DNA of 64,000 bases from Acidobacteriota bacterium (lineage in GTDB: Bacteria; Acidobacteriota; Thermoanaerobaculia; Gp7-AA8). Where the stretch lies: NCBI GenBank assembly GCA_019244185.1, contig JAFATB010000023.1, positions 128,001 to 192,000 on the forward strand, written 5' to 3'. The position numbers and the translations under genes are program-made. This document shows positions 1-64,000 of the stretch, in pieces (position 1 is the stretch's first letter; each line of letters starts with the position of its first letter). Below the pieces are notes generated by a model. The model searched no databases and was not told the origin of the DNA. It saw only the letters and a list, made by a program, of their open reading frames with translations.

Positions 1-1948
1 ACGCGCGCCTGGCGCGCGCCTTTTGCCCCGCGTCGCGCAGCACAATGCCGCGATTGAAGTAATTCGTCCAGAGCCACGGGTCGTTGTGCTTGCGGAGCGT
101 GGGAGCGGCGGTCGCGAGCTCCGCGATCGCCGCATCGATGTCGCCGTCGAGAATCGCCGTCAGCAGCGCGCGCTGCGTCAACGTCCGCGCTCGTTCCACG
201 CCGCCTCTCTGTTGCGCGAGCACATCTGCAAGGTGTTCGTCGCTCTCCTCGAGCTTGCGATATACCGCCGGCGCCATTCCTTTGCGATCCCGCAGCACGA
301 GCGCCTCTTCGTAGAGAAGCCACGCGAGATTGACGCGGACCGCGCGCACCAGATCGGAGCTTCCAGCGACCTGGGCATACGGAAGTGCGCGACGGAACGC
401 GCGCTCCGCGTCGCGGAATCGGTGCTGGTGAAGCGCGAGGATGCCCGCTTCATTCAGAGCACCGCCGACGCCGTTCCGGTCGCGGAGCCGTGCGTACAGC
501 CGTGCTGCCCGCCGGTACGCATCCTCGGCCTCCGCGTGCTTGCCGCGGTCGCGAAAGAATGCAGCGAGGCGGTCGTACCCGCGTGCTTCTTGCTCGGGCT
601 CGTTCCGCGACAGAGCGATCGAATGGCGGAACAGTCGTTCCACTCGCTTCGCCGGCGCACCCGCCTCGAGTTCCATTTCGGCCAGCCGGCGTGACGCGGC
701 GGCAGGCGTGCCGGGCCGCGTCGAACGGAGTAGTGCGCGGTAGATGGAGCGCGCGAATGCGCGGTCACGTTCCTCGTTGTAAATCGCGAGGTTGTACCGG
801 TAATCCTGGAGCGTCCACGGGTCACGGCAATGCGGAACGTGGCGCTCGCAGCGGCGCAGCATGCGACCAACGTAGCGGTCGTCCCACAGGCGCATGCTGG
901 CCATGTTGCTGCCAATGCGCAGCGCGATGCACGAGCGGCCATGTTTCTCAGCGAGGCGGAGCATGCGGCCGCCGACGCGGGCGTAATCACGGGCCAGGCC
1001 GCCGGTCCAGAACATCCGATCGTTGTTCATGAAGACGTCGAGCTTCTCGTCCGCGGTGCGCGCCGCGGCGACCCGCTTTTCCAGCGCCTCGACCGCGCGC
1101 GACTTCTCCTCGGCGAGACGATTGGCCCGCCGCGCTGGTGCGAGCGCTGCGAGGAACGCCGTGATCATCGGGTATTCGCCGTCGACGTACCAGATCGGAC
1201 GGATACCGAGGCGCGCCAGCGCCGCCGCGCGTTTCTTTCGCGACGCGTCGCCCGCGGGCGCGGGAAGAATCGCAAAATGCTGGCGCCGGCCGGCGCGGCG
1301 GATCAGGCGCAAATACCGGTCGCTTTCGACGCGGCAGCCGAGGAACAACACTGGTTTTGCAGAGAACAGCGCGACCAGCATCTCCGCGAGCTGCGCGTCC
1401 TCGGCATAATGCTGGTCGTACTCGCTCCGCGTGAGCACGCGTCCACGCGGCGTTCGCGCGTCGCCGTGAATCTTGATGAGCACGTGCTGTTGCTCGCGCA
1501 AGGCCCGCTTCGCCAACAACGGAAGCCCGCTCCAGAGCTCGTGATCGAACGGCAATTGCGCGTGTAAGAACACCTCCTCGAGGACGTGATCGAAATTAGT
1601 GGTGACGACAGCGCCGCGTGCGAGCCGCGGCACGAGCTCCGCGGCGGTGTCGCGCTGCTTCCGCGGTGCTTTGCCGAAGATGCGTGAAATCTCACGGTCG
1701 AACCACGCGCGGCCGCGCGCCGCGAGGATGTCCTCGGCCGCCTCCTCGAATTCACCGCGGGCGATGCGTTGCCGCACATCGACGGCGGCCTCCGCGCTGC
1801 AGTCTCTGAGGAAACTCGCCCACAGGGGGAAGCCGTACGGAAACGACAAGCCCGCGCCGACGAACGGCGTCACACCCGTGCGCGTGATGGCCGAACGCAA
1901 CGCTGGAATGGCCCGCCCGTTACCAGGAAACTCGTCGATCGGCGTCAC
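1..1948 (-). CDS. SIR2-like (SIR2_2) domain fused to TPR-like helical repeats; 3' end runs off the window
   Basis: Manual translation from GTG 1948 (GGAG SD upstream) stays open to base 1. Sirtuin-like motifs PFVGAGLS, VVTTNFD, LIKIHGD, VLFLGC are followed by TPR-like helices (RGKHAEAEDAYRRAARLY, GALNEAGILALHQHRFRDAERAFRRAL). Absent from the ORF track because there is no stop in the window. Confidence 0.88.
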   Translation of the reverse strand, partial: MTPIDEFPGNGRAIPALRSAITRTGVTPFVGAGLSFPYGFPLWASFLRDCSAEAAVDVRQRIARGEFEEAAEDILAARGRAWFDREISRIFGKAPRKQRDTAAELVPRLARGAVVTTNFDHVLEEVFLHAQLPFDHELWSGLPLLAKRALREQQHVLIKIHGDARTPRGRVLTRSEYDQHYAEDAQLAEMLVALFSAKPVLFLGCRVESDRYLRLIRRAGRRQHFAILPAPAGDASRKKRAAALARLGIRPIWYVDGEYPMITAFLAALAPARRANRLAEEKSRAVEALEKRVAAARTADEKLDVFMNNDRMFWTGGLARDYARVGGRMLRLAEKHGRSCIALRIGSNMASMRLWDDRYVGRMLRRCERHVPHCRDPWTLQDYRYNLAIYNEERDRAFARSIYRALLRSTRPGTPAAASRRLAEMELEAGAPAKRVERLFRHSIALSRNEPEQEARGYDRLAAFFRDRGKHAEAEDAYRRAARLYARLRDRNGVGGALNEAGILALHQHRFRDAERAFRRALPYAQVAGSSDLVRAVRVNLAWLLYEEALVLRDRKGMAPAVYRKLEESDEHLADVLAQQRGGVERARTLTQRALLTAILDGDIDAAIAELATAAPTLRKHNDPWLWTNYFNRGIVLRDAGQKARARRA

Positions 1949-2079
1949 TGAGGAATCTCCGCTTCCACGACACGCGGCTGATGAGGAGCAACACCGCGGC
2001 CACCGCGATACGAGGCATTTGGGCGCACGCGTCGGCTCCGCGACACCCCATCGCACACCTCTTGCACCCGCTGCAACGC

Positions 2080-2511
2080 ATGAAGCGCACACTCGTTTTT
2101 CTCGTCATCTTTGCCGCGGCGTGCGCGTCCGGGAATCAGTCGAATGGCCCGAACGTGCAGGTGGCGTTGCAGCAGACGACCTCGGGGTCGAACATCTTTT
2201 ACTTCCCGGGGCCGGTGAACATTGAATATGTGCTGTCGGTGATGAATCCGACGGCGCAGACGATCACGCTGAAGCGGGTCGATCTCGCGACGCGGGGGCA
2301 GGGGGCGTATCAGTTGCGCACGTCCGGGAACATCAATCTGCGCGTGCCGCCGAACTCCACGGCGTCGCAGGCGATTTACGCGTGGGGGCGTTCGCGTGGC
2401 GGCATGCTGATGTCGGGCGAGCCGGTCACGATGCAGATCACGGCCGTGTTCGACGACGGCACGGGGCGCACGTTCTCGCGGCTCGCGTTGCAGAATCTCG
2501 CGCAGCCGTGA
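2080..2511 (+). CDS. Hypothetical lipoprotein
   Basis: MKRTLVFLVIFAAAC signal peptide/lipobox; beta-rich body. Confidence 0.75.
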   Translation: MKRTLVFLVIFAAACASGNQSNGPNVQVALQQTTSGSNIFYFPGPVNIEYVLSVMNPTAQTITLKRVDLATRGQGAYQLRTSGNINLRVPPNSTASQAIYAWGRSRGGMLMSGEPVTMQITAVFDDGTGRTFSRLALQNLAQP

Positions 2512-2521
2512 GCGGCCGGCG

Positions 2522-3865
2522 CTAATGCGGCGGCGCGGAGGTCGACGCCGGGCAGTAGCACGTCATGAACGACGACGCGGTGAGCATGCGGAAGCCGCAC
2601 GCATAGCCCTGCCAGCTCGCGAGCGCGTCGGCGGCGCTCTTCGGCGCGCCCGCGGCCATGAACGTGAAGAACTGCGTGCGCATGGTCGTGTTGTCGTGCA
2701 TGGCGGAGTCGATCGCGGCGAGCGACGCGGTGTCGTAGCGCCGCTGGCCGTACGCCTCGTCGAACGCGTACTCGCGCGCCCACGGCGCGGTGACGTTCGG
2801 GAGGTGGTGGGCGGTGTAGTCGAGCACCTCCGCGTTCTCGTTGATGTGCACGATCTCGAACGCGGGGTTGTTGCCGAAGACCGGCGAGATCGACGGCGTG
2901 ATGTGGATGAACGCGCCGTTCGCGATGCGGAACTCGTCCTGATGCGTGTGCCCCGCGAACGAGCCGCGGATCGTCGCGCGATGATTCGCGGTGATGCGGA
3001 GGTACGGCTCCTGGTACTGGTCTTTCCAGAACGTCTGCGCCTTCACGCCGGGGCAGCTGCCGCCGTACTCCATCGTGTCGTAGACGTCCATGCCGGGCGG
3101 GATGTGAAACAGCAGCCACACGCGCTTGTGCTCGTCGCGCGCGAGGCGCAGCTCGTCGTCGAGCCAGCGCAGTTCCTGCAGGCCGGCGTCGGGACCCGGC
3201 TTGCCGCACGGGTTCTTGTAGTCGGTCGAGAAGAAGTTCGTGTTGATGGCGATGATGCGCAGGTTCCGCACGCCCGGCACGTCGGCGTGGTAGTAGCCGC
3301 CGGTCGGGAAGCGGCGGACGAACGAGCGCGAGTCGACGGCGGGGCTCCAGATGTCGCGGAAGTTCGCCAGAAAGATCGAATTCGGCGCGACCGCGTAGTC
3401 GCCGCAGTCGGAGTCGTTGTTGCCGAGGGTCGGATAGATGCGGACGTGTGGGAAAGCGTCGCGCAGGACGGAGGCCACGTACGCGACGGTCTTCGTCACG
3501 AACGCGGTGTACGCGGTCTGGCTCTTGTCGGTCGCGTACTGCTGGTACTTCTGCTGAAACTTGTGCGCGAGGAAGTCGCCGGAGATCAGCACGAACGCGG
3601 GCTTCGGCAGCTGCGTCTTCATCTCGGCGACGGCTGAGCGCAACAGCGGATCGTTGACGTCGCTGCCGTAGGTGCTGAACGTCGTCGTCGACGATGACGC
3701 GAGAATCGCGGGCCACTGCGCGACGTTGGCTGCCTCGAGTTTCGGCACGAGCGACGGATCGGCGAACGGATCGAAGTGGATGTCGGAGACGGAGAGGAAG
3801 GTCTCCGCGTGCGCGCTGAACGTGAGGCCGATGAGCAGGGCAACTGCCGTCACGAAATTCTTCAT
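2522..3865 (-). CDS. Secreted metallophosphoesterase (acid sphingomyelinase-like phosphodiesterase)
   Basis: Signal peptide MKNFVTAVALLIG; motifs SDIHFD, SGDFLAH, LGNND, FHIPPG, AGHTH. Confidence 0.85.
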   Translation of the reverse strand: MKNFVTAVALLIGLTFSAHAETFLSVSDIHFDPFADPSLVPKLEAANVAQWPAILASSSTTTFSTYGSDVNDPLLRSAVAEMKTQLPKPAFVLISGDFLAHKFQQKYQQYATDKSQTAYTAFVTKTVAYVASVLRDAFPHVRIYPTLGNNDSDCGDYAVAPNSIFLANFRDIWSPAVDSRSFVRRFPTGGYYHADVPGVRNLRIIAINTNFFSTDYKNPCGKPGPDAGLQELRWLDDELRLARDEHKRVWLLFHIPPGMDVYDTMEYGGSCPGVKAQTFWKDQYQEPYLRITANHRATIRGSFAGHTHQDEFRIANGAFIHITPSISPVFGNNPAFEIVHINENAEVLDYTAHHLPNVTAPWAREYAFDEAYGQRRYDTASLAAIDSAMHDNTTMRTQFFTFMAAGAPKSAADALASWQGYACGFRMLTASSFMTCYCPASTSAPPH

Positions 3866-3925
3866 AACGCGGATGGTAGTGCGGATCGGCTGGTCCGGCC
3901 TCACTCGCTGCGATATCGTCGCCGC

Positions 3926-4642
3926 ATGACCGACGACGAGGTCCGCGCGCGGATCGCAGCGATTCCGCACTGGTATCACCCGATCGAAGTGCGTCCGGGA
4001 ATCGTCACGCCGGGCGCGAACGCGGCCCGGCTGGTGCTCGGGACGCTCCAGCTTCCCGCCGATTGCCGCGGCCTGCGCGCGCTCGACCTCGGCACGCGCG
4101 ACGGCTTCTTCGCCTTCGAGCTGGAGCGCCGCGGCGCCGAGGTCGTCGCGGTCGATTACGTGGCGAAGACCGACACCGGATTCGCGCTCGCCGCCGAGCT
4201 GCTCGGGTCGCGCGTCACGTACCTTCAACGCAATCTGTACGAGCTCACCGCCGCCGAGCTGGGCACGTTCGACGTCGTGCTGTTCCTCGGCCTCCTCTAT
4301 CACTTGCCCGATCCGCTCGGTGCGCTGCGCATCGTGCGCAATCTCACGGCGCAGCGCATGTATCTCGAGACGCTGGTGCTCGATTTCGGCGCGGAGATGA
4401 ACGAGCTTCCGCTGATGCGGTTCTTCGCCGGCTCGAGCTGGGCCGGCGATCCGACGAACTACTGGGGACCGAACGTGCGCTGCGTCGAGGACATGCTCGG
4501 CGAGAGCGAGTTCGCCGCGCGCCGCGTGGTGCGCCTCGGCGACCGCTGCGTCTTCGCATGCGAGGCGATCTCGAGTCCCGCCGAAGCGTATTACCTCGAG
4601 ATCGCCACCGGCCGCCGCGTGCCGGAGAGCGCCGGCTCCTGA
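3926..4642 (+). CDS. Class I SAM-dependent methyltransferase (CmoB/DUF1698-like)
   Basis: WYHPIEV, ALDLGTRDGFF, FDVVLFLGLLYHLPDP. Confidence 0.85.
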   Translation: MTDDEVRARIAAIPHWYHPIEVRPGIVTPGANAARLVLGTLQLPADCRGLRALDLGTRDGFFAFELERRGAEVVAVDYVAKTDTGFALAAELLGSRVTYLQRNLYELTAAELGTFDVVLFLGLLYHLPDPLGALRIVRNLTAQRMYLETLVLDFGAEMNELPLMRFFAGSSWAGDPTNYWGPNVRCVEDMLGESEFAARRVVRLGDRCVFACEAISSPAEAYYLEIATGRRVPESAGS

Positions 4643-4643
4643 A

Positions 4644-6506
4644 TCACTTCCGCAAGTCCGCCAGCATCTTCGCGACGTCGGCATCGCGCGGATAGAGCTC
4701 CGCGGCGATCGTGAGGAGCTGGATCGCGAGCGGCTTCGACGGACCGGCGGCGAGGAACGTCGCGATGCGGACCGCGTTGGCGGGACCGAAGTAGCCGGTG
4801 GGATTGAGCGCCGCGGAACGGCGGATGGCCTGGTCGCCGCCGGCGCGATCGCCGGTGAGCATGAGCAGCACGCCGAGGAGACCGTTGGCTCCGTCGGAGT
4901 CGGGGTAGAGCGAGGCCGCGAGCTTCGCGTCGCGCAGCGCCGTGGCGATGTCGCCGCGCATGGCCGCCTGCTGGCCGGTGCCGACGAGCTCTCCGCTGAA
5001 GTTCGGAATGACGGTGGCGGTCGCGAGTGACGGCGCCTCCTTCGCGAGCGTGGCGACGTTGGCGATCGTCGACGTGCGCTTCCAGTCGGCGTTCCATTGC
5101 GCAAGGAGCGCCTTCAGCGGCGCGGCGAGCTTCGGCGCGGCGTCGTAGTCGTGGAAGAACGCGAACGCGCCGTCGCGGTGATAGCGATCGAGATCGGCGG
5201 CGGCGAGCTTCGACGCGACGTACGAGCCGGCGGCGACGAGCTGTTCGCGCGACGGCTGCTTGCCGTCGAGCGTTCCGCTGAGGGCCGCGAGCGCCGCGTC
5301 GACGATCTTGCGATCGTTCGTCGACGGCTTGCCGTAGCGGTCGTAGTACGCGAAGCCTTCGTTGAACGCGGCGATCACCGCCTTGCCCGCGGCCTGTTGC
5401 GCGGGCGTGCCGCGGAACGCGACGCGCTGCGACCAGTCGTCGCCGAGAAAGATTTGCGCGAGGCGGTCGGCGAACAGCTGCAGGTTCGCGCCCTGCATGT
5501 TCGACGCGAGCGCGATCGCGAACTGCTGCTTCGGAATGTAGATGAGCAGCGTGTTCGTCTCGGTCTGCGAGCCGTCGTGCGAGACCGCGAATCGTCCGGC
5601 GACCGGCGTGAGGTCCCAGCCGAGTCCCCAGTCGATCGTGGCGCCGCTCTTCGTCGTCTGCCGCGTCCACATGCGGTCGAGCGATGCGGACGAGAGCACT
5701 TTGCCCGCGGCGACGCCGCGCACGAACGTGAGCATGTCGAGGACGGTCGAGCGCGTGCCGCCGGCGGCGAAGCGGCTGCTGACGTCGACGTATTCCGCGT
5801 TGCGCAGCTTGCCGTCGCGCAGCTCGTAGCCGCGCACGCGATTCGGAATGAGCGCGCGCGGATCGTCCATGCGCGTCGCGCTCATGCCGAGCGGCCCCCA
5901 CACTTTCTCGCGCATCACCTCCGCGTACGGCTTGCCGGTCGCGCCTTCGATCGCGGCGCCGAGGAGCACGTAGCCGTAGCTCGAGTAACTGAAGCGCGTG
6001 CCCGGCTCGGCGACGAGGTCGAAGTCGCGGAAGACGGCCAGCGCCTCGGCGGTGTTCTTCGGCTCGCGGAAGTGCAGCTCCGCCGCGACGTCGCGATAGT
6101 GGCTGATGCCGCCGAGGTGCGCGAGGAGCTCGCGGAGCGTGATCGGCCACGGCTTGCGCGGAAACGACGGCACGTATTTCTGCACTTCGGCATCGAGGTC
6201 GATCGTGCCTTCTTCGGCGAGCTTCAGCACCGCGACGGCGGTCATCGGCTTCGTCACCGACGCGAGGCGATACGACGACTCGGCGGTCGCGGCGACGTGG
6301 TTCTCGAGATCGGCGAAGCCGAAGCCGTGACTCCAGACGAAGTCGCCTTTCATCACGGCGACCGAGAGTCCGGGCAGCGGCGCGGACGCGACCTGCTGCT
6401 GCGCGAACGCTTCGAACGCGCGGAGCTGCTCGTCGTACGGTTGCGCGTGCAGCGCCGCGGAAACGAGCAGACAGACGGAGAGTGCAAGCAGCCGAAGTGC
6501 TTTCAA
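4644..6506 (-). CDS. Secreted serine hydrolase (beta-lactamase/AmpC family) with C-terminal helical/TPR extension
   Basis: TTG start with GAGGAGG SD; SxxK (ASVTK), YSSYGY, HDG motifs. Confidence 0.85.
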   Translation of the reverse strand: MKALRLLALSVCLLVSAALHAQPYDEQLRAFEAFAQQQVASAPLPGLSVAVMKGDFVWSHGFGFADLENHVAATAESSYRLASVTKPMTAVAVLKLAEEGTIDLDAEVQKYVPSFPRKPWPITLRELLAHLGGISHYRDVAAELHFREPKNTAEALAVFRDFDLVAEPGTRFSYSSYGYVLLGAAIEGATGKPYAEVMREKVWGPLGMSATRMDDPRALIPNRVRGYELRDGKLRNAEYVDVSSRFAAGGTRSTVLDMLTFVRGVAAGKVLSSASLDRMWTRQTTKSGATIDWGLGWDLTPVAGRFAVSHDGSQTETNTLLIYIPKQQFAIALASNMQGANLQLFADRLAQIFLGDDWSQRVAFRGTPAQQAAGKAVIAAFNEGFAYYDRYGKPSTNDRKIVDAALAALSGTLDGKQPSREQLVAAGSYVASKLAAADLDRYHRDGAFAFFHDYDAAPKLAAPLKALLAQWNADWKRTSTIANVATLAKEAPSLATATVIPNFSGELVGTGQQAAMRGDIATALRDAKLAASLYPDSDGANGLLGVLLMLTGDRAGGDQAIRRSAALNPTGYFGPANAVRIATFLAAGPSKPLAIQLLTIAAELYPRDADVAKMLADLRK

Positions 6507-6535
6507 GAGAAGCCTCCTCGAAGGGTCGGTGTCGG

Positions 6536-7540
6536 TTAGCGAAAGAGGCCGCGGAAGAAGTTGCGCGTGGTGTTGCGCACCGTTTCGCGGAAGCGCGCGC
6601 GGAGCTCGTCGCGCATGCGGAAGAACTCTTCGTTCGATTGTTGCTGCTGCTGATGCAGTTGCGCGGCGGCGTACGGCGGCGGCGGGTATTCCTCGTCGGT
6701 CATCGCGGTGGTGAAGATCGCGCCGGCGACGAGCAGCGCGAGCGCGAGACGCGTGATGAGACGCGAGCGGCGGCGCTTCGGTGAGGCGAGGATGGCGTCG
6801 ATGCGCGGGCTGAGCGCACGTCCGTCCAGAATGCCGCTCGCGAGCGCGCGGCAGCGCGTGCCGGTCATCGTGCGCACGAACTCGAGGATGACGCTCGCGT
6901 ACGCGTGACGGTCGCCGGTGGTCGCTATGGCCTCGCGATCGGCCGTCTCTTCGGCGATGCGCTCGATGGCGGCGGAGGCGAGCCACGCGAGCGGATGGAA
7001 CCAGCAGAGCGCCGCGGCCGCGCGGCCGATGCAGCGCCAGAGCGGATCGCGCCGCGCGACGTGCGCGCGCTCGTGCGCGAGGATCGCGGCGAGCTTCTCG
7101 TCGCTCCACGCCGGCGCGTAGGGCGGCAGCAGGATCGCCGGCGAGACGAGACCCGCGGTCACCGGCACGCGCAGCGCGTCCGCGAGATACGCCTCGCCGA
7201 ACGGACGCGCATTGCGGCGCAGCCTCCGCGCGGCGTTCGCGGCGAACGCGAGGCGCGCGAAGAGCGTTAGCGCGATGGCGGCGTACACGAACGCGATCGT
7301 CGGAAACGAATCGTCGGTCGGCAGTTGCGGCTGCGAACGGAACGGCAATGTCGGATCGGCGCTGAGCAGCGGCAGGCGAAAGCCGATGTCGACTTTCGGC
7401 AGCAGCGTGACGAACGGCGTGACGAGCAGCGCGAGCGCCATGAGGCGCCACGCCGCTTCTTCGAGATCGCTGCGGAAGCGGCGCGCGACGAGAGCGACGG
7501 CGAGCAGCGGCAGCGCGACGAGTGTCGAGGCGACGATCAT
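6536..7540 (-). CDS. M56 family (BlaR1-like) membrane metallopeptidase
   Basis: ILAHERAHVARRD, WFHPLAW, EETAD; directly follows blaI. Confidence 0.9.
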   Translation of the reverse strand: MIVASTLVALPLLAVALVARRFRSDLEEAAWRLMALALLVTPFVTLLPKVDIGFRLPLLSADPTLPFRSQPQLPTDDSFPTIAFVYAAIALTLFARLAFAANAARRLRRNARPFGEAYLADALRVPVTAGLVSPAILLPPYAPAWSDEKLAAILAHERAHVARRDPLWRCIGRAAAALCWFHPLAWLASAAIERIAEETADREAIATTGDRHAYASVILEFVRTMTGTRCRALASGILDGRALSPRIDAILASPKRRRSRLITRLALALLVAGAIFTTAMTDEEYPPPPYAAAQLHQQQQQSNEEFFRMRDELRARFRETVRNTTRNFFRGLFR

Positions 7541-7914
7541 TTCTTTTCCTTTCGCGCGTCGGCGCGCACTTTCTTGACCAGCGCGTCGAGCTCCTGCTGA
7601 TCGACCAGCTCGTCGTTGACGATGCCAACGAGCAGCGCTTCGACGGAGCCGCCGAGGAAGCGGTCGAGGATGTCGCGGATGCCGCTCATGGCGACGCGCT
7701 GCGGCTCGAGCACCGCGCGATACACGTTCGTGCGTCCCTCGGCATCGTGCGCGACGAATCCCTTCTTCTCCATCCGCCCGAGGATCGTACGGACCGTCGA
7801 GTCCTTGAGTTTCTTGCGGCCGGGAAGGGCGCGGGTGATGTCGTCGACGGTGGAGGGGCCGCGACGCCAGAGGACGTTGATGACTTTCGTTTCGAGCTCG
7901 CTGAGATCGACCAT
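7537..7914 (-). CDS. blaI: BlaI/MecI/CopY family repressor
   Basis: LSELETKVINVLW...STVRTILGRMEKKGFV...FLGGSVEALL. Confidence 0.9.
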   Translation of the reverse strand: MVDLSELETKVINVLWRRGPSTVDDITRALPGRKKLKDSTVRTILGRMEKKGFVAHDAEGRTNVYRAVLEPQRVAMSGIRDILDRFLGGSVEALLVGIVNDELVDQQELDALVKKVRADARKEKK

Positions 7915-7952
7915 GCGCTACACAATGTAGCGCTACAAGTTGTCGCGGTCAA
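7915..7952 (-). promoter_or_regulatory. sigma70-type promoter of blaI overlapped by two tandem BlaI-type operators
   Basis: Minus strand TTGACC-17-TACATT; palindromes GCGCTACA-caa-TGTAGCGC (7915-7933) and GCGCTACA-agt-TGTCGCG (7930-7947) resemble TACA/TGTA boxes of the BlaI/CopY family. Confidence 0.75.
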
Positions 7953-8049
7953 GTGGGGGCGATGGATGCGCGACCGTTCGCCGCGCCGGATCGACCGTTC
8001 GCAAACGCTTCGTTGTCAGCCATGAGGCGTGCGGCGGACACTCCCGCGC

Positions 8050-9150
8050 ATGGCGAAATCACGCATCGACTCGCTCGATGCGGTGCGCGGTCTGGTAATG
8101 ATCCTCATGGCGATCGACCACGTTCGCGTATACGCGGGCGTGCCGGCCGGCGGACCGACGGCGGGCATTTTCTTCACGCGCTGGATCACGCATTTCGTCG
8201 CGCCGACGTTCGTCTTCTTCGCCGGAACGGCGGCCTGGCTGCACGGGCGCAAGGTCGCGGACCTCTCCCGTTTTCTCGTCATCCGCGGCTTGTGGCTGAT
8301 CGCGCTCGAGCTCACCGTCATCCGCATTTTCTGGACGTTCAACTTCGATTTCGCGCACTACGTTCTCGCGGGGGTGATCTGGGCCATCGGCTGGTCGATG
8401 ATCGTCCTCGCCGCGGCGCGATATCTGCCGACGAAGATCGTGGCGGTGCTCGCGGTCGCGATCATCGCGTTGCACAACCTCATTCCGCCGATGCGCGATC
8501 CGAGTGCGCTGCTGCGGATCCTCTACTACGGCGGCGGCATCGGACCGCTGGCGATCCTCTACGTGATCGTGCCGTGGGCGGGCGTGATGATGGCGGGATA
8601 CGCGTTCGGCTCGGTCATGGAACTGCCGCCCGAGCGCCGGCGCGCGATCGCGTTCCGCATCGGCTCGCTGGCCACGGCGCTGTTCGTGGTGCTGCGCTGG
8701 CTCGACGTCTACGGCGATCCCCGTCCGTGGCGCGCGGGACACCTCGGCCCGGCGTTCGTGCGCTTCCTCAACACGACGAAGTACCCGGCGTCGCTGCTGT
8801 TCCTGCTGATGACGCTCGGGCCGATCCTGCTGCTGCTGGCGTGGGCGGAGTCGTGGGACAGCAAGGTGCTGACGACGTTCGGCCGCGTGCCGATGTTCTA
8901 TTACCTCCTGCACATTCCGCTGATCCACGCCGCGGCGTGCATCGTCTCGCTGATCCGCGAGCGACGCGTCGATCCGTGGCTCTTCGGAAATCATCCGCTC
9001 GATCCGCCGCCGGTGCCGCCCGGTTATCAGTGGTCGCTCGGCCTGCTCTATCTGGTCTGGGCGATCTGCGTCGCGCTGCTGTTCGTGCCGTGCCGCTGGT
9101 ACGCGCGCGTCCGCGCGACGTCGTCCTCGAAGTGGCTCCGGTATCTTTGA
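8050..9150 (+). CDS. DUF1624 / heparan-alpha-glucosaminide N-acetyltransferase-like membrane protein
   Basis: RIDSLDAVRGLVMILMAIDH, TRWITHFVAPTFVFFAG, KYPASL. Confidence 0.85.
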   Translation: MAKSRIDSLDAVRGLVMILMAIDHVRVYAGVPAGGPTAGIFFTRWITHFVAPTFVFFAGTAAWLHGRKVADLSRFLVIRGLWLIALELTVIRIFWTFNFDFAHYVLAGVIWAIGWSMIVLAAARYLPTKIVAVLAVAIIALHNLIPPMRDPSALLRILYYGGGIGPLAILYVIVPWAGVMMAGYAFGSVMELPPERRRAIAFRIGSLATALFVVLRWLDVYGDPRPWRAGHLGPAFVRFLNTTKYPASLLFLLMTLGPILLLLAWAESWDSKVLTTFGRVPMFYYLLHIPLIHAAACIVSLIRERRVDPWLFGNHPLDPPPVPPGYQWSLGLLYLVWAICVALLFVPCRWYARVRATSSSKWLRYL

Positions 9151-9153
9151 TCG

Positions 9154-10212
9154 ATGCGGGCTCGCCCCTGGATGTTCGTGTCGGCGGCGTGGATCGGTCC
9201 GGCGCTCCTGGGCGCGATCAACGAGATCGCGCAGCATCGCCTCAGCGGCGAGCCGATCGACGTGCGCGCGGTGTTGTTCACGAGCCTCGACTGGCTGCTC
9301 TACGCGTTCCTGACGCCGTTCGTCTTCGCCCTCGCGGCGCGCTGGCCGCTGGTGCGCCCGCACCTCGCGACGCGCGCGCTGCTGCATCTCGGTTTCGCGC
9401 TGCTCTTCTGCGCGTTGTGGGCGGGCGCGGGCACGTTGCTGAAGATGACGTTGCAGCCGGACGCGTTGTGGGGAACGCCGGCGGTGCACTTCACGCGCTG
9501 GCTCTTCATCACCCTTCCGTTCGGCGTCGCGGTGTATCTCGCGGTGGTGGGCATCGAGCACGCGATCCGCTACTTCGTGGCGACGGCGCGGCTCTCGGAG
9601 CAACTCTCGAGCGCGCGGCTCGCGGCGCTGCAGGCGCGCGTGAATCCGCACTTTCTCTTCAACACGCTGAACACGATCGGCGTGCTGGTGCGCGACGGCG
9701 ATCAACCGGCGGCGACGCGCATCCTCGAGCAGTTCAGCGACGTGATGCGCCGGACGCTGCGCCGCCGCGCGCACGAGGTGCTGCTCGGCGACGAGCTGGA
9801 GCTCGTGCATCAATACCTCGCCATCGAGCAGGCGCGCTTCGCGGACCGCCTGCGCGCGGAGTTCGAAATCGACGATGCGGCGCTCTCGGCCGCGGTGCCG
9901 AGCTTCGCCGTCCAGCAGCTCGTCGAGAACGCGATCCGCCACGGCATCGCGAAGAGTCCCGAAGGCGGAACGGTGCGCGTGCATGCGCGGCGGGAACGGG
10001 ACATCGTGATCATCGAGGTCATCGACGACGGCGCGGGGCTCACCGGCGATCCGTACGTCGCGGGACACGCGATCGAAAACACGCGCGAGCGCCTGCGCGC
10101 GCTGCACGGCGACCGCGCCTCGCTCGTCATCGCGCCGCATCCGCCGCGCGGCACGATCGCGTCGATGCGCCTGCCGTATCGCGAAGTGGTGCTGGAGGCG
10201 GACGTTGGCTGA
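9154..10212 (+). CDS. LytS-family sensor histidine kinase
   Basis: LQARVNPHFLFNTLN, QQLVENAIRHG; N-terminal TM helices. Confidence 0.9.
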   Translation: MRARPWMFVSAAWIGPALLGAINEIAQHRLSGEPIDVRAVLFTSLDWLLYAFLTPFVFALAARWPLVRPHLATRALLHLGFALLFCALWAGAGTLLKMTLQPDALWGTPAVHFTRWLFITLPFGVAVYLAVVGIEHAIRYFVATARLSEQLSSARLAALQARVNPHFLFNTLNTIGVLVRDGDQPAATRILEQFSDVMRRTLRRRAHEVLLGDELELVHQYLAIEQARFADRLRAEFEIDDAALSAAVPSFAVQQLVENAIRHGIAKSPEGGTVRVHARRERDIVIIEVIDDGAGLTGDPYVAGHAIENTRERLRALHGDRASLVIAPHPPRGTIASMRLPYREVVLEADVG

Positions 10213-10918
10213 GCGCCGCGTGCTCATCGCCGACGACGAGCCGGCGGCGCGGCGCGGCGTCCGCCAGCTCCTCGGTCGCTACGAGCGTTTCGTCGTCGCG
10301 GGCGAATGCCGCAACGGCGCCGAGGTGCTGGCCGCGCTCGACGCGGTGCAGCCGGACGTCATCTTTCTCGACGTGCAGATGCCGGGTATCGATGCGTTCG
10401 AGGTGATCCGCCGCCGCACGCCGGCACGGATGCCGATCGTGGTCTTCCTCACGGCGTACGACGACTATGCGATCCGCGCGTTCGAGGTGCAGGCGCTCGA
10501 CTATCTCGTCAAGCCGGTGTCCGATGCGCGCTTCGCGGTGACGATGGAGCGCGTCGCGCGCCAGCTCGACGCGTCGCCGGCGCAGCCGCCCGGCTTCGTC
10601 ATCACGACGGCGAGCGGCGTGACGGTGCTGCCGCTGCACGACATCGACTGGATCGAAGCGGCCGGCACGTACGCGCGGCTCTGGAGCGGCCGGCGCAGCT
10701 ATCTGATCCGGCAATCGCTGCGCGACCTCGAAGGACGTCTCCGCGCGCACGGCTTCGCACGCGCGCACCGGCGCGCGCTGGTCTGCCTCGACCGCATTCG
10801 CGCGCTCACCGCGCGCACGGCGGTGCTGGCGTCAGGCGCGGCGATCGAGGTCTCGCGCCGGCAGCGCGCGGCGTTCGCCGAGGCGCTGCGCGCGCGCGGC
10901 AACGTTGCGCGTCGGTGA
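10205..10918 (+). CDS. LytTR family response regulator
   Basis: IADDE, FLDVQMP, TAYD, YLVKP receiver motifs; FARAHR LytTR motif. Confidence 0.9.
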   Translation: MAERRVLIADDEPAARRGVRQLLGRYERFVVAGECRNGAEVLAALDAVQPDVIFLDVQMPGIDAFEVIRRRTPARMPIVVFLTAYDDYAIRAFEVQALDYLVKPVSDARFAVTMERVARQLDASPAQPPGFVITTASGVTVLPLHDIDWIEAAGTYARLWSGRRSYLIRQSLRDLEGRLRAHGFARAHRRALVCLDRIRALTARTAVLASGAAIEVSRRQRAAFAEALRARGNVARR

Positions 10919-10963
10919 CGCCGGAATCGCTCGCGTGCACTGCGTGCGATACGATCCCGCGCC

Positions 10964-11590
10964 GTGCGCCGCCTGATTCCTCTTCTCCTCGTGCTGCTCG
11001 CTGCCTGTTCCGCGCCCTCCCCGCAGCCGGCGGTCATGGCGCCGCCGCCCGCCGCGCCCGCGCCGCCGCCATTCGAGGAGCACGTGATCGGCAGCGTGCG
11101 CGTCACCGCGTCGGCGCTCAACGTGCGGCGCGAGGCGAACGTCGACGCCGACGTCATCGTGCAGAAGAAGAAAGGCGACGCGCTCGACGTCCTCGCGAGC
11201 GACGAGAGCTGGACGAAGGTGCGGCTCGAGGACGGTACCGTCGGCTGGGTGGCGTCGCGCTTCGTGAGCTCGGGGAGCGTGGCGACGAAGACGAAAAGCG
11301 CGTCCGGCGCGAGCAAGCGCAAGAGCGGGTGCCCCGCGGATTCCGACTACGCGTTCGTGCAGGCGCCGGTGCTCGCGTTTGCCGAACATGGCGCGCACGG
11401 ACTCGTGGTTGTCGAGGCGAACGTGAACGCGAGCGGCAAAGTGACGTCGACGAAGATCGTCTCGAACTCGACCGGCGACGATGCGCTCGGCCACATGGCC
11501 GAGCGCGAGATCGCCACCGCGAAGTTCTCGCCGCCGATCCGCAACTGCGTCGCGCGCCGTTTCATCTTCACGTACCGGCGCACGTTCTGA
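10964..11590 (+). CDS. Lipoprotein with SH3b domain and TonB C-terminal-like domain
   Basis: LLAAC lipobox; LNVR...WTKVRLEDGTVGWV; GLVVVEANVNASGKV...AKFSP. Confidence 0.75.
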   Translation: MRRLIPLLLVLLAACSAPSPQPAVMAPPPAAPAPPPFEEHVIGSVRVTASALNVRREANVDADVIVQKKKGDALDVLASDESWTKVRLEDGTVGWVASRFVSSGSVATKTKSASGASKRKSGCPADSDYAFVQAPVLAFAEHGAHGLVVVEANVNASGKVTSTKIVSNSTGDDALGHMAEREIATAKFSPPIRNCVARRFIFTYRRTF

Positions 11591-11597
11591 CGCGAAC

Positions 11598-13070
11598 CTA
11601 TTCGCGCTCGATGGTGATGTTGCCGTTCGAGCTGCGCAGATCGAGGCGGCAGCCGCCGCGGCCGATCGTGCCGACGAGGCTGTCTTCGCGCGCCGCGTTC
11701 GTCGTCACCGGGACGGCGCTGGTGATGTGGCCGAACGTCGTGCGCGCGTTGAGGTCGTAGCCGACCTCGCCCGGCACCGCGACCTTGATCGAGCTGAAGC
11801 TCGTCTCGAGCGAGACCGGATGGCAGCCGCCGCGCAGGCCGCGCACGGAGATCGCGCCGTTCGAGTTGTCGACGTCGACCGCGCCGCCGATGCCGTCGAG
11901 GAACACCGAGGCGAACGAGGTCGAGACCTTCGCGCCGCCGGAGATCTCCTGCAGCGTCACGGTGCCGTTCGCGTTGCGCACGTCGGCCGAGCCGCGCACG
12001 CGCTCGGCGTGCACGCTGCCGAAGCGGTTCTCGGCGTTGAAGGTGCCGTTGATGTCGCTCGCCTTCACGTTGCCGTTCGCGTCGGTGATCGTCGCGGCGC
12101 CGGCGTTCTGCACGGTGATGCTGCCGAAGGTCGTGTCGATGCGCACGCTGCCGCCGATCGTCTTCGCATCGACCGACGCGTTCTCGCCGTTGACCGTGAG
12201 GCTGCCGCGCACGGAGTCGACCTTCGCGGTGCCGAACGTGTCGCGCAGCGTGGCCGAGCCGGTGACGTTCGACAGGTCGATGCGGCCGTTGACGGACGTG
12301 ACGTCGGCGTTGCCGCTGACCGTCGACGCGCGCACGTTGCCGAACGACGTCGACGCTTTCAGCCCGCCGGTGACGTCCATCGCCTCGATGTTGCCGTTCG
12401 CGTTCGTGATCGTCGCGCCGCGCTGCACGTCGGAGACGACGATGTTGCCGAAGCGATTCGACACGCTCAGCGCGCCGTCGACGGTGCGCACGGTGACCGA
12501 GCCGTTGCTGTTCGTCACAGCGAGCTCGCCGTGCGTGTCGGTGGCCTCGATCGCGCCGAAGGAGTTCGTCAGCGTCAGCGGTCCGCGCGAGTCGTCGACG
12601 CGGATCGAGCCCTGGCTGTTGCCGAGCGTGCTGGTCGCGGCGAGGCCGCGCGCGTCGATGTTGCCGAAGCGGTTCTGCGCGCGCAGCGGCGCGTTGGCGG
12701 GCAGCGTCACGCTCATGTCCACCGAATACGAGATGTTGCCGTGGAAATTGTGCAGCTCCGGGAACTCGGTGCGGATCGAGACGCCGCTCGCGCTCGAGCC
12801 GGCGACGATGTGAATCCGTTTGCCGATCTCGGGATCGGACGAGCGGATCGTGGCGCGCACCTCGACGGTCGCCTCGCTGTGCGTGCGCACCGTGAGCGTG
12901 CCGAAGCGGTGATCGACGTCGACGCGTCCGCCGGTGAATGGAAAGTCCTTGCCGTACTTCAGCTCGAAGCGGCCTTCGTCGAGATCGTCCGCCGCGCGGA
13001 GCGGCGCGGCCGCGATGAAGAGGAGAAGCAGCGCGGCGAGCGCGCGCAGTGCATTACTGGTTCGAAACAT
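11598..13070 (-). CDS. DUF4097-family beta-strand repeat protein
   Basis: Signal peptide; alternating N.FG.I and N.NG.I repeats; third gene of the ECF operon. Confidence 0.8.
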   Translation of the reverse strand: MFRTSNALRALAALLLLFIAAAPLRAADDLDEGRFELKYGKDFPFTGGRVDVDHRFGTLTVRTHSEATVEVRATIRSSDPEIGKRIHIVAGSSASGVSIRTEFPELHNFHGNISYSVDMSVTLPANAPLRAQNRFGNIDARGLAATSTLGNSQGSIRVDDSRGPLTLTNSFGAIEATDTHGELAVTNSNGSVTVRTVDGALSVSNRFGNIVVSDVQRGATITNANGNIEAMDVTGGLKASTSFGNVRASTVSGNADVTSVNGRIDLSNVTGSATLRDTFGTAKVDSVRGSLTVNGENASVDAKTIGGSVRIDTTFGSITVQNAGAATITDANGNVKASDINGTFNAENRFGSVHAERVRGSADVRNANGTVTLQEISGGAKVSTSFASVFLDGIGGAVDVDNSNGAISVRGLRGGCHPVSLETSFSSIKVAVPGEVGYDLNARTTFGHITSAVPVTTNAAREDSLVGTIGRGGCRLDLRSSNGNITIERE

Positions 13071-13686
13071 GGTTGTCCTCCCGCAGCACGTCCTGGAGCG
13101 TCTGCTGTTTTTCCGAATACATGGCCAGCAGCTGCTTGCGGAGATGCGCGTTCTGTCGGTTGCGGTCGATGTTGGCCTGGCATTCGGCGATGGCTTCATC
13201 GAGCAGCATCAGTTTTTCCTTGTACGAGACGATGAGGGGCGACTCGGCCTCTTCGAGCTTCGGCGCGGCGAGGCGTTCGAGCCGGTGGATGGCGGCGACG
13301 TGCGTGTGCTCGGCGCGTTCGACCTCGTCCATCGCCTCGCTGCGAAGGATGGCGTTGTCGAACGAGGTCTCGTGCACCTGCACGCGCAGCGCGTAGTACA
13401 GCGGTCCGCCGAGCACGGCGAGCAGCGCGGCGGCGGCGGCGTAGCGTCGCACGCGGCCGAGGGGCGAGCGCCGGCGCTCGTCCCGCAGCGCGCGCTCGAT
13501 GCGCGGCCAGAGCAGATCGTTGTCCCAAGTCGCGTGGAGCGACGCCGCGGTGGTGGAGAGCTCGTTCCACTCCCGCAGTTTCTCCGCGCACGCGGGGCAG
13601 TCGTTCGCGTGCCGCGCCGCCGTCTCCATGGCGAGGGGCGAGGCGTCGAACAGCAGGTCGTCGAGCTGCGAGCAGTTGATGTTCAT
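13054..13686 (-). CDS. Zinc-binding anti-sigma factor (HxxxCxxC) with TM helix
   Basis: CSQL...HANDCPAC, one TM helix; directly after the ECF sigma gene. Confidence 0.8.
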   Translation of the reverse strand: MNINCSQLDDLLFDASPLAMETAARHANDCPACAEKLREWNELSTTAASLHATWDNDLLWPRIERALRDERRRSPLGRVRRYAAAAALLAVLGGPLYYALRVQVHETSFDNAILRSEAMDEVERAEHTHVAAIHRLERLAAPKLEEAESPLIVSYKEKLMLLDEAIAECQANIDRNRQNAHLRKQLLAMYSEKQQTLQDVLREDNHVSNQ

Positions 13687-14270
13687 TGGGGTCGCTTCCA
13701 CTTCTCCTGGAGCTCTTTCTTCGTGGCGAAGAGAATCCATTTCGAGTTGCCTTCGGTGATGCCGAGGATGTGGCCGATCTCGGCGTGGCTCAGCCCTTCG
13801 ATCTCGAAGAGCGTGAAGACGCTGCGGCGCTGCTCCGGCAGCTCGCGCAGAAGCTTGAGCAGCGTGATGCGTTTCGCGTCGTCGACGGTGAGCGCGGTGC
13901 GCGTGAGCGATTCGACTTCTTCTTCGAGCGGCAGGTCGTCGAGGCGGCGCTTCCGCTTGCGCAGCACGTCGTAGCAGGTGTTGACGAGGATGCGGTACAG
14001 CCACGTGGCGAACGAGGCCTCGCCGGTATACGTTTTCGCCGCGCGGTGCACTTTGAGAAACGTCTCCTGCACCGCATCCTCGGCATCGGAGACGTTGCCG
14101 AGGTGGTTCCAGGCGATGCTCTTCATCTTGTCGCCGAAGCGGTGGTAGAGGTCCTCGAAGACGCGCGTGTCGCCGGCGGCGCACGCAGCCGCGAGGCGCT
14201 GGTCGTCCGCGTTCGCGGAGGAGCCCGCGGGTGGGACGGAGACGAAGCCGGTCATTGCCGCCTGAAGCAT
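13683..14270 (-). CDS. ECF RNA polymerase sigma factor
   Basis: DAEDAVQETFLK, FATWLYRILVN, EGLSHAEIGHILGITEGNSK. Confidence 0.92.
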   Translation of the reverse strand: MLQAAMTGFVSVPPAGSSANADDQRLAAACAAGDTRVFEDLYHRFGDKMKSIAWNHLGNVSDAEDAVQETFLKVHRAAKTYTGEASFATWLYRILVNTCYDVLRKRKRRLDDLPLEEEVESLTRTALTVDDAKRITLLKLLRELPEQRRSVFTLFEIEGLSHAEIGHILGITEGNSKWILFATKKELQEKWKRPQ

Positions 14271-14281
14271 GTCTGGTCGAG

Positions 14282-14309
14282 TAGACGTGCCGTCCGGCGA
14301 AACGTTAGA
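14282..14309 (-). promoter_or_regulatory. Putative autoregulatory ECF promoter
   Basis: TCTAAC-N16-CGTCTA just upstream of the sigma gene; matches the general AAC/CGT ECF pattern. Confidence 0.55.
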
Positions 14310-14318
14310 AGATGGCGC

Positions 14319-15200
14319 CTACAGCTCATCGATCGACTTCGGCCAGTCGCCTTTCAGCAGACGCGAGAGCGCGCGATCGGCGAGAAGGCGCCCGTCGGTC
14401 TGGCAGCGCGCGCAATAGTTCGTCTCGTTCTCGGCGTAGACGATGCGCTGCACGGGCGAGCCGCAAACGGGACACGGCTGGTCGTAGCGCCCGTGCACGG
14501 CCATCTCGGGGCGGAACGCGGTGACTTTCTCGGGGAAGCGTTCGCCCGCGTCGGCGCGCAGGCGATCGGTCCATTCGATGAGCGTCGCGCGCATGGCGTC
14601 GTAGAGGCGCGCGAGCTCGTCGTCGGAGAGGTTCGTCGTCAGCTGCACCGGCGAGAGACGCGCGCGATGCAGCAGCTCGTCGGAGTACGCGTTGCCGATG
14701 CCGCTGAAGACGTGCGGATCGGTGAGCGTGCGTTTGAGCGTGTGGCGTTCGCGCGTCAGCGCGGCGCGGAACGTGTCGAAGTCGATTTCCAGCGGCTCGA
14801 GTCCTCCCGGATCGAGCGCGCGCAGCGCGTCTTCGCCGCGCACGATGTGAATCGACGCGCGCCGCTTCGAGCCCGCTTCGGTGAGGACGAGCGTGCCGCC
14901 ATCGAAGTCGAACGCCGCGAGGCCGAGCTTTCCCGGAACTTTCGCGCCGGGAGGAAGCCAGCGAAAGCGCCCGGCGATCATCAGATGGATGACGATGAAG
15001 AGCTCGTCTTCGAGCGCGATGACGATGCGCTTGCCGAGCCGGCGCAACTCGCGGACGCGCTTGCCTTCGACATCGCGCGGACCAGGCTCGACGGTGCGCA
15101 AGACGAATGGGTTGGCGAGCCGGACCTTATGGAGCGTCGTGCCGGCGATCCGCGCCGTCAGCGCCTCCACATAGATCGTGACATCGGGAAGTTCAGGCAC
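14319..15200 (-). CDS. Fpg/Nei family DNA glycosylase
   Basis: N-terminal PELP, HLMIAG, GIGNAYSDE, C-terminal CPVC...CARCQ zinc finger. Confidence 0.92.
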   Translation of the reverse strand: MPELPDVTIYVEALTARIAGTTLHKVRLANPFVLRTVEPGPRDVEGKRVRELRRLGKRIVIALEDELFIVIHLMIAGRFRWLPPGAKVPGKLGLAAFDFDGGTLVLTEAGSKRRASIHIVRGEDALRALDPGGLEPLEIDFDTFRAALTRERHTLKRTLTDPHVFSGIGNAYSDELLHRARLSPVQLTTNLSDDELARLYDAMRATLIEWTDRLRADAGERFPEKVTAFRPEMAVHGRYDQPCPVCGSPVQRIVYAENETNYCARCQTDGRLLADRALSRLLKGDWPKSIDEL

Positions 15201-15221
15201 TCGATCTTCATTATCAGTCTC

Positions 15222-15824
15222 ATGCGCACATTCGGGGTACTGCTGGCCGGCTGGCTCGTCGGCGCGGGTGTCGTCGTCGCACTCGCGGCGCCGCGGCGTG
15301 CGTCCGCGCCAGCACCGGTCGCGCACGCGCGGCTCACCGTCGTTTCGGCGGCGCCGCCGGTCGCATCGACGGACAACGGCGCCGAGCTGCTCATCCCGGT
15401 GCGCGGCGTCGTCGCGAGCGAACTGCACGACACGTACGCGCAGGCGCGCAGCGGCGGACGCGTGCACGACGCGATCGACATCCTCGCGCCGCGCGGCACG
15501 CCGGTCATCGCGGCCGTCGACGGCACGATCCGCAAGCTCTTCACGAGCAACGCGGGCGGGCTCACGATCTACGAGTTCGATCGCGACGCGCAGCGCGTCT
15601 ACTACTACGCGCATCTCGACAGCTACGCGGACGGACTCGCGGAAGGTCTCGTCGTCACGCGCGGCACGGTGATCGGCTACGTCGGCACGACCGGCAACGC
15701 GCCGGCGAACACGCCGCATCTCCACTTCGCGATCGAAACGCTGCCGCCGACGAAAGAGTGGTGGAAGGGTACGCCGCTCAATCCGTATCCGCTGCTCACG
15801 ACACGCGCTGCAACGCTTCCTTGA
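15222..15824 (+). CDS. M23 family metallopeptidase
   Basis: HDAID, YYAHL, GTTGNA...PHLHF. Confidence 0.9.
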   Translation: MRTFGVLLAGWLVGAGVVVALAAPRRASAPAPVAHARLTVVSAAPPVASTDNGAELLIPVRGVVASELHDTYAQARSGGRVHDAIDILAPRGTPVIAAVDGTIRKLFTSNAGGLTIYEFDRDAQRVYYYAHLDSYADGLAEGLVVTRGTVIGYVGTTGNAPANTPHLHFAIETLPPTKEWWKGTPLNPYPLLTTRAATLP

Positions 15825-16665
15825 CCTGCGCCGAGTCTGGCGCGAGCGCGAGCGCTTTCCCGTAGCTCTGCTTCGCCTCCGCCTTCTTTCCCATCTTTTC
15901 CTGCAGACGTCCGAGCCAGTACCACGCGCTGGCCAGATTCGGCTCATCCATCGCCGGCGTGTACGCCAGATACTTCCGCAGCGACTCCTCGGCACGCGCG
16001 TAGTTCGTCTCCGCGTTCACGGCGTTCTGGCCGATGCGAAAGTACGCGGGCATGTACTTCGGGTCGAGCTCGAGGGCCATGTCGAACTCGTGCAGCGAGC
16101 CGCTCCAGTTCTTGTCGTTGCTCATGAGGAACACGCCGAGGATGTAGTGCGCTTTCGCGGACTTCGGCTGCTCGCGGACGGCGTCGACGACTTCCTTGCG
16201 CGCAACGTCGGGCTTCTTCTGATGGAGATAGACGCGCGCGAAGGCGCGGTGGCCGTCGAGCGCGTCGCGCTTGCGGATCTCGCCAGCCTGCGCGAGCGCC
16301 TTCTCTTCGCTGCCGCCCATGAAGCCGGGCGCGAAGAGGTAGTAGTCGATGAGCGACATGCGCGCGTCGATGAGATTCGGATCGAGCTGCACGGCGCGCT
16401 CGAATTCTTCTTTCGTCTTCTTCGCGAGTCCCGCCTTGCTGAAGAGACTGGCCTTCTGCGCGAGCGTGCCGTACGCCTCGCCGAGCATGAGGTGATAGCG
16501 CGCGTTGTTCGGATCGGAGGCGACGGCTTTCTCGTACGCCGCGGCCGCGGCGTCAGCGTCACCGCGCATCAGCGCCGCGTTTCCCGCCGCGGCAAGCTCA
16601 GGAGCGGTCGCCGCGGCCAGGCGGACGGAGAGCAGGCAAACGCCGACAACGATGAGCTTGCGCAT
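15796..16665 (-). CDS. Secreted TPR-repeat protein
   Basis: Signal peptide; multiple TPRs (YEKAVASDPNNARYH, FERAVQLDPN). Confidence 0.85.
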   Translation of the reverse strand: MRKLIVVGVCLLSVRLAAATAPELAAAGNAALMRGDADAAAAAYEKAVASDPNNARYHLMLGEAYGTLAQKASLFSKAGLAKKTKEEFERAVQLDPNLIDARMSLIDYYLFAPGFMGGSEEKALAQAGEIRKRDALDGHRAFARVYLHQKKPDVARKEVVDAVREQPKSAKAHYILGVFLMSNDKNWSGSLHEFDMALELDPKYMPAYFRIGQNAVNAETNYARAEESLRKYLAYTPAMDEPNLASAWYWLGRLQEKMGKKAEAKQSYGKALALAPDSAQVKEALQRVS

Positions 16666-16707
16666 GTGTCGTGTACGTAATTTGCTGATGTCTGGTTTCA
16701 CCATAGA

Positions 16708-18672
16708 ATGACCGCCCCGCAGATGACGACGGAGACGCTTTCCCGTACAGAGACCGGCGAGCGCGCGACGATTCCCATTCTCGACGCAGCCGCGGTCGCG
16801 CAATCGTCGGAACAGGCACTCGCGCACGCACGCGAGCTGCTCGACCGCATCGCCGCCGCGCCGCTCGACGGCGCGAACGCCCAGACCGTACTCGACGCGT
16901 GGGACGACACCGCGCGCGTGCTCGAGGACGCATTCGGCCCGATCTCGCTGCTCAACAGCGTGCATCCCGACAAGAGCGTGCGCGACGCGTGCGACGGCGC
17001 ACTCGTCCACGAGTCGAGCTTCCTCACGGACGTCTTTCAGAACGAGGCGTTCTACGAGCGCGTGAAGCGCGTGCATCCGCACAGCGTCGCCGAGCGCGAG
17101 CTGCAGAAGCACCTCATCGAGGCGTTCGAGGACAGCGGCGTCTCGCTCGCGCCGGAAAAACGGCAGCGCTTCAAGGAGATCTCGGAACGCCTCACGGAGC
17201 TCGGTCAGGAGTTCGCGAAGAACATCCGCGAGAACGGCGAGCGCGTGCGCTTCACGGCCGAGGAATGCCGCGGCCTGCCGCAGGCGTGGCGCGACCGCCA
17301 GCCGCGCGACGAGCAAGGCAACATCGTGGTCGGCTTCGACTATCCCGACTACGTGCCGTTCATGATGAACGCGCTCGACGAGGACGCGCGGCGCCGCTAC
17401 TGGACGGCCAATACGCTCCGCGGCACGCCGCGCAATCTCGACGTGCTCGACGAGATCGTGTCGCTGCGCAAGGAGATCGCGGAGCTCTACGAGGTCCCGA
17501 GCTTCGCGCACTATGTGACGAAGCGCCGCATGGTGGAAAATCCGGAGACGGTCGCGCGCTTCCTCGACGACGTCCGCAGCGTGGTCACCGAAGCCGAACT
17601 GCGCGACCTCGGCCGCCTCGCCGAACTGAAAGCGGAGCTCTCCGGCGTCGACGTCGAAGACGCACGCGTCCAACGCTGGGACATCTCGTTCTACCGCGAA
17701 CGCCTCCGCGAACGCCGCTACGCCATCGACCAGGAGCAGCTGCGGAAGTATTTCCCGACGGAATCGACCGTGCGCTGGATGCTCGACATCAGCGAGCGGC
17801 TCTACAACGTGCGCTTCACCCGCGCGGACGTTCCCGTCTGGCACGACGAGGTGATCTACATCGACGTGCACGACGCCGCCACCGGCGCCCTCATCGGCGG
17901 CATTTATCTCGATCTCTATCCGCGCGACGGCAAGTACAAGCACGCCGCCGCGTGGCCCGTCCGCGGCGTGAGCCGCCGCACCGGCCGTAAGCCGATCAGC
18001 GTCCTCGTCACCAACTTCAATCGCCAGGGCCTCACGCACGACGAGCTCGAAACGCTGCTCCACGAGTTCGGTCACGTGCTGCACGGCGTGCTCTCGAACA
18101 CGCATTACCTCGCGCACGCCGGCACGTCCGTCCAACGCGATTTCGTGGAAGCGCCCTCGCAAATGTACGAGGAGTGGGCCAGCCGCATGGAGAGCCTCTC
18201 GCTCCTCCGCGCGCACTGCGCCGATTGCCCGCAGATCGATCAGTCGCTCGTCGAGCGCCTCAAATCCGCGAAGAAATTCGGCGCGGGCATCGACTACGGC
18301 CGCCAGCTGCTCTACGCCTCGTTCGACATGGAGCTCTCCAACGAACATCCCGGCCGCTGCCTCGAGGTCTGGGCGCGCATGGAAGGCCTCACACCCATGG
18401 GCCACGTCGACGGCACGCAGTTCCCCGGAACCTTCGAGCACATCGCGTCCGGTTATGCCGCGGGCTACTACGGCTACATGTGGGCGAAGGTGATCGCCCT
18501 CGATCTGGTCTCGGCGTTCGGCACGGACCTCATGAACCGCGAGACCGGCCGCCGCTTCCGCGAGATGATCCTCAGCCGCGGCAGCGAAGAACCCGCCCGC
18601 GATCTCATCGAACGCTTCCTCGGCCGCCCCGTCGCCAGCGACGCGTTCTTCTCGCACATCATCGGGTCGTGA
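16708..18672 (+). CDS. M3 family oligopeptidase (thimet/oligopeptidase A)
   Basis: LLHEFGHVLH, DFVEAPSQ, GYAAGYYGYMW. Confidence 0.92.
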   Translation: MTAPQMTTETLSRTETGERATIPILDAAAVAQSSEQALAHARELLDRIAAAPLDGANAQTVLDAWDDTARVLEDAFGPISLLNSVHPDKSVRDACDGALVHESSFLTDVFQNEAFYERVKRVHPHSVAERELQKHLIEAFEDSGVSLAPEKRQRFKEISERLTELGQEFAKNIRENGERVRFTAEECRGLPQAWRDRQPRDEQGNIVVGFDYPDYVPFMMNALDEDARRRYWTANTLRGTPRNLDVLDEIVSLRKEIAELYEVPSFAHYVTKRRMVENPETVARFLDDVRSVVTEAELRDLGRLAELKAELSGVDVEDARVQRWDISFYRERLRERRYAIDQEQLRKYFPTESTVRWMLDISERLYNVRFTRADVPVWHDEVIYIDVHDAATGALIGGIYLDLYPRDGKYKHAAAWPVRGVSRRTGRKPISVLVTNFNRQGLTHDELETLLHEFGHVLHGVLSNTHYLAHAGTSVQRDFVEAPSQMYEEWASRMESLSLLRAHCADCPQIDQSLVERLKSAKKFGAGIDYGRQLLYASFDMELSNEHPGRCLEVWARMEGLTPMGHVDGTQFPGTFEHIASGYAAGYYGYMWAKVIALDLVSAFGTDLMNRETGRRFREMILSRGSEEPARDLIERFLGRPVASDAFFSHIIGS

Positions 18673-18704
18673 CGCGGTCGCGGTGGCGACAGAGAACCGG
18701 ACCG

Positions 18705-18857
18705 GGAGCGCCTCCGGCGGGGCGGCACGGCCGCCAGCGCTAAGGGCCTAGCCTAGACGCACGTGCGGTCGCGGTTAACGTCGTTGACTGCAGCCGCACG
18801 TGCGTACTGGCTAAGCCCTTAGCGCTGGCGGCCGCGCCGCCCCGCCGGAGGCGCTCC
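18705..18857. repeat. 153-bp imperfect palindrome between convergent genes
   Basis: Arms of ~76 bp (GGAGCGCCTCCGGCGGGGCGGC...AACG / CGTT...GCCGCCCCGCCGGAGGCGCTCC) around a single central base. Confidence 0.9.
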
Positions 18858-18860
18858 TCG

Positions 18861-20252
18861 TCAGGGTCTCAGTTCCACCTCCGCGACGCCTGTGGCGATG
18901 ATGTGCACGACGATCGCGGTTGGTGTCGCAGTGACGCGTTGCGGTTCGATGGCGTCGGCGTGGCCGCGGAGTTGGACGTTGGGGGCGAGGGGGCGGGTGA
19001 GGGCGCGGGTGATCTCGTTGCGGGTCGCGGCGATGCGGGGGCCGACGGGGAAGCGGGCGGACTCGCGCATGCGCTGGCGGATCGTGTCGTGGGCGGCGCG
19101 TTCGGCGATGCGCACGAGGAAGCCGCGGCGTTTCGGATCGAGCGAGTATTCGAGATCGGGGACGGTGATCGTGGAGGAGGCGGCGTCGAATTGCGGAGTG
19201 CCTTCGAGGAACACCGCGCCGTGATAGTTGCGGAGTACGCCGCCGCGGTAATCGATCATCGCCTCGACGGCGACGCGGTTGTTCGGGGCGGGGGAGAGCT
19301 TGATCGACTCGATCGTGAGCGGGCGGCCGTTCACGTTGTACTTCTGGCCCGCGACTTCAGAAGAGGCGAGGCGCGTCGCGTCGTCGTAGGAAAGCTCGAG
19401 ATCGAAGGGCACGCGGATGCCGGTGGGCGTCTTGCCGGTGGCGACGCGGAGCGTGGGGAGCGGTTTGCGTGCGGGGGTGGGTTGGGGGCCGACGACCACG
19501 CGCGTTTGCGCGCGCATCGAGAGCGTGCTCGTCACGATCGTGCCGGAGCCGGTGATCGGGCCGAGCGCGACGTCGATGGGATCGAGCACGAGCCACACGC
19601 GATCGGCGAGGGCGACGGGTGTCTGCAGCGCGTTCCACATCTGCTGCGCCTGCGGGCGGATGCTGGTGAGGGATGGAGTGGTGCGGTCGATCGTCTTCGC
19701 GGCGAGGTTCAGTTGCTCCTCGACGACGGGAGCGACGAAGCGCGGCGTGATGTCGAAGCCGAGCCAGTTCGTCTCGCACGGCTTCGCGTAGTTCACGGGG
19801 AGGAGTCGCGTCGTCGAGCGAAGGCGCCACGCGGGATCCCAATCGAACTTCGCGTGCAGGGTGACTTCCGCTTCGCGTCGCGCCTCGGCCCAGCCGCAGG
19901 AGATGCAGGGGAAGCGGCCGCGGCACGCCTGCAGGCCGTACTTGACGGTCGTCGAGGCGTGCAGTCCGCCGCCGATCATTTGCAGGCGCAACGGTGCGCG
20001 CGCGACCGTGTACTCGATGTCGATGCCGCGTTCCGTCGTCTTGTCGGAGAACGTTTTCGGCACGCGCGCCTCGATCTCCGGGACGAGCGGCGCGAGGTTT
20101 GCGCGGATCGGCACGGCGATCGTCGACAGCTCGGCGGGCGCGGCGGCGGGTGCCTGGGCCGCGAGACGTCCGGCGAGGAGAACCGTCAGAGGGAACAAGA
20201 GACGGGGGAATCGCGCGTTACCTCGTATGATCGCAACGAGAACCTTGTTCAT
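18861..20252 (-). CDS. DUF4403-like secreted protein
   Basis: Signal-like N-terminus; WNALQTPV...VWLVLDP pattern; start uncertain. Confidence 0.7.
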   Translation of the reverse strand: MNKVLVAIIRGNARFPRLLFPLTVLLAGRLAAQAPAAAPAELSTIAVPIRANLAPLVPEIEARVPKTFSDKTTERGIDIEYTVARAPLRLQMIGGGLHASTTVKYGLQACRGRFPCISCGWAEARREAEVTLHAKFDWDPAWRLRSTTRLLPVNYAKPCETNWLGFDITPRFVAPVVEEQLNLAAKTIDRTTPSLTSIRPQAQQMWNALQTPVALADRVWLVLDPIDVALGPITGSGTIVTSTLSMRAQTRVVVGPQPTPARKPLPTLRVATGKTPTGIRVPFDLELSYDDATRLASSEVAGQKYNVNGRPLTIESIKLSPAPNNRVAVEAMIDYRGGVLRNYHGAVFLEGTPQFDAASSTITVPDLEYSLDPKRRGFLVRIAERAAHDTIRQRMRESARFPVGPRIAATRNEITRALTRPLAPNVQLRGHADAIEPQRVTATPTAIVVHIIATGVAEVELRP

Positions 20253-20291
20253 GTCCGCACTCGCAACCGGCCGTCGCCTCGGAGTCATCCC

Positions 20292-21830
20292 CTGAAGCGG
20301 ATCTCATTCCTTCCGCTCTTCTTCACGGCGCTCGCCATCGTCTTCGCGGTCGCGGTCTGGATCCGCATCCGGACGTTCGACCGCGACGAGGTCAGCGACG
20401 CGACGACGACCTCACTTGCGCGCACGTCGACATCGGCGAGCAGCGGCGCGGCGAATGCGGGCGGCGAGAACACGATGACGGTCGTTCCCGTCGGCGATGC
20501 GAATGCGCCGACGAGCCTCGAGGCCGCGGCGCGTGCGCGCGAGCAGCGCTACAACGAACTGCTGCGCAGCCAGCCGCCCGCGGCGGCGCCCGCGCCCGCA
20601 CCGGCCGCGCCGTCGCTCTTTCATCGCATCGTCGCGCCGATCGCGAGTGCGCTCGGCATCGGGGCGAAGCCGACGCCGCCGCAGCAGCAGGCGCAGTCCG
20701 CGACGCAGCGTCCGGTGGCGCAGCAGCCGCCGCAGCCGGACGACCATGCGCGCACGCCGCAGGAAGAGCGCGATCCCGACTCCGACGTCACGCCGCCGCA
20801 ACTGCGCGGCTGCGAGTTCACGCCGGCGCAGGTGCAGGACGGCGACGACACCATCTTCAGCGCCATCGTCGTCGACGACCTCTCCGGCGTGCGCAGCGTC
20901 TCGGGCGTCATCGCCAGCCCGTCGGGCGCGCCGCAGGGGTTCGCCGCGCAACGCGAAGGAGAGAGCGACCGCTTCGTCTCGAAGATCAGCATTCCGAAGG
21001 AAGCGGCGGAGGGGATCTGGACGGTCAAGTACTTGACCTTGTCCGACAACGCCAGCAACAGCATCAACCTCAACGCGGCGCAGGGGCAGCTGCCGGGCAG
21101 CGCGGCGTTCCGCGTCACGTCGTCGCGCTCCGACTCGACGGGGCCGGCGCTCAAGGCCATCTGGCTGGACCGGCCGTCGATGAAGGCGGGGGATCAGAAC
21201 ACGATCTTCGTGACCGCCGAGGATGACAAGTCGGGCGTGGCGCTGGTGAGCGGCGTGTTCATCAGCCCGTCGAAGCAGGCGCGCATCGGCTTCGGCTGCC
21301 GCGCGGGCAACAACCCGACCACATGGGAGTGCGCGGTGGCGCCGCCGACGTGTCTCGACTGCGGCACGTGGCAGCTCGAGCAGGTGCAGCTGCAGGACAA
21401 AGCGAACAACACCTCCACGTTCCGAGGGGACAACCCGATGGTCGCGCCGGTGCATCTCGACATCGCGGGCGAGAGCTGCGATGCGGGTGCGCCGTCGGTG
21501 TCGTCGCTCACGCTCGATCCGCCGGTGGTGTCGAATGCGGAGTCGACGGTCATCAACGTGCACGCGATCGTGGCGGACGACGGCTGCGGCGTCGCCAGTC
21601 TCAGCGGCCAGGCGGCCGGTCCCGCGATATCGAACGGCGCGCGGCTCTACTTCTCGTTCGATCCGTCGGCGGACGGCACGAACTTCATCGGCCACATCAC
21701 CGTGCCCAAGCATGCGGCGAAAGGCGTGTGGACGATCGCGTGGATTCAGGCGCTGGACAAGGGTCACAACCTGCGCGCGTACGCGGCGAACGATCCGGTG
21801 ATCGCGAGGGTGACGTTCCGCGTGGAGTAG
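20292..21830 (+). CDS. Membrane-anchored protein with Pro/Gln linker and three Ig-like repeats
   Basis: TM helix after a probable CTG start (GGAG 7 nt upstream); three D..(P/G)P...DD.SGV..VS...G.W......D...N repeats. Confidence 0.75.
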   Translation: MKRISFLPLFFTALAIVFAVAVWIRIRTFDRDEVSDATTTSLARTSTSASSGAANAGGENTMTVVPVGDANAPTSLEAAARAREQRYNELLRSQPPAAAPAPAPAAPSLFHRIVAPIASALGIGAKPTPPQQQAQSATQRPVAQQPPQPDDHARTPQEERDPDSDVTPPQLRGCEFTPAQVQDGDDTIFSAIVVDDLSGVRSVSGVIASPSGAPQGFAAQREGESDRFVSKISIPKEAAEGIWTVKYLTLSDNASNSINLNAAQGQLPGSAAFRVTSSRSDSTGPALKAIWLDRPSMKAGDQNTIFVTAEDDKSGVALVSGVFISPSKQARIGFGCRAGNNPTTWECAVAPPTCLDCGTWQLEQVQLQDKANNTSTFRGDNPMVAPVHLDIAGESCDAGAPSVSSLTLDPPVVSNAESTVINVHAIVADDGCGVASLSGQAAGPAISNGARLYFSFDPSADGTNFIGHITVPKHAAKGVWTIAWIQALDKGHNLRAYAANDPVIARVTFRVE

Positions 21831-21842
21831 AGGAGAGCGCGG

Positions 21843-21880
21843 AAAAAGTTAAAGACTCGCGGTCTCTGATTCCGCGAGTC
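21843..21880 (-). terminator. Intrinsic terminator of the candidate sRNA (may also end the convergent CDS)
   Basis: GACTCGCGG-aatcagaga-CCGCGAGTC followed by TTTAACTTTTT on the minus strand. Confidence 0.75.
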
Positions 21881-22075
21881 CATTCCTCGGTCCGTTAACA
21901 GCGATCAGAGCGCATTCGAACCGAAACCATTCCGAAACGCCTCTGCCTCTCGGAACGAAACGCAAACCGTTGACAGCTGCAGAGGAGCATCCGGTTCGCT
22001 CGCCTCGGCATCCAGCAACCCCGAAGCGCCCCTCAGCCCGTTGACATCGTGCATGGCGCGTTCGAACTGAGGTGA
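21843..22075 (-). ncRNA. Candidate structured sRNA with three tandem kissing-hairpin modules
   Basis: Flanked by promoter and terminator; three 24-nt cores GRAYGC-N11-TGTYAAC in hairpins; loop-loop complementarity; G-U pairs work only on the minus strand. Confidence 0.7.
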
Positions 22076-22080
22076 GCATC

Positions 22081-22131
22081 AATCTGAGTTCGCGGGTTGC
22101 GATCGTCAAGTGGGTCGACAAAATTTTTTTT
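22081..22131 (-). promoter_or_regulatory. sigma70-type promoter with UP-like A/T tract driving the candidate sRNA
   Basis: TTGACG (22109-22104), 17 bp, CAGATT (22086-22081); AAAAAAAATTTT tract upstream. Confidence 0.6.
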
Positions 22132-22162
22132 GCGACGGTTTGGTTGACGACTTGGCTCGGTC

Positions 22163-22191
22163 GTGACGCCGCTCGGAAATTCGAGTAGGAT
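22163..22191 (+). promoter_or_regulatory. sigma70-type promoter of the S1-domain gene
   Basis: GTGACG-17-TAGGAT. Confidence 0.5.
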
Positions 22192-22252
22192 ACGCGTCCC
22201 AACCGTTCTCGCGGCCGAGAACCAATCACTGAAAGGTACGCAGGAAATCCCC

Positions 22253-23668
22253 ATGAGTCAGTCGAGAGAGAACGCCGAGGCTACGTCTTTTGCCGAGGCG
22301 ATGGAGAATTTGGACCTCAAAACTCCCCAGCAGGGCGAGCTGCTTCGCGGGACGATCGTCTCGATTTCGGGAGAGGATGCCTACATCTCTTACGGTGGCC
22401 CCTCGGAAGCGGTGATGGACACCGCGGAGCTCGAGGGCCTCGACGTCGGTGACTCCATCGAGGCGACGGTCGTCAAGACGTCCCCCGAAATCCGCGTGTC
22501 GCGGAAGCTGATCAAAGGCAAGGCGTCGCTCGAGCAGTTGCGCGGCGCGTTTGAAAATCGCCTTCCGGTCGAAGGCCGCGTCACCGGCCGCAACAAGGGC
22601 GGCTTCGAAGTCAACATCAGCGGCCTGCGCGCCTTCTGCCCGCTCTCGCAGATCGCGCTCGGCAAGATCGAGAACCCCGACTCGTTCGTCAACCAGACGG
22701 TCGAGTTCCGCGTCACCGAGCTGAGCGAAGACGGCCGCCGCATCGTCGTCTCGCGCGCCGCGCTGCTCAAGGAAGCCGCCGCCGAACGCGCCGCCGAAAC
22801 GCGCGCGCGCATCGTCCCCGGCGCCGAGCTCACCGGCCGCGTGAAAACGCTCACGCCCTTCGGCGCCTTCGTCGACCTCGGCGGCGTCGACGGCCTCCTC
22901 CACGTCTCGGAGATGAGCCGCCGCCGCGTGACCGATCCCAAAGAAGTCGTCCAGATCGGCCAGGAAGTCCACGTCAAGGTCATCAAGATCGAGAACGACG
23001 GCAAGCGCATCTCGCTGTCGATGAAAGATCAGGAGCCCGATCCGTGGTACGACGTCGCCGAGCGCTACGCGCCGGGCACGCCGTTCTCGGGCCGCATCGT
23101 CCGCTCCACCGACTTCGGCTACTTCGTCGAAGTGGAGCCGGGTCTCGACGGACTCGTGCACGTCTCGCAGCTGCCGCACGGCATCAAGCCGGGCGATACG
23201 GAAGTCGCCATCGGCTCGAACGTCCAGGGCTGGGTCCGCGAAGTCGATCCGTCGAAGAAGCGCCTCTCGCTCTCGCTCCGCGCGGTCGCCACGAGCGATC
23301 CGTGGGAGTCGGCCTCGCAGCGCTACGGCATCGGCCGTGTCGTCGAAGGCACCGTGGATCATGGCGGCGCGCCCGGCATCTTCGTCGAGCTCGAGCCGGG
23401 TCTCACCGGTCTCATCCCGAACTCCGAGATCTCCGTCGCGCCCGGACAGGATCCGTCGCAGGCGCATCAGCCCGGCGAGAAGCTGATGGTGCGCATCATG
23501 AGCATCGACGCGCAGCGCAAGCGCATCTCGCTCAGCCACGAGGCCGCGAAGGCCGCCGCCGAGCGCGAGGAGTACACGAAGTTCATGGACGAGCGCGGCG
23601 ACGACAACGCCGGCGAGAGCGCGATGGCGCTCGCGTTCAAGCGCGCCATGGAAAAGAAGAACCGGTAG
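22253..23668 (+). CDS. Ribosomal protein S1-like RNA-binding protein (about 5 S1 domains; possibly an rpsA paralog)
   Basis: Repeated S1 motifs FGAFVDLGGVDGLLHVSEM, FGYFVEVEPGLDGLVHVSQL, RISLS; 471 aa. Confidence 0.9.
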   Translation: MSQSRENAEATSFAEAMENLDLKTPQQGELLRGTIVSISGEDAYISYGGPSEAVMDTAELEGLDVGDSIEATVVKTSPEIRVSRKLIKGKASLEQLRGAFENRLPVEGRVTGRNKGGFEVNISGLRAFCPLSQIALGKIENPDSFVNQTVEFRVTELSEDGRRIVVSRAALLKEAAAERAAETRARIVPGAELTGRVKTLTPFGAFVDLGGVDGLLHVSEMSRRRVTDPKEVVQIGQEVHVKVIKIENDGKRISLSMKDQEPDPWYDVAERYAPGTPFSGRIVRSTDFGYFVEVEPGLDGLVHVSQLPHGIKPGDTEVAIGSNVQGWVREVDPSKKRLSLSLRAVATSDPWESASQRYGIGRVVEGTVDHGGAPGIFVELEPGLTGLIPNSEISVAPGQDPSQAHQPGEKLMVRIMSIDAQRKRISLSHEAAKAAAEREEYTKFMDERGDDNAGESAMALAFKRAMEKKNR

Positions 23669-23694
23669 TCCACACGTTGACCGAATCCGAAGCA

Positions 23695-23722
23695 GGCCGC
23701 CCCGAAACGGGCGGCCTTTTTG
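23695..23722 (+). terminator. Intrinsic terminator
   Basis: AGGCCGCCC-GAAAC-GGGCGGCCT followed by a T-run. Confidence 0.85.
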
Positions 23723-23739
23723 TATTGCGAGGAGACCTC

Positions 23740-24591
23740 ATGCACATCTTCATCACGGGAGCCACGGGTTACATCGGCGGCGCGGTCGCGAAAGCGCTCC
23801 GCGGCGCGGGACACGACGTCGCGGCGCTGGTCCGCCCCGACGCGGAAACGCGCGCCCTCCGCGACCTCGGCGTCGTGCTCGTCACGGGCGATCTCGAGTC
23901 GCTGCCGTCGCTCGCCGACACGCTCGGCAGCTACGACGCAATCGTCCACGCGGCGTTCTCGAACCGCCAGGGACCCGACACCGACCGCATCGCCGTCGAC
24001 GTCTTCACCGCCGCCGGCAAGCCGCTCGTCTACACCTCCGGCGTCTGGGTTCTCGGCAACACGACCTCGGCCAACGAGTCGACGCCGGCGCAGCCGCTCG
24101 CGCTCGTCGCGTGGCGCGTCGGACACGAAGAGCGCGTGCTCGCCGCCGGCGGCACGGTGCTGCGTCCCGGCTGCGTCTACGGCGGCAAACAGTCGCTCCT
24201 CGCCGACTGGTTCGCGGCCGCGGAGCAGAACCGCGCGCTGCAGCTCGTCGGCGACGGCACCAACCGCTGGGCGCTCGTCGACGTCGACGATCTCGCCGAT
24301 CTCTACGTGCGCGCCGTCGAGCAGCGCACGGGCGGCGTGCTGCACGGCATCGACGACTCGCACGAGCCGCTCGAAGCGTGCGCCCGCGCCGTCGCGCCGA
24401 ACGGCACGATCGAGAAGACGCCGCTCGCCGCCGCGCGCGAGAAGTTCGGCCCGTTCGCCGACGCGCTGGCCGTCGATCAGGTGATCTCCAGCAAGGAGAC
24501 GCGCGCGAAGACCGGCTGGTCGCCGCGGCGCACGTTCGTGCAGTCGATCGACGAGCAGTGGCGGGAGTGGCGCGAGTCACAGCGCGCGTGA
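23740..24591 (+). CDS. NAD-dependent epimerase/dehydratase family protein
   Basis: IFITGATGYIG, YTSGVWVLG; GAGGAG SD. Confidence 0.88.
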   Translation: MHIFITGATGYIGGAVAKALRGAGHDVAALVRPDAETRALRDLGVVLVTGDLESLPSLADTLGSYDAIVHAAFSNRQGPDTDRIAVDVFTAAGKPLVYTSGVWVLGNTTSANESTPAQPLALVAWRVGHEERVLAAGGTVLRPGCVYGGKQSLLADWFAAAEQNRALQLVGDGTNRWALVDVDDLADLYVRAVEQRTGGVLHGIDDSHEPLEACARAVAPNGTIEKTPLAAAREKFGPFADALAVDQVISSKETRAKTGWSPRRTFVQSIDEQWREWRESQRA

Positions 24592-24625
24592 TCAACGATT
24601 CCGCGCGCGCCGCGTATAACGCTGC

Positions 24626-26086
24626 GTGAACCTGCGAACGCTCGCGTCTCTCCTGCTTTTCGTGGCGTGCGGTTGCGTCTCCTCGGCGCATCGCGCGGAT
24701 CGACTGGATCGTGCGGATCGAGTGTTGCGTACGCTGCCGCCCGCGGTCGTCGTCGCCGGACGTCCCGTGCCGCATGCGACGCTTGCCGATCGCATGGCGG
24801 GCGCGCACATCCCCGGCGTCAGCATCGCCGTCGTCGAGAACGGACGGATCGCGTGGGCGCGCGGCTTCGGCGTGCAGGAAGCCGGCGGCCGCGACGCCGT
24901 CACGGCGCACACGCTCTTTCAGGCCGCGTCGATCAGCAAGGTCATCGCGGCGACGATGACGCTGCGGCTCGTCGACGCGCAGAAGCTCGATCTCGACGCG
25001 GACGTGAACCGCGCGCTGCGCTCGTGGCAGGTGCCGGAGAATGCCTTCACCGCGACACAGAAGGTGACGCTGCGCCGCATTCTCAGCCACACCGCCGGCC
25101 TCACCGTGCATGGCTTCCCCGGCTACCGCCCCGACGGCGCGCTGCCTTCCGTGCTCGACGTGCTCGACGGACGCGCGCCGGCGACGAACGCGCCGGTGCG
25201 CGTAGACACCGTTCCCGGCTCGACGACGCGCTACTCCGGTGGCGGCATCGTCATCGAACAGCTCCTGCTCACGGACGTCACCGGCCGCGCGTTCCCGCAG
25301 CTCGCGCGCGAGCTCGTGCTCGATCCGCTGCAGATGCGCGACAGCACGTTCGAGCAACCGCTGCCGCCGCCGCTCGCGGCGCGCGCCGCACGCGGTCACG
25401 ATGAGGACGGCGGCGTGATCCCCGGCGGCTGGGCGATCGGTCCGGAGATGGCGGCGGGCTGGCTGTGGACGACGGCGGCGGATCTGATGAAGTGGGCGAT
25501 CGCGATCGATGCGTCGCGCGCGGGAACGTCCGGCGCGCCGCTCTCGCGCGGACTCGCGTCGCAGATGCTAACGCCGCAGAAAGATGTCTACGGCCTCGGG
25601 CCGGTGCTCGAGGGCAGCGGCCGCGCGTTCCGCTTCAGCCACGGCGGAAACAATCCCGGTTACACGACGCAGTTCATCTACTTCCCGGAGACGCATCAGG
25701 GCGCGGCGATCCTCGTGAACCGCGTCGGCGCGGATCAGCTGATCGACGAGCTCACGCGCGCGATCGCCGAGGAGTACGACTGGCCGGCGCTGAAACCGCT
25801 GCGCGTCACGCCCGCGACGCTCGCCGACGCGGCGATTGCGAACCTCACCGGTGCGTACGCGCTGCAGTTCCCCGGTTCCGATCCGCCGTCGCCCGCGACG
25901 ATCGCGTGGAAGAACGGACGGCTCGCGCTCGATGCGCCGCCGATCATCACGGACGACGAACTGATCCCGATTTCGGCGACGGAGCTCGTCAGTCCGGCGT
26001 GGGGCTATCGCATCCGCGTCGCGGGACGCGGCTTCACGCTGACGTACAACGGAACCGACATGACCGCGACGCGCGTCGAGCGCTGA
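24626..26086 (+). CDS. Serine hydrolase (beta-lactamase family)
   Basis: FQAASISK, RYSGGG, SHGG. Confidence 0.88.
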   Translation: MNLRTLASLLLFVACGCVSSAHRADRLDRADRVLRTLPPAVVVAGRPVPHATLADRMAGAHIPGVSIAVVENGRIAWARGFGVQEAGGRDAVTAHTLFQAASISKVIAATMTLRLVDAQKLDLDADVNRALRSWQVPENAFTATQKVTLRRILSHTAGLTVHGFPGYRPDGALPSVLDVLDGRAPATNAPVRVDTVPGSTTRYSGGGIVIEQLLLTDVTGRAFPQLARELVLDPLQMRDSTFEQPLPPPLAARAARGHDEDGGVIPGGWAIGPEMAAGWLWTTAADLMKWAIAIDASRAGTSGAPLSRGLASQMLTPQKDVYGLGPVLEGSGRAFRFSHGGNNPGYTTQFIYFPETHQGAAILVNRVGADQLIDELTRAIAEEYDWPALKPLRVTPATLADAAIANLTGAYALQFPGSDPPSPATIAWKNGRLALDAPPIITDDELIPISATELVSPAWGYRIRVAGRGFTLTYNGTDMTATRVER

Positions 26087-26093
26087 GCGGCGA

Positions 26094-26882
26094 CTACGCG
26101 CGTGCGAATGCGAGCAGCAGCTCGTTCACGCGTTCCGCCGCGTCGTGCTGCACGAAGTGGCCGATGCCGTCGATGCGCTCGAGGGTGAGGTTCTCCACGA
26201 ACGCGCGGCTGCCTTCGAACGTCTCGGGCAGGAACACCGGCTCGCGCGTGCTCCAGATGAGCAGCGTCGGGACGCGGATCGGCTGCATCGACTTGCCGAT
26301 CGCGCCGCGCGACTTCCGCATCGCGCGGTAGTAGTTGAGCATCGGCGTCAAATGCCACGCCGCGATGCGCGCCTCGATTTCCTCGGGCGTGAAGCGCGCG
26401 GCGCGGCGCAGGAATGCGCGGCCGATGAGACGTAGCGTCAGCTCGGGGAGCAGCGGCAGCTGAAAGAACAGTTGATAGAGCAGGCGCACCTTCTGGCGGA
26501 AGCTCTTCTTCATCACGCGCCGCAGCGACGCGGGATGGGGGATGTTGAGGATGACCAGCTTGCGCACGAGCTCGGGGCGCATCATGGTGAGAACCCACGC
26601 CGTGACGGCGCCCCAGTCGTGGCCGACGAGGATGCACGGTGCGCCGAGGGATTCGATCAGCGCGGCGACGTCGCCGGCGATTTCCTGCAGGGTGTACGCC
26701 TCGACACCTTTCGGTGTGGGCGAGTCTCCATATCCGCGGAGGTCGGGAGCGACGGCGCGAAATCCAGCGCGCGCGAGCGCCGCGAGTTGCGGGCGCCACG
26801 TGATCCGCGATTCGGGGAAGCCGTGAAGGAGGACGACGAGCGGGCCGTCGCCCTCCGAGTCATACGAGAGGTGTTCGATCAA
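26094..26882 (-). CDS. Alpha/beta hydrolase (epoxide hydrolase-like)
   Basis: LLHGFPE, PDLRGYG, VGHDWG, GHFVQ. Confidence 0.9.
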   Translation of the reverse strand: MIEHLSYDSEGDGPLVVLLHGFPESRITWRPQLAALARAGFRAVAPDLRGYGDSPTPKGVEAYTLQEIAGDVAALIESLGAPCILVGHDWGAVTAWVLTMMRPELVRKLVILNIPHPASLRRVMKKSFRQKVRLLYQLFFQLPLLPELTLRLIGRAFLRRAARFTPEEIEARIAAWHLTPMLNYYRAMRKSRGAIGKSMQPIRVPTLLIWSTREPVFLPETFEGSRAFVENLTLERIDGIGHFVQHDAAERVNELLLAFARA

Positions 26883-27535
26883 TCTTTGTCGCGATTGACC
26901 GCAGCGTAGATGAGTCCCGCGCCGAGCGCCAGTGCGGCGACGCCGGCCGCGACTTTTCCGGGGTTGTCCTTCGCGTAGCTGGTCGCGCGCGTGGAGCCGT
27001 CCTTCAGATAGTCGCGGGCGGTGTTGAGGTACTCATCGATGTCGACGTTCTGGAACTGACCTTTGAGGTTCCCGATCATATCCTCGGTGATACCGAGGCG
27101 GCCGAGGAACTGCTCGAGTCCGCCGCTGCCCTTCAGCGCCTGGCCGCAGTGCGGGCAGAGGCCGCTGTCGGTGTTGTTCTGCGTGCCGAGCGCGCCGCCG
27201 GACGAAACGCCGGTGCCGGTCGACGAGCCGCCGCCGAGTCCGGAGGTGCCGGAGCTGGTGCCGAAGCCGCCCGAGGCGCCGCCGCTCGAGCTCGTGCCGA
27301 GACCCGCGCCGCTGCTGCTGCTGTTCGTGCCGAGGCCCGAGCTGCCGGAGCCGAAGCTGCTGCCGCCCGATGTCGAACCGCTGCTGCTGTTCGCGAGCGA
27401 GCCGCCGCCAGCGTTCGTGCCGCCGCCCATGCTGCCGCTCGTGCCGGTGGTGCCGAGGCCGCTCGTACCGCCCGGCTTCGACGCGCCCGTGTCCGATGCG
27501 CTGTTCCAGTTGTTGGTTGGATTGTCCTGAGCCAT
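26879..27535 (-). CDS. Gly/Ser-rich disordered protein with CxxC and C-terminal membrane anchor
   Basis: GGAGG SD; long G/S/T tract, CPHC, YAKDNPGKVAAGVAALALGAGL tail. Confidence 0.75.
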   Translation of the reverse strand: MAQDNPTNNWNSASDTGASKPGGTSGLGTTGTSGSMGGGTNAGGGSLANSSSGSTSGGSSFGSGSSGLGTNSSSSGAGLGTSSSGGASGGFGTSSGTSGLGGGSSTGTGVSSGGALGTQNNTDSGLCPHCGQALKGSGGLEQFLGRLGITEDMIGNLKGQFQNVDIDEYLNTARDYLKDGSTRATSYAKDNPGKVAAGVAALALGAGLIYAAVNRDKD

Positions 27536-27549
27536 GTTTCTGTCCTCCT

Positions 27550-27993
27550 TCAATCTCGCGACGTGCCGCGCGACTCTTCCGGTTCGTAGGTGCGCCCGTG
27601 CGTGCCGATGCGCGGGTCGCCCGATTTGTTCGTGAAACGGTCCTCGTCATTCCAGCGGTCGTCGGCGACGCCGCGGCTGAACTCCTGATCGCGTTGATGG
27701 TCCGCGCCATCGCTGCGGAAGCTGGCCTTCGAGCTCGTCAGCGGCGGAACATAGGCGCTGTCGAGCACGTCGATGGGAATGTCGGTCTGCGGTCTGCGCG
27801 TCGGGCGGGCCTGTTGCGCTAGCTGCGACGGCTGCGTCTGCTGCTGCGACGAGCGCGCCTGCTTTCCTGCTGACGGTGAGACCTCCGCGGCGTCCGCCTT
27901 CCCGTGACCGCGCGTGAAGAATCCGCGCACGGCTCCGGCGATGCGTCCGAATCGAGTCGTTTCTCCCGTTGTCGTTTGCTGCTTACGTGGCAT
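27550..27993 (-). CDS. Hypothetical protein
   Basis: AAGGA SD; co-oriented and adjacent to the downstream gene. Confidence 0.65.
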   Translation of the reverse strand: MPRKQQTTTGETTRFGRIAGAVRGFFTRGHGKADAAEVSPSAGKQARSSQQQTQPSQLAQQARPTRRPQTDIPIDVLDSAYVPPLTSSKASFRSDGADHQRDQEFSRGVADDRWNDEDRFTNKSGDPRIGTHGRTYEPEESRGTSRD

Positions 27994-28060
27994 GCGTTGC
28001 TTCCTTTCTGGTGCAACTTCGCACGCCTTCTCACATTGCAATTCAGGTGCTGGAAACGCC

Positions 28061-29284
28061 TCACTTCGCGTACGTCACGCGCCAGATTGCGCCCGCTCCG
28101 TCATCGCTCACGAGCAGCGATCCGTCGCGCAGCACGACGACGCCCGCCGGACGTCCCCAAACCGTCGCCGCCTCAGGATCGCCGCTCCAGCCGACCACGA
28201 AATCGTCGTAGCCGCCGGCCGGCTTGCCGTTGCGGAACGGAATGAAGATGACTTTGTAGCCGGTGCGCTGCGTGCGGTTCCACGAGCCGTGCAGCGCGAC
28301 GAAGAGTCCGCCGCGATACGACGCGGGGAACATCTTGCCTTCGTAGAAATTCATGAGGATCGGCGCGGAGTGCGCCTGGATCAGCAGCGACGGCACGATC
28401 GACTTCGCGACGAGCTCCGGATGTTCGCCGGTATGCCGCGGCTCGGGATGTTTGCCGATGTACGCGAACGGCCAGCCGTAGAACGCGCCGCTCTTCACTT
28501 CGGTGGCGTAATCGGGAACGAGATCGTCGCCGAGGCCGTCGCGCTCGTTGACGCACGTCCAGAGCGTCTGATCGGCGGGATTCCACGCGAGGCCGATCGG
28601 ATTGCGCAGTCCCGAGGCGAAGATCCGCTTGCCGCTGCCGTCGGGATTGAACTCGGTGATCGCCGCGCGCATCGGCTCGTCGGTCTCGTCGTTGACGTTG
28701 GAGTCGGAGCCGACGGCGACGTACATCTTCGAGCCGTCGCGATTGAAGATCACGTTGCGCGTGGAGTGTCCGCCTTCGGGCAGCGCGGCGAGACGCACGG
28801 GCGCGCCGCTCGCGGCGGTCTGGCCGGATTTGTACGCGTAGCGCACAATCGCGTTGCCGGTGCCGACGTAGAGCTGATCGCCGCGGAACGTGAGGCCGAA
28901 CGGCTCGTCGACGTCGCTCGCGAACGTGAAGTGCTGCTCCGGTTTGCCGTCGCCGTTCGCGTCGCGATAGATGAGGATCCGGCCGCCGGCGGTGTCGGTG
29001 ACGAAGACGTCGCCGTTCGGCGCGACCACCATGTTACGCGGATCGCCGAGATCCGTGGCCCACGTGTCGATGTGAAAGCCGGGCGGCAGCGCGAGCTTCG
29101 CGCCGGCGGGACGGGTGCGTACGACGCGCGGCGGATTGCCGGCGCTGTGCGTCGCGTACGGACGCGGCATCGACTCGGCGCGGATGTCGTAATGATGCAG
29201 CGCCGGCGGCGCCGCGGGCTGTGCATCGCCGCGCGCGCACGCGAGGACGACAGTGGTAGCGAGGATCATGCTCGCGCTCTTCAT
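28061..29284 (-). CDS. Sorbosone dehydrogenase / PQQ-dependent sugar dehydrogenase family lipoprotein
   Basis: LAC lipobox; ASGLRNPIGL, VNERDGLGDDLVPDY, HGSWNR, GRPAGV. Confidence 0.88.
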   Translation of the reverse strand: MKSASMILATTVVLACARGDAQPAAPPALHHYDIRAESMPRPYATHSAGNPPRVVRTRPAGAKLALPPGFHIDTWATDLGDPRNMVVAPNGDVFVTDTAGGRILIYRDANGDGKPEQHFTFASDVDEPFGLTFRGDQLYVGTGNAIVRYAYKSGQTAASGAPVRLAALPEGGHSTRNVIFNRDGSKMYVAVGSDSNVNDETDEPMRAAITEFNPDGSGKRIFASGLRNPIGLAWNPADQTLWTCVNERDGLGDDLVPDYATEVKSGAFYGWPFAYIGKHPEPRHTGEHPELVAKSIVPSLLIQAHSAPILMNFYEGKMFPASYRGGLFVALHGSWNRTQRTGYKVIFIPFRNGKPAGGYDDFVVGWSGDPEAATVWGRPAGVVVLRDGSLLVSDDGAGAIWRVTYAK

Positions 29285-29304
29285 GATTGAGTAGTATGCA
29301 AATC

Positions 29305-31242
29305 ATGAGACCGCGCGCCATTGCCTTGCTGCTCGTTTCCGCCGCGATCGCCGTTCCGTCGTTCGCGCAGCGCACGCAGAAGCCGCCGCTGCATGGCGCG
29401 CACTGGATGGCCATCACCGGCAAGCCGCTCTCCGCGACCGCGGGCGCGATGATGTTTCAGAAGGGCGGCAACGCCGTCGACGCGGCCGCCGCGATGCTGG
29501 CGGCCGTCTGCACGCAGTGGGACACGCTCTCGTGGGGCGGCGAGACGCAGGCGCTCATCTACAACCCGCACACGAAGAAGGTGATCGGCATCGACGCGCT
29601 CGGCGTCGCGCCGACCGGCGCCACCGCGCAGTACTACCTCTCGAAAGGTCTCAAGGTGCCGCCGGAGTACGGCCCGCTCGCCGCGCTGACGCCCGGCACG
29701 CCGGGCGGTCTCATGACGATGCTGGCCGAGTACGGGACGCTGTCGCTCAAAGACGTGCTCGCGCCGGCGATCCAGATGGCGGACGGCTTTCCGATCGAGG
29801 CGCAGCTGGCGAGCACCATCGAGAAGAACAAGTCGTGGCTCAAGCAGTGGCCGTACTCGCGCACGACGATGCTCACGCATCTGCGCGACGCGAACGCGAG
29901 CGCATCAGCGAGCGCAACGACCGCGTCGACGCAAAGCAGCGTGACGCCGGCGCACGACGTCGTGGGCGGCGCGGCGTCGTCGCCCGCATCGACGCGCGAG
30001 GCGCCGGAGCCGGGCGAGATGTTCCACCAGCCCGAGCTCGCGGCGACGCTGCGCAAGCTCGTCGACGCGGAGCAGCAGGCCTTGAAGCGCGGCAAGTCGC
30101 GCAAGGAAGCGATCTACGCCGCGTATGACCGTTTCTATAAGGGCGACATCGCGCAGGAGCTCGCGCGCGGGACGCAGGAGCAGGGCGGTCTCATCACGAC
30201 CGACGATCTCGCGCGCTGGCAGGTGAAGATCGAAGAGCCGGTGATGACGAACTATCGCGGCGTCGACGTCTACAAGCTCACCGTCTGGACGCAGGGTCCG
30301 TCGATGCTGCAGGCGCTGAACATCCTCGAGAACTTCGATCTCAAGTCGATGGGCTACAACAGCGCGCGCTACATCCATACGCTCTATCAGGCGCTCAACC
30401 TCGCGTACGCCGATCGCGACTTCTACTACGGCGATCCGTACTTTCCGCCGGCCGAGCCGGTGCGCGGACTGCTGTCGAAGGACTACGCGCGCGAGCGCGC
30501 GAAGCTCGTCAATCCCGAGCGCAACGATCCGAACATCGGACCCGGCGATCCGTATCCGTATCAGAACGAGAAGAATCCGTTCCTCGACACGCTGCGCGAC
30601 TGGAACGCGACCGCGGCAAAACCGGTCGCGAGCTTCGAGCGCTTTCACGAGCAGTTCCTCGCCGGCACGACGTCGATCGAAGCCGCGGACGAGGAAGGGT
30701 GGGTCGTCTCCGTCACGCCGAGCGGCGGCTGGGTTCCCGCGGTGATCGCGGGGCACACGGGCGTCGGTCTCTCGCAGCGCGCGCAGAGCTTCGACACCGA
30801 TCCGAAGCAGAACCCGTTCAACGTGATCGAGCCGGGCAAGCGCCCGCACGTCACGCTCACGCCGACGCTGGCGATGAAGAACGGCGCGCCGTTCCTCGCC
30901 TTCGCCGTGCAGGGCGGCGACACGCAGGACCAGAACCTTCTGCAGTTTTTCCTCGACGTCGTCGAATTCGGCATGACCCCGCAGGAAGCGACCGAGGCCG
31001 CGAACTTCAACACGTTCCAGGTGCGCAAATGGCTCGGCGACCGCCAGTCGGTTCCCGGCCGCATCCTCCTCAACGACCAGACCCCGCCGTGGGTGCGCGG
31101 CGAACTGCAGAAGATGGGCTACACGCTGACGTTCGAAGACCGCACGTCCGGCCCCATCAACGCGATCGAGTTCGACCAGAAGCACGGCACCATGTGGGGA
31201 GGGAGCTCGAATCATGGGGAGGACTATGGGATTGGATGGTGA
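29305..31242 (+). CDS. ggt: Gamma-glutamyltransferase family protein
   Basis: GGNAVDAA, FYKGDIA, LAYADRD, catalytic TTSIEAAD, PGKRPHVTL. Confidence 0.9.
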   Translation: MRPRAIALLLVSAAIAVPSFAQRTQKPPLHGAHWMAITGKPLSATAGAMMFQKGGNAVDAAAAMLAAVCTQWDTLSWGGETQALIYNPHTKKVIGIDALGVAPTGATAQYYLSKGLKVPPEYGPLAALTPGTPGGLMTMLAEYGTLSLKDVLAPAIQMADGFPIEAQLASTIEKNKSWLKQWPYSRTTMLTHLRDANASASASATTASTQSSVTPAHDVVGGAASSPASTREAPEPGEMFHQPELAATLRKLVDAEQQALKRGKSRKEAIYAAYDRFYKGDIAQELARGTQEQGGLITTDDLARWQVKIEEPVMTNYRGVDVYKLTVWTQGPSMLQALNILENFDLKSMGYNSARYIHTLYQALNLAYADRDFYYGDPYFPPAEPVRGLLSKDYARERAKLVNPERNDPNIGPGDPYPYQNEKNPFLDTLRDWNATAAKPVASFERFHEQFLAGTTSIEAADEEGWVVSVTPSGGWVPAVIAGHTGVGLSQRAQSFDTDPKQNPFNVIEPGKRPHVTLTPTLAMKNGAPFLAFAVQGGDTQDQNLLQFFLDVVEFGMTPQEATEAANFNTFQVRKWLGDRQSVPGRILLNDQTPPWVRGELQKMGYTLTFEDRTSGPINAIEFDQKHGTMWGGSSNHGEDYGIGW

Positions 31243-31247
31243 GTCAA

Positions 31248-31376
31248 AAGCTGAATGAAGAACGCAGAACGCAGAATGAAGAATTGAGAAAAGGAGAGAG
31301 CGCGCGCTTTGCGCGCGCGCCGTTGGTCCTCATTTCTACGTTCTTCATTCTGCGTTCTGCGTTCTTCATTCAGCTT
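31248..31376. repeat. Heptamer-repeat palindromic element, copy 1 (MITE/REP-like)
   Basis: Perfect 36-bp inverted repeat AAGCTGAATGAAGAACGCAGAACGCAGAATGAAGAA (31248-31283 / 31341-31376). Confidence 0.9.
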
Positions 31377-31413
31377 CTAAATCCAGTTTCCCGCCGCACG
31401 CGTACCGTCTGGC

Positions 31414-32085
31414 ATGAACGTCTTCCTCACCGGCGCCTCCGGCTACCTCGCCTCCCGCCTCATCCCCGAGCTTCTCTCGCGCGGCCACACCGTGCGCGGG
31501 CTCGTGCGGCGCGGTTCGGAGCGGAAGCTGCCGCGCGGCGCGGAGGCGGTCGTCGGCGATGCGCTCGATGCGTCGACGTACTCGCATGCGATCGCGCCGT
31601 CCGACACGTTCGTGCATCTCGTCGGCGTCGCGCATCCGTCGCCGGCGAAAGCGGCGGAATTCCGGAGCATCGACCTGGTGTCGATCCGGCAGGCCGTCCA
31701 TGCGGTACGCGGGAGTTCCGTCCGGCATTTCGTCTATCTCTCCGTCGCGCAACCCGCGCCGGCGATGTGCGAGTACGTCGCCGTGCGAGCGGAAGGGGAG
31801 CGGCTCGTGCGCGACAGCGCTCTCGCCGCGACCTTCGTCCGCCCGTGGTACGTCCTCGGCCCCGGCCACCGCTGGCCCTACCTGCTGCTCCCTGCGTACT
31901 GGATCTGGGGCGCGTTTCCGTCACAGCGCGACACCGCGCGCCGGCTGTATCCCGTGAAGCTCGCCGACGTCGTGCGCGCGATGGCCGACGCGATCGAGCA
32001 TCCGCCGAGCGGCGTGCGCGTCATCGAGGCGCCGGAACTGCGCGCGCGCGAGCCGCTCACGCCGGCACGCGTCGTCACGACATAA
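31414..32085 (+). CDS. NAD(P)-binding atypical SDR family protein
   Basis: VFLTGASGYLA, HFVYLSVA, RPWYVLGPG. Confidence 0.85.
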   Translation: MNVFLTGASGYLASRLIPELLSRGHTVRGLVRRGSERKLPRGAEAVVGDALDASTYSHAIAPSDTFVHLVGVAHPSPAKAAEFRSIDLVSIRQAVHAVRGSSVRHFVYLSVAQPAPAMCEYVAVRAEGERLVRDSALAATFVRPWYVLGPGHRWPYLLLPAYWIWGAFPSQRDTARRLYPVKLADVVRAMADAIEHPPSGVRVIEAPELRAREPLTPARVVTT

Positions 32086-32126
32086 CGCGTCCCGACGTTC
32101 GCGCGCGCAACGCCGTATCAACGGAC

Positions 32127-32756
32127 ATGCATCGCGCCACACTCGTCCTGCTCGTTCTCCTGCTCGCCGCGTTGCCGGCATCGGCCGGCTGGTGGCCGTC
32201 GTTCAGTCCGCGCACGCTGCAGCTCGAGGTCGGCGATCAGACGTCGGTCGAGGTGCATGCGGTGTGGAGTGGCCTCGTCGACTACGGCAACGGCATCCAC
32301 TGGACGTTCCGCAGCGACGACTCATGGGTGGCGACGGCGAACGCCAGCGTCAACGATCAGGGCTCGCACCTCGTGCCGATCGAGGCGGTCGGTCCGGGCA
32401 CGGCGCGCATCTGTCTCGGCAACAGCGGCGACTCGTGCTACGTCACGATCTTCGTTCGCTGCGGCGAGGAAGCGCCCGTGCGCGCGGCGCAGCCGGTCCT
32501 GCGCGCCGAACTGCACCAGCCGGTGACGCTGTCGGTGGTCACGCCGATCGCGCAGCGCACGCACTTCACGTGGTTCCGCGGCCGCATGGGCGACCGCTCG
32601 CAGCCGCTCGACGCCGCGAGCGCCGAGATCACGTTCGCGCCCGACGCGTACGACGCGCAGTACGTTTGGGTCTCTGCCGTGACGTCGTGCTCGACGAGCA
32701 GCGCGGAGTTCCGCATCGACGTGCCGCGTCCGCGCCAGCACGCGGTGCGTCACTAA
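32127..32756 (+). CDS. Secreted beta-rich hypothetical protein with basic C-terminal tail
   Basis: Signal peptide MHRATLVLLVLLLAALPASA; ends PRPRQHAVRH. Confidence 0.72.
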   Translation: MHRATLVLLVLLLAALPASAGWWPSFSPRTLQLEVGDQTSVEVHAVWSGLVDYGNGIHWTFRSDDSWVATANASVNDQGSHLVPIEAVGPGTARICLGNSGDSCYVTIFVRCGEEAPVRAAQPVLRAELHQPVTLSVVTPIAQRTHFTWFRGRMGDRSQPLDAASAEITFAPDAYDAQYVWVSAVTSCSTSSAEFRIDVPRPRQHAVRH

Positions 32757-33970
32757 CGCGACGTACGCAACACCGACTCGAGCTCGTCGGGCCGCGACGA
32801 GCGCACGCGCGCGTCGTCGATCGTGATGAGGCCGTCCGCGACGAGCTTCGCCAGTGAGTCTTCGAGCGAGATCATGCCCTGCCGCTTGCCGAGCGTGATC
32901 TCCGTGGCGAGGTTCTGCAGGCGCTCGTTGCGGATGTGATTGCGCACGGCCTGATTCGCGAGCAGCACTTCCACGGCGACGGCGCGGCCCTGATTGTCGG
33001 CGCGCGGAATCAGCTGCTGCACGACGATGGCGTTGAGGCTGAGCGCGAGCTGTTGCTTGATCTGCGTCTGCTGCGCCGGCGGGAAGACGTCCACAATGCG
33101 ATGGATGGCCTGCGCGGCGTCGCTCGTGTGCAGCGTCGAGAGGATCAGATGTCCCGTCTCCGCGGCGGTGAGCGCGGTGGCGACGGTCTCGAGGTCGCGC
33201 ATTTCGCCGACGAGGATGACGTCGGGATCCTGCCGCAGCGACGCGCGCAGCGCCGCGGCGAATGAAGGCGCGTCGCGTCCCACTTCAACCTGCTCGATGA
33301 TCGACTTTGCGTTGCGGTGCTCGTACTCGATCGGGTCTTCGATCGTGATGACGTGCCGCGCGTCGTTGCGATTCACCTCGCCGACGAGCGCCGCGAGGGT
33401 CGTCGACTTGCCCGAGCCGGTCGGGCCGCAGACGAGCACGAGTCCGCGCGTCGGCTTCACCAGTTCGCCGAGCGCCGGCGGCAGACGCAGTTGCGTGAGC
33501 GTCGGCACTTCCGTCGGCAGCGCGCGCACCGACGCCGCCCACGTTCCACGCTGCCGGTGCACGTTGACGCGGAACCGCCCCGCGCGCCGGTCATCCTCGG
33601 ATGCCGGGCCCGCGAGCCGCAGCGAGAAGTCGGCGGCGCCTTCCGCGTCGATCTTCTCGCGCAGCCGCAACGTCAGAAGGCTGCCGAGGAGATTGTGGAT
33701 GTCGTCGGAGGTGAGCGGAGCGTCGGCCGTGCGCGCGAGACGTCCGCCGACGCGCAGCACCGGCGGCACACCGGCGACGATGAGCAGATCGCTCGCGCCG
33801 CGCTGCGCCATGTCGATGAGCAGCTTCTCGAGCGGATTCCCTTCCGCGACGGTCGCGGACGGCCACGCCGCCGCCGGAGTGGCGGCACGCGCCTCGTCGG
33901 GCGCCGGCTCGACGTCGTTGAGCTCGCGCACGAGCTGCTCGAGTTGCGGATCGCGAATCAGCTTGGCCAT
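32753..33970 (-). CDS. pilT: PilT/PilU family pilus retraction ATPase
   Basis: GPTGSGKSTT, TIEDPIE, LRQDPDVILVGEMRD, AETGHL. Confidence 0.88.
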   Translation of the reverse strand: MAKLIRDPQLEQLVRELNDVEPAPDEARAATPAAAWPSATVAEGNPLEKLLIDMAQRGASDLLIVAGVPPVLRVGGRLARTADAPLTSDDIHNLLGSLLTLRLREKIDAEGAADFSLRLAGPASEDDRRAGRFRVNVHRQRGTWAASVRALPTEVPTLTQLRLPPALGELVKPTRGLVLVCGPTGSGKSTTLAALVGEVNRNDARHVITIEDPIEYEHRNAKSIIEQVEVGRDAPSFAAALRASLRQDPDVILVGEMRDLETVATALTAAETGHLILSTLHTSDAAQAIHRIVDVFPPAQQTQIKQQLALSLNAIVVQQLIPRADNQGRAVAVEVLLANQAVRNHIRNERLQNLATEITLGKRQGMISLEDSLAKLVADGLITIDDARVRSSRPDELESVLRTSR

Positions 33971-34087
33971 GCGCTCTCGTGTACGAACGAAGCGTGCCAC
34001 AGGTCACGCCGCACGTTCACCGCTCGTTTGCCGCGCGCGGTTTCGTTTCGCGGAACGCGGGGGTCGAACGATGACGAGGAGGAAGTC

Positions 34088-34861
34088 ATGTTCGAGACCT
34101 CAGTCATCCGCGCCCAGGCCGCCGCAGCACGAGGCCGCGTTCCGCTGCTCGGCATCTCCATCGTCGCGCACAGCGCCGTCGTGATCGGCGCGGTCGCGGT
34201 CAGCATCGCCTCCGTCAGCTTCCCCATGCACGCGCCGAAAGAGTTCGCGCGCGCGCCGCTGCTGATGCAGGTCAGCGTTCCGCCGCCCCTCGGCAATCCG
34301 AACGCCGGCGCGCCGCACAAGCCGCAGCAGCCGCAGCCCGCGCAGAAGCCGCAGACGCCGCCGCCCACCGCGATCACCGCACCGCCACAGACGCCCGCGA
34401 CCATCACGCCCGCCGCGCAGCCGCCATCGACCGCGTCGAACGATGCGCCGGCCACCGGCAGCGGCACCGAATCCGGCCCCATCGGCCAGCCGTGGGGCGT
34501 CGCCGGCTCGCTGGGCGATCTCGATGCGCCGCCCGCGACGTCCACGATTCCCGCGACGCCGCCCGTCGAAGAGCGCGTCTATCGGGTCGGTGAAGTGAAA
34601 GCGCCCGTGCTGCTGCGCCGCGTCGAGCCGACGTATCCGCCGATGTTCGTCCGCGCGCACATGCCGGGCAAAGTCGCGCTGCACTGCATCATCGACAAGA
34701 ACGGACGCGTGCGCGACGCGCAGGTCGTGTTCGCGACGAACAGCGCGTTCGCCGACGCCGTGCTGCGCTCACTCGACGGCTGGCGCTACACGCCCGCGTC
34801 GCTGCACGGCGAAGCGGTGGATTGTTACCTCGATCTCTCCGTCGACTTCGGCGTGCACTGA
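34088..34861 (+). CDS. tonB: TonB family energy transducer
   Basis: TM segment SIVAH (SxxxH), Pro-rich linker, P.YP...G.V...IIDKNGRV...WRYTPA. Confidence 0.85.
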   Translation: MFETSVIRAQAAAARGRVPLLGISIVAHSAVVIGAVAVSIASVSFPMHAPKEFARAPLLMQVSVPPPLGNPNAGAPHKPQQPQPAQKPQTPPPTAITAPPQTPATITPAAQPPSTASNDAPATGSGTESGPIGQPWGVAGSLGDLDAPPATSTIPATPPVEERVYRVGEVKAPVLLRRVEPTYPPMFVRAHMPGKVALHCIIDKNGRVRDAQVVFATNSAFADAVLRSLDGWRYTPASLHGEAVDCYLDLSVDFGVH

Positions 34862-34877
34862 TGTACGGAAGCGGCGC

Positions 34878-35807
34878 TCATGACTCCGGCGCCACTTCAT
34901 CCGCGGACACGATCGGCGGCTTCGACCACGACGTCACGTACACGACGCCGACGATGCCGCCGATCGTGAGCAGCGAGCCGAAGGCGGCGAGCGCGGTGAT
35001 CGGCTCGTGGATGAGCGTCGCGCCGAGGATCATCGAGACGATGACGGCGAGCTGCGAGATCACGCCGACCGTCATCGCGTCGACCCAGCGCAGCGAGAAC
35101 GTGAGCAGCAGCTGCGCGGCGATGGCGAAGAGCGACGTCGCCGCGAGCGAGGTCCACTCGTCGCCGCGCGGCGTCTGCCACGAGGAGATGCCGCCCGGCG
35201 CCGTCGTGAAGAGACCGAGCAGGCAGAAGCTCGCATAGACCGCCCACGAGTTCTCGCCGCGCCGCGCCGCGCGCATCGCCGTCACCGCCACGCCCGACGA
35301 AACCGCCGACATCACGCCGACGAGCTCCCACCGTCCGAAGCCGAGGATGTCGCCCGGCTGCGCGTGCGCATGCACGACGAGGAAGACGCCGGCCAGTGCG
35401 ATCGGCGCGGGAATCAGCACCTTCGCGCTGATGCGCTCTCCAAGAAAGAGCATCGAGAAGATCCCGCTGAAGAGCGGCGCGGTGTAGTTGAGGAGCGTGG
35501 CCACGCCGACGCTGATGTGCGCGATGGCGATGAAGTAGCAGAGCACCGCGATCCCGCCGAAGAAGCCGCGCAGGAACAGGAGGTCGAGCCGCTGGAACGT
35601 GAGCGCGCTGCGGCGGTAGCGCGGCACGAGCAGCGCGGGCAAGAGCCCGACCGCGAAGCGGATCATCGCCACCTCGGAACCGGACAGCCGCGCCGAGGCG
35701 AGCTTCGCCGCGAATGCCATCGCGCCGAAGCACGTCGCCGATGCGGTCATGAGCAGGAGCGCGCGCTGCGTCGCGCGCACGTCGCGAGGCGGATTTGCTA
35801 TCGTCAA
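34878..35807 (-). CDS. DMT/EamA family transporter
   Basis: About 10 TM helices; ATLLNYTAPLF...LGERI. Confidence 0.88.
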   Translation of the reverse strand: MTIANPPRDVRATQRALLLMTASATCFGAMAFAAKLASARLSGSEVAMIRFAVGLLPALLVPRYRRSALTFQRLDLLFLRGFFGGIAVLCYFIAIAHISVGVATLLNYTAPLFSGIFSMLFLGERISAKVLIPAPIALAGVFLVVHAHAQPGDILGFGRWELVGVMSAVSSGVAVTAMRAARRGENSWAVYASFCLLGLFTTAPGGISSWQTPRGDEWTSLAATSLFAIAAQLLLTFSLRWVDAMTVGVISQLAVIVSMILGATLIHEPITALAAFGSLLTIGGIVGVVYVTSWSKPPIVSADEVAPES

Positions 35808-35824
35808 CCGGGGGGAGATTATCC

Positions 35825-36292
35825 ATGAGCGAAGTGCTGGTGCGCGCCGCGAGTCGCGACGATGCGCCGACGATCGTCGCGTTTCAGCTGGCCATGGCGC
35901 GCGAGACCGAGGAGCTCGCGCTCGACGTCGACGTGCTCGCGCGCGGCGTCGAAGCGGTGTTCGCCGATCCGTCGAAAGGCCGCTACTTCGTCGTCGAATG
36001 CGACCGCGAGGTGGTCGCGTCGCTGATGATCACCTACGAATGGAGCGACTGGCGCAACGGCACCGTCTGGTGGATCCAGAGCGTCTACGTCCTTCCCGCG
36101 CAGCGCAAGCGCGGCCTCTACGCATCGCTGTACCGCCACGTCCAGTCGCTCATCGCCGATGACGCGAGCGTCCGCGGCATCCGCCTGTATGTGGACGAAC
36201 GCAACGTTCCGGCACAACAGGTTTACGCGAGGCTGGGGATGAATGGGGAACACTATCGCGTGTTCGAGTGGATGAAAGAGATGAAAAGCTGA
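35825..36292 (+). CDS. GNAT family N-acetyltransferase
   Basis: EWSDWRNG, IQSVYV...RKRGLY, N..AQQVY.RLG. Confidence 0.88.
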   Translation: MSEVLVRAASRDDAPTIVAFQLAMARETEELALDVDVLARGVEAVFADPSKGRYFVVECDREVVASLMITYEWSDWRNGTVWWIQSVYVLPAQRKRGLYASLYRHVQSLIADDASVRGIRLYVDERNVPAQQVYARLGMNGEHYRVFEWMKEMKS

Positions 36293-36388
36293 ATGAAGAA
36301 TGCAGAACGCAGAATGAAGAATTGAGAAGGGGAGGCCGGTCCTCTTTCTACGTTCTTCATTCTGCGTTCTGCGTTCTTCATTCAGCCT
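36286..36388. repeat. Heptamer-repeat palindromic element, copy 2
   Basis: Same arms as 31248-31376 with a shorter core; supplies the TGA stop of the GNAT gene. Confidence 0.9.
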
Positions 36389-36402
36389 CTAAAAGGAGTT
36401 CC

Positions 36403-39141
36403 ATGCGCCGCCTCCTGCTGATTTCCGTGCTCCTCGCCACCAGCGCGTTTGCGCTGCCTCCCAACGTCGAGCAGCTCGACACCTACAAAGGCGTCACGCA
36501 GTACCGGCTCAAGTCGAATCAGATGACGCTGCTCCTCGTGCCGGATCACACCAGTCCCGTGTTCACGTTCATGGTCGTGTATCACGTCGGCTCGCGGAAC
36601 GAGGCGCCGGGGAACACCGGCTCGGCGCATCTGCTCGAGCACATGATCTTCAACAAGTCGACCGAGCATTTCGGCCGCGCGAAAGGGCACAAGACGTTTC
36701 AGGAAGTGCTCTACGAGGCGGGCGCGGACTTCTCGTCGACGAACATGACCACGTGGTACGACCGGATGAACGGCTACTCGACGCTGCCGTCGGACAAGCT
36801 CGAGCTGGCGATGCAGATCGAGGCCGATCGTCTCGGCCGCGCGCTCATCATCGACACGGAACGGCAGTCCGAGATGTCGGTCGTGCGCAACGAGTACGAG
36901 ATCAGCGAGAACAATCCGTTTCAGGTGCTGCTGAAGTCGACCGTTGCCGCCGCGATTCAGGCGCACCCGTATCACTGGTCGACGATCGGCTACCGCTCGG
37001 ACATCGAAGGCGTGTCGACCGATCAGCTGCGCGCGCACTACAAGAACTTCTTCTGGCCGAACAACGCGGAGGCGGTACTCGTCGGCGACTTCGATCCCGA
37101 CGCCGCGCTGGCATTGTTCGATCGCGAGTTCGGCAGCTTCGCGCCGTCGCCGCAGCCGATCCCGCGCGTCATCACGGTCGAGCCGCCGCAGGAAGGGGAG
37201 CGCCGCGCGGTCGTGCAGCGTCCCGGCACGATCGGCATGGTGATGCTCGGCTACATGCGTCCCGGCGCGTCGCATCCCGACTTCATGCCGTTCGAGGTGC
37301 TCGCGTCGATCCTCAGCGACGGCGTCAACGCGCGGCTCAACCGCGCGCTCGTCGAGACGGGCCTCGCGACGAGCGTGAACGCGAACAACTTCGCGTTGCG
37401 CGATCCGTATCCGTTCCTCGTCGATGCGACGCTCGCCGGCGGCAAGACGCACGCGGAAGTCGAGAGCGCGCTGAAGGCCGCGCTCGCAGACGTGGCCACG
37501 AACGGCGTGACGGATGAGGAGCTGAAGCGCGCGCAGAAGCAACTCGAGCTCGCCGTCACGCGCGGCCGCGATGGCACTTACCAATACGCCGCGAACCTCG
37601 GCGAGGCGATCGCGTCCGCGAACTGGAAATGGTTCCTCGACTACGTCGACGCCGTCAACGCCGTGACGAAAGACGACATCAAGCGCGTCGCCGCGACGTA
37701 CCTCATCCCGAACCACGCCACCGTCGGCTGGTTCGTTCCGACCGCGAACACGAAGACCGCCGACGCCGCCGTTCCCGCGACGCCGGCCGCATCGCCCGCG
37801 CGCATCGGGAGCGCTTCGTCGACGGAGACGGCAACGACGAAGGCCGCGAAGCCCGCGCCGGCGAAGACCACCTTCGCGCAGCGCACCACGCATCGCGTGC
37901 TGCGCAACGGCATCACGCTCGACATCGTCGAGAACCACGCGCGGCCGACCGTCGCGCTGCGCGGCGTCGTCTTCGCGGGGGACACCGCGGCTCCGGCGAA
38001 TCAGCCCGCCATCGCCGCGCTCACCGCGAAGATGCTCGAGCGCGGCACGAAGACGCGCACGAAAGAAGAGATCGGACGGCTCATCGACGACGTCGGCGCG
38101 ACGCTCTACTTCACGCCGGCCGCGACGGAAGTCTCGATCGTCTCCACCGGCATGGCGCGCGATCTGCCGCTCGTGCTCGACGTCCTCGGCGACGAGCTGC
38201 AGCATCCGGCGTTCGCCGCCGACGAGCTGGCGAAAGCGAAGAAGGAGTACGAGACCGACGTGCTGCGCGCCGACGACAACACGTCGCAGCGCGCGATGGA
38301 GCGCCTGAACCAGCTCGTCTATCCCGAGGGGCATCCGTATCACCCCGCGGGGCGCGAGAAACTGCTCGCCAGTAGCAACGCCATCGGCGCGGAGCAGCTG
38401 CGCGCGTTCCACGCCGCGCACTACAACGGCGCGGGGCTGATCCTCGCCATCGTCGGCGACGTCGACACCGCGAAGACGATCGCGCTCGTCGAGAAGTTGC
38501 TCGGCGGTCTGCCGAAAGGCGAGCGCGTCTCATTCACGCAGCTCGCGCGCACGAATGCATCGACCGGCGGCGCGCGTGAGGCGCTCACGATGCGCGGCAA
38601 GGCCAACATGAACATCGTCATGGGATCGGCCAGCGGGTTGCGCCGCACCGATCCCGACTACGAGGCCGCGCTCGTCGCGAACGCCGCGCTCGGCCAGAAC
38701 GCGCTCTCCTCGCGCATCGGCAAGCGCGTCCGCGACACGGAGGGACTCTCGTACAACCTCTTCTCACGGTTCGGCGCGGATCTCATCGACGGCCTCTGGT
38801 ACGTCAACGTCAACGTCGCGCCGCAGAACCTCGCCAAGGCGATGCAGTCGACGCGCGAGGAGATCGACAAGTTCGCGCGCGAGGGCGTGACGGACGAGGA
38901 AGTCGCGGCGCAGAAGAGCTTCTTCGCCGGCAACTATCAGGTCGGCCTCGGCTCGAACGGCGGCATCGCGGCGGCGCTCGCGAGTGCGGAGAAGTACGGC
39001 TTCGGCCCGAAGTACCTCGACGAGTTCCCGGCGCGCGTGCGCGCGGTGACGAAGGATCAGGTCAACGCGGCCATGCGCGCGCATCTCTTCGCGGACAAAC
39101 TCAATCTCATCGTTGCCGGAGATCTGGAAAAGCTGCCGTAG
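36403..39141 (+). CDS. M16 (pitrilysin) family zinc protease
   Basis: GSAHLLEHMIF; two M16 halves; VRDTEGLSY; signal peptide. Confidence 0.92.
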   Translation: MRRLLLISVLLATSAFALPPNVEQLDTYKGVTQYRLKSNQMTLLLVPDHTSPVFTFMVVYHVGSRNEAPGNTGSAHLLEHMIFNKSTEHFGRAKGHKTFQEVLYEAGADFSSTNMTTWYDRMNGYSTLPSDKLELAMQIEADRLGRALIIDTERQSEMSVVRNEYEISENNPFQVLLKSTVAAAIQAHPYHWSTIGYRSDIEGVSTDQLRAHYKNFFWPNNAEAVLVGDFDPDAALALFDREFGSFAPSPQPIPRVITVEPPQEGERRAVVQRPGTIGMVMLGYMRPGASHPDFMPFEVLASILSDGVNARLNRALVETGLATSVNANNFALRDPYPFLVDATLAGGKTHAEVESALKAALADVATNGVTDEELKRAQKQLELAVTRGRDGTYQYAANLGEAIASANWKWFLDYVDAVNAVTKDDIKRVAATYLIPNHATVGWFVPTANTKTADAAVPATPAASPARIGSASSTETATTKAAKPAPAKTTFAQRTTHRVLRNGITLDIVENHARPTVALRGVVFAGDTAAPANQPAIAALTAKMLERGTKTRTKEEIGRLIDDVGATLYFTPAATEVSIVSTGMARDLPLVLDVLGDELQHPAFAADELAKAKKEYETDVLRADDNTSQRAMERLNQLVYPEGHPYHPAGREKLLASSNAIGAEQLRAFHAAHYNGAGLILAIVGDVDTAKTIALVEKLLGGLPKGERVSFTQLARTNASTGGAREALTMRGKANMNIVMGSASGLRRTDPDYEAALVANAALGQNALSSRIGKRVRDTEGLSYNLFSRFGADLIDGLWYVNVNVAPQNLAKAMQSTREEIDKFAREGVTDEEVAAQKSFFAGNYQVGLGSNGGIAAALASAEKYGFGPKYLDEFPARVRAVTKDQVNAAMRAHLFADKLNLIVAGDLEKLP

Positions 39142-39201
39142 AATGACGGTGTCATGTCGTTGCTCGGCTTCGTGCGCATGTTTTTTCGTGGAGGTTCGCA
39201 G

Positions 39202-39639
39202 ATGCTTCAGCCCGGCGACACCGCGCCTGACTTCGATGCCGTCGATCACAACGGCAACCGCGTGCGGCTGCGCGACCTGCGCGGCAAGAAGGTCGTGCTC
39301 TGGTTCTATCCGAAAGCCGACACACCCGGTTGAACGCGTGAAGGTTCCGGGTTCCGGGACCTCGCGGGCGAGTACGAGAAAAAGAACGCGCGCATCCTCG
39401 GCGTGAGCTTCGATACGCCGGAAGAGAACCGCAAGTTCGCCGAGAAGTTCAAATTCAACTTCCCGCTCCTGTGCGACACCGACCGCAAGATCGGGCTCGC
39501 GTACGGCGCGGCGACGAAGGCATCGGACGAATACGCGAGCCGCATCGCCTACGTCATCGACGAGAACGGCAAGATCGCGCAGGCGCACCCGAAAGTCGAC
39601 GCGTCGAGCTATCCGGCGATGCAGCTGAACGACTTGTAA
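39202..39639 (+). CDS. bcp: BCP/PrxQ peroxiredoxin, selenocysteine-containing
   Basis: GGAGG SD; MLQPGDTAPDF...WFYPKADTPG*TREG; TGA 39331-39333 at the peroxidatic Cys; frame continues to TAA 39639. Confidence 0.88.
39335..39366 (+). promoter_or_regulatory. Putative bacterial SECIS element
   Basis: CGCG-tga-AGGTTCCGG-GTT-CCGGGACCT-CGCG hairpin immediately 3' of the UGA, with G/U in the apical loop. Confidence 0.7.
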
Positions 39640-39709
39640 CAGCGTTCGCTGCAACTATTTCCGCTCTCGAACGAATACAGCCTCCAGACAAGCTCTCGGA
39701 GGTCTGTAC

Positions 39710-40936
39710 ATGAGCGCGAAGCGGAAACGGAAGATCACCATCGTCTCGGTCATCCTGCTGATCGTCGTCATCGGCGGCGCGGTGGCCATCAAGGCGAGCA
39801 CGAAAGACAAGAAGGCGCCGGAATCGCCGGTGAAGACCGGCAAGGCGGAAGTGGCCGACATTCAGGTCAAGGTGACCGAGGTCGGCACCGTCGAGCCGGA
39901 AGTGAAAGTCGACGTCAAGTCGGCGCTCTCCGGAAAAGTCGTCGAGATCCTGCATCGCGACGGCGACGTCGTGCGTCGCGGCGACGTTCTCGCGCGCGTC
40001 GAGCCCGACCTCAATCAGGCGCAGTCGCTCGCCGAGACGAAGAGCTCCCTCACCGCGACGGAGATCCGCTTCAACGAGGCGAAGAAAAACTACGAGGCGG
40101 ACAACCAGCTCTTCCTCCAGGGGCTGCTTGCGCCGAAAGCACATCGCGACACCGAGACCGCCTACTTCGAAGCGCGCGAGGAGTACGACAAGGCGCGCCA
40201 GAAGTACGCCATCGTCGAGAAGAGCGGCATTCCCATCAGCCAGTCCGCCGAGAACTTCCAGGGCTCGAACGTCGTCGCTCCGATGGACGGCGTGGTCCTG
40301 ACCAAGAACGTCGAGATCGGCGAGTCGATCACCTCCGGCGTCTCGTCGTTCAACGCCGGCACCGTGCTCTTCACGGTTGCCGACACCTCGCGCATGATCG
40401 TGAAGGCGGGCGTCAACGAAGTCGACATCGGCAAGATCCACGTGGCCATGCCGGTGAAGGTCACGCTCGACGCGTATCCGAAAGTCGTCTTCAAGGGCAA
40501 GATCGACCGCATCGCGCCTGCCGTGCGCATCGACGACAAGGTGCGCGTGTTCGACGTCGAGATCCGTCTCGACGCGCAGGGCCGCGAGCTCCGCTCCGGC
40601 ATGACCGCGAACATCGAAGTGATCGGCGAGCGCAAGGACAAGGTCCTCAGCGTGCCGGTGGAATCGGTCTTCAAGCGCGACGAACAGGAAATCGTCTACG
40701 TGAAGAAGGCGGTCGATCCGAAGGCGCTGGCCGCGGAGCCGAAGAAGCTCGAAGGCGAAGCGAAGAAGCAGGCCGAGAAGGACGCATGGAAGAAGTTCTT
40801 CGAGAAGCGTCCGGTGGTCACCGGCCTCGCCGACAACGGGCGCGTCGAGATCCTCAGCGGCGTGAAGCCGGGCGACGAGATCGCCATCGAAGATCCGACC
40901 GTCACCAAAGACAAGAACGACGACAACGACGATTAG
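39710..40936 (+). CDS. MacA-like periplasmic adaptor subunit
   Basis: VKSALSGKV, VAPMDGVV, LRSGMTANIEV. Confidence 0.88.
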   Translation: MSAKRKRKITIVSVILLIVVIGGAVAIKASTKDKKAPESPVKTGKAEVADIQVKVTEVGTVEPEVKVDVKSALSGKVVEILHRDGDVVRRGDVLARVEPDLNQAQSLAETKSSLTATEIRFNEAKKNYEADNQLFLQGLLAPKAHRDTETAYFEAREEYDKARQKYAIVEKSGIPISQSAENFQGSNVVAPMDGVVLTKNVEIGESITSGVSSFNAGTVLFTVADTSRMIVKAGVNEVDIGKIHVAMPVKVTLDAYPKVVFKGKIDRIAPAVRIDDKVRVFDVEIRLDAQGRELRSGMTANIEVIGERKDKVLSVPVESVFKRDEQEIVYVKKAVDPKALAAEPKKLEGEAKKQAEKDAWKKFFEKRPVVTGLADNGRVEILSGVKPGDEIAIEDPTVTKDKNDDNDD

Positions 40937-41019
40937 TTGCTGACGCTGGCGCGATCGCGCGTGGCCGGCGGGCACCGGGCAAACGCGCGATCGCGACAGC
41001 CGAGGCGACGGAGCACATC

Positions 41020-41793
41020 ATGAGCGCAGTCTTCAAATTCGAAGCATGGCGGGAAGCGGAACCGGTCGTACCGACCGCGGCCGCGACCGGCAAGAGCCTC
41101 ATCCAGCTCGAGCGGATCACCAAGACGTACGACTCCGGCGAGAACGCGGTGCAGGCACTGCGCGGCGTCGATCTGCGCATCGAGCGCGGCGAGTTCGTCT
41201 CCATCATCGGACCGTCCGGCTCCGGCAAGTCGACGCTCATGCACATCCTCGGCTGCCTCGACTCGCCCAGCGAAGGTCGCTACTGGCTCGACGGCGAAGA
41301 CGTGGCCTCGATGTCCGCGCGCGCGCTCGCACGCGTCCGCAACCAGAAGCTCGGCTTCGTGTTCCAGACGTTCAACCTCCTGCCGCGCGCGACGATCCTC
41401 AAGAACGTCGAGCTGCCGCTGCTCTACGCCGGCATCGACAGCGACGAGCGCCGCACGCGCGCGTTCGAAGCGCTGAAGCGCGTCGGCCTCGCCGAGCGCG
41501 CCAAGCATCGCCCCAGCCAGCTCTCCGGCGGCCAGCGCCAGCGCGTCGCCATCGCGCGCGCGCTCGTCAACGAGCCGTCGATGATCCTCGCCGACGAGCC
41601 GACGGGCAACCTCGATCAGAAGACCGGCTCGGACATCATCAAGCTCTTCGAAGAGTTCGCGTCGTCGGGACAGACCATCATCCTCGTCACGCACGATCCC
41701 GGCATCGCGCGCCGCACGCCGCGCCGCGTGAAGATCGTCGACGGCGTGATCGTCGACAACGACACCCTCGACGAACCGGGCGCGGAGGAGTAG
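41020..41793 (+). CDS. ABC transporter ATP-binding protein (MacB/LolD type)
   Basis: [28 protein letters not shown]. Confidence 0.93.
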
Positions 41794-41796
41794 GCC

Positions 41797-43026
41797 GTGC
41801 TCATCCTCGAAGCCATCATCGACGGCATCCGCGACATCAAGGATCACTTCGGCCGCACGCTGCTGCAGCTCCTCGGCATCATCCTCGGCGCCGGCTCCAT
41901 CGTCGCGACCTTCTCGCTCTCCGTCGCCGGCAAGGAAGCGTCGATGAAGTACTACCGCGTCAGCGGCGGCATCGAGCGCATCTGGATCGGCAACAAGCCG
42001 ACCGGCAAGGTGACTCTCGACGCGAAGGCGCTGGCGTCCCAGGGGCTGACCTACGCCGACGCGATGGCGCTGCGCTCCGAAAGTAAAGAGATTGACCTCG
42101 TCTCGCCCGTCTCGCAGGGGCAGATGGACGTCGGCTACGAAAAGCTCACCAAACGCCGCGATGTCATGGGCGTGACGCCGGCGTACTCGCCGATCAGCTT
42201 CTTCCACGTCGACCGCGGCCGCTTCATCACCGACACCGACCTCGCCACTGCCGCCCGCGTCGTGGTCCTCGGCACCACGCGGGCCACCGAGTTCTTCGGC
42301 AGCGACGACCCGATCGGCAAGACCATGACCATCGACGGCGCCGGCTATCTCGTCGTCGGCGTCATGCAGGAGAAGTACTTCAGCTTCGATCAGAAGCACA
42401 ACGCGCTGCGCTGGATGAACCGGCAGATGTACATCCCGATCACCACGATGATGACGCGCAAGGGCGAGCCGCTGAAGCAGGGCAAGATCTCGTTCATGCA
42501 CGCGCGCATGAAGGACGTGGCGCGGCACAAGGAAGCGGTCGCGGAGATCGAGCGCATCCTCTTCCGCCAGCACGGCGTCAAGGACTTCGACGTCTTCTCG
42601 CGCGTGGCGAACCTCAAGCGCAACGAGAGCGAAGGGAAGATGTACGACGTCACCTTCATGATCTGCGGTCTGATTTCGCTGCTGGTCGGCGGGATCGTGA
42701 TCATGAACATCCAGCTGGCCTCGTTCAACGAGCGCGTGCGCGAGATCGGCACGCGCAAGGCCGTCGGCGCGACGCCCGCGCAGATCTTCTTCCAGATGCT
42801 CACCGAGTCGGTGCTCGTCTCCGTCTTCGGCGGCGTGATCGGCATCTTCGTCGGGCGCCTCTTCACGCAGGGCATCTCCGCGCTCACGCGCAACCCGGCC
42901 ATCATCACCACCGGCGTCATCATCAACGCGCTCGTCTTCGCGGCCGGCACGGGGCTCGTGTTCGGCATGTATCCGGCCATCCGCGCGTCGCGGCTGAATC
43001 CCATCGAAGCCTTACGTACGGAGTAA
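41797..43026 (+). CDS. ABC transporter permease (MacB/FtsX type)
   Basis: VGGIVIMNI...ERVREIGTRKAVGA; PAIRASRLNPIEALR. Confidence 0.9.
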   Translation: MLILEAIIDGIRDIKDHFGRTLLQLLGIILGAGSIVATFSLSVAGKEASMKYYRVSGGIERIWIGNKPTGKVTLDAKALASQGLTYADAMALRSESKEIDLVSPVSQGQMDVGYEKLTKRRDVMGVTPAYSPISFFHVDRGRFITDTDLATAARVVVLGTTRATEFFGSDDPIGKTMTIDGAGYLVVGVMQEKYFSFDQKHNALRWMNRQMYIPITTMMTRKGEPLKQGKISFMHARMKDVARHKEAVAEIERILFRQHGVKDFDVFSRVANLKRNESEGKMYDVTFMICGLISLLVGGIVIMNIQLASFNERVREIGTRKAVGATPAQIFFQMLTESVLVSVFGGVIGIFVGRLFTQGISALTRNPAIITTGVIINALVFAAGTGLVFGMYPAIRASRLNPIEALRTE

Positions 43027-43031
43027 CGACC

Positions 43032-44258
43032 ATGCAAATCGGCGAATCGATCCGGACGTCCTACGAGGAAGTGAAAGCGCATCCGCTGCGGTCACTCTTC
43101 ACGCTCGTCGGCGTCATCCTCGGCACGCTCGCGCTGGTCGTGGTGATGTCGGTGCTCGACGGCATCGATCGCTCCGTCAAGCAGGGCATCAACGACCTCG
43201 GGCTCGACGGCGTCGTCGTGGCCTCGCCGCGCACGCCGGTCGACCGCATCGAGAAGGCGAAGGCGCACCTCTCGCGCGGCCTGCGCGTCGAAGACCTCAA
43301 GGCGTTCGACGGCACCGACAACATCAGCGACATCGCGCCGGTCGGCGAGACGCGCGCGGTCGTCACCGCCGGCACCGTGACGCGCCGCATCGAGGTCTAC
43401 GGCGTGACGCCGGAGTTCGCGGAGATCCGCAACCGCCTCACCTCGCAGGGCCGCTTCATCAGCGAACGCGACAACCTCGCCACCGCGCCGGTCTGCGTCA
43501 TCGGCTTCAAGCTGAAGTCGCAGCTCTTCGGCGGCGAGGAAGCGATCGGCCAGAAGATCAACATCGGCGGGCGCCGCCTCACGGTCGTCGGCGTGGGACA
43601 GAAGTTCGACATGAACTTCGTCGACGACGACGACATGCGCAAGGAGATGGGCGGCGCGTACATCCCGTGGACGGTTTATCGCGACATGTTCGGCCGCACC
43701 GACGCGGTGTCGTACATGCTCGCGAAGGCGATCACGCCGAAGAAGAGCGTCGACGCCGAAGACGAAGCCACCGCGCGCTTCCGCCAGGCGCACAACGGCA
43801 TCGGCGACGTCAAGATCGACAACCCCGGCAAGGAGATCCTCAAGGAGCGCGGGCAGATCGACATCATCCTGCGCAACTGGCGCATCGTCTTCTTCGCCAT
43901 CGCCGGCATCTCGCTGCTCATCGGCGGCGTGGGCATCTTCTCGGTGCTGAAGATCTCGATCTCGGAACGCCTCTTCGAGATCGGCCTGCGCAAGTCCCTC
44001 GGCGCCACCGACGCGGAGATCTTCGTGCAGTTCCTCATCGAGTCGGTGACGCTCTCGTTCGTCGGTGCCGCGGTGGGACTCGCCGGCGGCTCGGTCCTCG
44101 TGAAGGTGATCTCCGGCTTCTTCCCGGCGGGACTGCCGGTGTCGAGCTTCGGCCTCACGATCGCCAGCAGCTTCGCCATCGCGGTCGGCTTGTTCGCGGG
44201 GTTGTATCCGTCGCTGACCGCGTCGCGGCTGCAGCCGGTGGACGCGCTGCGCGGCTGA
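43032..44258 (+). CDS. ABC transporter permease (MacB/FtsX type)
   Basis: ERLFEIGLRKSLGA; ASRLQPVDALR. Confidence 0.9.
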   Translation: MQIGESIRTSYEEVKAHPLRSLFTLVGVILGTLALVVVMSVLDGIDRSVKQGINDLGLDGVVVASPRTPVDRIEKAKAHLSRGLRVEDLKAFDGTDNISDIAPVGETRAVVTAGTVTRRIEVYGVTPEFAEIRNRLTSQGRFISERDNLATAPVCVIGFKLKSQLFGGEEAIGQKINIGGRRLTVVGVGQKFDMNFVDDDDMRKEMGGAYIPWTVYRDMFGRTDAVSYMLAKAITPKKSVDAEDEATARFRQAHNGIGDVKIDNPGKEILKERGQIDIILRNWRIVFFAIAGISLLIGGVGIFSVLKISISERLFEIGLRKSLGATDAEIFVQFLIESVTLSFVGAAVGLAGGSVLVKVISGFFPAGLPVSSFGLTIASSFAIAVGLFAGLYPSLTASRLQPVDALRG

Positions 44259-44283
44259 CGCCGCGCAGCGTGTCACCATCGCA

Positions 44284-46110
44284 TTACCGCGTCAGCGCCA
44301 CGAAAGCCGCGGCGGCCAGCAGCATCGCAAGCAGGAGCAACCCGCGCGTATCGAGCGCCGGAACCGCGGTCGTGACTGCCGCCGCGGCGGTCGTCGACGA
44401 GAACGTGTCGGAGACGCCGCCGATCGTCAGCACCGTGTTCGTCGTGGTGCTGTTCGTGGCCGCGGACGTGTGCTGCACGCGCACGCTGTCGCCGTTGTTG
44501 ACCGTGCCCGCGACGGACGTGAACGCGCCGCCGTTGATCGAGTAGGCGCCGCCCGCGACGGAGATGGGCGCGGCGCCGTTGATGCCGCTGACGGTGATGC
44601 TGTTCGACGTGATCGTCGAACTGAGCACTACGTTCGTCTTATCGATGAAGATGAACGCATCGGGCGTCGTGTCCTGCGCGAGCGTCGTGGACGTGAACGT
44701 GTCGGAGACGCCGCCGATCGTGAGCGTGGTGTCGGTGTTCGTCGAGAAGCTCGCCGATGACGTGTGCTGTACGCGCACGCTGTCGCCGTTGTTGACCGTG
44801 CCCGCGACGGACGTGAACGCGCCGCCGTTGATCGAGTACGCGCCGCCCGTCACCGAGATCGGCGCGGCGCTGTTGATGCCGCTGACGGTGATGCTGTTCG
44901 ACGTGATGGTCGTGCTCAGCGGCACGTCCGTCTGATCGGTGAAGGTGAACGCATCGGGCGTCGTGTCCTGCGCGAGCGTGGTCGATGTGAACGTGTCGGA
45001 GACGCCGCCGATCGTGAGCGTGGTGTCGGTGTTCGTCGAGAAGCTCGACGACGAGGTGTGCTGCACGCGCACGCTGTCGCCGTTGTTCACGCTGCCCGCG
45101 ACGGACGTGAACGCGCCGCCGTTGATCGAATACGTGCCGCCGGCGACGGAGATCGGCGCGGCGCTGTTGATGCCGCTGACCGTGATGCTGTTCGACGTGA
45201 TGGTCGTGCTCAGCGGCACGTCCGTCTGATCGGTGAAGGTGAAGGCGTCCGGCGTCGTGTCCTGCGCGAGCGTCGTGGACGTGAACGTATCCGAGACGCC
45301 GCCGATCGTCAGCGTGGTGTCGGTGTTCGTCGAGAAGCTCGCCGACGAGGTGTGCTGCACGCGCACGCTGTCGCCGTTGTTCACGGTGCCCGCGACGGAC
45401 GTGAACGCGCCGCCGTTGATCGAATACGTGCCGCCCGTCACCGAGATCGGCGCCGCGCTGTTGATGCCGCTGACGGTGATGCTGTTCGAAGTGATGGTCG
45501 TGCTGAGCGGCACGTCCGTCTGATCGGTGAAGGTGAAGGCGTCGGGCGCGGTGTCGGGCGGCAACACCACCGTCGCGTCGATCTCCATCATCTCGAGATT
45601 CGTGTGGCCGCTGAGCGAGATCCAACTCGCGCCGCTGGTCGTGCTCGCGGCGAACGTCGCCGGAATCGTGCCGCTGCCCGCGACCGTCGTGTCGCTCGTC
45701 GAGCTCCACAGGCCGGTGTTGATGTCGCCGGGCGCCATGACGATCCAGTAGCTGGTGCTCGGCGACAGCAGCATCGCCGCGTTCGGCGTGACGCTCTGCG
45801 TGCCGAGGGTCGCGGTCAAGGTCGACGTGTCGAAGCTGCCGAGTTGCGCGAGCGGCTGATCGCTCCCCGAGTCGCTGTAGAGAAAGATCGAATACGGCTG
45901 GCCGGCGTTGTTCTTCGCGCCGCGGAACTGCAGCGTGGTGACGTTCCAGCTCTGCGCGTCGGTGGTGAACTTCTGCGCGAGCCAGAACGTGCTCTGCGGC
46001 GAGTCGTTGCTCGCGGGCGTGTTCGCCATCGTGGAGACCAGCACGGCGCCGCGGGCCGACGCGGTCGCGAAAACGAGAATTGACAAGACAAACCGGATCC
46101 GTTGAAGCAC
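44284..46110 (-). CDS. Surface protein with four 98-aa Thr/Ser-rich repeats and an IPTL-CTERM-like sorting tail
   Basis: GTG start with GGAGG SD; signal peptide; C-terminus VPALDTRGLLLLAMLLAAAAFVALTR. Confidence 0.85.
   Translation of the reverse strand: MLQRIRFVLSILVFATASARGAVLVSTMANTPASNDSPQSTFWLAQKFTTDAQSWNVTTLQFRGAKNNAGQPYSIFLYSDSGSDQPLAQLGSFDTSTLTATLGTQSVTPNAAMLLSPSTSYWIVMAPGDINTGLWSSTSDTTVAGSGTIPATFAASTTSGASWISLSGHTNLEMMEIDATVVLPPDTAPDAFTFTDQTDVPLSTTITSNSITVSGINSAAPISVTGGTYSINGGAFTSVAGTVNNGDSVRVQHTSSASFSTNTDTTLTIGGVSDTFTSTTLAQDTTPDAFTFTDQTDVPLSTTITSNSITVSGINSAAPISVAGGTYSINGGAFTSVAGSVNNGDSVRVQHTSSSSFSTNTDTTLTIGGVSDTFTSTTLAQDTTPDAFTFTDQTDVPLSTTITSNSITVSGINSAAPISVTGGAYSINGGAFTSVAGTVNNGDSVRVQHTSSASFSTNTDTTLTIGGVSDTFTSTTLAQDTTPDAFIFIDKTNVVLSSTITSNSITVSGINGAAPISVAGGAYSINGGAFTSVAGTVNNGDSVRVQHTSAATNSTTTNTVLTIGGVSDTFSSTTAAAAVTTAVPALDTRGLLLLAMLLAAAAFVALTR
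44386..45555 (-). repeat. Four tandem ~294-bp intragenic repeats
   Basis: Units start at 45555, 45261, 44967, 44673 (DT.PDAF.F.D...GGVSDTF.STT). Confidence 0.92.
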
Positions 46111-46305
46111 ACGAACCTCCTGCTCTCTCTCTCCTGCGGATGGTTGGGGATCTCGATCGACGCGATCGTATCCGCCGCCCGCCCGGCGCGATGACAGGCT
46201 TTCGTTACATTGCGCGCGGCGCCGCTCAGAACTTGAAGAGGAGCGCGGCGAAGAGCGCGCCGCGCGCCGCCTCCCCACGTCACGCGCGCGATAGACTTTC
46301 CGCCG

Positions 46306-47556
46306 ATGCGCAAGCTGATCCTCGCACTCGCCACCGTTGCCGTCGCTGCAACCGCGGTCGTAGCGGTCGCCGCGTCCGCGCGGCAGCCGCCGGAGCCCGC
46401 GCGGCGCGATCCGCGCTTCGAAGTCAAAGTCACCGACGAGATCCGCCGTCACAGCCGCATCGAGGAAACGCTTTACTTCGCCGGCACCGCCTACTCCCTC
46501 GGCGTGCTCGTGCTGCTCCTCGCGAGCGGCGCGGCGCCGCGGATGCGCGATCTCTCGTTGCGGCTGACGAAGAAGCCGTTCGTCGTGGCGATGCTGACGG
46601 TGGTGCTGTTCGTGCTCGCGACGACGCTACTCGAACTGCCGCTCACGTACTACGCGGACTTTGTCGTGCCGCATCAGTTCGACCTGTCGGATCAGTCGCT
46701 CGGCTCCTGGCTTCTCGACGGCGCGAAAGGGCTCGCGGTGAGTCTCGTGCTAAGCGCCATCGTCGGCGCGCTCGCGCTCGAGGCGATCCGACGTTACCGC
46801 CGCTGGTGGCTCGTGCTGTGGCTCGGCAGCATTCCGCTGATCCTGCTCATGGTGGTCGTGCAGCCGATCGTGCTCGATCCGATCTTCAACAAGTTCGAGC
46901 CGCTGCAGAACCAGCAACTGAAGACGAAGCTGCTCGACCTCGCCTCGCGCGCGGGCATCGAAGGCGGCCGCGTCTACCAGGTCAACAAGTCGAAGCAGAC
47001 GAAGACGATGAACGCGTACGTCAACGGCATCGGCCCGACGAAGCGCATCGTGCTGTGGGACACGCTGCTCGCGAAGATGACCGACGACGAGATCCTCGCG
47101 GTGATGGGCCACGAGATGGGCCACTACGTGCTCAATCACATGTGGAAGGGCCTCGGCTTCGGCCTCGCCATTTCATTCGTCGTGTTCTTCGCCGGGCAGA
47201 AAATCTACGACCGCGGCATCGAGACGCGCGGCGCGCGCTGGGGCCTCACCGGCCGCGGCGATCCCGCATCGCTGCCGTGGCTCCTCCTCATCGCCGGCGT
47301 GATCGGCTTCTTCCTCTCGCCCGTGACGAACGGCTTTTCGCGCCACATCGAGCACGAGGCGGACGTCTTCTCGCTCGACCTCACGCACCTCAACGAGCCG
47401 ATGGCCCGTGCGTTCGTCAAGTTTGCCGAGGACTCGAAGCGCGACCCGGATCCCAACCGCTTCCTCGAGTGCTGGCGCTACTCGCATCCGGCGCTCGGAC
47501 GGCGCATCGACTTCGCGCTGGCGTACAAGCCATGGGAGGAACGGAAGACGCGTTGA
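46306..47556 (+). CDS. M48 (Ste24-like) membrane metallopeptidase
   Basis: NAYVNG, VMGHEMGH, EHEAD, SHP. Confidence 0.92.
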   Translation: MRKLILALATVAVAATAVVAVAASARQPPEPARRDPRFEVKVTDEIRRHSRIEETLYFAGTAYSLGVLVLLLASGAAPRMRDLSLRLTKKPFVVAMLTVVLFVLATTLLELPLTYYADFVVPHQFDLSDQSLGSWLLDGAKGLAVSLVLSAIVGALALEAIRRYRRWWLVLWLGSIPLILLMVVVQPIVLDPIFNKFEPLQNQQLKTKLLDLASRAGIEGGRVYQVNKSKQTKTMNAYVNGIGPTKRIVLWDTLLAKMTDDEILAVMGHEMGHYVLNHMWKGLGFGLAISFVVFFAGQKIYDRGIETRGARWGLTGRGDPASLPWLLLIAGVIGFFLSPVTNGFSRHIEHEADVFSLDLTHLNEPMARAFVKFAEDSKRDPDPNRFLECWRYSHPALGRRIDFALAYKPWEERKTR

Positions 47557-47565
47557 AGTGAGCGC

Positions 47566-47976
47566 CTACGCCGCGAGCGCCTTGCGGAGCGTGCGCAGGC
47601 CGATCGACACCTCGACGCCGAAGGCCACGAGCAGAATTGCCAGCGCGGCGAGGATGATGTCGTAGCGCGGCGTACGCGAGTCGCTCACGTAAAACGCGCA
47701 GCCGCAGATTCCGACGACGATGAGCAGAAGGTACCGAATGCGCGCCTCCACGTGCACGAGCGCGCCGCCGTTCGGACCCGTCTCGATACGGCCGTGAAGG
47801 ATCGGGTTCACGGAGTGGGAGCTCGGGGCGCGCTTCAGGCGGAAGGTGTTCTCGCCGACTTCACCCTGAAACGCGGCGCGCTTCGCGGATGGCATCCGCG
47901 GCCGGATCAGCGCCCGCACGCGCGCCATCGCCTCTTCCGGCGGCAGCGGCGTCTCGATCGTCGTGCGCCAGTACAC
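47566..47976 (-). CDS. Hypothetical membrane protein
   Basis: Two C-terminal TM helices; operon position. Confidence 0.6.
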   Translation of the reverse strand: MYWRTTIETPLPPEEAMARVRALIRPRMPSAKRAAFQGEVGENTFRLKRAPSSHSVNPILHGRIETGPNGGALVHVEARIRYLLLIVVGICGCAFYVSDSRTPRYDIILAALAILLVAFGVEVSIGLRTLRKALAA

Positions 47977-47979
47977 GCG

Positions 47980-48414
47980 TCAGACTCGCCGCGAGACGTC
48001 GCGCAGGCGCTCGACGAGGAGCTCGCAGAGCGCGACCGCGAACTTGGCGAGGAGTTGCGGGTCGAACGCGAGCGCCTCCGACAGCGTCCGCTTGTCCCAC
48101 GCGCGCACGACGGCGTCTTCGCCGGCGACGACAGAGACTGTCCGCGGCGAGTCGTCGAGGAAGGAGACTTCGCCGAGGACGTCGCCGGGACCGACGGTGG
48201 CAACGGTGACGGAGTGGTTGTCGCGTTGGGCGACGATGTCGAGGTGTCCGTCATCCACCGCGAACAAGGTCGAGTCGTTGTCGCCGGCGCGGATGAGGAA
48301 CTCGCCTTCGCTGACGCGGCGCAGTTCGGCGATGTGCTCGATGCGCGCGCGCTCGTCGTCGGTGCAGTAGCGGAACAGCGGATGATCGGATTCGGCGGGG
48401 AAGATCTTGTTCAT
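47980..48414 (-). CDS. Stand-alone cyclic nucleotide-binding domain protein
   Basis: GDVLGEVSFLDDSPRTVSV phosphate-binding cassette. Confidence 0.85.
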   Translation of the reverse strand: MNKIFPAESDHPLFRYCTDDERARIEHIAELRRVSEGEFLIRAGDNDSTLFAVDDGHLDIVAQRDNHSVTVATVGPGDVLGEVSFLDDSPRTVSVVAGEDAVVRAWDKRTLSEALAFDPQLLAKFAVALCELLVERLRDVSRRV

Positions 48415-48977
48415 TGCCAGAGCACGTCCCACTCGCAGGCGTCGGCGCCTTTGGCCGCGCACTGCGTCTGCCGCACGACGACGTTCTTGACGCCGGTCAG
48501 CTCCGCCATCCGTTCGATCCAGCCGGTGACGCGCGAGCAGCCGGCGAGCTCGCTCGGGAAATTCACGAGCCGGATGTGCGCGCTGGTCGCGGTCTGCTTC
48601 TCGACGCGCAACTCGCCGCGGTTGTAGAGCGAGCTCCACATCTGCGACGCCTTGCCGAGCAACGCCGTCGGCGTCATCACCAGCGCGAAGAAGCGGTAGA
48701 TCCCTTTTACCGCGTCGCCCGCGGCCTCGCGTCCGGCGCGGCGCGCGAACGTCTCGACCGTTTCGCCTTTCGCGTTCGCGGCTTCTTCGGTGAAGACGTT
48801 GAGCACGTGCACGGGGACGGTTTCCGTCGCGAGCATCGGGCTGCGAAAGCGCTTGCCAAACTCGGCGGGCAGCGCGCGGAAGACGGTTTCGCGCTGTTCC
48901 GGCGTGAGCTCCGCATCGATGAACTTCTGCAGGCTGCGCACGGGCGAGCCTTTGACCGTGACGCTCTCGTCGATCAT
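48411..48977 (-). CDS. Hypothetical protein, V4R/DUF2378-like
   Basis: VKG N-terminus; C...GW.E...CAAKGADACEWDVLW C-terminus. Confidence 0.65.
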   Translation of the reverse strand: MIDESVTVKGSPVRSLQKFIDAELTPEQRETVFRALPAEFGKRFRSPMLATETVPVHVLNVFTEEAANAKGETVETFARRAGREAAGDAVKGIYRFFALVMTPTALLGKASQMWSSLYNRGELRVEKQTATSAHIRLVNFPSELAGCSRVTGWIERMAELTGVKNVVVRQTQCAAKGADACEWDVLWQ

Positions 48978-49073
48978 CACAGAACCCTCATCTTGTGCTC
49001 GGAAAGTTGCTGACCGGCGACGAGTATAATCCGCTTTCTTCGTTGCCCCGCCGCCCCAGCTTTTGGAGGATTC

Positions 49074-51191
49074 ATGACCGACTCCACGCCTGGCAGCACC
49101 GCCGCCGAAGGTGCCGCCGCGATCGCCGACGCAGAAAGCAGCAACCGTCCGTCGCTGTCCGGCAAGCGCGAGCTCGAAGAGCTCTGCGTCAACACGATCC
49201 GCTTCCTCGCCGTCGACGCGGTGCAGAAGGCGAACTCGGGACATCCCGGCACGCCGATGGGCATGGCGGACATGGCCTTCGTGCTGTGGACCGAGTTCCT
49301 GCGGCACGATCCGCTCGAGCCGCACTGGCAGAACCGCGACCGCTTCATCCTCTCCGCGGGCCACGCGTCGATGCTGCTCTACTCGCTCCTCCATCTCACC
49401 GGCTATCCGGACATGACGATGGACGAACTGCAGCACTTCCGGCAGTGGGGCTCGAAGACGGCGGGGCATCCCGAATACCGCCACGCCACCGGCATCGAAG
49501 TCACGACCGGCCCGCTCGGCCAGGGCTTCGCGCACGGCGTCGGAATGGCGCTCGCGTCGAAGATGCTGCGCGTGCGCTTTACGACCGAGGATCCGTTCAC
49601 GCCGGTCGACAACCACATCTACGCGATCTGCTCCGACGGCGATCTGATGGAAGGCATCAGCTCCGAAGCCGGCTCCATCGCTGGCCACCTCGGCCTCGGC
49701 AATCTCATCTACTTCTGGGACGACAACCACATCTCGATCGAAGGCGACACGCGCCTCGCGTTTTCGGAGGACGTTCGCAAGCGCTTCGAGGCTTTCGGGT
49801 GGCACGTGCAGTCGATCGACGGTCACGATCGCGCCGCGGTGCGCAAGGCCATCCGCAAGGCGCAGCGCGAGACGGCGAAGCCGTCGCTCATCTGCGCGCG
49901 TACGGTGATCGGCTGGGGCAGCCCGAAGTATCACGGCACCGCGCGCGCGCACGGCGAGCCGCTCGGCGCGGACGAAGTGAAGGCGACGAAAGCGGCGCTC
50001 GGCTGGCCCGAGGAGCCGGCGTTCTACGTGCCGCCGGAAGTGCGCGAGGAGTTCGCGAAGCGGACGAAGAAGCTCGCGCGCGAACGGAAGAAGTGGGACC
50101 GCGAGATGACGGGCTGGCGCGCGCGCAACCCGCAGCTCGGCGAAGAGTGGGATCGCTACTGGTCGCAGTGGCTGCCCGACGGCTTCGACACGGTGCTGCT
50201 CGAAGGCGCGAAGACCGACAAGCCGATCGCGACGCGCGCGCTGTCGGGACAGGTGATCCAGAAGCTCGCGGAGATCGCGCCGTTCGTCGTCGGAGGTTCC
50301 GCGGATCTCGCGCCGTCGACGAATACGCTGATCAAAGACTCCGGCGACATCGCCCGGCCCAAAGAAGAAGAGAAGCGGCCGCCCGCGGACGTGCTGTTCC
50401 TCAATCGCAATCTGCACTTCGGCATCCGCGAGCACGCCATGGGCGCGATCGTCAACGGCATGACGCTGTACGGCTCGTGGCGCTGCTACGGCGCGACGTT
50501 CCTCATCTTCTCGGACTACATGCGTCCGTCGGTGCGTCTCTCGGCGCTGATGGGCATCCCGTCGATCTTCCTCTATACGCACGACTCGGTCTTCCTCGGC
50601 GAAGACGGTCCGACGCACCAGCCGATCGAGCAGCTCTGGTCGTTGCGGCTCATCCCGAACCTCTTCCTCTTCCGTCCCGCGGACGGCGCGGAAACGGCGA
50701 TGGCGTGGGTGCGCGCGGTGCGCAGCACGGACAGCCCGACCGCGATCGTGCTCACGCGGCAGAAGCTCGATCTCCTTCCGCGTCCGCTCGACTTCGATCC
50801 GCAGCGCATCCTGCGCGGCGCGTACGTGCTCGACGGCTACGAGAACGGCGACCTCACGATCATCGCGACGGGATCCGAAGTGCCGCTCGCGGTGAAGACG
50901 GCGGACCTCCTGCGCGGCGAGGGCGTCAACGCGCGCGTGGTCTCCGCGCCATGTCTCGATCTCTTCGACCAGCAGCCGGCGTCGTATCAGGACGAGGTGA
51001 TGGGCGACCGCGCGCGCGTCGTGGCCATCGAGGCGGGTCGCAGCGACGGCTGGTACAAGTACGTCGATCGCGACGCGCTGGTCATCGGCATCGACCACTT
51101 CGGCGCGAGCGCGCCGTACGAGCAGATCGCCGAGCATTTCGGCTTCACGCCCGAGCAGGTCGCGGCGCGCATTCGGGACTGGCGGAAATAA
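49074..51191 (+). CDS. tkt: Transketolase
   Basis: ANSGHPG, RDRFILSAGH, TTGPLGQG, GEDGPTHQP. Confidence 0.96.
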   Translation: MTDSTPGSTAAEGAAAIADAESSNRPSLSGKRELEELCVNTIRFLAVDAVQKANSGHPGTPMGMADMAFVLWTEFLRHDPLEPHWQNRDRFILSAGHASMLLYSLLHLTGYPDMTMDELQHFRQWGSKTAGHPEYRHATGIEVTTGPLGQGFAHGVGMALASKMLRVRFTTEDPFTPVDNHIYAICSDGDLMEGISSEAGSIAGHLGLGNLIYFWDDNHISIEGDTRLAFSEDVRKRFEAFGWHVQSIDGHDRAAVRKAIRKAQRETAKPSLICARTVIGWGSPKYHGTARAHGEPLGADEVKATKAALGWPEEPAFYVPPEVREEFAKRTKKLARERKKWDREMTGWRARNPQLGEEWDRYWSQWLPDGFDTVLLEGAKTDKPIATRALSGQVIQKLAEIAPFVVGGSADLAPSTNTLIKDSGDIARPKEEEKRPPADVLFLNRNLHFGIREHAMGAIVNGMTLYGSWRCYGATFLIFSDYMRPSVRLSALMGIPSIFLYTHDSVFLGEDGPTHQPIEQLWSLRLIPNLFLFRPADGAETAMAWVRAVRSTDSPTAIVLTRQKLDLLPRPLDFDPQRILRGAYVLDGYENGDLTIIATGSEVPLAVKTADLLRGEGVNARVVSAPCLDLFDQQPASYQDEVMGDRARVVAIEAGRSDGWYKYVDRDALVIGIDHFGASAPYEQIAEHFGFTPEQVAARIRDWRK

Positions 51192-51277
51192 ATCAATTGC
51201 ACCGGGGGCGTGACGCGGCTCACAAACGCCGCGTCACGCCGTTCGTAGAATCCGCGCGCGAGTCCGGGAGTGCGTGT

Positions 51278-51526
51278 ATGAACGAACGACTGAACGGTGA
51301 ACGGGTGTCCCTGGTCAACTACGACCTCCTGCGCGAGCTGTGCGACCAGTGCCGCAGCGAGCGCTTCCACTTCGTGCCGATCGGCGCGGCGCCGGCCACC
51401 GGCGCGTGCCGCCAGTGCGGCGCGGAGTCGAAGCTGGCCGACGTGAGCGACACCGGCATCTGGCGGCTCATGACGCAGCCCGACGGCGAAGTGGTCATCG
51501 TTCCGCTGATCGCCAAAACTGCGTAG
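51278..51526 (+). CDS. Small zinc-ribbon protein
   Basis: GGGAG SD; CDQC...CRQC; TAGAAT upstream. Confidence 0.65.
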   Translation: MNERLNGERVSLVNYDLLRELCDQCRSERFHFVPIGAAPATGACRQCGAESKLADVSDTGIWRLMTQPDGEVVIVPLIAKTA

Positions 51527-51571
51527 GCTTTTACGCGCTCGGAGAGCGGCCCCTCATCACCTGACGGGGTG

Positions 51572-51610
51572 CGGAAAGGACAGGCGCCGCGGCCTGTCCT
51601 TTCGCGTTTT
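51572..51610. terminator. Hairpin terminator between convergent genes
   Basis: GCGGAAAGGACAGGC...GCCTGTCCTTTTCGC followed by a T-run. Confidence 0.6.
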
Positions 51611-54600
51611 TACGCGTCCATTTCGGCGAAGTTGACGGACACGAGCCGCGAGCAGCCCGCCTCTTCCATCGTCACGCCGTAGAGCACGTCCGCCGCTTCC
51701 ATCGTCCGCCGCGAGTGCGTGATGACGATGAACTGCGTGTCGCGCGACATGTCGCGCACGAGGCGCACGAAGCGCTCCGTGTTCACCTCGTCGAGCGGCG
51801 CGTCGACCTCGTCGAGGATGCAGAACGGCGACGGCTTGTAGCGGAAGATCGCGAACAGCAGCGCGATCGCGGTCAGCGCGCGCTCGCCGCCGGAGAGCAG
51901 CGCGATGGACTGGTTCTTCTTGCCCGGCGGCTGCGCCACGAGCTCGATGCCGCTCTCGAGCACGTCTTCCTCGTCGAGCAGCTGCATGCGCGCGGTGCCG
52001 CCGCCGAAGAGCGACGTGAAGATGTGCGTGAAGGACTCGTTGACCTGCGTGAACGCTTCGCGGAAGAGATCGCGCGAGGTGAGGTTGATCTTGCGGATGG
52101 TCTGGCGCAGCGACTCGATCGACTGCACGAGATCGTCGCGCTGCGTGCGCAGGAACGACTCGCGCGTTTCGAGCTCGGTGTGCTCGTCGATGGCGAGCAC
52201 GTTCACAGGGCCGATCTTCTCGATCTGATCGCTCAGCTTCGCGACGTCGCTCTCGAGCGTCGCGCGCGACTCCTCGTCCGTGGGCGGCTCGACGTCGGCG
52301 AGCGCGTCGATGCCGGCGTGGAGATCGAACGAGATCTGCTCGCGCAGGATGTCGAACGCCGACTTCGCGCGGTCGACGCGGCGTTCCGCCTCGAAGAGCG
52401 CGTCCTTCGCCGCCGTCCACTGCTCGCGCGAGCTGTGCGCGCGCGACTGCAGTTCCGCGACGCGCGCGTCGAGCTCCGCGACTTCGGCCTCGACGCTGGT
52501 GCGCAGCTCGCCGAGCTCTTGCAGCTTGGTCGCCGACTGCGCGAGCTGGCCGCGCGACGCTTCGAGCGCGACGCCGGTGTCGCCCTGACGGCGCACGAGC
52601 GTTTCGATCTCCTGCTGCAGCTGCGTCGCGCGCGATCCGAGCGACACGACGATGCGCGAGAGGTTCTCATGCTCGCGCTGGATGGAGTTCACGTTGCCGC
52701 TCGCGGTCTCGACGTCGACGCGCGCTTTCGACGCCGCCTCCGTCACTTCCTCGAACGCCGTGCGCGACGCGGCGAGCCGTTCTTCCGCGACGCGGATCTG
52801 CTCGTGCAGTTCCGCCTCGCGCGCCTGCAGCTGATCGACGTCCGCGATCGCGGCGTTCTTGCGGCCGAGGAGCTGTTCCTTTTCGTCGGCGTAAAGAGTC
52901 TGTTCCTCGGAGGCGACGGCGAGGTCTTTCTCGAAGCGTTGCAGCTCGGTCCCGGCGCGCTCGCGCTGGCTGCGTTTCTCGCGCAATTCCTGATCGGCCG
53001 TGCGCGCGCGCTCGTCGGCGATGATGCGCGCGTCGTCCGCGGCACGCAGCTCTTCTTCCAGCGTCTGCAGCTCCGCGGCGAAGCCGCTCGCGCGCGACTC
53101 TTCGCTGCCCGCGAGCGCTTCGAGATCGGCGATCTCGCGCTTGATCGAGAAGACGCCCGGCGTCGCGCCTTCGGTCTTGCCGCCGATGACGAGCGGTCCG
53201 CGCACGATGTCGCCTTCGAGGGTGACGAACGTGGCGCTCGGGCGTTCCTTCGCGCGCTCGATCGCCTCGGAGAGCGCCCCGACGATGTACGCCTCGGGGA
53301 TCGCATGGCGCACGGCATCGGCGACGCGTCCTTCGCCGACGACCGAATGCGCCGCGTCGCCGCGACGCGAGCCTTCGCCGGCCGGCTGATAGTCGAGGAG
53401 GATGAACGCGCCTCGGCCCGCGCCGCGTTCGCGCAGACGGCGAATCGCTTCGGAGGCGGTGGCCGTGTCGTCGACGACGATCGCCTTCGACACTTCGCGG
53501 AGGAGCGTGTCCAGCGCGGCTTCGAAGCCTTCCGCCGCGCGCACCGATTCCGCGGCGGCGACGGCGTTCGGGATCAGCTCGAGGATCGCGCGCCGCACGT
53601 CTTCGTCCTGCGCTTCGAGCGAGACCAGCAGCGTGCGCAGCGAGTCGATCTTGTACGTCGTCTGCGACACGCGGTCGCGCGCGCCGGCGAGCGACTCGCG
53701 GAGCGCATCGCGGCGCGCGAGCAGCTCGTCGCGCCGCGCGACGGCATCGCGCGCGTTCTGCTGCGCGGTGGCGAGCGCCTGTTCGGCGTCGCGCACCGAC
53801 TGCTCCCATTCGTACATCTGCGCGCGCGCGCCGTCGCGGCTCTCGGCCGCCTTGCGCGCGCTCTCGGTGAGCTTGGTGAGATAGAACTCGCACTTTTCGA
53901 CCGCGATCTCGATCTGGTGCACCTGATTGCGCGCTTCCGAGATGCGGGCGATGGTGCGCATGAGCGACTCGCGCGAGTCGGCGAGCGATTTCTCGTGCTG
54001 CCGCACCGCGTCGCCGCGCTCCTGACGGTCGCGCTCGGCCTGATCGGCGATCTCGCGGAGGCGGTTGCGCTCCGCGCGCGCGGCTTCAAGCTGCTGCGTC
54101 TTCTCGTCGAGCGCGGCCTGCTGCTCCGCGCCCTCGGCTTCGAGCGTCGCGATCTGCGCGCGCGCGTTGTCGACGCGCTGCACGAGATCGCCGAGGTTCG
54201 TCTCGGATTGCTGGAGGAACGAGCGGAGGCGCTCGACTTCGCCGGTGAGGCCCGCGAGCTCCTCGCGCACGTGCGACGCGCGCGAGGCGCGCGTGGCGTG
54301 CAAGCCGCGCGTTTCGTTCAGCTCCGACTCCGCGCCGCCGAGCGTCGCCGAAAGCTCGCTCTCGCGCTGCTGCGCTTCCGCGAGCGCGGCGGAGGCCTGC
54401 TCTTCTTCGAGCTGCGCCGCAACGATGCGTCCTTTGTACAGCGAGCGTTTCGCCGTCGAGAGCTGGTCCGCGAGCTCTTTGTGCCGGCGCGCCTTCGAGG
54501 CCTGGCGCTTGAGCGAGTTGAGATTCCGCGTCACCTCGGAGAGCGTGTCGTCGATGCGCAGGAGGTTCTGCTGCGTCTCTTCGAGCTTCAGCTCCGCGGC

Positions 54601-55137
54601 GCGGCGCTTGGTCTTGTACTTCGTGATGCCGGCCGCTTCTTCGATCAGGCGGCGGCGATCCTGCGGCTTGTTGGAGAGGATCAGATCGATCTTGCCCTGC
54701 TCCATCACGCTGTAGTTGCGGATGCCGAGGCCGGTGTCCATGAGGATGTCGGAGATGTCCTTCATCCGCACGCGCTTGCCGTTGAGGCGGAACTCCGACT
54801 GCCCGTCGCGGAAGACGCGGCGGTTGATGGTGATCTTGCCGTCGTCCGCCATCGGATGGTTGCCGTCGCCGTTGCTCGTGCCGAGCGTGAGCGTGACTTC
54901 TCCCATCGACAGCGCGCGCTTGCGGGCCGAGCCCTGGAAGATGACGTCTTCCATCGTCTCGCCGCGGATGTGGGAGGCGCGGTTCTCGCCGAGGACCCAG
55001 ATCAGGGCGTCGCAGATGTTCGATTTCCCGCAGCCGTTCGGGCCGACGACGGCCGTCATGGCCGCGGGGAAGGTGAGGTGGGCGGGGTCGTAAAACGACT
55101 TGAAGCCGTGGATGTCGAGCTTTTCGAGACGAAACAT
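51610..55137 (-). CDS. smc: Chromosome segregation protein SMC
   Basis: GFKSF, GPNGCGKSN, coiled coils, hinge, LSGGE, ILDEVDAPLD. Confidence 0.97.
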   Translation of the reverse strand: MFRLEKLDIHGFKSFYDPAHLTFPAAMTAVVGPNGCGKSNICDALIWVLGENRASHIRGETMEDVIFQGSARKRALSMGEVTLTLGTSNGDGNHPMADDGKITINRRVFRDGQSEFRLNGKRVRMKDISDILMDTGLGIRNYSVMEQGKIDLILSNKPQDRRRLIEEAAGITKYKTKRRAAELKLEETQQNLLRIDDTLSEVTRNLNSLKRQASKARRHKELADQLSTAKRSLYKGRIVAAQLEEEQASAALAEAQQRESELSATLGGAESELNETRGLHATRASRASHVREELAGLTGEVERLRSFLQQSETNLGDLVQRVDNARAQIATLEAEGAEQQAALDEKTQQLEAARAERNRLREIADQAERDRQERGDAVRQHEKSLADSRESLMRTIARISEARNQVHQIEIAVEKCEFYLTKLTESARKAAESRDGARAQMYEWEQSVRDAEQALATAQQNARDAVARRDELLARRDALRESLAGARDRVSQTTYKIDSLRTLLVSLEAQDEDVRRAILELIPNAVAAAESVRAAEGFEAALDTLLREVSKAIVVDDTATASEAIRRLRERGAGRGAFILLDYQPAGEGSRRGDAAHSVVGEGRVADAVRHAIPEAYIVGALSEAIERAKERPSATFVTLEGDIVRGPLVIGGKTEGATPGVFSIKREIADLEALAGSEESRASGFAAELQTLEEELRAADDARIIADERARTADQELREKRSQRERAGTELQRFEKDLAVASEEQTLYADEKEQLLGRKNAAIADVDQLQAREAELHEQIRVAEERLAASRTAFEEVTEAASKARVDVETASGNVNSIQREHENLSRIVVSLGSRATQLQQEIETLVRRQGDTGVALEASRGQLAQSATKLQELGELRTSVEAEVAELDARVAELQSRAHSSREQWTAAKDALFEAERRVDRAKSAFDILREQISFDLHAGIDALADVEPPTDEESRATLESDVAKLSDQIEKIGPVNVLAIDEHTELETRESFLRTQRDDLVQSIESLRQTIRKINLTSRDLFREAFTQVNESFTHIFTSLFGGGTARMQLLDEEDVLESGIELVAQPPGKKNQSIALLSGGERALTAIALLFAIFRYKPSPFCILDEVDAPLDEVNTERFVRLVRDMSRDTQFIVITHSRRTMEAADVLYGVTMEEAGCSRLVSVNFAEMDA

Positions 55138-55317
55138 TTTGATGTGCGGGTGGTCCGACTAGCGCGCGATCCTAGCAGGGAAACCGCGGTGCCGATACAC
55201 ACGAATTTGGCTCGTGTAAACCGCTGACGCCAAAGGGAAATTCGCCGTTGACAGCGCGGACGCGCAGCGGTTCCTGTGCAGTGGGCCCGGTCGTCACTGC
55301 TCGTACAATCCCGCCTC

Positions 55318-56316
55318 GTGACGCTCGACGACTTCCTCCTCCGCGAGATCGAACTCGGCTCGTTCCCTGCGGCGGCGTATGCGATCGGGACCGTCGACGG
55401 CGGCATCGAGCGCGAGCGCGCGTTCGGCGAGGCGGTCGCGGTGCCGCTGCGGATTCCCGCGCACGTCGACACGATCTTCGACTGCGCGTCGATCACCAAG
55501 CCGCTCATCACCGGCACGCTCGTGCTGCAGGCGGTCGCGGAGCAGCGCATCGCGCTCGACGACGAATATCGCGGCTTCACGTTTCGCGAGCTGCTCACGC
55601 ATACGTCTGGATTGAAATCGTGGCTGCCGCTCTACGCGCTCGGCGATTACCTGCAGGCGATCGAGGAGCGCGGGCGCGAGCATCCGCGCGGCGCGGTGGT
55701 GACGTACTCCGATCTCAACTTCGTGCTGCTCTACTTCGCGCTGCAGGAGCTCTTCGGCGATTACATCGAAGCCGCGCGCACGCGGATCTTCGCGCCCCTC
55801 GGGCTGCACGACGCGACGTTCCATCCCGCGCCGTCGCTCCTGCCGCGCATCGCGGCGACGGAGTGGGGACAGCGTTTCGAGTACGGCATGTGCGCGACGC
55901 GCTCGATCGCGTTCACGGGATTCCGCCAGGGCCTCATGTGGGGCGAGGCGAACGACGGCAACTCGTTTCACCACGGCGGCACGTGCGGCAACGCCGGCCT
56001 CTTCACGACCGCGCGCGAGGTGTTTCGCATCGCGCAGGGTTTCGCGAGCGGCGAGCTCGTGCCGCGCGAGCTCGTCGTCGAAGCGACGCGCGCCTACAAA
56101 GAAGATCGCGGCCTCGGATGGCAGCTCGCGGGTCCCGGTTTATCGGAGCGCTCGTTCGGGCACATGGGCTTCACCGGCACGTCGGTGTGGGTCGATGAGG
56201 GACGCGTCTACGTGCTGCTGACGAATCGCGTGCATCCGTGCGCGGCGCCGATCGCGATGCATCGCATCCGCGGCACGTTTCACGAGCTCGCGCGCCAGCC
56301 CCAGCGTTCGGCCTGA
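55318..56316 (+). CDS. Serine hydrolase (beta-lactamase family, cytoplasmic)
   Basis: FDCASITK, YSDLNF, GNAGLF, FGHMGFTGT. Confidence 0.88.
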   Translation: MTLDDFLLREIELGSFPAAAYAIGTVDGGIERERAFGEAVAVPLRIPAHVDTIFDCASITKPLITGTLVLQAVAEQRIALDDEYRGFTFRELLTHTSGLKSWLPLYALGDYLQAIEERGREHPRGAVVTYSDLNFVLLYFALQELFGDYIEAARTRIFAPLGLHDATFHPAPSLLPRIAATEWGQRFEYGMCATRSIAFTGFRQGLMWGEANDGNSFHHGGTCGNAGLFTTAREVFRIAQGFASGELVPRELVVEATRAYKEDRGLGWQLAGPGLSERSFGHMGFTGTSVWVDEGRVYVLLTNRVHPCAAPIAMHRIRGTFHELARQPQRSA

Positions 56317-56870
56317 CGCCGCAGCGCGGTCGCGCGCTCGGTCTCGCCGTTCGCCTCCGCCAGCTTGGCGAAGAGAAAGAGCGTCTCGGAGAGCAGCGGA
56401 TCGGGATCGGTGTAGTCGTCGCGGAAGCGCGTCTCGAGGAGCTCGACGTTGTCGCGATAGAGGCGCAGCGCGGCGTCGCGGTCGCCGGCGCGCAGGAGGA
56501 TGTACGCGAGCGCGAGCGCCTGGAACTCCTGGATCTGCGGACACTGCGCGATCTGCAGTTCCATGAGCCGCCGCGCCTCGTTGAGGTCGCGCCCGAGGTG
56601 GGCGAGGGAGAGCGCGATGCCCTCGCGCGCGGCGGGATCGTCGGATTGCTGATACGACGCGATCGCTTCGTCGAAGCGGCCGAGGAGCTTGAGCGCTTCG
56701 GCGCGATGCAGCGCGTCGCCGGTGCGATTCGCCTCGAGCACCGCGTCTTCGTAGCGGCGCTGCTGGATGAGCTGCTGCGCGTTGGTGATCGGCTTCTGCG
56801 CGAGCATGTACGCGACGAGCCAGCCGAGTCCTGCGATGGTGAGGAGCAGGACCCAGAACCACGCGCTCAT
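56280..56870 (-). CDS. Membrane-anchored TPR protein
   Basis: N-terminal TM; LLGRFDEAIASYQ. Confidence 0.7.
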   Translation of the reverse strand: MSAWFWVLLLTIAGLGWLVAYMLAQKPITNAQQLIQQRRYEDAVLEANRTGDALHRAEALKLLGRFDEAIASYQQSDDPAAREGIALSLAHLGRDLNEARRLMELQIAQCPQIQEFQALALAYILLRAGDRDAALRLYRDNVELLETRFRDDYTDPDPLLSETLFLFAKLAEANGETERATALRRQAERWGWRASS

Positions 56871-57523
56871 CGCGGATGCGCGGCCGGCCGCGGAACGCCC
56901 GGACGGGCGGGCTGCGGCGCGACGCCGACGCGCGCCGGCTGCGGTCCGGGACGCGCGGCGCCCGGCGGCATCGGCTGCGTGCCGGGGGGCACGGCTCCGG
57001 CGGGCGCGGGAGCGGCAGCGCCGTTCTTCGCCGCGGCCGCCGCCGCGGCTTCCTGCTGGGCCGCCTGTTGCGCGGCGATCACCTCGGGCGGCGTGACCGC
57101 GCCCGACTCGACGACGAACGTGCGCATCGTCTGCGGGCGTCCCTCGTACTGGAAGTCGAGATCGGGCATCGACATCGGCGCGGTCTCGTCTTTCTGATTC
57201 GCGAGATCGGTGACTTCCGTGAGCGGCACCGCGGGCGCGTCGCTGACGTTCGAGAGGTTGCGGCGCATCACGATCTGATGGATGCCGGCGAGCAGCAGAA
57301 ACGCGACGAGCAGCGAGAGCACGATCACGATGCCTTGGCGCTGCCGCGCGTATTCGAGCACGCTCTCGGACTTTGTCACGGTGCGCGGCTGAAAGACTTC
57401 CTGCAGCAGCGCCTGCGTGTCGATGCGCTCGCCCGTGGCCGGGTTCGCGCCGCAATACGGGCAGAGTTTCGCGGCGGCGTCGATCTGATGGCGGCACGCG
57501 GCGCAGACTGCGGAGCTCATCAT
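56867..57523 (-). CDS. Zinc-ribbon membrane protein with Pro/Ala-rich tail
   Basis: CAAC...CPYCG followed by a TM helix. Confidence 0.72.
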   Translation of the reverse strand: MMSSAVCAACRHQIDAAAKLCPYCGANPATGERIDTQALLQEVFQPRTVTKSESVLEYARQRQGIVIVLSLLVAFLLLAGIHQIVMRRNLSNVSDAPAVPLTEVTDLANQKDETAPMSMPDLDFQYEGRPQTMRTFVVESGAVTPPEVIAAQQAAQQEAAAAAAAKNGAAAPAPAGAVPPGTQPMPPGAARPGPQPARVGVAPQPARPGVPRPAAHPR

Positions 57524-58494
57524 CGGAATGATATTTCAACGCTGTACGGCGACGCGACAGGCTCGCCGTTCTCGGTGGCGGGCTTGAAGCGCCAACCCTG
57601 AATCGCGGCGATCAGCGAGGGAAGGTTCGCGCCGCCCGACTGGCGGACGTTGACTTCCTTGACGCGGCCGTCGGCGCCGATGAGCAGATCGAGCCGCACC
57701 GGTCCGTTCGCGCGGAGACGCGGCACCGGCTGGAACTGCGGCACGGGACGCGTGCGGATCGCGGCGCGCCGCGGCGCGCTGTTCTGCGCGCCGTTCTGTG
57801 CGAACGGCGGCGGCGGCGGCGCGGCGTTGCTCGCGCTGGTCATCGACGGCGGCACCATCGCGGGCGCCTGTCCCGGCATCGCGGCCACGGGAGCCGGACG
57901 CGGACGGCGCGGCGGCAGCGCGCCTTGCGCGTAGGCGGCGCCGGTGATCGAGCGCGGATCGACGAGCGCGGCCATGCGGCTCTTCTCCGCCGCGGCGCGC
58001 TGCGCCATCTGCGCGTACTCGGCCGCGGAGACCGCGGTCGCGTCGGTGCGTTGATATTCGGCCGGGACGCCTTCGGCGGGTGCGGCGCCGGTGGGCGCGC
58101 TGGTGATCGGCTGTTCGATGCGATCGACGCCGCCGCTGTCACCGACCGGCACGAGCGGCGTATCGGCACGCTTCACGGCGGGCACGCGCGCCTGCGCCTG
58201 CTGTTGTTGCTGCGCCTGTTCTTCCGGCGTCGGCGGCACGACTTTCGGCGCGCCGTCGCGATTGATGACGTAGCCGATGGCGAACGACGCCACGAGCAGC
58301 ACGGCGCCGGCGATGCCGAAGAGAATCCGCTTCCGCAGCTTCTGCTCGGCGGGCGGTTTGTAGTCGACGATGGGGGCGGGTGCGCTCTGCTGCGCCGTCA
58401 CGGGCTCCGCCTGGTTCCAGTTGCAGAACGGGCAGATCGTGGCGATCGCATCGATGGCGCGCGCGCAGCGGACGCACGGTTTTCGTTCCGTCAT
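57520..58494 (-). CDS. Zinc ribbon - TM - Pro-rich - TonB C-terminal domain protein
   Basis: CVRC...CPFC; TM; IGADGRV...WRFKPATENGEPV. Confidence 0.78.
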   Translation of the reverse strand: MTERKPCVRCARAIDAIATICPFCNWNQAEPVTAQQSAPAPIVDYKPPAEQKLRKRILFGIAGAVLLVASFAIGYVINRDGAPKVVPPTPEEQAQQQQQAQARVPAVKRADTPLVPVGDSGGVDRIEQPITSAPTGAAPAEGVPAEYQRTDATAVSAAEYAQMAQRAAAEKSRMAALVDPRSITGAAYAQGALPPRRPRPAPVAAMPGQAPAMVPPSMTSASNAAPPPPPFAQNGAQNSAPRRAAIRTRPVPQFQPVPRLRANGPVRLDLLIGADGRVKEVNVRQSGGANLPSLIAAIQGWRFKPATENGEPVASPYSVEISFR

Positions 58495-58523
58495 GGCCGC
58501 TCCAAAGTGCAACCGACGTACCG

Positions 58524-59501
58524 TCACGGGACGATGCGGACGCGGCCGTTCTGCCAGAAAGCGATTCCGCCCGCCGTGAGCGCGTACGCGCCGGGGGCGA
58601 TGCCGGTGGCGACGACCGTGCTTTTCTGCCTCGTCACGCGGTACAACGTACCGCTGCTCGAGTCGTACGCGAGCCACCGCGAGCCGCGCGCCACGACGCG
58701 ATCGATGCCGGTCGGGAACTCCGACGAGCGGTTCGCGAAGAGGCCGAGCCCGAGGACGCCGCGCAGGAAGCCGCGGGCGACGGCCTGCGTCATCGACTGC
58801 GTGCCTTCGGTGAGCCAGACTCGCTTGGCAGATGGATCGGCGACGGCGAGGATGGGCGCCGTCAGCGCGCTGCCGCCGCCGGCGAGCGCGACATCGACCG
58901 GCACGGCACCGGCCGCGAGCGTGTCGCTGACGCGCAGCGTTCGCAGATCGACGACGCGGACGCGCGCGTCGCGTGGAAAGAGCAGATACGCGTTCGCGCC
59001 GTCGACTTCGAGGTCCGAGGCGAACGGCGCAATCGTCGCGCGCCGCACGACGCGGTCGCGTTCGATCTCTTCGAGCACGCCATCGACGCGCGAGTAGACG
59101 TAGAGCCGGCCGTTCGCCGCGCGCACGAACGCGGGATCGGCCGCGAGCGGAATCGACGCGCCGCCGACGTGCTGCAGCACGCGCGCGTCGCGCGCGAGGA
59201 CGTACAGCTCGCCGCTCACGAAGAGCGCCGCGATGGGCGTCTCCGCGGTTGCGACGCGCGTGACGCGTCCGCTCGCGAGCTCGACGATGACCGCTTCGTT
59301 GTGCAGCGCGTCGAGCACCGCGACGCGATCGGAAGATGCAGCGATGGAGGTGGCGTTTGCGACGCCGTCGACGCGCCAGCGATCGGCGAGCTCGACCCGC
59401 CCGTCGTGCGCCGCGACGACGCCGCGCGGCGTGTCGATGAGGAGTTGGGCGGTGGCGAGGGGGGCGGCCAAGAGCGCGAAGAGGAGCACGAGTTTCTTCA
59501 T
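58524..59501 (-). CDS. Secreted beta-propeller (YncE-like) protein
   Basis: Signal peptide MKKLVLLFALLAAPLATA; propeller-like blades. Confidence 0.7.
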   Translation of the reverse strand: MKKLVLLFALLAAPLATAQLLIDTPRGVVAAHDGRVELADRWRVDGVANATSIAASSDRVAVLDALHNEAVIVELASGRVTRVATAETPIAALFVSGELYVLARDARVLQHVGGASIPLAADPAFVRAANGRLYVYSRVDGVLEEIERDRVVRRATIAPFASDLEVDGANAYLLFPRDARVRVVDLRTLRVSDTLAAGAVPVDVALAGGGSALTAPILAVADPSAKRVWLTEGTQSMTQAVARGFLRGVLGLGLFANRSSEFPTGIDRVVARGSRWLAYDSSSGTLYRVTRQKSTVVATGIAPGAYALTAGGIAFWQNGRVRIVP

Positions 59502-60931
59502 CGCCCGCCCTCGACCCGCACCGGCTCGAGCAGCAGCGCGTCCTCGTCTCCCGCCCGCGTCACGCCGAGAATCCGATACGTCAGGCGCAGCGGTGCGGAC
59601 GTGTCGAACGTGCCGGCGAAGATCGTCGGTTCGGAGAAGCGGAACGCGACGCCATAGATGGTGCCGCTCGCGAGCGTCGTCTGCGCGTTGGCCACCTGCG
59701 CGCTTTCGAACGTCGCCAGGCTGGTGAACGTCATCGCATCGAGGGCGACGCGTTGCTCCGGCGCGAGCGCGTCGTACCCATCGCGCAGCGCGCGTAGTTC
59801 GGCGGCGGTCGGATTCGGCGACGGCAGTGCTGCGATGCTCGCGTTCGCGTGCTCGGCTTCGACGCGCAACGTCCGCAGCGTTTCGTTCGCGGGGAACTTC
59901 GCGAGCAGCGCGTCGAGCGTTTCGCGCGCCGCGCGCGATTCGCCGCGGACGAGCTGCGCGATCGCGCGCCGCACTTCGCTGCCGGTCGAGCCGTTCGATG
60001 CCGGCGTCGCCCGCGCGCTCGAGTGCAGAAACGCGCGGTATTGCGCGACGAGCTCGCGGTCGAACGGATTCGCCTCGAACGCCTCCGCGAACCGCCGCTC
60101 GCGTTCGTCGCTCGACGTGGCGAGGCGCGCCAGTCCCGCGAGCGCGGTGGCGTCGTCGCTGCGCGCGTCGAGCACGCGCTCGTACGTGCGCCGGGCGAGC
60201 TCGTTGCGCCCGCGCTCCTCGTACAGCCGCGCCAGCCGCAGCTGCGCGCGATTCAGCAGCGAGACGTATGCGGCGACGTCGCCGTGCGCCGAGCTGTAGA
60301 TCTCGAACGATTCCTGCCGCGCAACGTCGTTCCGCAGCGACGCGAACCGTTCCGAGCGCAGCGACTCCGTCAGTTTCACCAGCAGCGTCTCCGCCTCGGC
60401 GCTCTCGCCGCTGTCGAGCAGCGCGGTCGCCAGCGCGTACTGATCGACCGCTACGTCGAGCGGCTTCTTCGCCAGCGTCACCGCGTTGCGCGCGGCGCTT
60501 ACGGCTTTCCTTGGATATCCAAGAATGCGCATCGCGGAGGCGTAGAGGTTCCACGTCTCCGCGTCGTCGCTCGCGTAACGCACGGCTTCTTCCGCGAACG
60601 CGAACGCCTCCGCGTCGCGATGGAGCTTCGCGGCCGCGAGCGCGGCGTACGACGTCGCCGTCGCATAGCGCGCCAGCTGCGCGTCGCGCCGCGCGTCGAG
60701 TCGCTCGCGCGCGGCGAGGTCGTACGCGGTGCGGTACTCGCGCGAGGCGAGCGACGGCTCGTTGCGCGCGGCGCGGACGTCGCCGAGGTTCGCATGGCCG
60801 GACAACTGCGCCTCGAAGCCGTGCGCGGTCGCGAGCTGCTTTTCCATCTGCGCGAGCTCGAAGTCGGACGCGATGCGCGATTCCGCGAGGAGCGACGATG
60901 AAAGCGCGAGCAGCAGCAGCACTCGTCTCAT
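59498..60931 (-). CDS. Secreted TPR-like protein
   Basis: Signal peptide MRRVLLLLALSSSLLA; TPR helices. Confidence 0.72.
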   Translation of the reverse strand: MRRVLLLLALSSSLLAESRIASDFELAQMEKQLATAHGFEAQLSGHANLGDVRAARNEPSLASREYRTAYDLAARERLDARRDAQLARYATATSYAALAAAKLHRDAEAFAFAEEAVRYASDDAETWNLYASAMRILGYPRKAVSAARNAVTLAKKPLDVAVDQYALATALLDSGESAEAETLLVKLTESLRSERFASLRNDVARQESFEIYSSAHGDVAAYVSLLNRAQLRLARLYEERGRNELARRTYERVLDARSDDATALAGLARLATSSDERERRFAEAFEANPFDRELVAQYRAFLHSSARATPASNGSTGSEVRRAIAQLVRGESRAARETLDALLAKFPANETLRTLRVEAEHANASIAALPSPNPTAAELRALRDGYDALAPEQRVALDAMTFTSLATFESAQVANAQTTLASGTIYGVAFRFSEPTIFAGTFDTSAPLRLTYRILGVTRAGDEDALLLEPVRVEGGR

Positions 60932-62010
60932 TCGGCGAAGTACTCCTTGCGCGCGCTGACGATCGTGAGCCCCGCGCGGCGCGGCGTCACCTCGATGCGG
61001 CGCCAGCCCGGCCGCGTGCCCTGGCTCTGATAGACGACGAGATAGCGGCTGTTGATGTCGGCGAGCAGCCGCGCGAGCGCATCGTTCACGGTCGCGCGCG
61101 ACGCGGCCACCACCGAGCCGCCGGTGTTGCGCGCGGCGCGGTCGAGAAAGTCCGTGTGCGAGTTGCCGAGAACGATCGCGTGCACGATCGTTTTCGTGGT
61201 GCTGATGCGGCGCAGCGCCGCCTCCTCGGAGAGCGCGCTGTTGCGATCGCCGCCGTCGGTGATGACGATCGCGTACGTGCGCTCGTCGCTCGCAATCGAC
61301 GCGAGCGCATCGCGCAGCGACGTGCCGCCCGACGGAACCGTGCTCGCGAAGAGGCGCGCGAGATCGTCGCCGCGCGCGATCGGACGCGCGGCGGCGACGT
61401 TGTGGTTGAAGAGGACGAGCGACGCGCGATCGCCCGCGCGCAGTTGCCGCAGCTGCTCGCTCACCGCGTGCAGCGCGGCCGCGAGCTTGCCGTCGTTCAT
61501 GCTCAGCGAGCGGTCGACGACGAACGCGAAATGCGCCGGCGGACGTTCGACGCGCACGTCGCGCACGGTCTGCTCGACGCCGTTCTCGCGCACGCGCAGG
61601 TCCGACGCGCGCAGCGTTTGCGACGTCCGCACGCGCAGCGGCAGCTCGACCAGCGTCACGTTCAGCGTGTCGTTCGCCGACAGTGCGGCCGTGCGCACGC
61701 GCGCGTCCTCGCGGTTGCGGTAGCCGTTCGACCAAACCGTCGCCTCGATCGTGCGCGCGGCGAGGCTCTGGCCGAAATCGAACGCGATGCGATACGGCGG
61801 CTTGCGCGCGACGCCGGCGAGCGCGCCGTCGACACGGAAGTCGACGCGATCGACGTTCGCGGCGTCCGTCGTCACTTCGATCGCCGTGGGACCAAGCGCC
61901 TGCGCGCCATCGAGAGGCGAGATGAACGTCACGCGCGCCTGCCCGGCGAAAGCGAAGGCGAACGCGAGGAACAACGCTGCGAGAAACGGGAGCCGGCGCA
62001 CGGGACGCAA
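60928..62010 (-). CDS. Ig-like + VWA domain protein (acidobacterial type)
   Basis: MIDAS DRSLS, GGTSLRDA, ITDGGD; Y.S...GWRRIEV...ARKEY. Confidence 0.85.
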   Translation of the reverse strand: MRPVRRLPFLAALFLAFAFAFAGQARVTFISPLDGAQALGPTAIEVTTDAANVDRVDFRVDGALAGVARKPPYRIAFDFGQSLAARTIEATVWSNGYRNREDARVRTAALSANDTLNVTLVELPLRVRTSQTLRASDLRVRENGVEQTVRDVRVERPPAHFAFVVDRSLSMNDGKLAAALHAVSEQLRQLRAGDRASLVLFNHNVAAARPIARGDDLARLFASTVPSGGTSLRDALASIASDERTYAIVITDGGDRNSALSEEAALRRISTTKTIVHAIVLGNSHTDFLDRAARNTGGSVVAASRATVNDALARLLADINSRYLVVYQSQGTRPGWRRIEVTPRRAGLTIVSARKEYFAE

Positions 62011-62126
62011 AACGTCTCCGGCGCATAAGTGATTTCGCTCGTATGGGTTGACGCCTGCAGCGGACGCGATCGTCCCCGGCCGGAGACGTGGAGGGGCGGC
62101 ATTCCGGCTATACTGCCGGCCATCCT

Positions 62127-62852
62127 GTGAGTCGAAACGATACCCGCTACGGCGTCACGATCTGTGACCGCTGCGCCGACTGCCAGTGGCGCGCCGACAG
62201 CTTCTTCTGTCAGTTCGACGCGGACATCCTCAAGGCCTTCGACGCGATCACGTTCACCAGCGTGCATCCCGCCAGCGCGCTGCTGTACGCCGAAGGCGAG
62301 GCGCCGCGCGGACTGTTTCTCTTGTGCCACGGCGGCGCGAAGCTGAGCATCTCGTCCGGGAGCGGCAAGACGCTCATCACGCGCATCGTCGAGGCGGGCG
62401 AAGTGCTCGGCCTCTCCAGCGTCCTCTCCGGCAACGCGTACAAGTCGAGCGCCGAGACGACCGCCCCGTCGCAGGTGAAGTTCGTGCGGCGCGACGATTT
62501 TCTGCGCTTCTCCGAAACGTATCGCGACGTCTCCTTCAACGTCGCGCGCCAGCTGATCGAAGAGTGCGAGTCGGACGCGAACCAGATCCGCGCCCTCGGC
62601 CTGGCGAACTCCGCCGCCGAGCGGCTCGCGCAACTGCTCCTCGCGTGGTGTCAGGAGAACGGACAGCCGTCTGCGAGCGGCATGCGCTTCCCGGTCGTCA
62701 TGACGCATGAAGAGATGTCGCAGATGATCGGCACCTCGCGCGAGACGGTCACGCGCCTGCTGAAGAGTTTCCGCGAGAAGAAGATCCTGACGGTGCGGCG
62801 CACGTCGATGACTCTGCACAAAAAGTCGGAGCTCGAAGACCTCATCGTCTGA
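62127..62852 (+). CDS. Crp/Fnr family transcriptional regulator with N-terminal Cys cluster
   Basis: CDRCADC...FFC; THEEMSQMIGTSRETVTR HTH. Confidence 0.9.
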   Translation: MSRNDTRYGVTICDRCADCQWRADSFFCQFDADILKAFDAITFTSVHPASALLYAEGEAPRGLFLLCHGGAKLSISSGSGKTLITRIVEAGEVLGLSSVLSGNAYKSSAETTAPSQVKFVRRDDFLRFSETYRDVSFNVARQLIEECESDANQIRALGLANSAAERLAQLLLAWCQENGQPSASGMRFPVVMTHEEMSQMIGTSRETVTRLLKSFREKKILTVRRTSMTLHKKSELEDLIV

Positions 62853-62893
62853 CGCGCGGGTCTTCTCGACGCAGCGGATACAATCGCCGCCCG

Positions 62894-63916
62894 ATGCCGC
62901 TCGATCCGATCGCGCTCGCCCGCCAGCTCATCGACGCGCCGTCGCCGACCGGCGAAGAAGCCGCCGTCGGCGAGCTCCTCGACGCGCAGCTCTCCGCGCT
63001 CGGCTTCACCACGCGCCGTCACGCCGTCACCGACACGCGCTTCAATCTCTTCGCGTCCGCGGGCGGACGCCCGCGCGTCGTGCTCAACTCGCACATCGAC
63101 ACCGTGCCGCCGTGGTTCGCCTCGCGCGAAGACGACGCGCACGTCTACGGCCGCGGCGCGTGCGACACGAAAGGCATCATCCCGGCGATGCTCGCGGCAG
63201 GGGAGCGGTTGCTCGCGCGCGGCATCCGCGACTTCGCGTACCTCTTCGTCGTCGGCGAAGAAACCGACTCGATCGGCGCGAAGACGGCGAACGAAGCGTT
63301 CGCCGATCTCGGCTCGGAATTCGTCGTCGTCGGCGAGCCGACCGAGTCGAAGTTCGCGCGCGCGTCGAAAGGCGCGTTCACCGCGACGGTGCGCTTCGCA
63401 GGCGTCGCCGCGCACTCCGCGTATCCGCACCTCGGCGACTCGGCCATCAACCGCATGGTCGCCGCGATCGACGAGATCAACCGCTTCGCGGACTGGGGCG
63501 CGGACGACGTCCTCGGCAACGCCACCGTCAACGTCGGCGTCGTGCGCGGCGGCGAGAAGCCGAACATCGTGCCCGCGTGGGCGGAATGCGAGATGATCTT
63601 CCGCCTCGTCACGACCCCTGAGGATGTGCGGCAGAAGCTGGAGACGCTCGTGGCGCGGCATGGTGGCGCGATCACGGCCGCGCGCGGCAATCCGCCGCAG
63701 CGGATGATCGTGCCGGCCGGCCAGCCATCCGCGGTGGTGGCGTTCAATACTGACGTCCCCTGGCTCGGCAACCTCGGGCAGCCGCTGCTCTTCGGTCCCG
63801 GCTCGATCCTCGACGCGCACGGCGTCGACGAGAAGATCGGCAAGCGGGAATTGCTCGACGCGGTCGCGACGTACGAGTCGATGGTGATCTCGCTGCTCGA
63901 AGGGAACGTGACGTAA
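62894..63916 (+). CDS. M20 family (ArgE/DapE-like) deacylase
   Basis: NSHIDTVP, GRGACDTKG, VGEE, GEPT, AHGVDE. Confidence 0.9.
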   Translation: MPLDPIALARQLIDAPSPTGEEAAVGELLDAQLSALGFTTRRHAVTDTRFNLFASAGGRPRVVLNSHIDTVPPWFASREDDAHVYGRGACDTKGIIPAMLAAGERLLARGIRDFAYLFVVGEETDSIGAKTANEAFADLGSEFVVVGEPTESKFARASKGAFTATVRFAGVAAHSAYPHLGDSAINRMVAAIDEINRFADWGADDVLGNATVNVGVVRGGEKPNIVPAWAECEMIFRLVTTPEDVRQKLETLVARHGGAITAARGNPPQRMIVPAGQPSAVVAFNTDVPWLGNLGQPLLFGPGSILDAHGVDEKIGKRELLDAVATYESMVISLLEGNVT

Positions 63917-63919
63917 CGC

Positions 63920-64000
63920 ATGCCGCAGCTGAAAGAATCGATCTATCTCATCGCCGCGCTCCGCACGCCGATCGGCAAGTTCGGCGGCGGACTGGCCTCG
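63920..64000 (+). CDS. Thiolase (acetyl-CoA C-acyltransferase), 5' fragment
   Basis: MPQLKESIYLIAALRTPIGKFGGGL. Confidence 0.8.
   Translation, partial: MPQLKESIYLIAALRTPIGKFGGGLAS

What the first reader, a model, noticed from the sequence alone, without database searches (positions are those of the whole stretch)
21843..22131. Candidate novel ~230-nt ncRNA built from three tandem kissing-hairpin modules
Seen in sequence (minus strand): promoter TTGACG-17-CAGATT with an A/T tract, then three modules spaced 71 and 75 nt apart, then an intrinsic terminator. Each module starts with hairpin A (22072-22031, 22007-21956, 21926-21885). The outer stems differ in sequence but enclose a conserved 24-nt core: GAACGCG-CCAUGCA-CGAUGUCAAC, GGAUGCU-CCUCUGC-AGCUGUCAAC, GAAUGCG-CUCUGAU-CGCUGUUAAC. 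By hand the core folds as an AA bulge, 3 bp, a U bulge, 3 bp (GCU/AGC vs GCG/CGC, compensatory) and a 7-nt loop. Each A is followed by a hairpin B with a complementary loop: CCUCUGC with GCAGAGG (B2, 21955-21930) and CUCUGAU with AUCAGAG (the terminator loop), both perfect 7 bp. CCAUGCA with UGCUGG (B1) is imperfect. The loops vary together, which is the signature of selected structure. Stem mismatches are G-U on minus and A-C on plus, which fixes the strand. The downstream gene is convergent, so this is not a 5' riboswitch or a type III antitoxin-toxin layout. Inference: a stand-alone multivalent RNA (protein sponge, scaffold, self-assembling RNA or tandem ribozyme). I do not recognise the family.
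Basis: partly seen in the sequence, partly recalled or inferred. Interest (0 to 1): 0.9.

Follow-up and report, generated by a model that had tools for sequence, protein, structure and literature searches.

The report
New tandem kissing-hairpin RNA family
This is a real, previously undescribed small RNA gene of soil Acidobacteriota, built from repeated pairs of hairpins whose loops pair with each other; what it does is still unknown.

Summary
Window 22075-21843 (minus strand) holds six hairpins (A1,B1,A2,B2,A3,T) behind a conserved TTGACG-17-NAGATT promoter, ending in a hairpin plus U-tract. Each A hairpin carries the same internal-loop core; its 7-nt loop is complementary to the loop of the next hairpin.

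Homologues settle the structure. In 26 orthologues 92.7% of pair cells are standard pairs, against 31-41% when partners are slid. The A3-terminator kissing helix has compensatory changes at 7 of 7 pairs. In 126 modules from longer arrays the kissing helix is 96.8% paired, compensatory at 6 of 7 pairs. G.U outnumbers A.C 244 to 37, fixing the strand.

It was not found in 114 genomes of other families of the class or 145 of the phylum. Named records are Thermoanaerobaculia MAGs.

Rfam 15 gives no match and six full-text searches found no description. Function is inferred only: most likely a multivalent protein-binding platform (about 35%) or a self-assembling RNA (about 20%).

The parts
22120..22131 (-). 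A/T tract (AAAAAAAATTTT) upstream of the -35; UP-element-like
   Evidence: Conserved as an A-run followed by a T-run in 6 of 7 close homologues.
22104..22109 (-). -35 hexamer TTGACG
   Evidence: T27, T28, G29, C31 and G32 are invariant in 7 of 7 sequences.
22081..22086 (-). -10 hexamer CAGATT, 17 nt after the -35. The transcription start is inferred near 22075.
   Evidence: AGATTG is invariant in 7 of 7 sequences. Not flagged by the strict scan.
22031..22072 (-). Hairpin A1: 10-bp outer stem, conserved core, 7-nt loop CCAUGCA (22056-22050)
   Evidence: MFE fold; pair counts; model R2 hit at 42.7 bits.
22001..22028 (-). Hairpin B1. Its loop segment UGCUGG (22017-22012) pairs with the A1 loop.
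   Evidence: In helix 4, 6 of 6 pairs are compensatory. Kissing helix 3 is 83.2% paired.
21962..21999 (-). Hairpin A2: 8-bp outer stem, core, loop CCUCUGC (21985-21979)
   Evidence: R2 hit at 42.5 bits.
21927..21958 (-). Hairpin B2. GCAGAGG (21946-21940) pairs with the A2 loop.
   Evidence: Kissing helix 6 is 96.8% paired, with compensatory changes at 2 of 7 pairs and a matched one-base deletion on both sides in L051.
21885..21926 (-). Hairpin A3: 10-bp outer stem, core, loop CUCUGAU (21910-21904)
   Evidence: R2 hit at 42.8 bits.
21843..21880 (-). Intrinsic terminator: 9-bp G+C-rich stem (21880-21854), a 9-nt loop whose AUCAGAG (21870-21864) pairs with the A3 loop, then a U-tract (21853-21843)
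   Evidence: Kissing helix 10 is compensatory at 7 of 7 pairs and 98.9% paired. In the stem, 6 of 9 pairs are compensatory. A T-run follows the last module in 93 of 98 arrays.
22253..23668 (+). Divergent neighbour: S1-domain protein, 471 aa, a paralogue of ribosomal protein S1. Context only; not shown to belong to the RNA.
   Evidence: Pfam S1 x4. It scores 336 bits against the rpsA cut-off of 577, while the canonical rpsA lies on another contig.
18903..21830 (+). Convergent neighbour: 975-aa ORF with no family match. Context only.
   Evidence: Syntenic with the RNA in a subclade.

Best explanation
SHOWN (about 90% sure): this is an independent gene for a structured non-coding RNA of about 230 nt on the minus strand. 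It is one member of an undescribed family confined to one order-level clade of Thermoanaerobaculia (Acidobacteriota).

The transcript runs from a sigma-70-type promoter to an intrinsic terminator. It consists of tandem modules.

Each module has two parts:
- Hairpin A carries an almost invariant asymmetric internal loop, 5'-G-R-A-Y-G-C / G-M-U-G-U-N-A-A-C-3'. This includes a bulged U, an AA bulge and a U.G or C-G pair.
- Hairpin A's 7-nt loop base-pairs with the loop of the next hairpin, B. In the last module the partner is the terminator loop.

Loop sequences differ between modules and species but stay complementary. The number of modules varies from 2 to 9.

INFERRED (about 35%): the repeated, identical internal loop is the working surface. 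The kissing pair holds it in a fixed shape. The RNA would then act as a multivalent platform (sponge or scaffold) that binds several copies of one still unknown protein, with module number setting capacity. The divergent S1-domain paralogue is one candidate partner, at 10-15%.
For: Structure
- 26 orthologues: 92.7% of 2175 pair cells are standard pairs, against 31-41% when partners are slid. 48 pairs have changes on both sides, against 28.6 +/- 2.2 in shuffles (0 of 500 reach it).
- Kissing helices in those orthologues: A3xT is compensatory at 7 of 7 pairs and 98.9% paired. A2xB2 is 96.8% paired.
- 126 modules from longer arrays (no two more than 88% identical): the kissing helix is 96.8% paired and compensatory at 6 of 7 pairs.
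- 278 of 356 modules have at least 7 contiguous bp between the loop and the next hairpin. This compares with 47 of 356 for shuffled loops and 103 of 356 for non-cognate partners.

Strand and transcription unit
- G.U 244 against A.C 37.
- The promoter hexamers are conserved.
- A T-run follows the last module in 93 of 98 arrays.

Stand-alone gene
- The downstream gene is convergent here.
- Neighbours vary at the longer arrays: the commonest neighbour family occurs at 8 of 69 loci.

Repeated conserved surface
- G11, A13, G15, G26, U28, A32 and A33 are identical in 75 of 75 modules.

Conservation
- 32 of 35 genomes of the genus and 31 of 35 of the family carry it.

Expression hint
- Two RNA-library contigs lie wholly inside the RNA: 156 nt at depth 51, and 169 nt. 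The flanks have no cover. X1's record is marked 'probably DNA'.
Against: - No protein partner is identified.
- The S1 paralogue occurs in families f8, f10, f12, f14 and f16, which lack the RNA. Its upstream regions in 15 genomes outside the close subclade hold no module; the best hit is 10.9 bits.
- In G038, G069 and G073 the RNA lies away from the S1 paralogue.
- Linkers between the hairpins are short. By my own rough geometry (no computation), that makes a straight intramolecular kissing complex awkward, which favours the self-assembly rival.
- The conserved nucleotides could equally be purely structural (a kink) or bind a small ligand.
- Expression rests on unstranded contigs, which cannot show strand, ends or level. 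DNA can be present in RNA libraries.
- The strict consensus scan called no promoter and no terminator.
- The A1xB1 kissing helix is weaker: 83.2% paired, with 1 of 8 pairs compensatory.
Confidence: 0.45

Rival explanations
1. Self-assembling RNA. The A and B loops pair between molecules rather than within one. The transcript would then form dimers, closed oligomers or a lattice, an RNA-only quaternary structure. The conserved internal loop would serve as a kink or docking element.
For: - Adjacent hairpins are long but joined by short linkers. By my own rough geometry (no computation), these cannot span a coaxial A-kiss-B rod.
- In long arrays the inner modules carry nearly the same loop pair (YNAUCGC with GCGAUNR), so any A can pair with any B.
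- Natural bacterial RNAs do form homo-oligomeric complexes (abstract of PMC12286853; outline of bioRxiv 10.64898/2026.07.01.735769).
Against: - Covariation cannot tell pairing in cis from pairing in trans.
- In the three-module form the loops are module-specific: cognate complementarity averages 5.4-6.9 bp against 2.5-5.3 bp off-diagonal. That suits independent folding of each module.
- The bulges in A could supply the bend needed for kissing in cis.
- No oligomer data exist.
Confidence: 0.2
2. Ligand-sensing RNA. Each internal loop would be a small aptamer. The kiss between the last module and the terminator loop would tune termination and so read-through into downstream or antisense sequence.
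For: - A conserved asymmetric internal loop with invariant unpaired bases.
- The last A loop always pairs with the terminator loop.
- Here, read-through would be antisense to the 975-aa gene.
- A kiss between a sensor hairpin and a terminator loop is the design I recall for guanidine-IV (mepA) riboswitches. That is memory, not a call.
Against: - The kiss uses only the terminator loop and leaves the 9-bp stem and U-tract intact.
- Loop sequences are not conserved, so the kiss is no binding pocket.
- Up to 9 modules would precede one terminator.
- Downstream genes share no family or direction.
- No riboswitch family matches.
Confidence: 0.08
3. Precursor that is cut into unit-length small RNAs. 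Examples would be a type III antitoxin-like repeat RNA, or some other multi-copy processed RNA.
For: - Head-to-tail units of constant length, 79-81 nt in the long arrays. Inner units are nearly identical, which points to recent duplication.
- Copy number is variable.
Against: - No conserved neighbouring gene that could be a toxin or nuclease.
- Here the next gene is convergent.
- By recollection, the units are twice as long as known antitoxin repeats.
- The linkers show no conserved cleavage motif apart from GAGAAYG before the terminator.
- RNA-library contigs of 156 and 169 nt span more than one module.
Confidence: 0.07
4. Tandem self-cleaving ribozymes, or another catalytic RNA, with the conserved core as active site.
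For: An invariant core held by a tertiary loop-loop contact, repeated in tandem.
Against: - No ribozyme family in Rfam 15 matches, even at E up to 10.
- The core is a small internal loop within one hairpin.
- RNA-library contigs cross module borders.
Confidence: 0.04
5. Not an RNA at all: repeated DNA sites (GTTRACA protein-binding sites or REP/MITE-like palindromes), or a chance pattern.
For: - The core contains TTGACA-like words on the plus strand.
- The strict scan called no promoter or terminator.
Against: - Stems and loop-loop pairs keep pairing through changes on both sides.
- G.U 244 against A.C 37 is a strand-specific signature that DNA palindromes lack.
- The U-tract and promoter are conserved on one strand only.
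- There is one locus per genome here, not dispersed copies.
Confidence: 0.02

Closest known systems
CsrB/RsmZ-type protein-sponge RNAs (recalled, no call)
   Same: Stand-alone RNAs with their own promoter and terminator. They are made of many hairpins that repeat one short motif, and copy number varies between species.
   Different: Those present GGA in loops or single strands for CsrA/RsmA. The repeated motif is an internal loop. GGA at the R12 position is present in only 52 of 75 modules and lies in a stem context.
ColE1 RNA I / RNA II kissing hairpins (recalled, no call)
   Same: Fully complementary 7-nt loops on two hairpins.
   Different: Those are two antisense transcripts meeting in trans to control plasmid copy number. 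Here both hairpins lie side by side in one transcript and are repeated 2 to 9 times.
Guanidine-IV (mepA) riboswitch (recalled, no call)
   Same: A hairpin loop that pairs with the loop of the terminator hairpin.
   Different: As I recall it, the loop bases there are conserved and form the ligand site upstream of a regulated gene. Here the loops covary freely, the conserved bases lie elsewhere, and there is no regulated downstream gene. No Rfam riboswitch family matches.
ROOL, GOLLD and OLE RNAs (abstract of PMC12286853 seen)
   Same: Bacterial non-coding RNAs of unknown function. They form homo-oligomeric complexes, a precedent for self-assembly.
   Different: Those are large, ornate, non-repetitive folds. 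This is a short tandem array of one simple module. No Rfam match.
ToxI-type type III antitoxin repeat RNAs (recalled, no call)
   Same: A tandem array of structured RNA units with tertiary pairing inside each unit.
   Different: Those have units of roughly 36 nt directly upstream of the toxin gene. Here the units are 71-81 nt, there is no toxin-like neighbour, and the next gene is convergent.
Acido-1 (RF01686) and Acido-Lenti-1 (RF01687) motifs (passages of PMC2864571)
   Same: Orphan non-coding RNA motifs of Acidobacteria.
   Different: Neither model matches the window or six other family loci, even at E up to 10 in the region itself.

Membership tests
Any Rfam 15 family (4227 models, including Acido-1, Acido-Lenti-1, 6S, riboswitches, ribozymes, ROOL/GOLLD/OLE) | Match at or above the family's gathering score | tested here: not met
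   0 matches in the 64-kb window. 0 matches in six other family loci. At E<=10 in 21600-22400 there were only 4 matches of 15-16.5 bits, against gathering scores of 40-90.
6S RNA / SRP RNA (a lineage-specific replacement?) | The standard gene is absent from the genome | tested here: not met
   6S is found on contig C2 at 65.1 bits and SRP RNA on C15 at 67.5 bits, both above the cut-off.
CsrB/RsmZ-type sponge | Many GGA motifs exposed in hairpin loops or single strands | tested here: not met
   The A loops are pyrimidine-rich and variable (CCAUGCA, CCUCUGC, CUCUGAU) and pair with the B loops. GGA occurs only at G11-R12-A13, in 52 of 75 modules.
Type III toxin-antitoxin (ToxI-like) | The repeat array lies directly upstream of a toxin gene on the same strand | tested here: not met
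   The next gene is convergent. No neighbour family recurs beyond 8 of 69 loci, and the neighbours scanned have unrelated or no Pfam families.
Riboswitch or cis-regulatory leader | Sits in the 5' leader of a regulated gene on the same strand, with consistent gene association | tested here: not met
   The RNA is on the strand opposite to both flanking genes. Contexts vary.
CRISPR array | Near-identical repeats, unrelated spacers, cas genes nearby | tested here: not met
   The 'repeat' (hairpin A) contains a variable loop that covaries with the 'spacer' (hairpin B). The window's three units are too diverged for Tandem Repeats Finder. No cas family turned up among the neighbours scanned.
tRNA or tRNA-like array | Cloverleaf recognised by ARAGORN | tested here: not met
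   0 genes in 21500-22500.
Intrinsic (Rho-independent) terminator | G+C-rich hairpin followed by a U-tract on the transcribed strand | tested here: met
   A 9-bp stem with 7 G-C pairs, then UUUAACUUUUU. A T-run follows in 93 of 98 arrays. The strict scan missed it, having a loop limit of 8 nt.
Sigma-70-type promoter | -35 and -10 hexamers 16-18 nt apart, conserved among homologues | tested here: inconclusive
   TTGACG-17-CAGATT, conserved in 7 of 7 sequences. A TTGNNN-16..18-NANNNT match occurs in 65 of 98 arrays. The -10 matches the consensus at only 3 of 6 positions, the scan called nothing, and no transcription start has been mapped.
Kink-turn | Three-nucleotide bulge followed by tandem sheared G.A and A.G pairs | not tested
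   By eye the core (R12 opposite N31-A32-A33; G15.A27 in many modules) does not fit the consensus as I recall it. No tool here scores 3-D motifs.

The most novel reading that the evidence does not exclude
A natural 'RNA origami' building block. The module-specific kissing loops would work as programmable connectors that join copies of the transcript in trans. Arrays of 2 to 9 modules would then assemble into defined RNA-only oligomers, sheets or condensates. The invariant AA/U-bulge internal loop would set the angle between helices.
Probability: 0.2. Interest if true: 0.9.

Novelty: categorically new. Interest (0 to 1): 0.8.

Why it matters
If it holds, this adds a new class to the short list of conserved bacterial non-coding RNAs of unknown function. 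Its design has no described counterpart that I could find. It is a tandem array whose unit is a pair of kissing hairpins. The loop sequences are free to drift as long as they stay complementary, and the copy number runs from 2 to 9.

- For RNA structural biology, it offers a natural series of orthogonal 7-bp kissing pairs, plus a small invariant internal loop of unknown geometry.
- For microbiology, the RNA is kept in 32 of 35 genomes of a genus and 31 of 35 sampled genomes of a family of uncultured soil Acidobacteriota. That implies a function important to this poorly known lineage.
- For method, it shows that a structure read by eye from a single sequence can be confirmed by covariation.

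The limits are plain. The carriers are uncultured, the function is unknown, and the family is narrow in taxonomy.

Tried and rejected
- Rfam scans at gathering and E-value thresholds gave nothing usable.
- BLAST with the 289-nt region found only 6 full-length relatives among 61 genomes. The covariance model R1 was needed to see the rest.
- S1-paralogue partner by co-occurrence: rejected as a strict link. The paralogue is wider than the RNA, there are no modules upstream of it in 15 genomes outside the close subclade, and the RNA lies elsewhere in G038, G069 and G073.
- 975-aa neighbour: no Pfam or NCBIfam match, so no lead.
- Recurrent neighbours of the longer arrays: none beyond 8 of 69 loci. 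Pfam on five of them gave unrelated families or none.
- Replacement of 6S or SRP RNA: rejected.
- tRNA-like: rejected. Tandem Repeats Finder found nothing.
- Viral contigs: 2 pattern matches. I read one (L210), which looked like coding sequence without modules. L209 was not inspected.
Of these, 19 hold no module by nhmmer, among them Micromonospora, Ruminococcus, Corynebacterium and Frankia records. It is therefore no census.
- Sequencing runs: only three runs, each with a small share (0.04-0.10 of words), all kept as contigs. The uncovered flanks are not evidence of silence. Strand, ends and level cannot be read.
- Literature: searches found no description, and the search was for ROOL/GOLLD context. 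Passages of PMC2864571, PMC5737381 and PMC11109978 were checked for Acidobacteria, kissing and tandem. Supplements are closed, and the motif lists of those papers sit largely in supplements. 'Not in print' therefore rests on main texts and on Rfam only.
- The 'invariant' columns of alignment A4 are partly forced by the regular expression used to pick the hairpins. I rely instead.
- The loci used for array counts overlap in part (some genomes were fetched twice). The size distribution is approximate.
- Rows dropped: one search kept 356 of 404 regex hits (those with a neighbour 60-100 nt away). One search kept hairpins with a 9-nt middle segment sharing at most 37 of 44 positions, and I removed one Corynebacterium chance hit. 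One search kept 126 of 216 units (no two more than 88% identical). One search kept 98 arrays away from locus ends and non-duplicate.
- Not used: the search for homologous proteins, the search of protein representatives, structure prediction, complex prediction, the protein atlas and the metagenome-contig scan.
Full report
**1. The observation**

- An A/T tract lies at 22131-22120.
- TTGACG (22109-22104) is followed by 17 nt and then CAGATT (22086-22081).
- Six hairpins follow, then a U-tract that ends near 21843.

ViennaRNA folds 22085-21843 into those six hairpins with no hand guidance. The energy is -100.4 kcal/mol against -88.4 +/- 4.4 for 200 shuffles (z -2.77; none as good). The plus strand folds worse (z -1.62; 13 of 200 as good).

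The repeat finder gives the 9-mer CCGTTGACA/CCGTTAACA three times, 75 and 71 nt apart. The loop pairs CCUCUGC/GCAGAGG and CUCUGAU/AUCAGAG are perfect 7-bp complements. CCAUGCA/UGCUGG pairs 3+3 around a bulged U.

Two results count against:
- The strict consensus scan called no promoter and no terminator.
- Tandem Repeats Finder sees no repeat.

**2. Surroundings**

The RNA lies in a 422-nt gap between two plus-strand genes.
- Upstream on the plus strand, and so convergent with the RNA, is a 975-aa ORF with no Pfam or NCBIfam match.
- On the other side, divergent from the RNA, is a 471-aa protein with four S1 domains.

This second gene is not the ribosomal protein S1 gene. The genome has a canonical rpsA on another contig (612 bits, above the cut-off of 577). 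The window gene scores 336 bits and is 35% identical to the canonical copy.

The region is single-copy in its genome. A model of hairpin A alone finds the three modules and nothing else at E<=1.

**3. Homologues and structure**

BLAST found six full-length relatives at 72-77% identity. An alignment of seven sequences already showed conserved promoter hexamers, a conserved U-tract and compensatory changes.

A covariance model of the whole RNA (R1) then found 26 orthologues from many genera. On that alignment the full structure, kissing helices included, behaves as follows:
- 92.7% of 2175 cells are standard pairs, against 31-41% when the 3' partners are slid by 1-3 columns.
- 48 pairs change on both sides, against 28.6 +/- 2.2 in shuffles (0 of 500 reach the observed value).
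- The A3-terminator kiss is compensatory at 7 of 7 pairs and 98.9% paired. Examples are CUCUGGU/ACCAGAG, CCCUGGU/AUCAGGG, UUCUAGU/ACUAGAA, CUCCAG/CUGGAG and UCUUUGC/GCAAAGA.
- The A2-B2 kiss is 96.8% paired. In L051 a base is lost from both loops together.
- The A1-B1 kiss is weaker, at 83.2% paired.

This alignment was fitted to the model's nested structure, which leans the counts towards the stems. The kissing pairs were not part of the model.

G.U cells outnumber A.C cells 244 to 37. The opposite strand would therefore pair in only 83.2% of cells. This fixes the strand.

Seven core positions (G11, A13, G15, G26, the bulged U28, A32, A33) are identical in 75 of 75 modules.

**4. A family with variable module number**

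R1 matched 32 of 35 genomes of the genus, often as overlapping hits. The three genomes without a match are 84-93% complete. Inspection showed arrays of up to 8 modules in L025. Chaining nhmmer hits over all loci gave arrays of 2 to 9 modules, with three the commonest (73 of 170; loci partly redundant).

Two forms exist.

The three-module form:
- It has a 71-77-nt period and rarely has two modules, as in G022, G063 and G061.
- It always sits between the 975-aa gene homologue and the S1 paralogue (41 loci).

The longer arrays:
- They have a 79-81-nt period and lie in varied contexts.
- No neighbour family is shared beyond 8 of 69 loci.
- Their inner units are nearly identical, which points to recent duplication.
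- There hairpin B has a 10-11-bp stem and a 7-nt loop exactly complementary to A's 7-nt loop.

In 126 such units, no two more than 88% identical, the kiss is 96.8% paired and compensatory at 6 of 7 pairs. One column pair reads C-G 52, U-A 41, U-G 23 and G-C 5.

Across 356 modules, 278 have at least 7 contiguous bp between the A loop and the next hairpin. This compares with 47 for shuffled loops and 103 for partners from other loci.

Of 98 non-redundant arrays, 93 end in a T-run 31-38 nt after the last A hairpin. The other five continue into modules that the search missed. A promoter-like TTGNNN-16..18-NANNNT lies upstream in 65 of them. The long arrays add a conserved GAAAATGTAACAGCGAAAA element before the -35.

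**5. Distribution**

- Class sample: family f1 31 of 35, sister family f3 1 of 1, fifteen other families 0 of 114.
- Phylum sample: f1 4 of 4, f3 1 of 1, all others 0 of 145 with R1. With the single-hairpin model there was one marginal 24.6-bit hit.
- These are samples searched with strict filters, so the result is 'not found in those searched', not 'absent'.
- The f3 member is a two-module form with variant cores but matching loops.
- In the pattern scan of named genomes, 68 of the 80 named rows carry Thermoanaerobaculia or Acidobacteriota labels. All 12 other named rows have no module. Overall, 97 of 119 loci hold at least two modules.

**6. Expression**

Only contigs were available. A soil metatranscriptome (X2) holds a 156-nt contig at depth 51 on 21874-22029. 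X1 holds a 169-nt contig on 21878-22045. X1's record is labelled metatranscriptomic but marked 'probably DNA'. Each contig lies entirely within the RNA, with 3-5 differences.

This is a weak hint from close relatives. It shows neither strand nor ends, and DNA can be present in such libraries.

**7. What it is not**

- No Rfam 15 family matches the window, the region at E<=10, or six other family loci. Acido-1 and Acido-Lenti-1 are in that library.
- 6S and SRP RNA genes exist elsewhere in the genome.
- There is no tRNA.
- It is not a leader, because it is on the strand opposite to both neighbours.
- It does not have a type III antitoxin layout or a CRISPR layout (see the membership table).
- Six full-text searches and three papers checked by passage gave no description. 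Supplements could not be read.

**8. How it most likely works**

Shown:
- It is an independent transcription unit.
- Every module repeats one invariant internal loop.
- Every A loop is tied to the next hairpin's loop.

Inferred: the invariant loop is the functional surface and the kiss fixes its geometry. A repeated identical surface on a stand-alone RNA is most simply a multivalent binding platform for a protein. I put this at about 35%.

The S1 paralogue is a natural candidate because it is divergently placed in many genera. However:
- It occurs widely without the RNA.
- No module lies upstream of it in 15 genomes outside the close subclade.
- The RNA lies elsewhere in three lineages.

The adjacency may therefore be inherited gene order.

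The main rival, at about 20%, is self-assembly through kissing in trans. The grounds are the short linkers between long hairpins and the shared loops in long arrays. These grounds are my own geometric reasoning, not a computation. Ligand sensing, processing into units and catalysis are less likely, for the reasons given under rival explanations.

**9. Verdict**

The feature is a new, well-supported RNA family of unusual modular design and unknown function, in a narrow and uncultured lineage.

Noticed in passing
window 22253-23668 (+): The S1-domain gene next to the RNA is a paralogue, not rpsA. It scores 336 bits against the cut-off of 577, and the canonical rpsA is on another contig. The paralogue also occurs in families of the class that lack the RNA.
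   Followed up: yes
window 18903-21830 (+): A 975-aa ORF with no Pfam or NCBIfam match. It is conserved (39-61% identity over its C-terminal half) and convergent with the RNA in a subclade.
   Followed up: partly
L025 1010-1100, and upstream of most long arrays: A conserved element, GGAAAAC-N4-6-GAAAATGTAACAGCGAAAA, lies just 5' of a TTGCNN-17-TANNTT promoter in the long arrays. It could be an UP element or a regulator site. It is absent from the window's own promoter, which has a plain A/T tract.
   Followed up: partly
L022 (G022), L064 (G063), L065 (G061): Two-module versions of the S1-adjacent RNA. One whole A+B unit has been lost and the remaining loops still match, which shows that modules are gained and lost as units.
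   Followed up: partly
L076, L088, L107, L122, L127, L141, L145: The two-module DNA pattern matches seven Micromonospora records at one place each, with no module by nhmmer. This is probably a conserved coding stretch that fits the pattern by chance.
   Followed up: no
window 21849-22229 (-) and 21905-22054 (-): ORFs of 126 and 49 aa overlap the RNA on its own strand. One- and two-base indels among the homologues argue against coding.
   Followed up: partly
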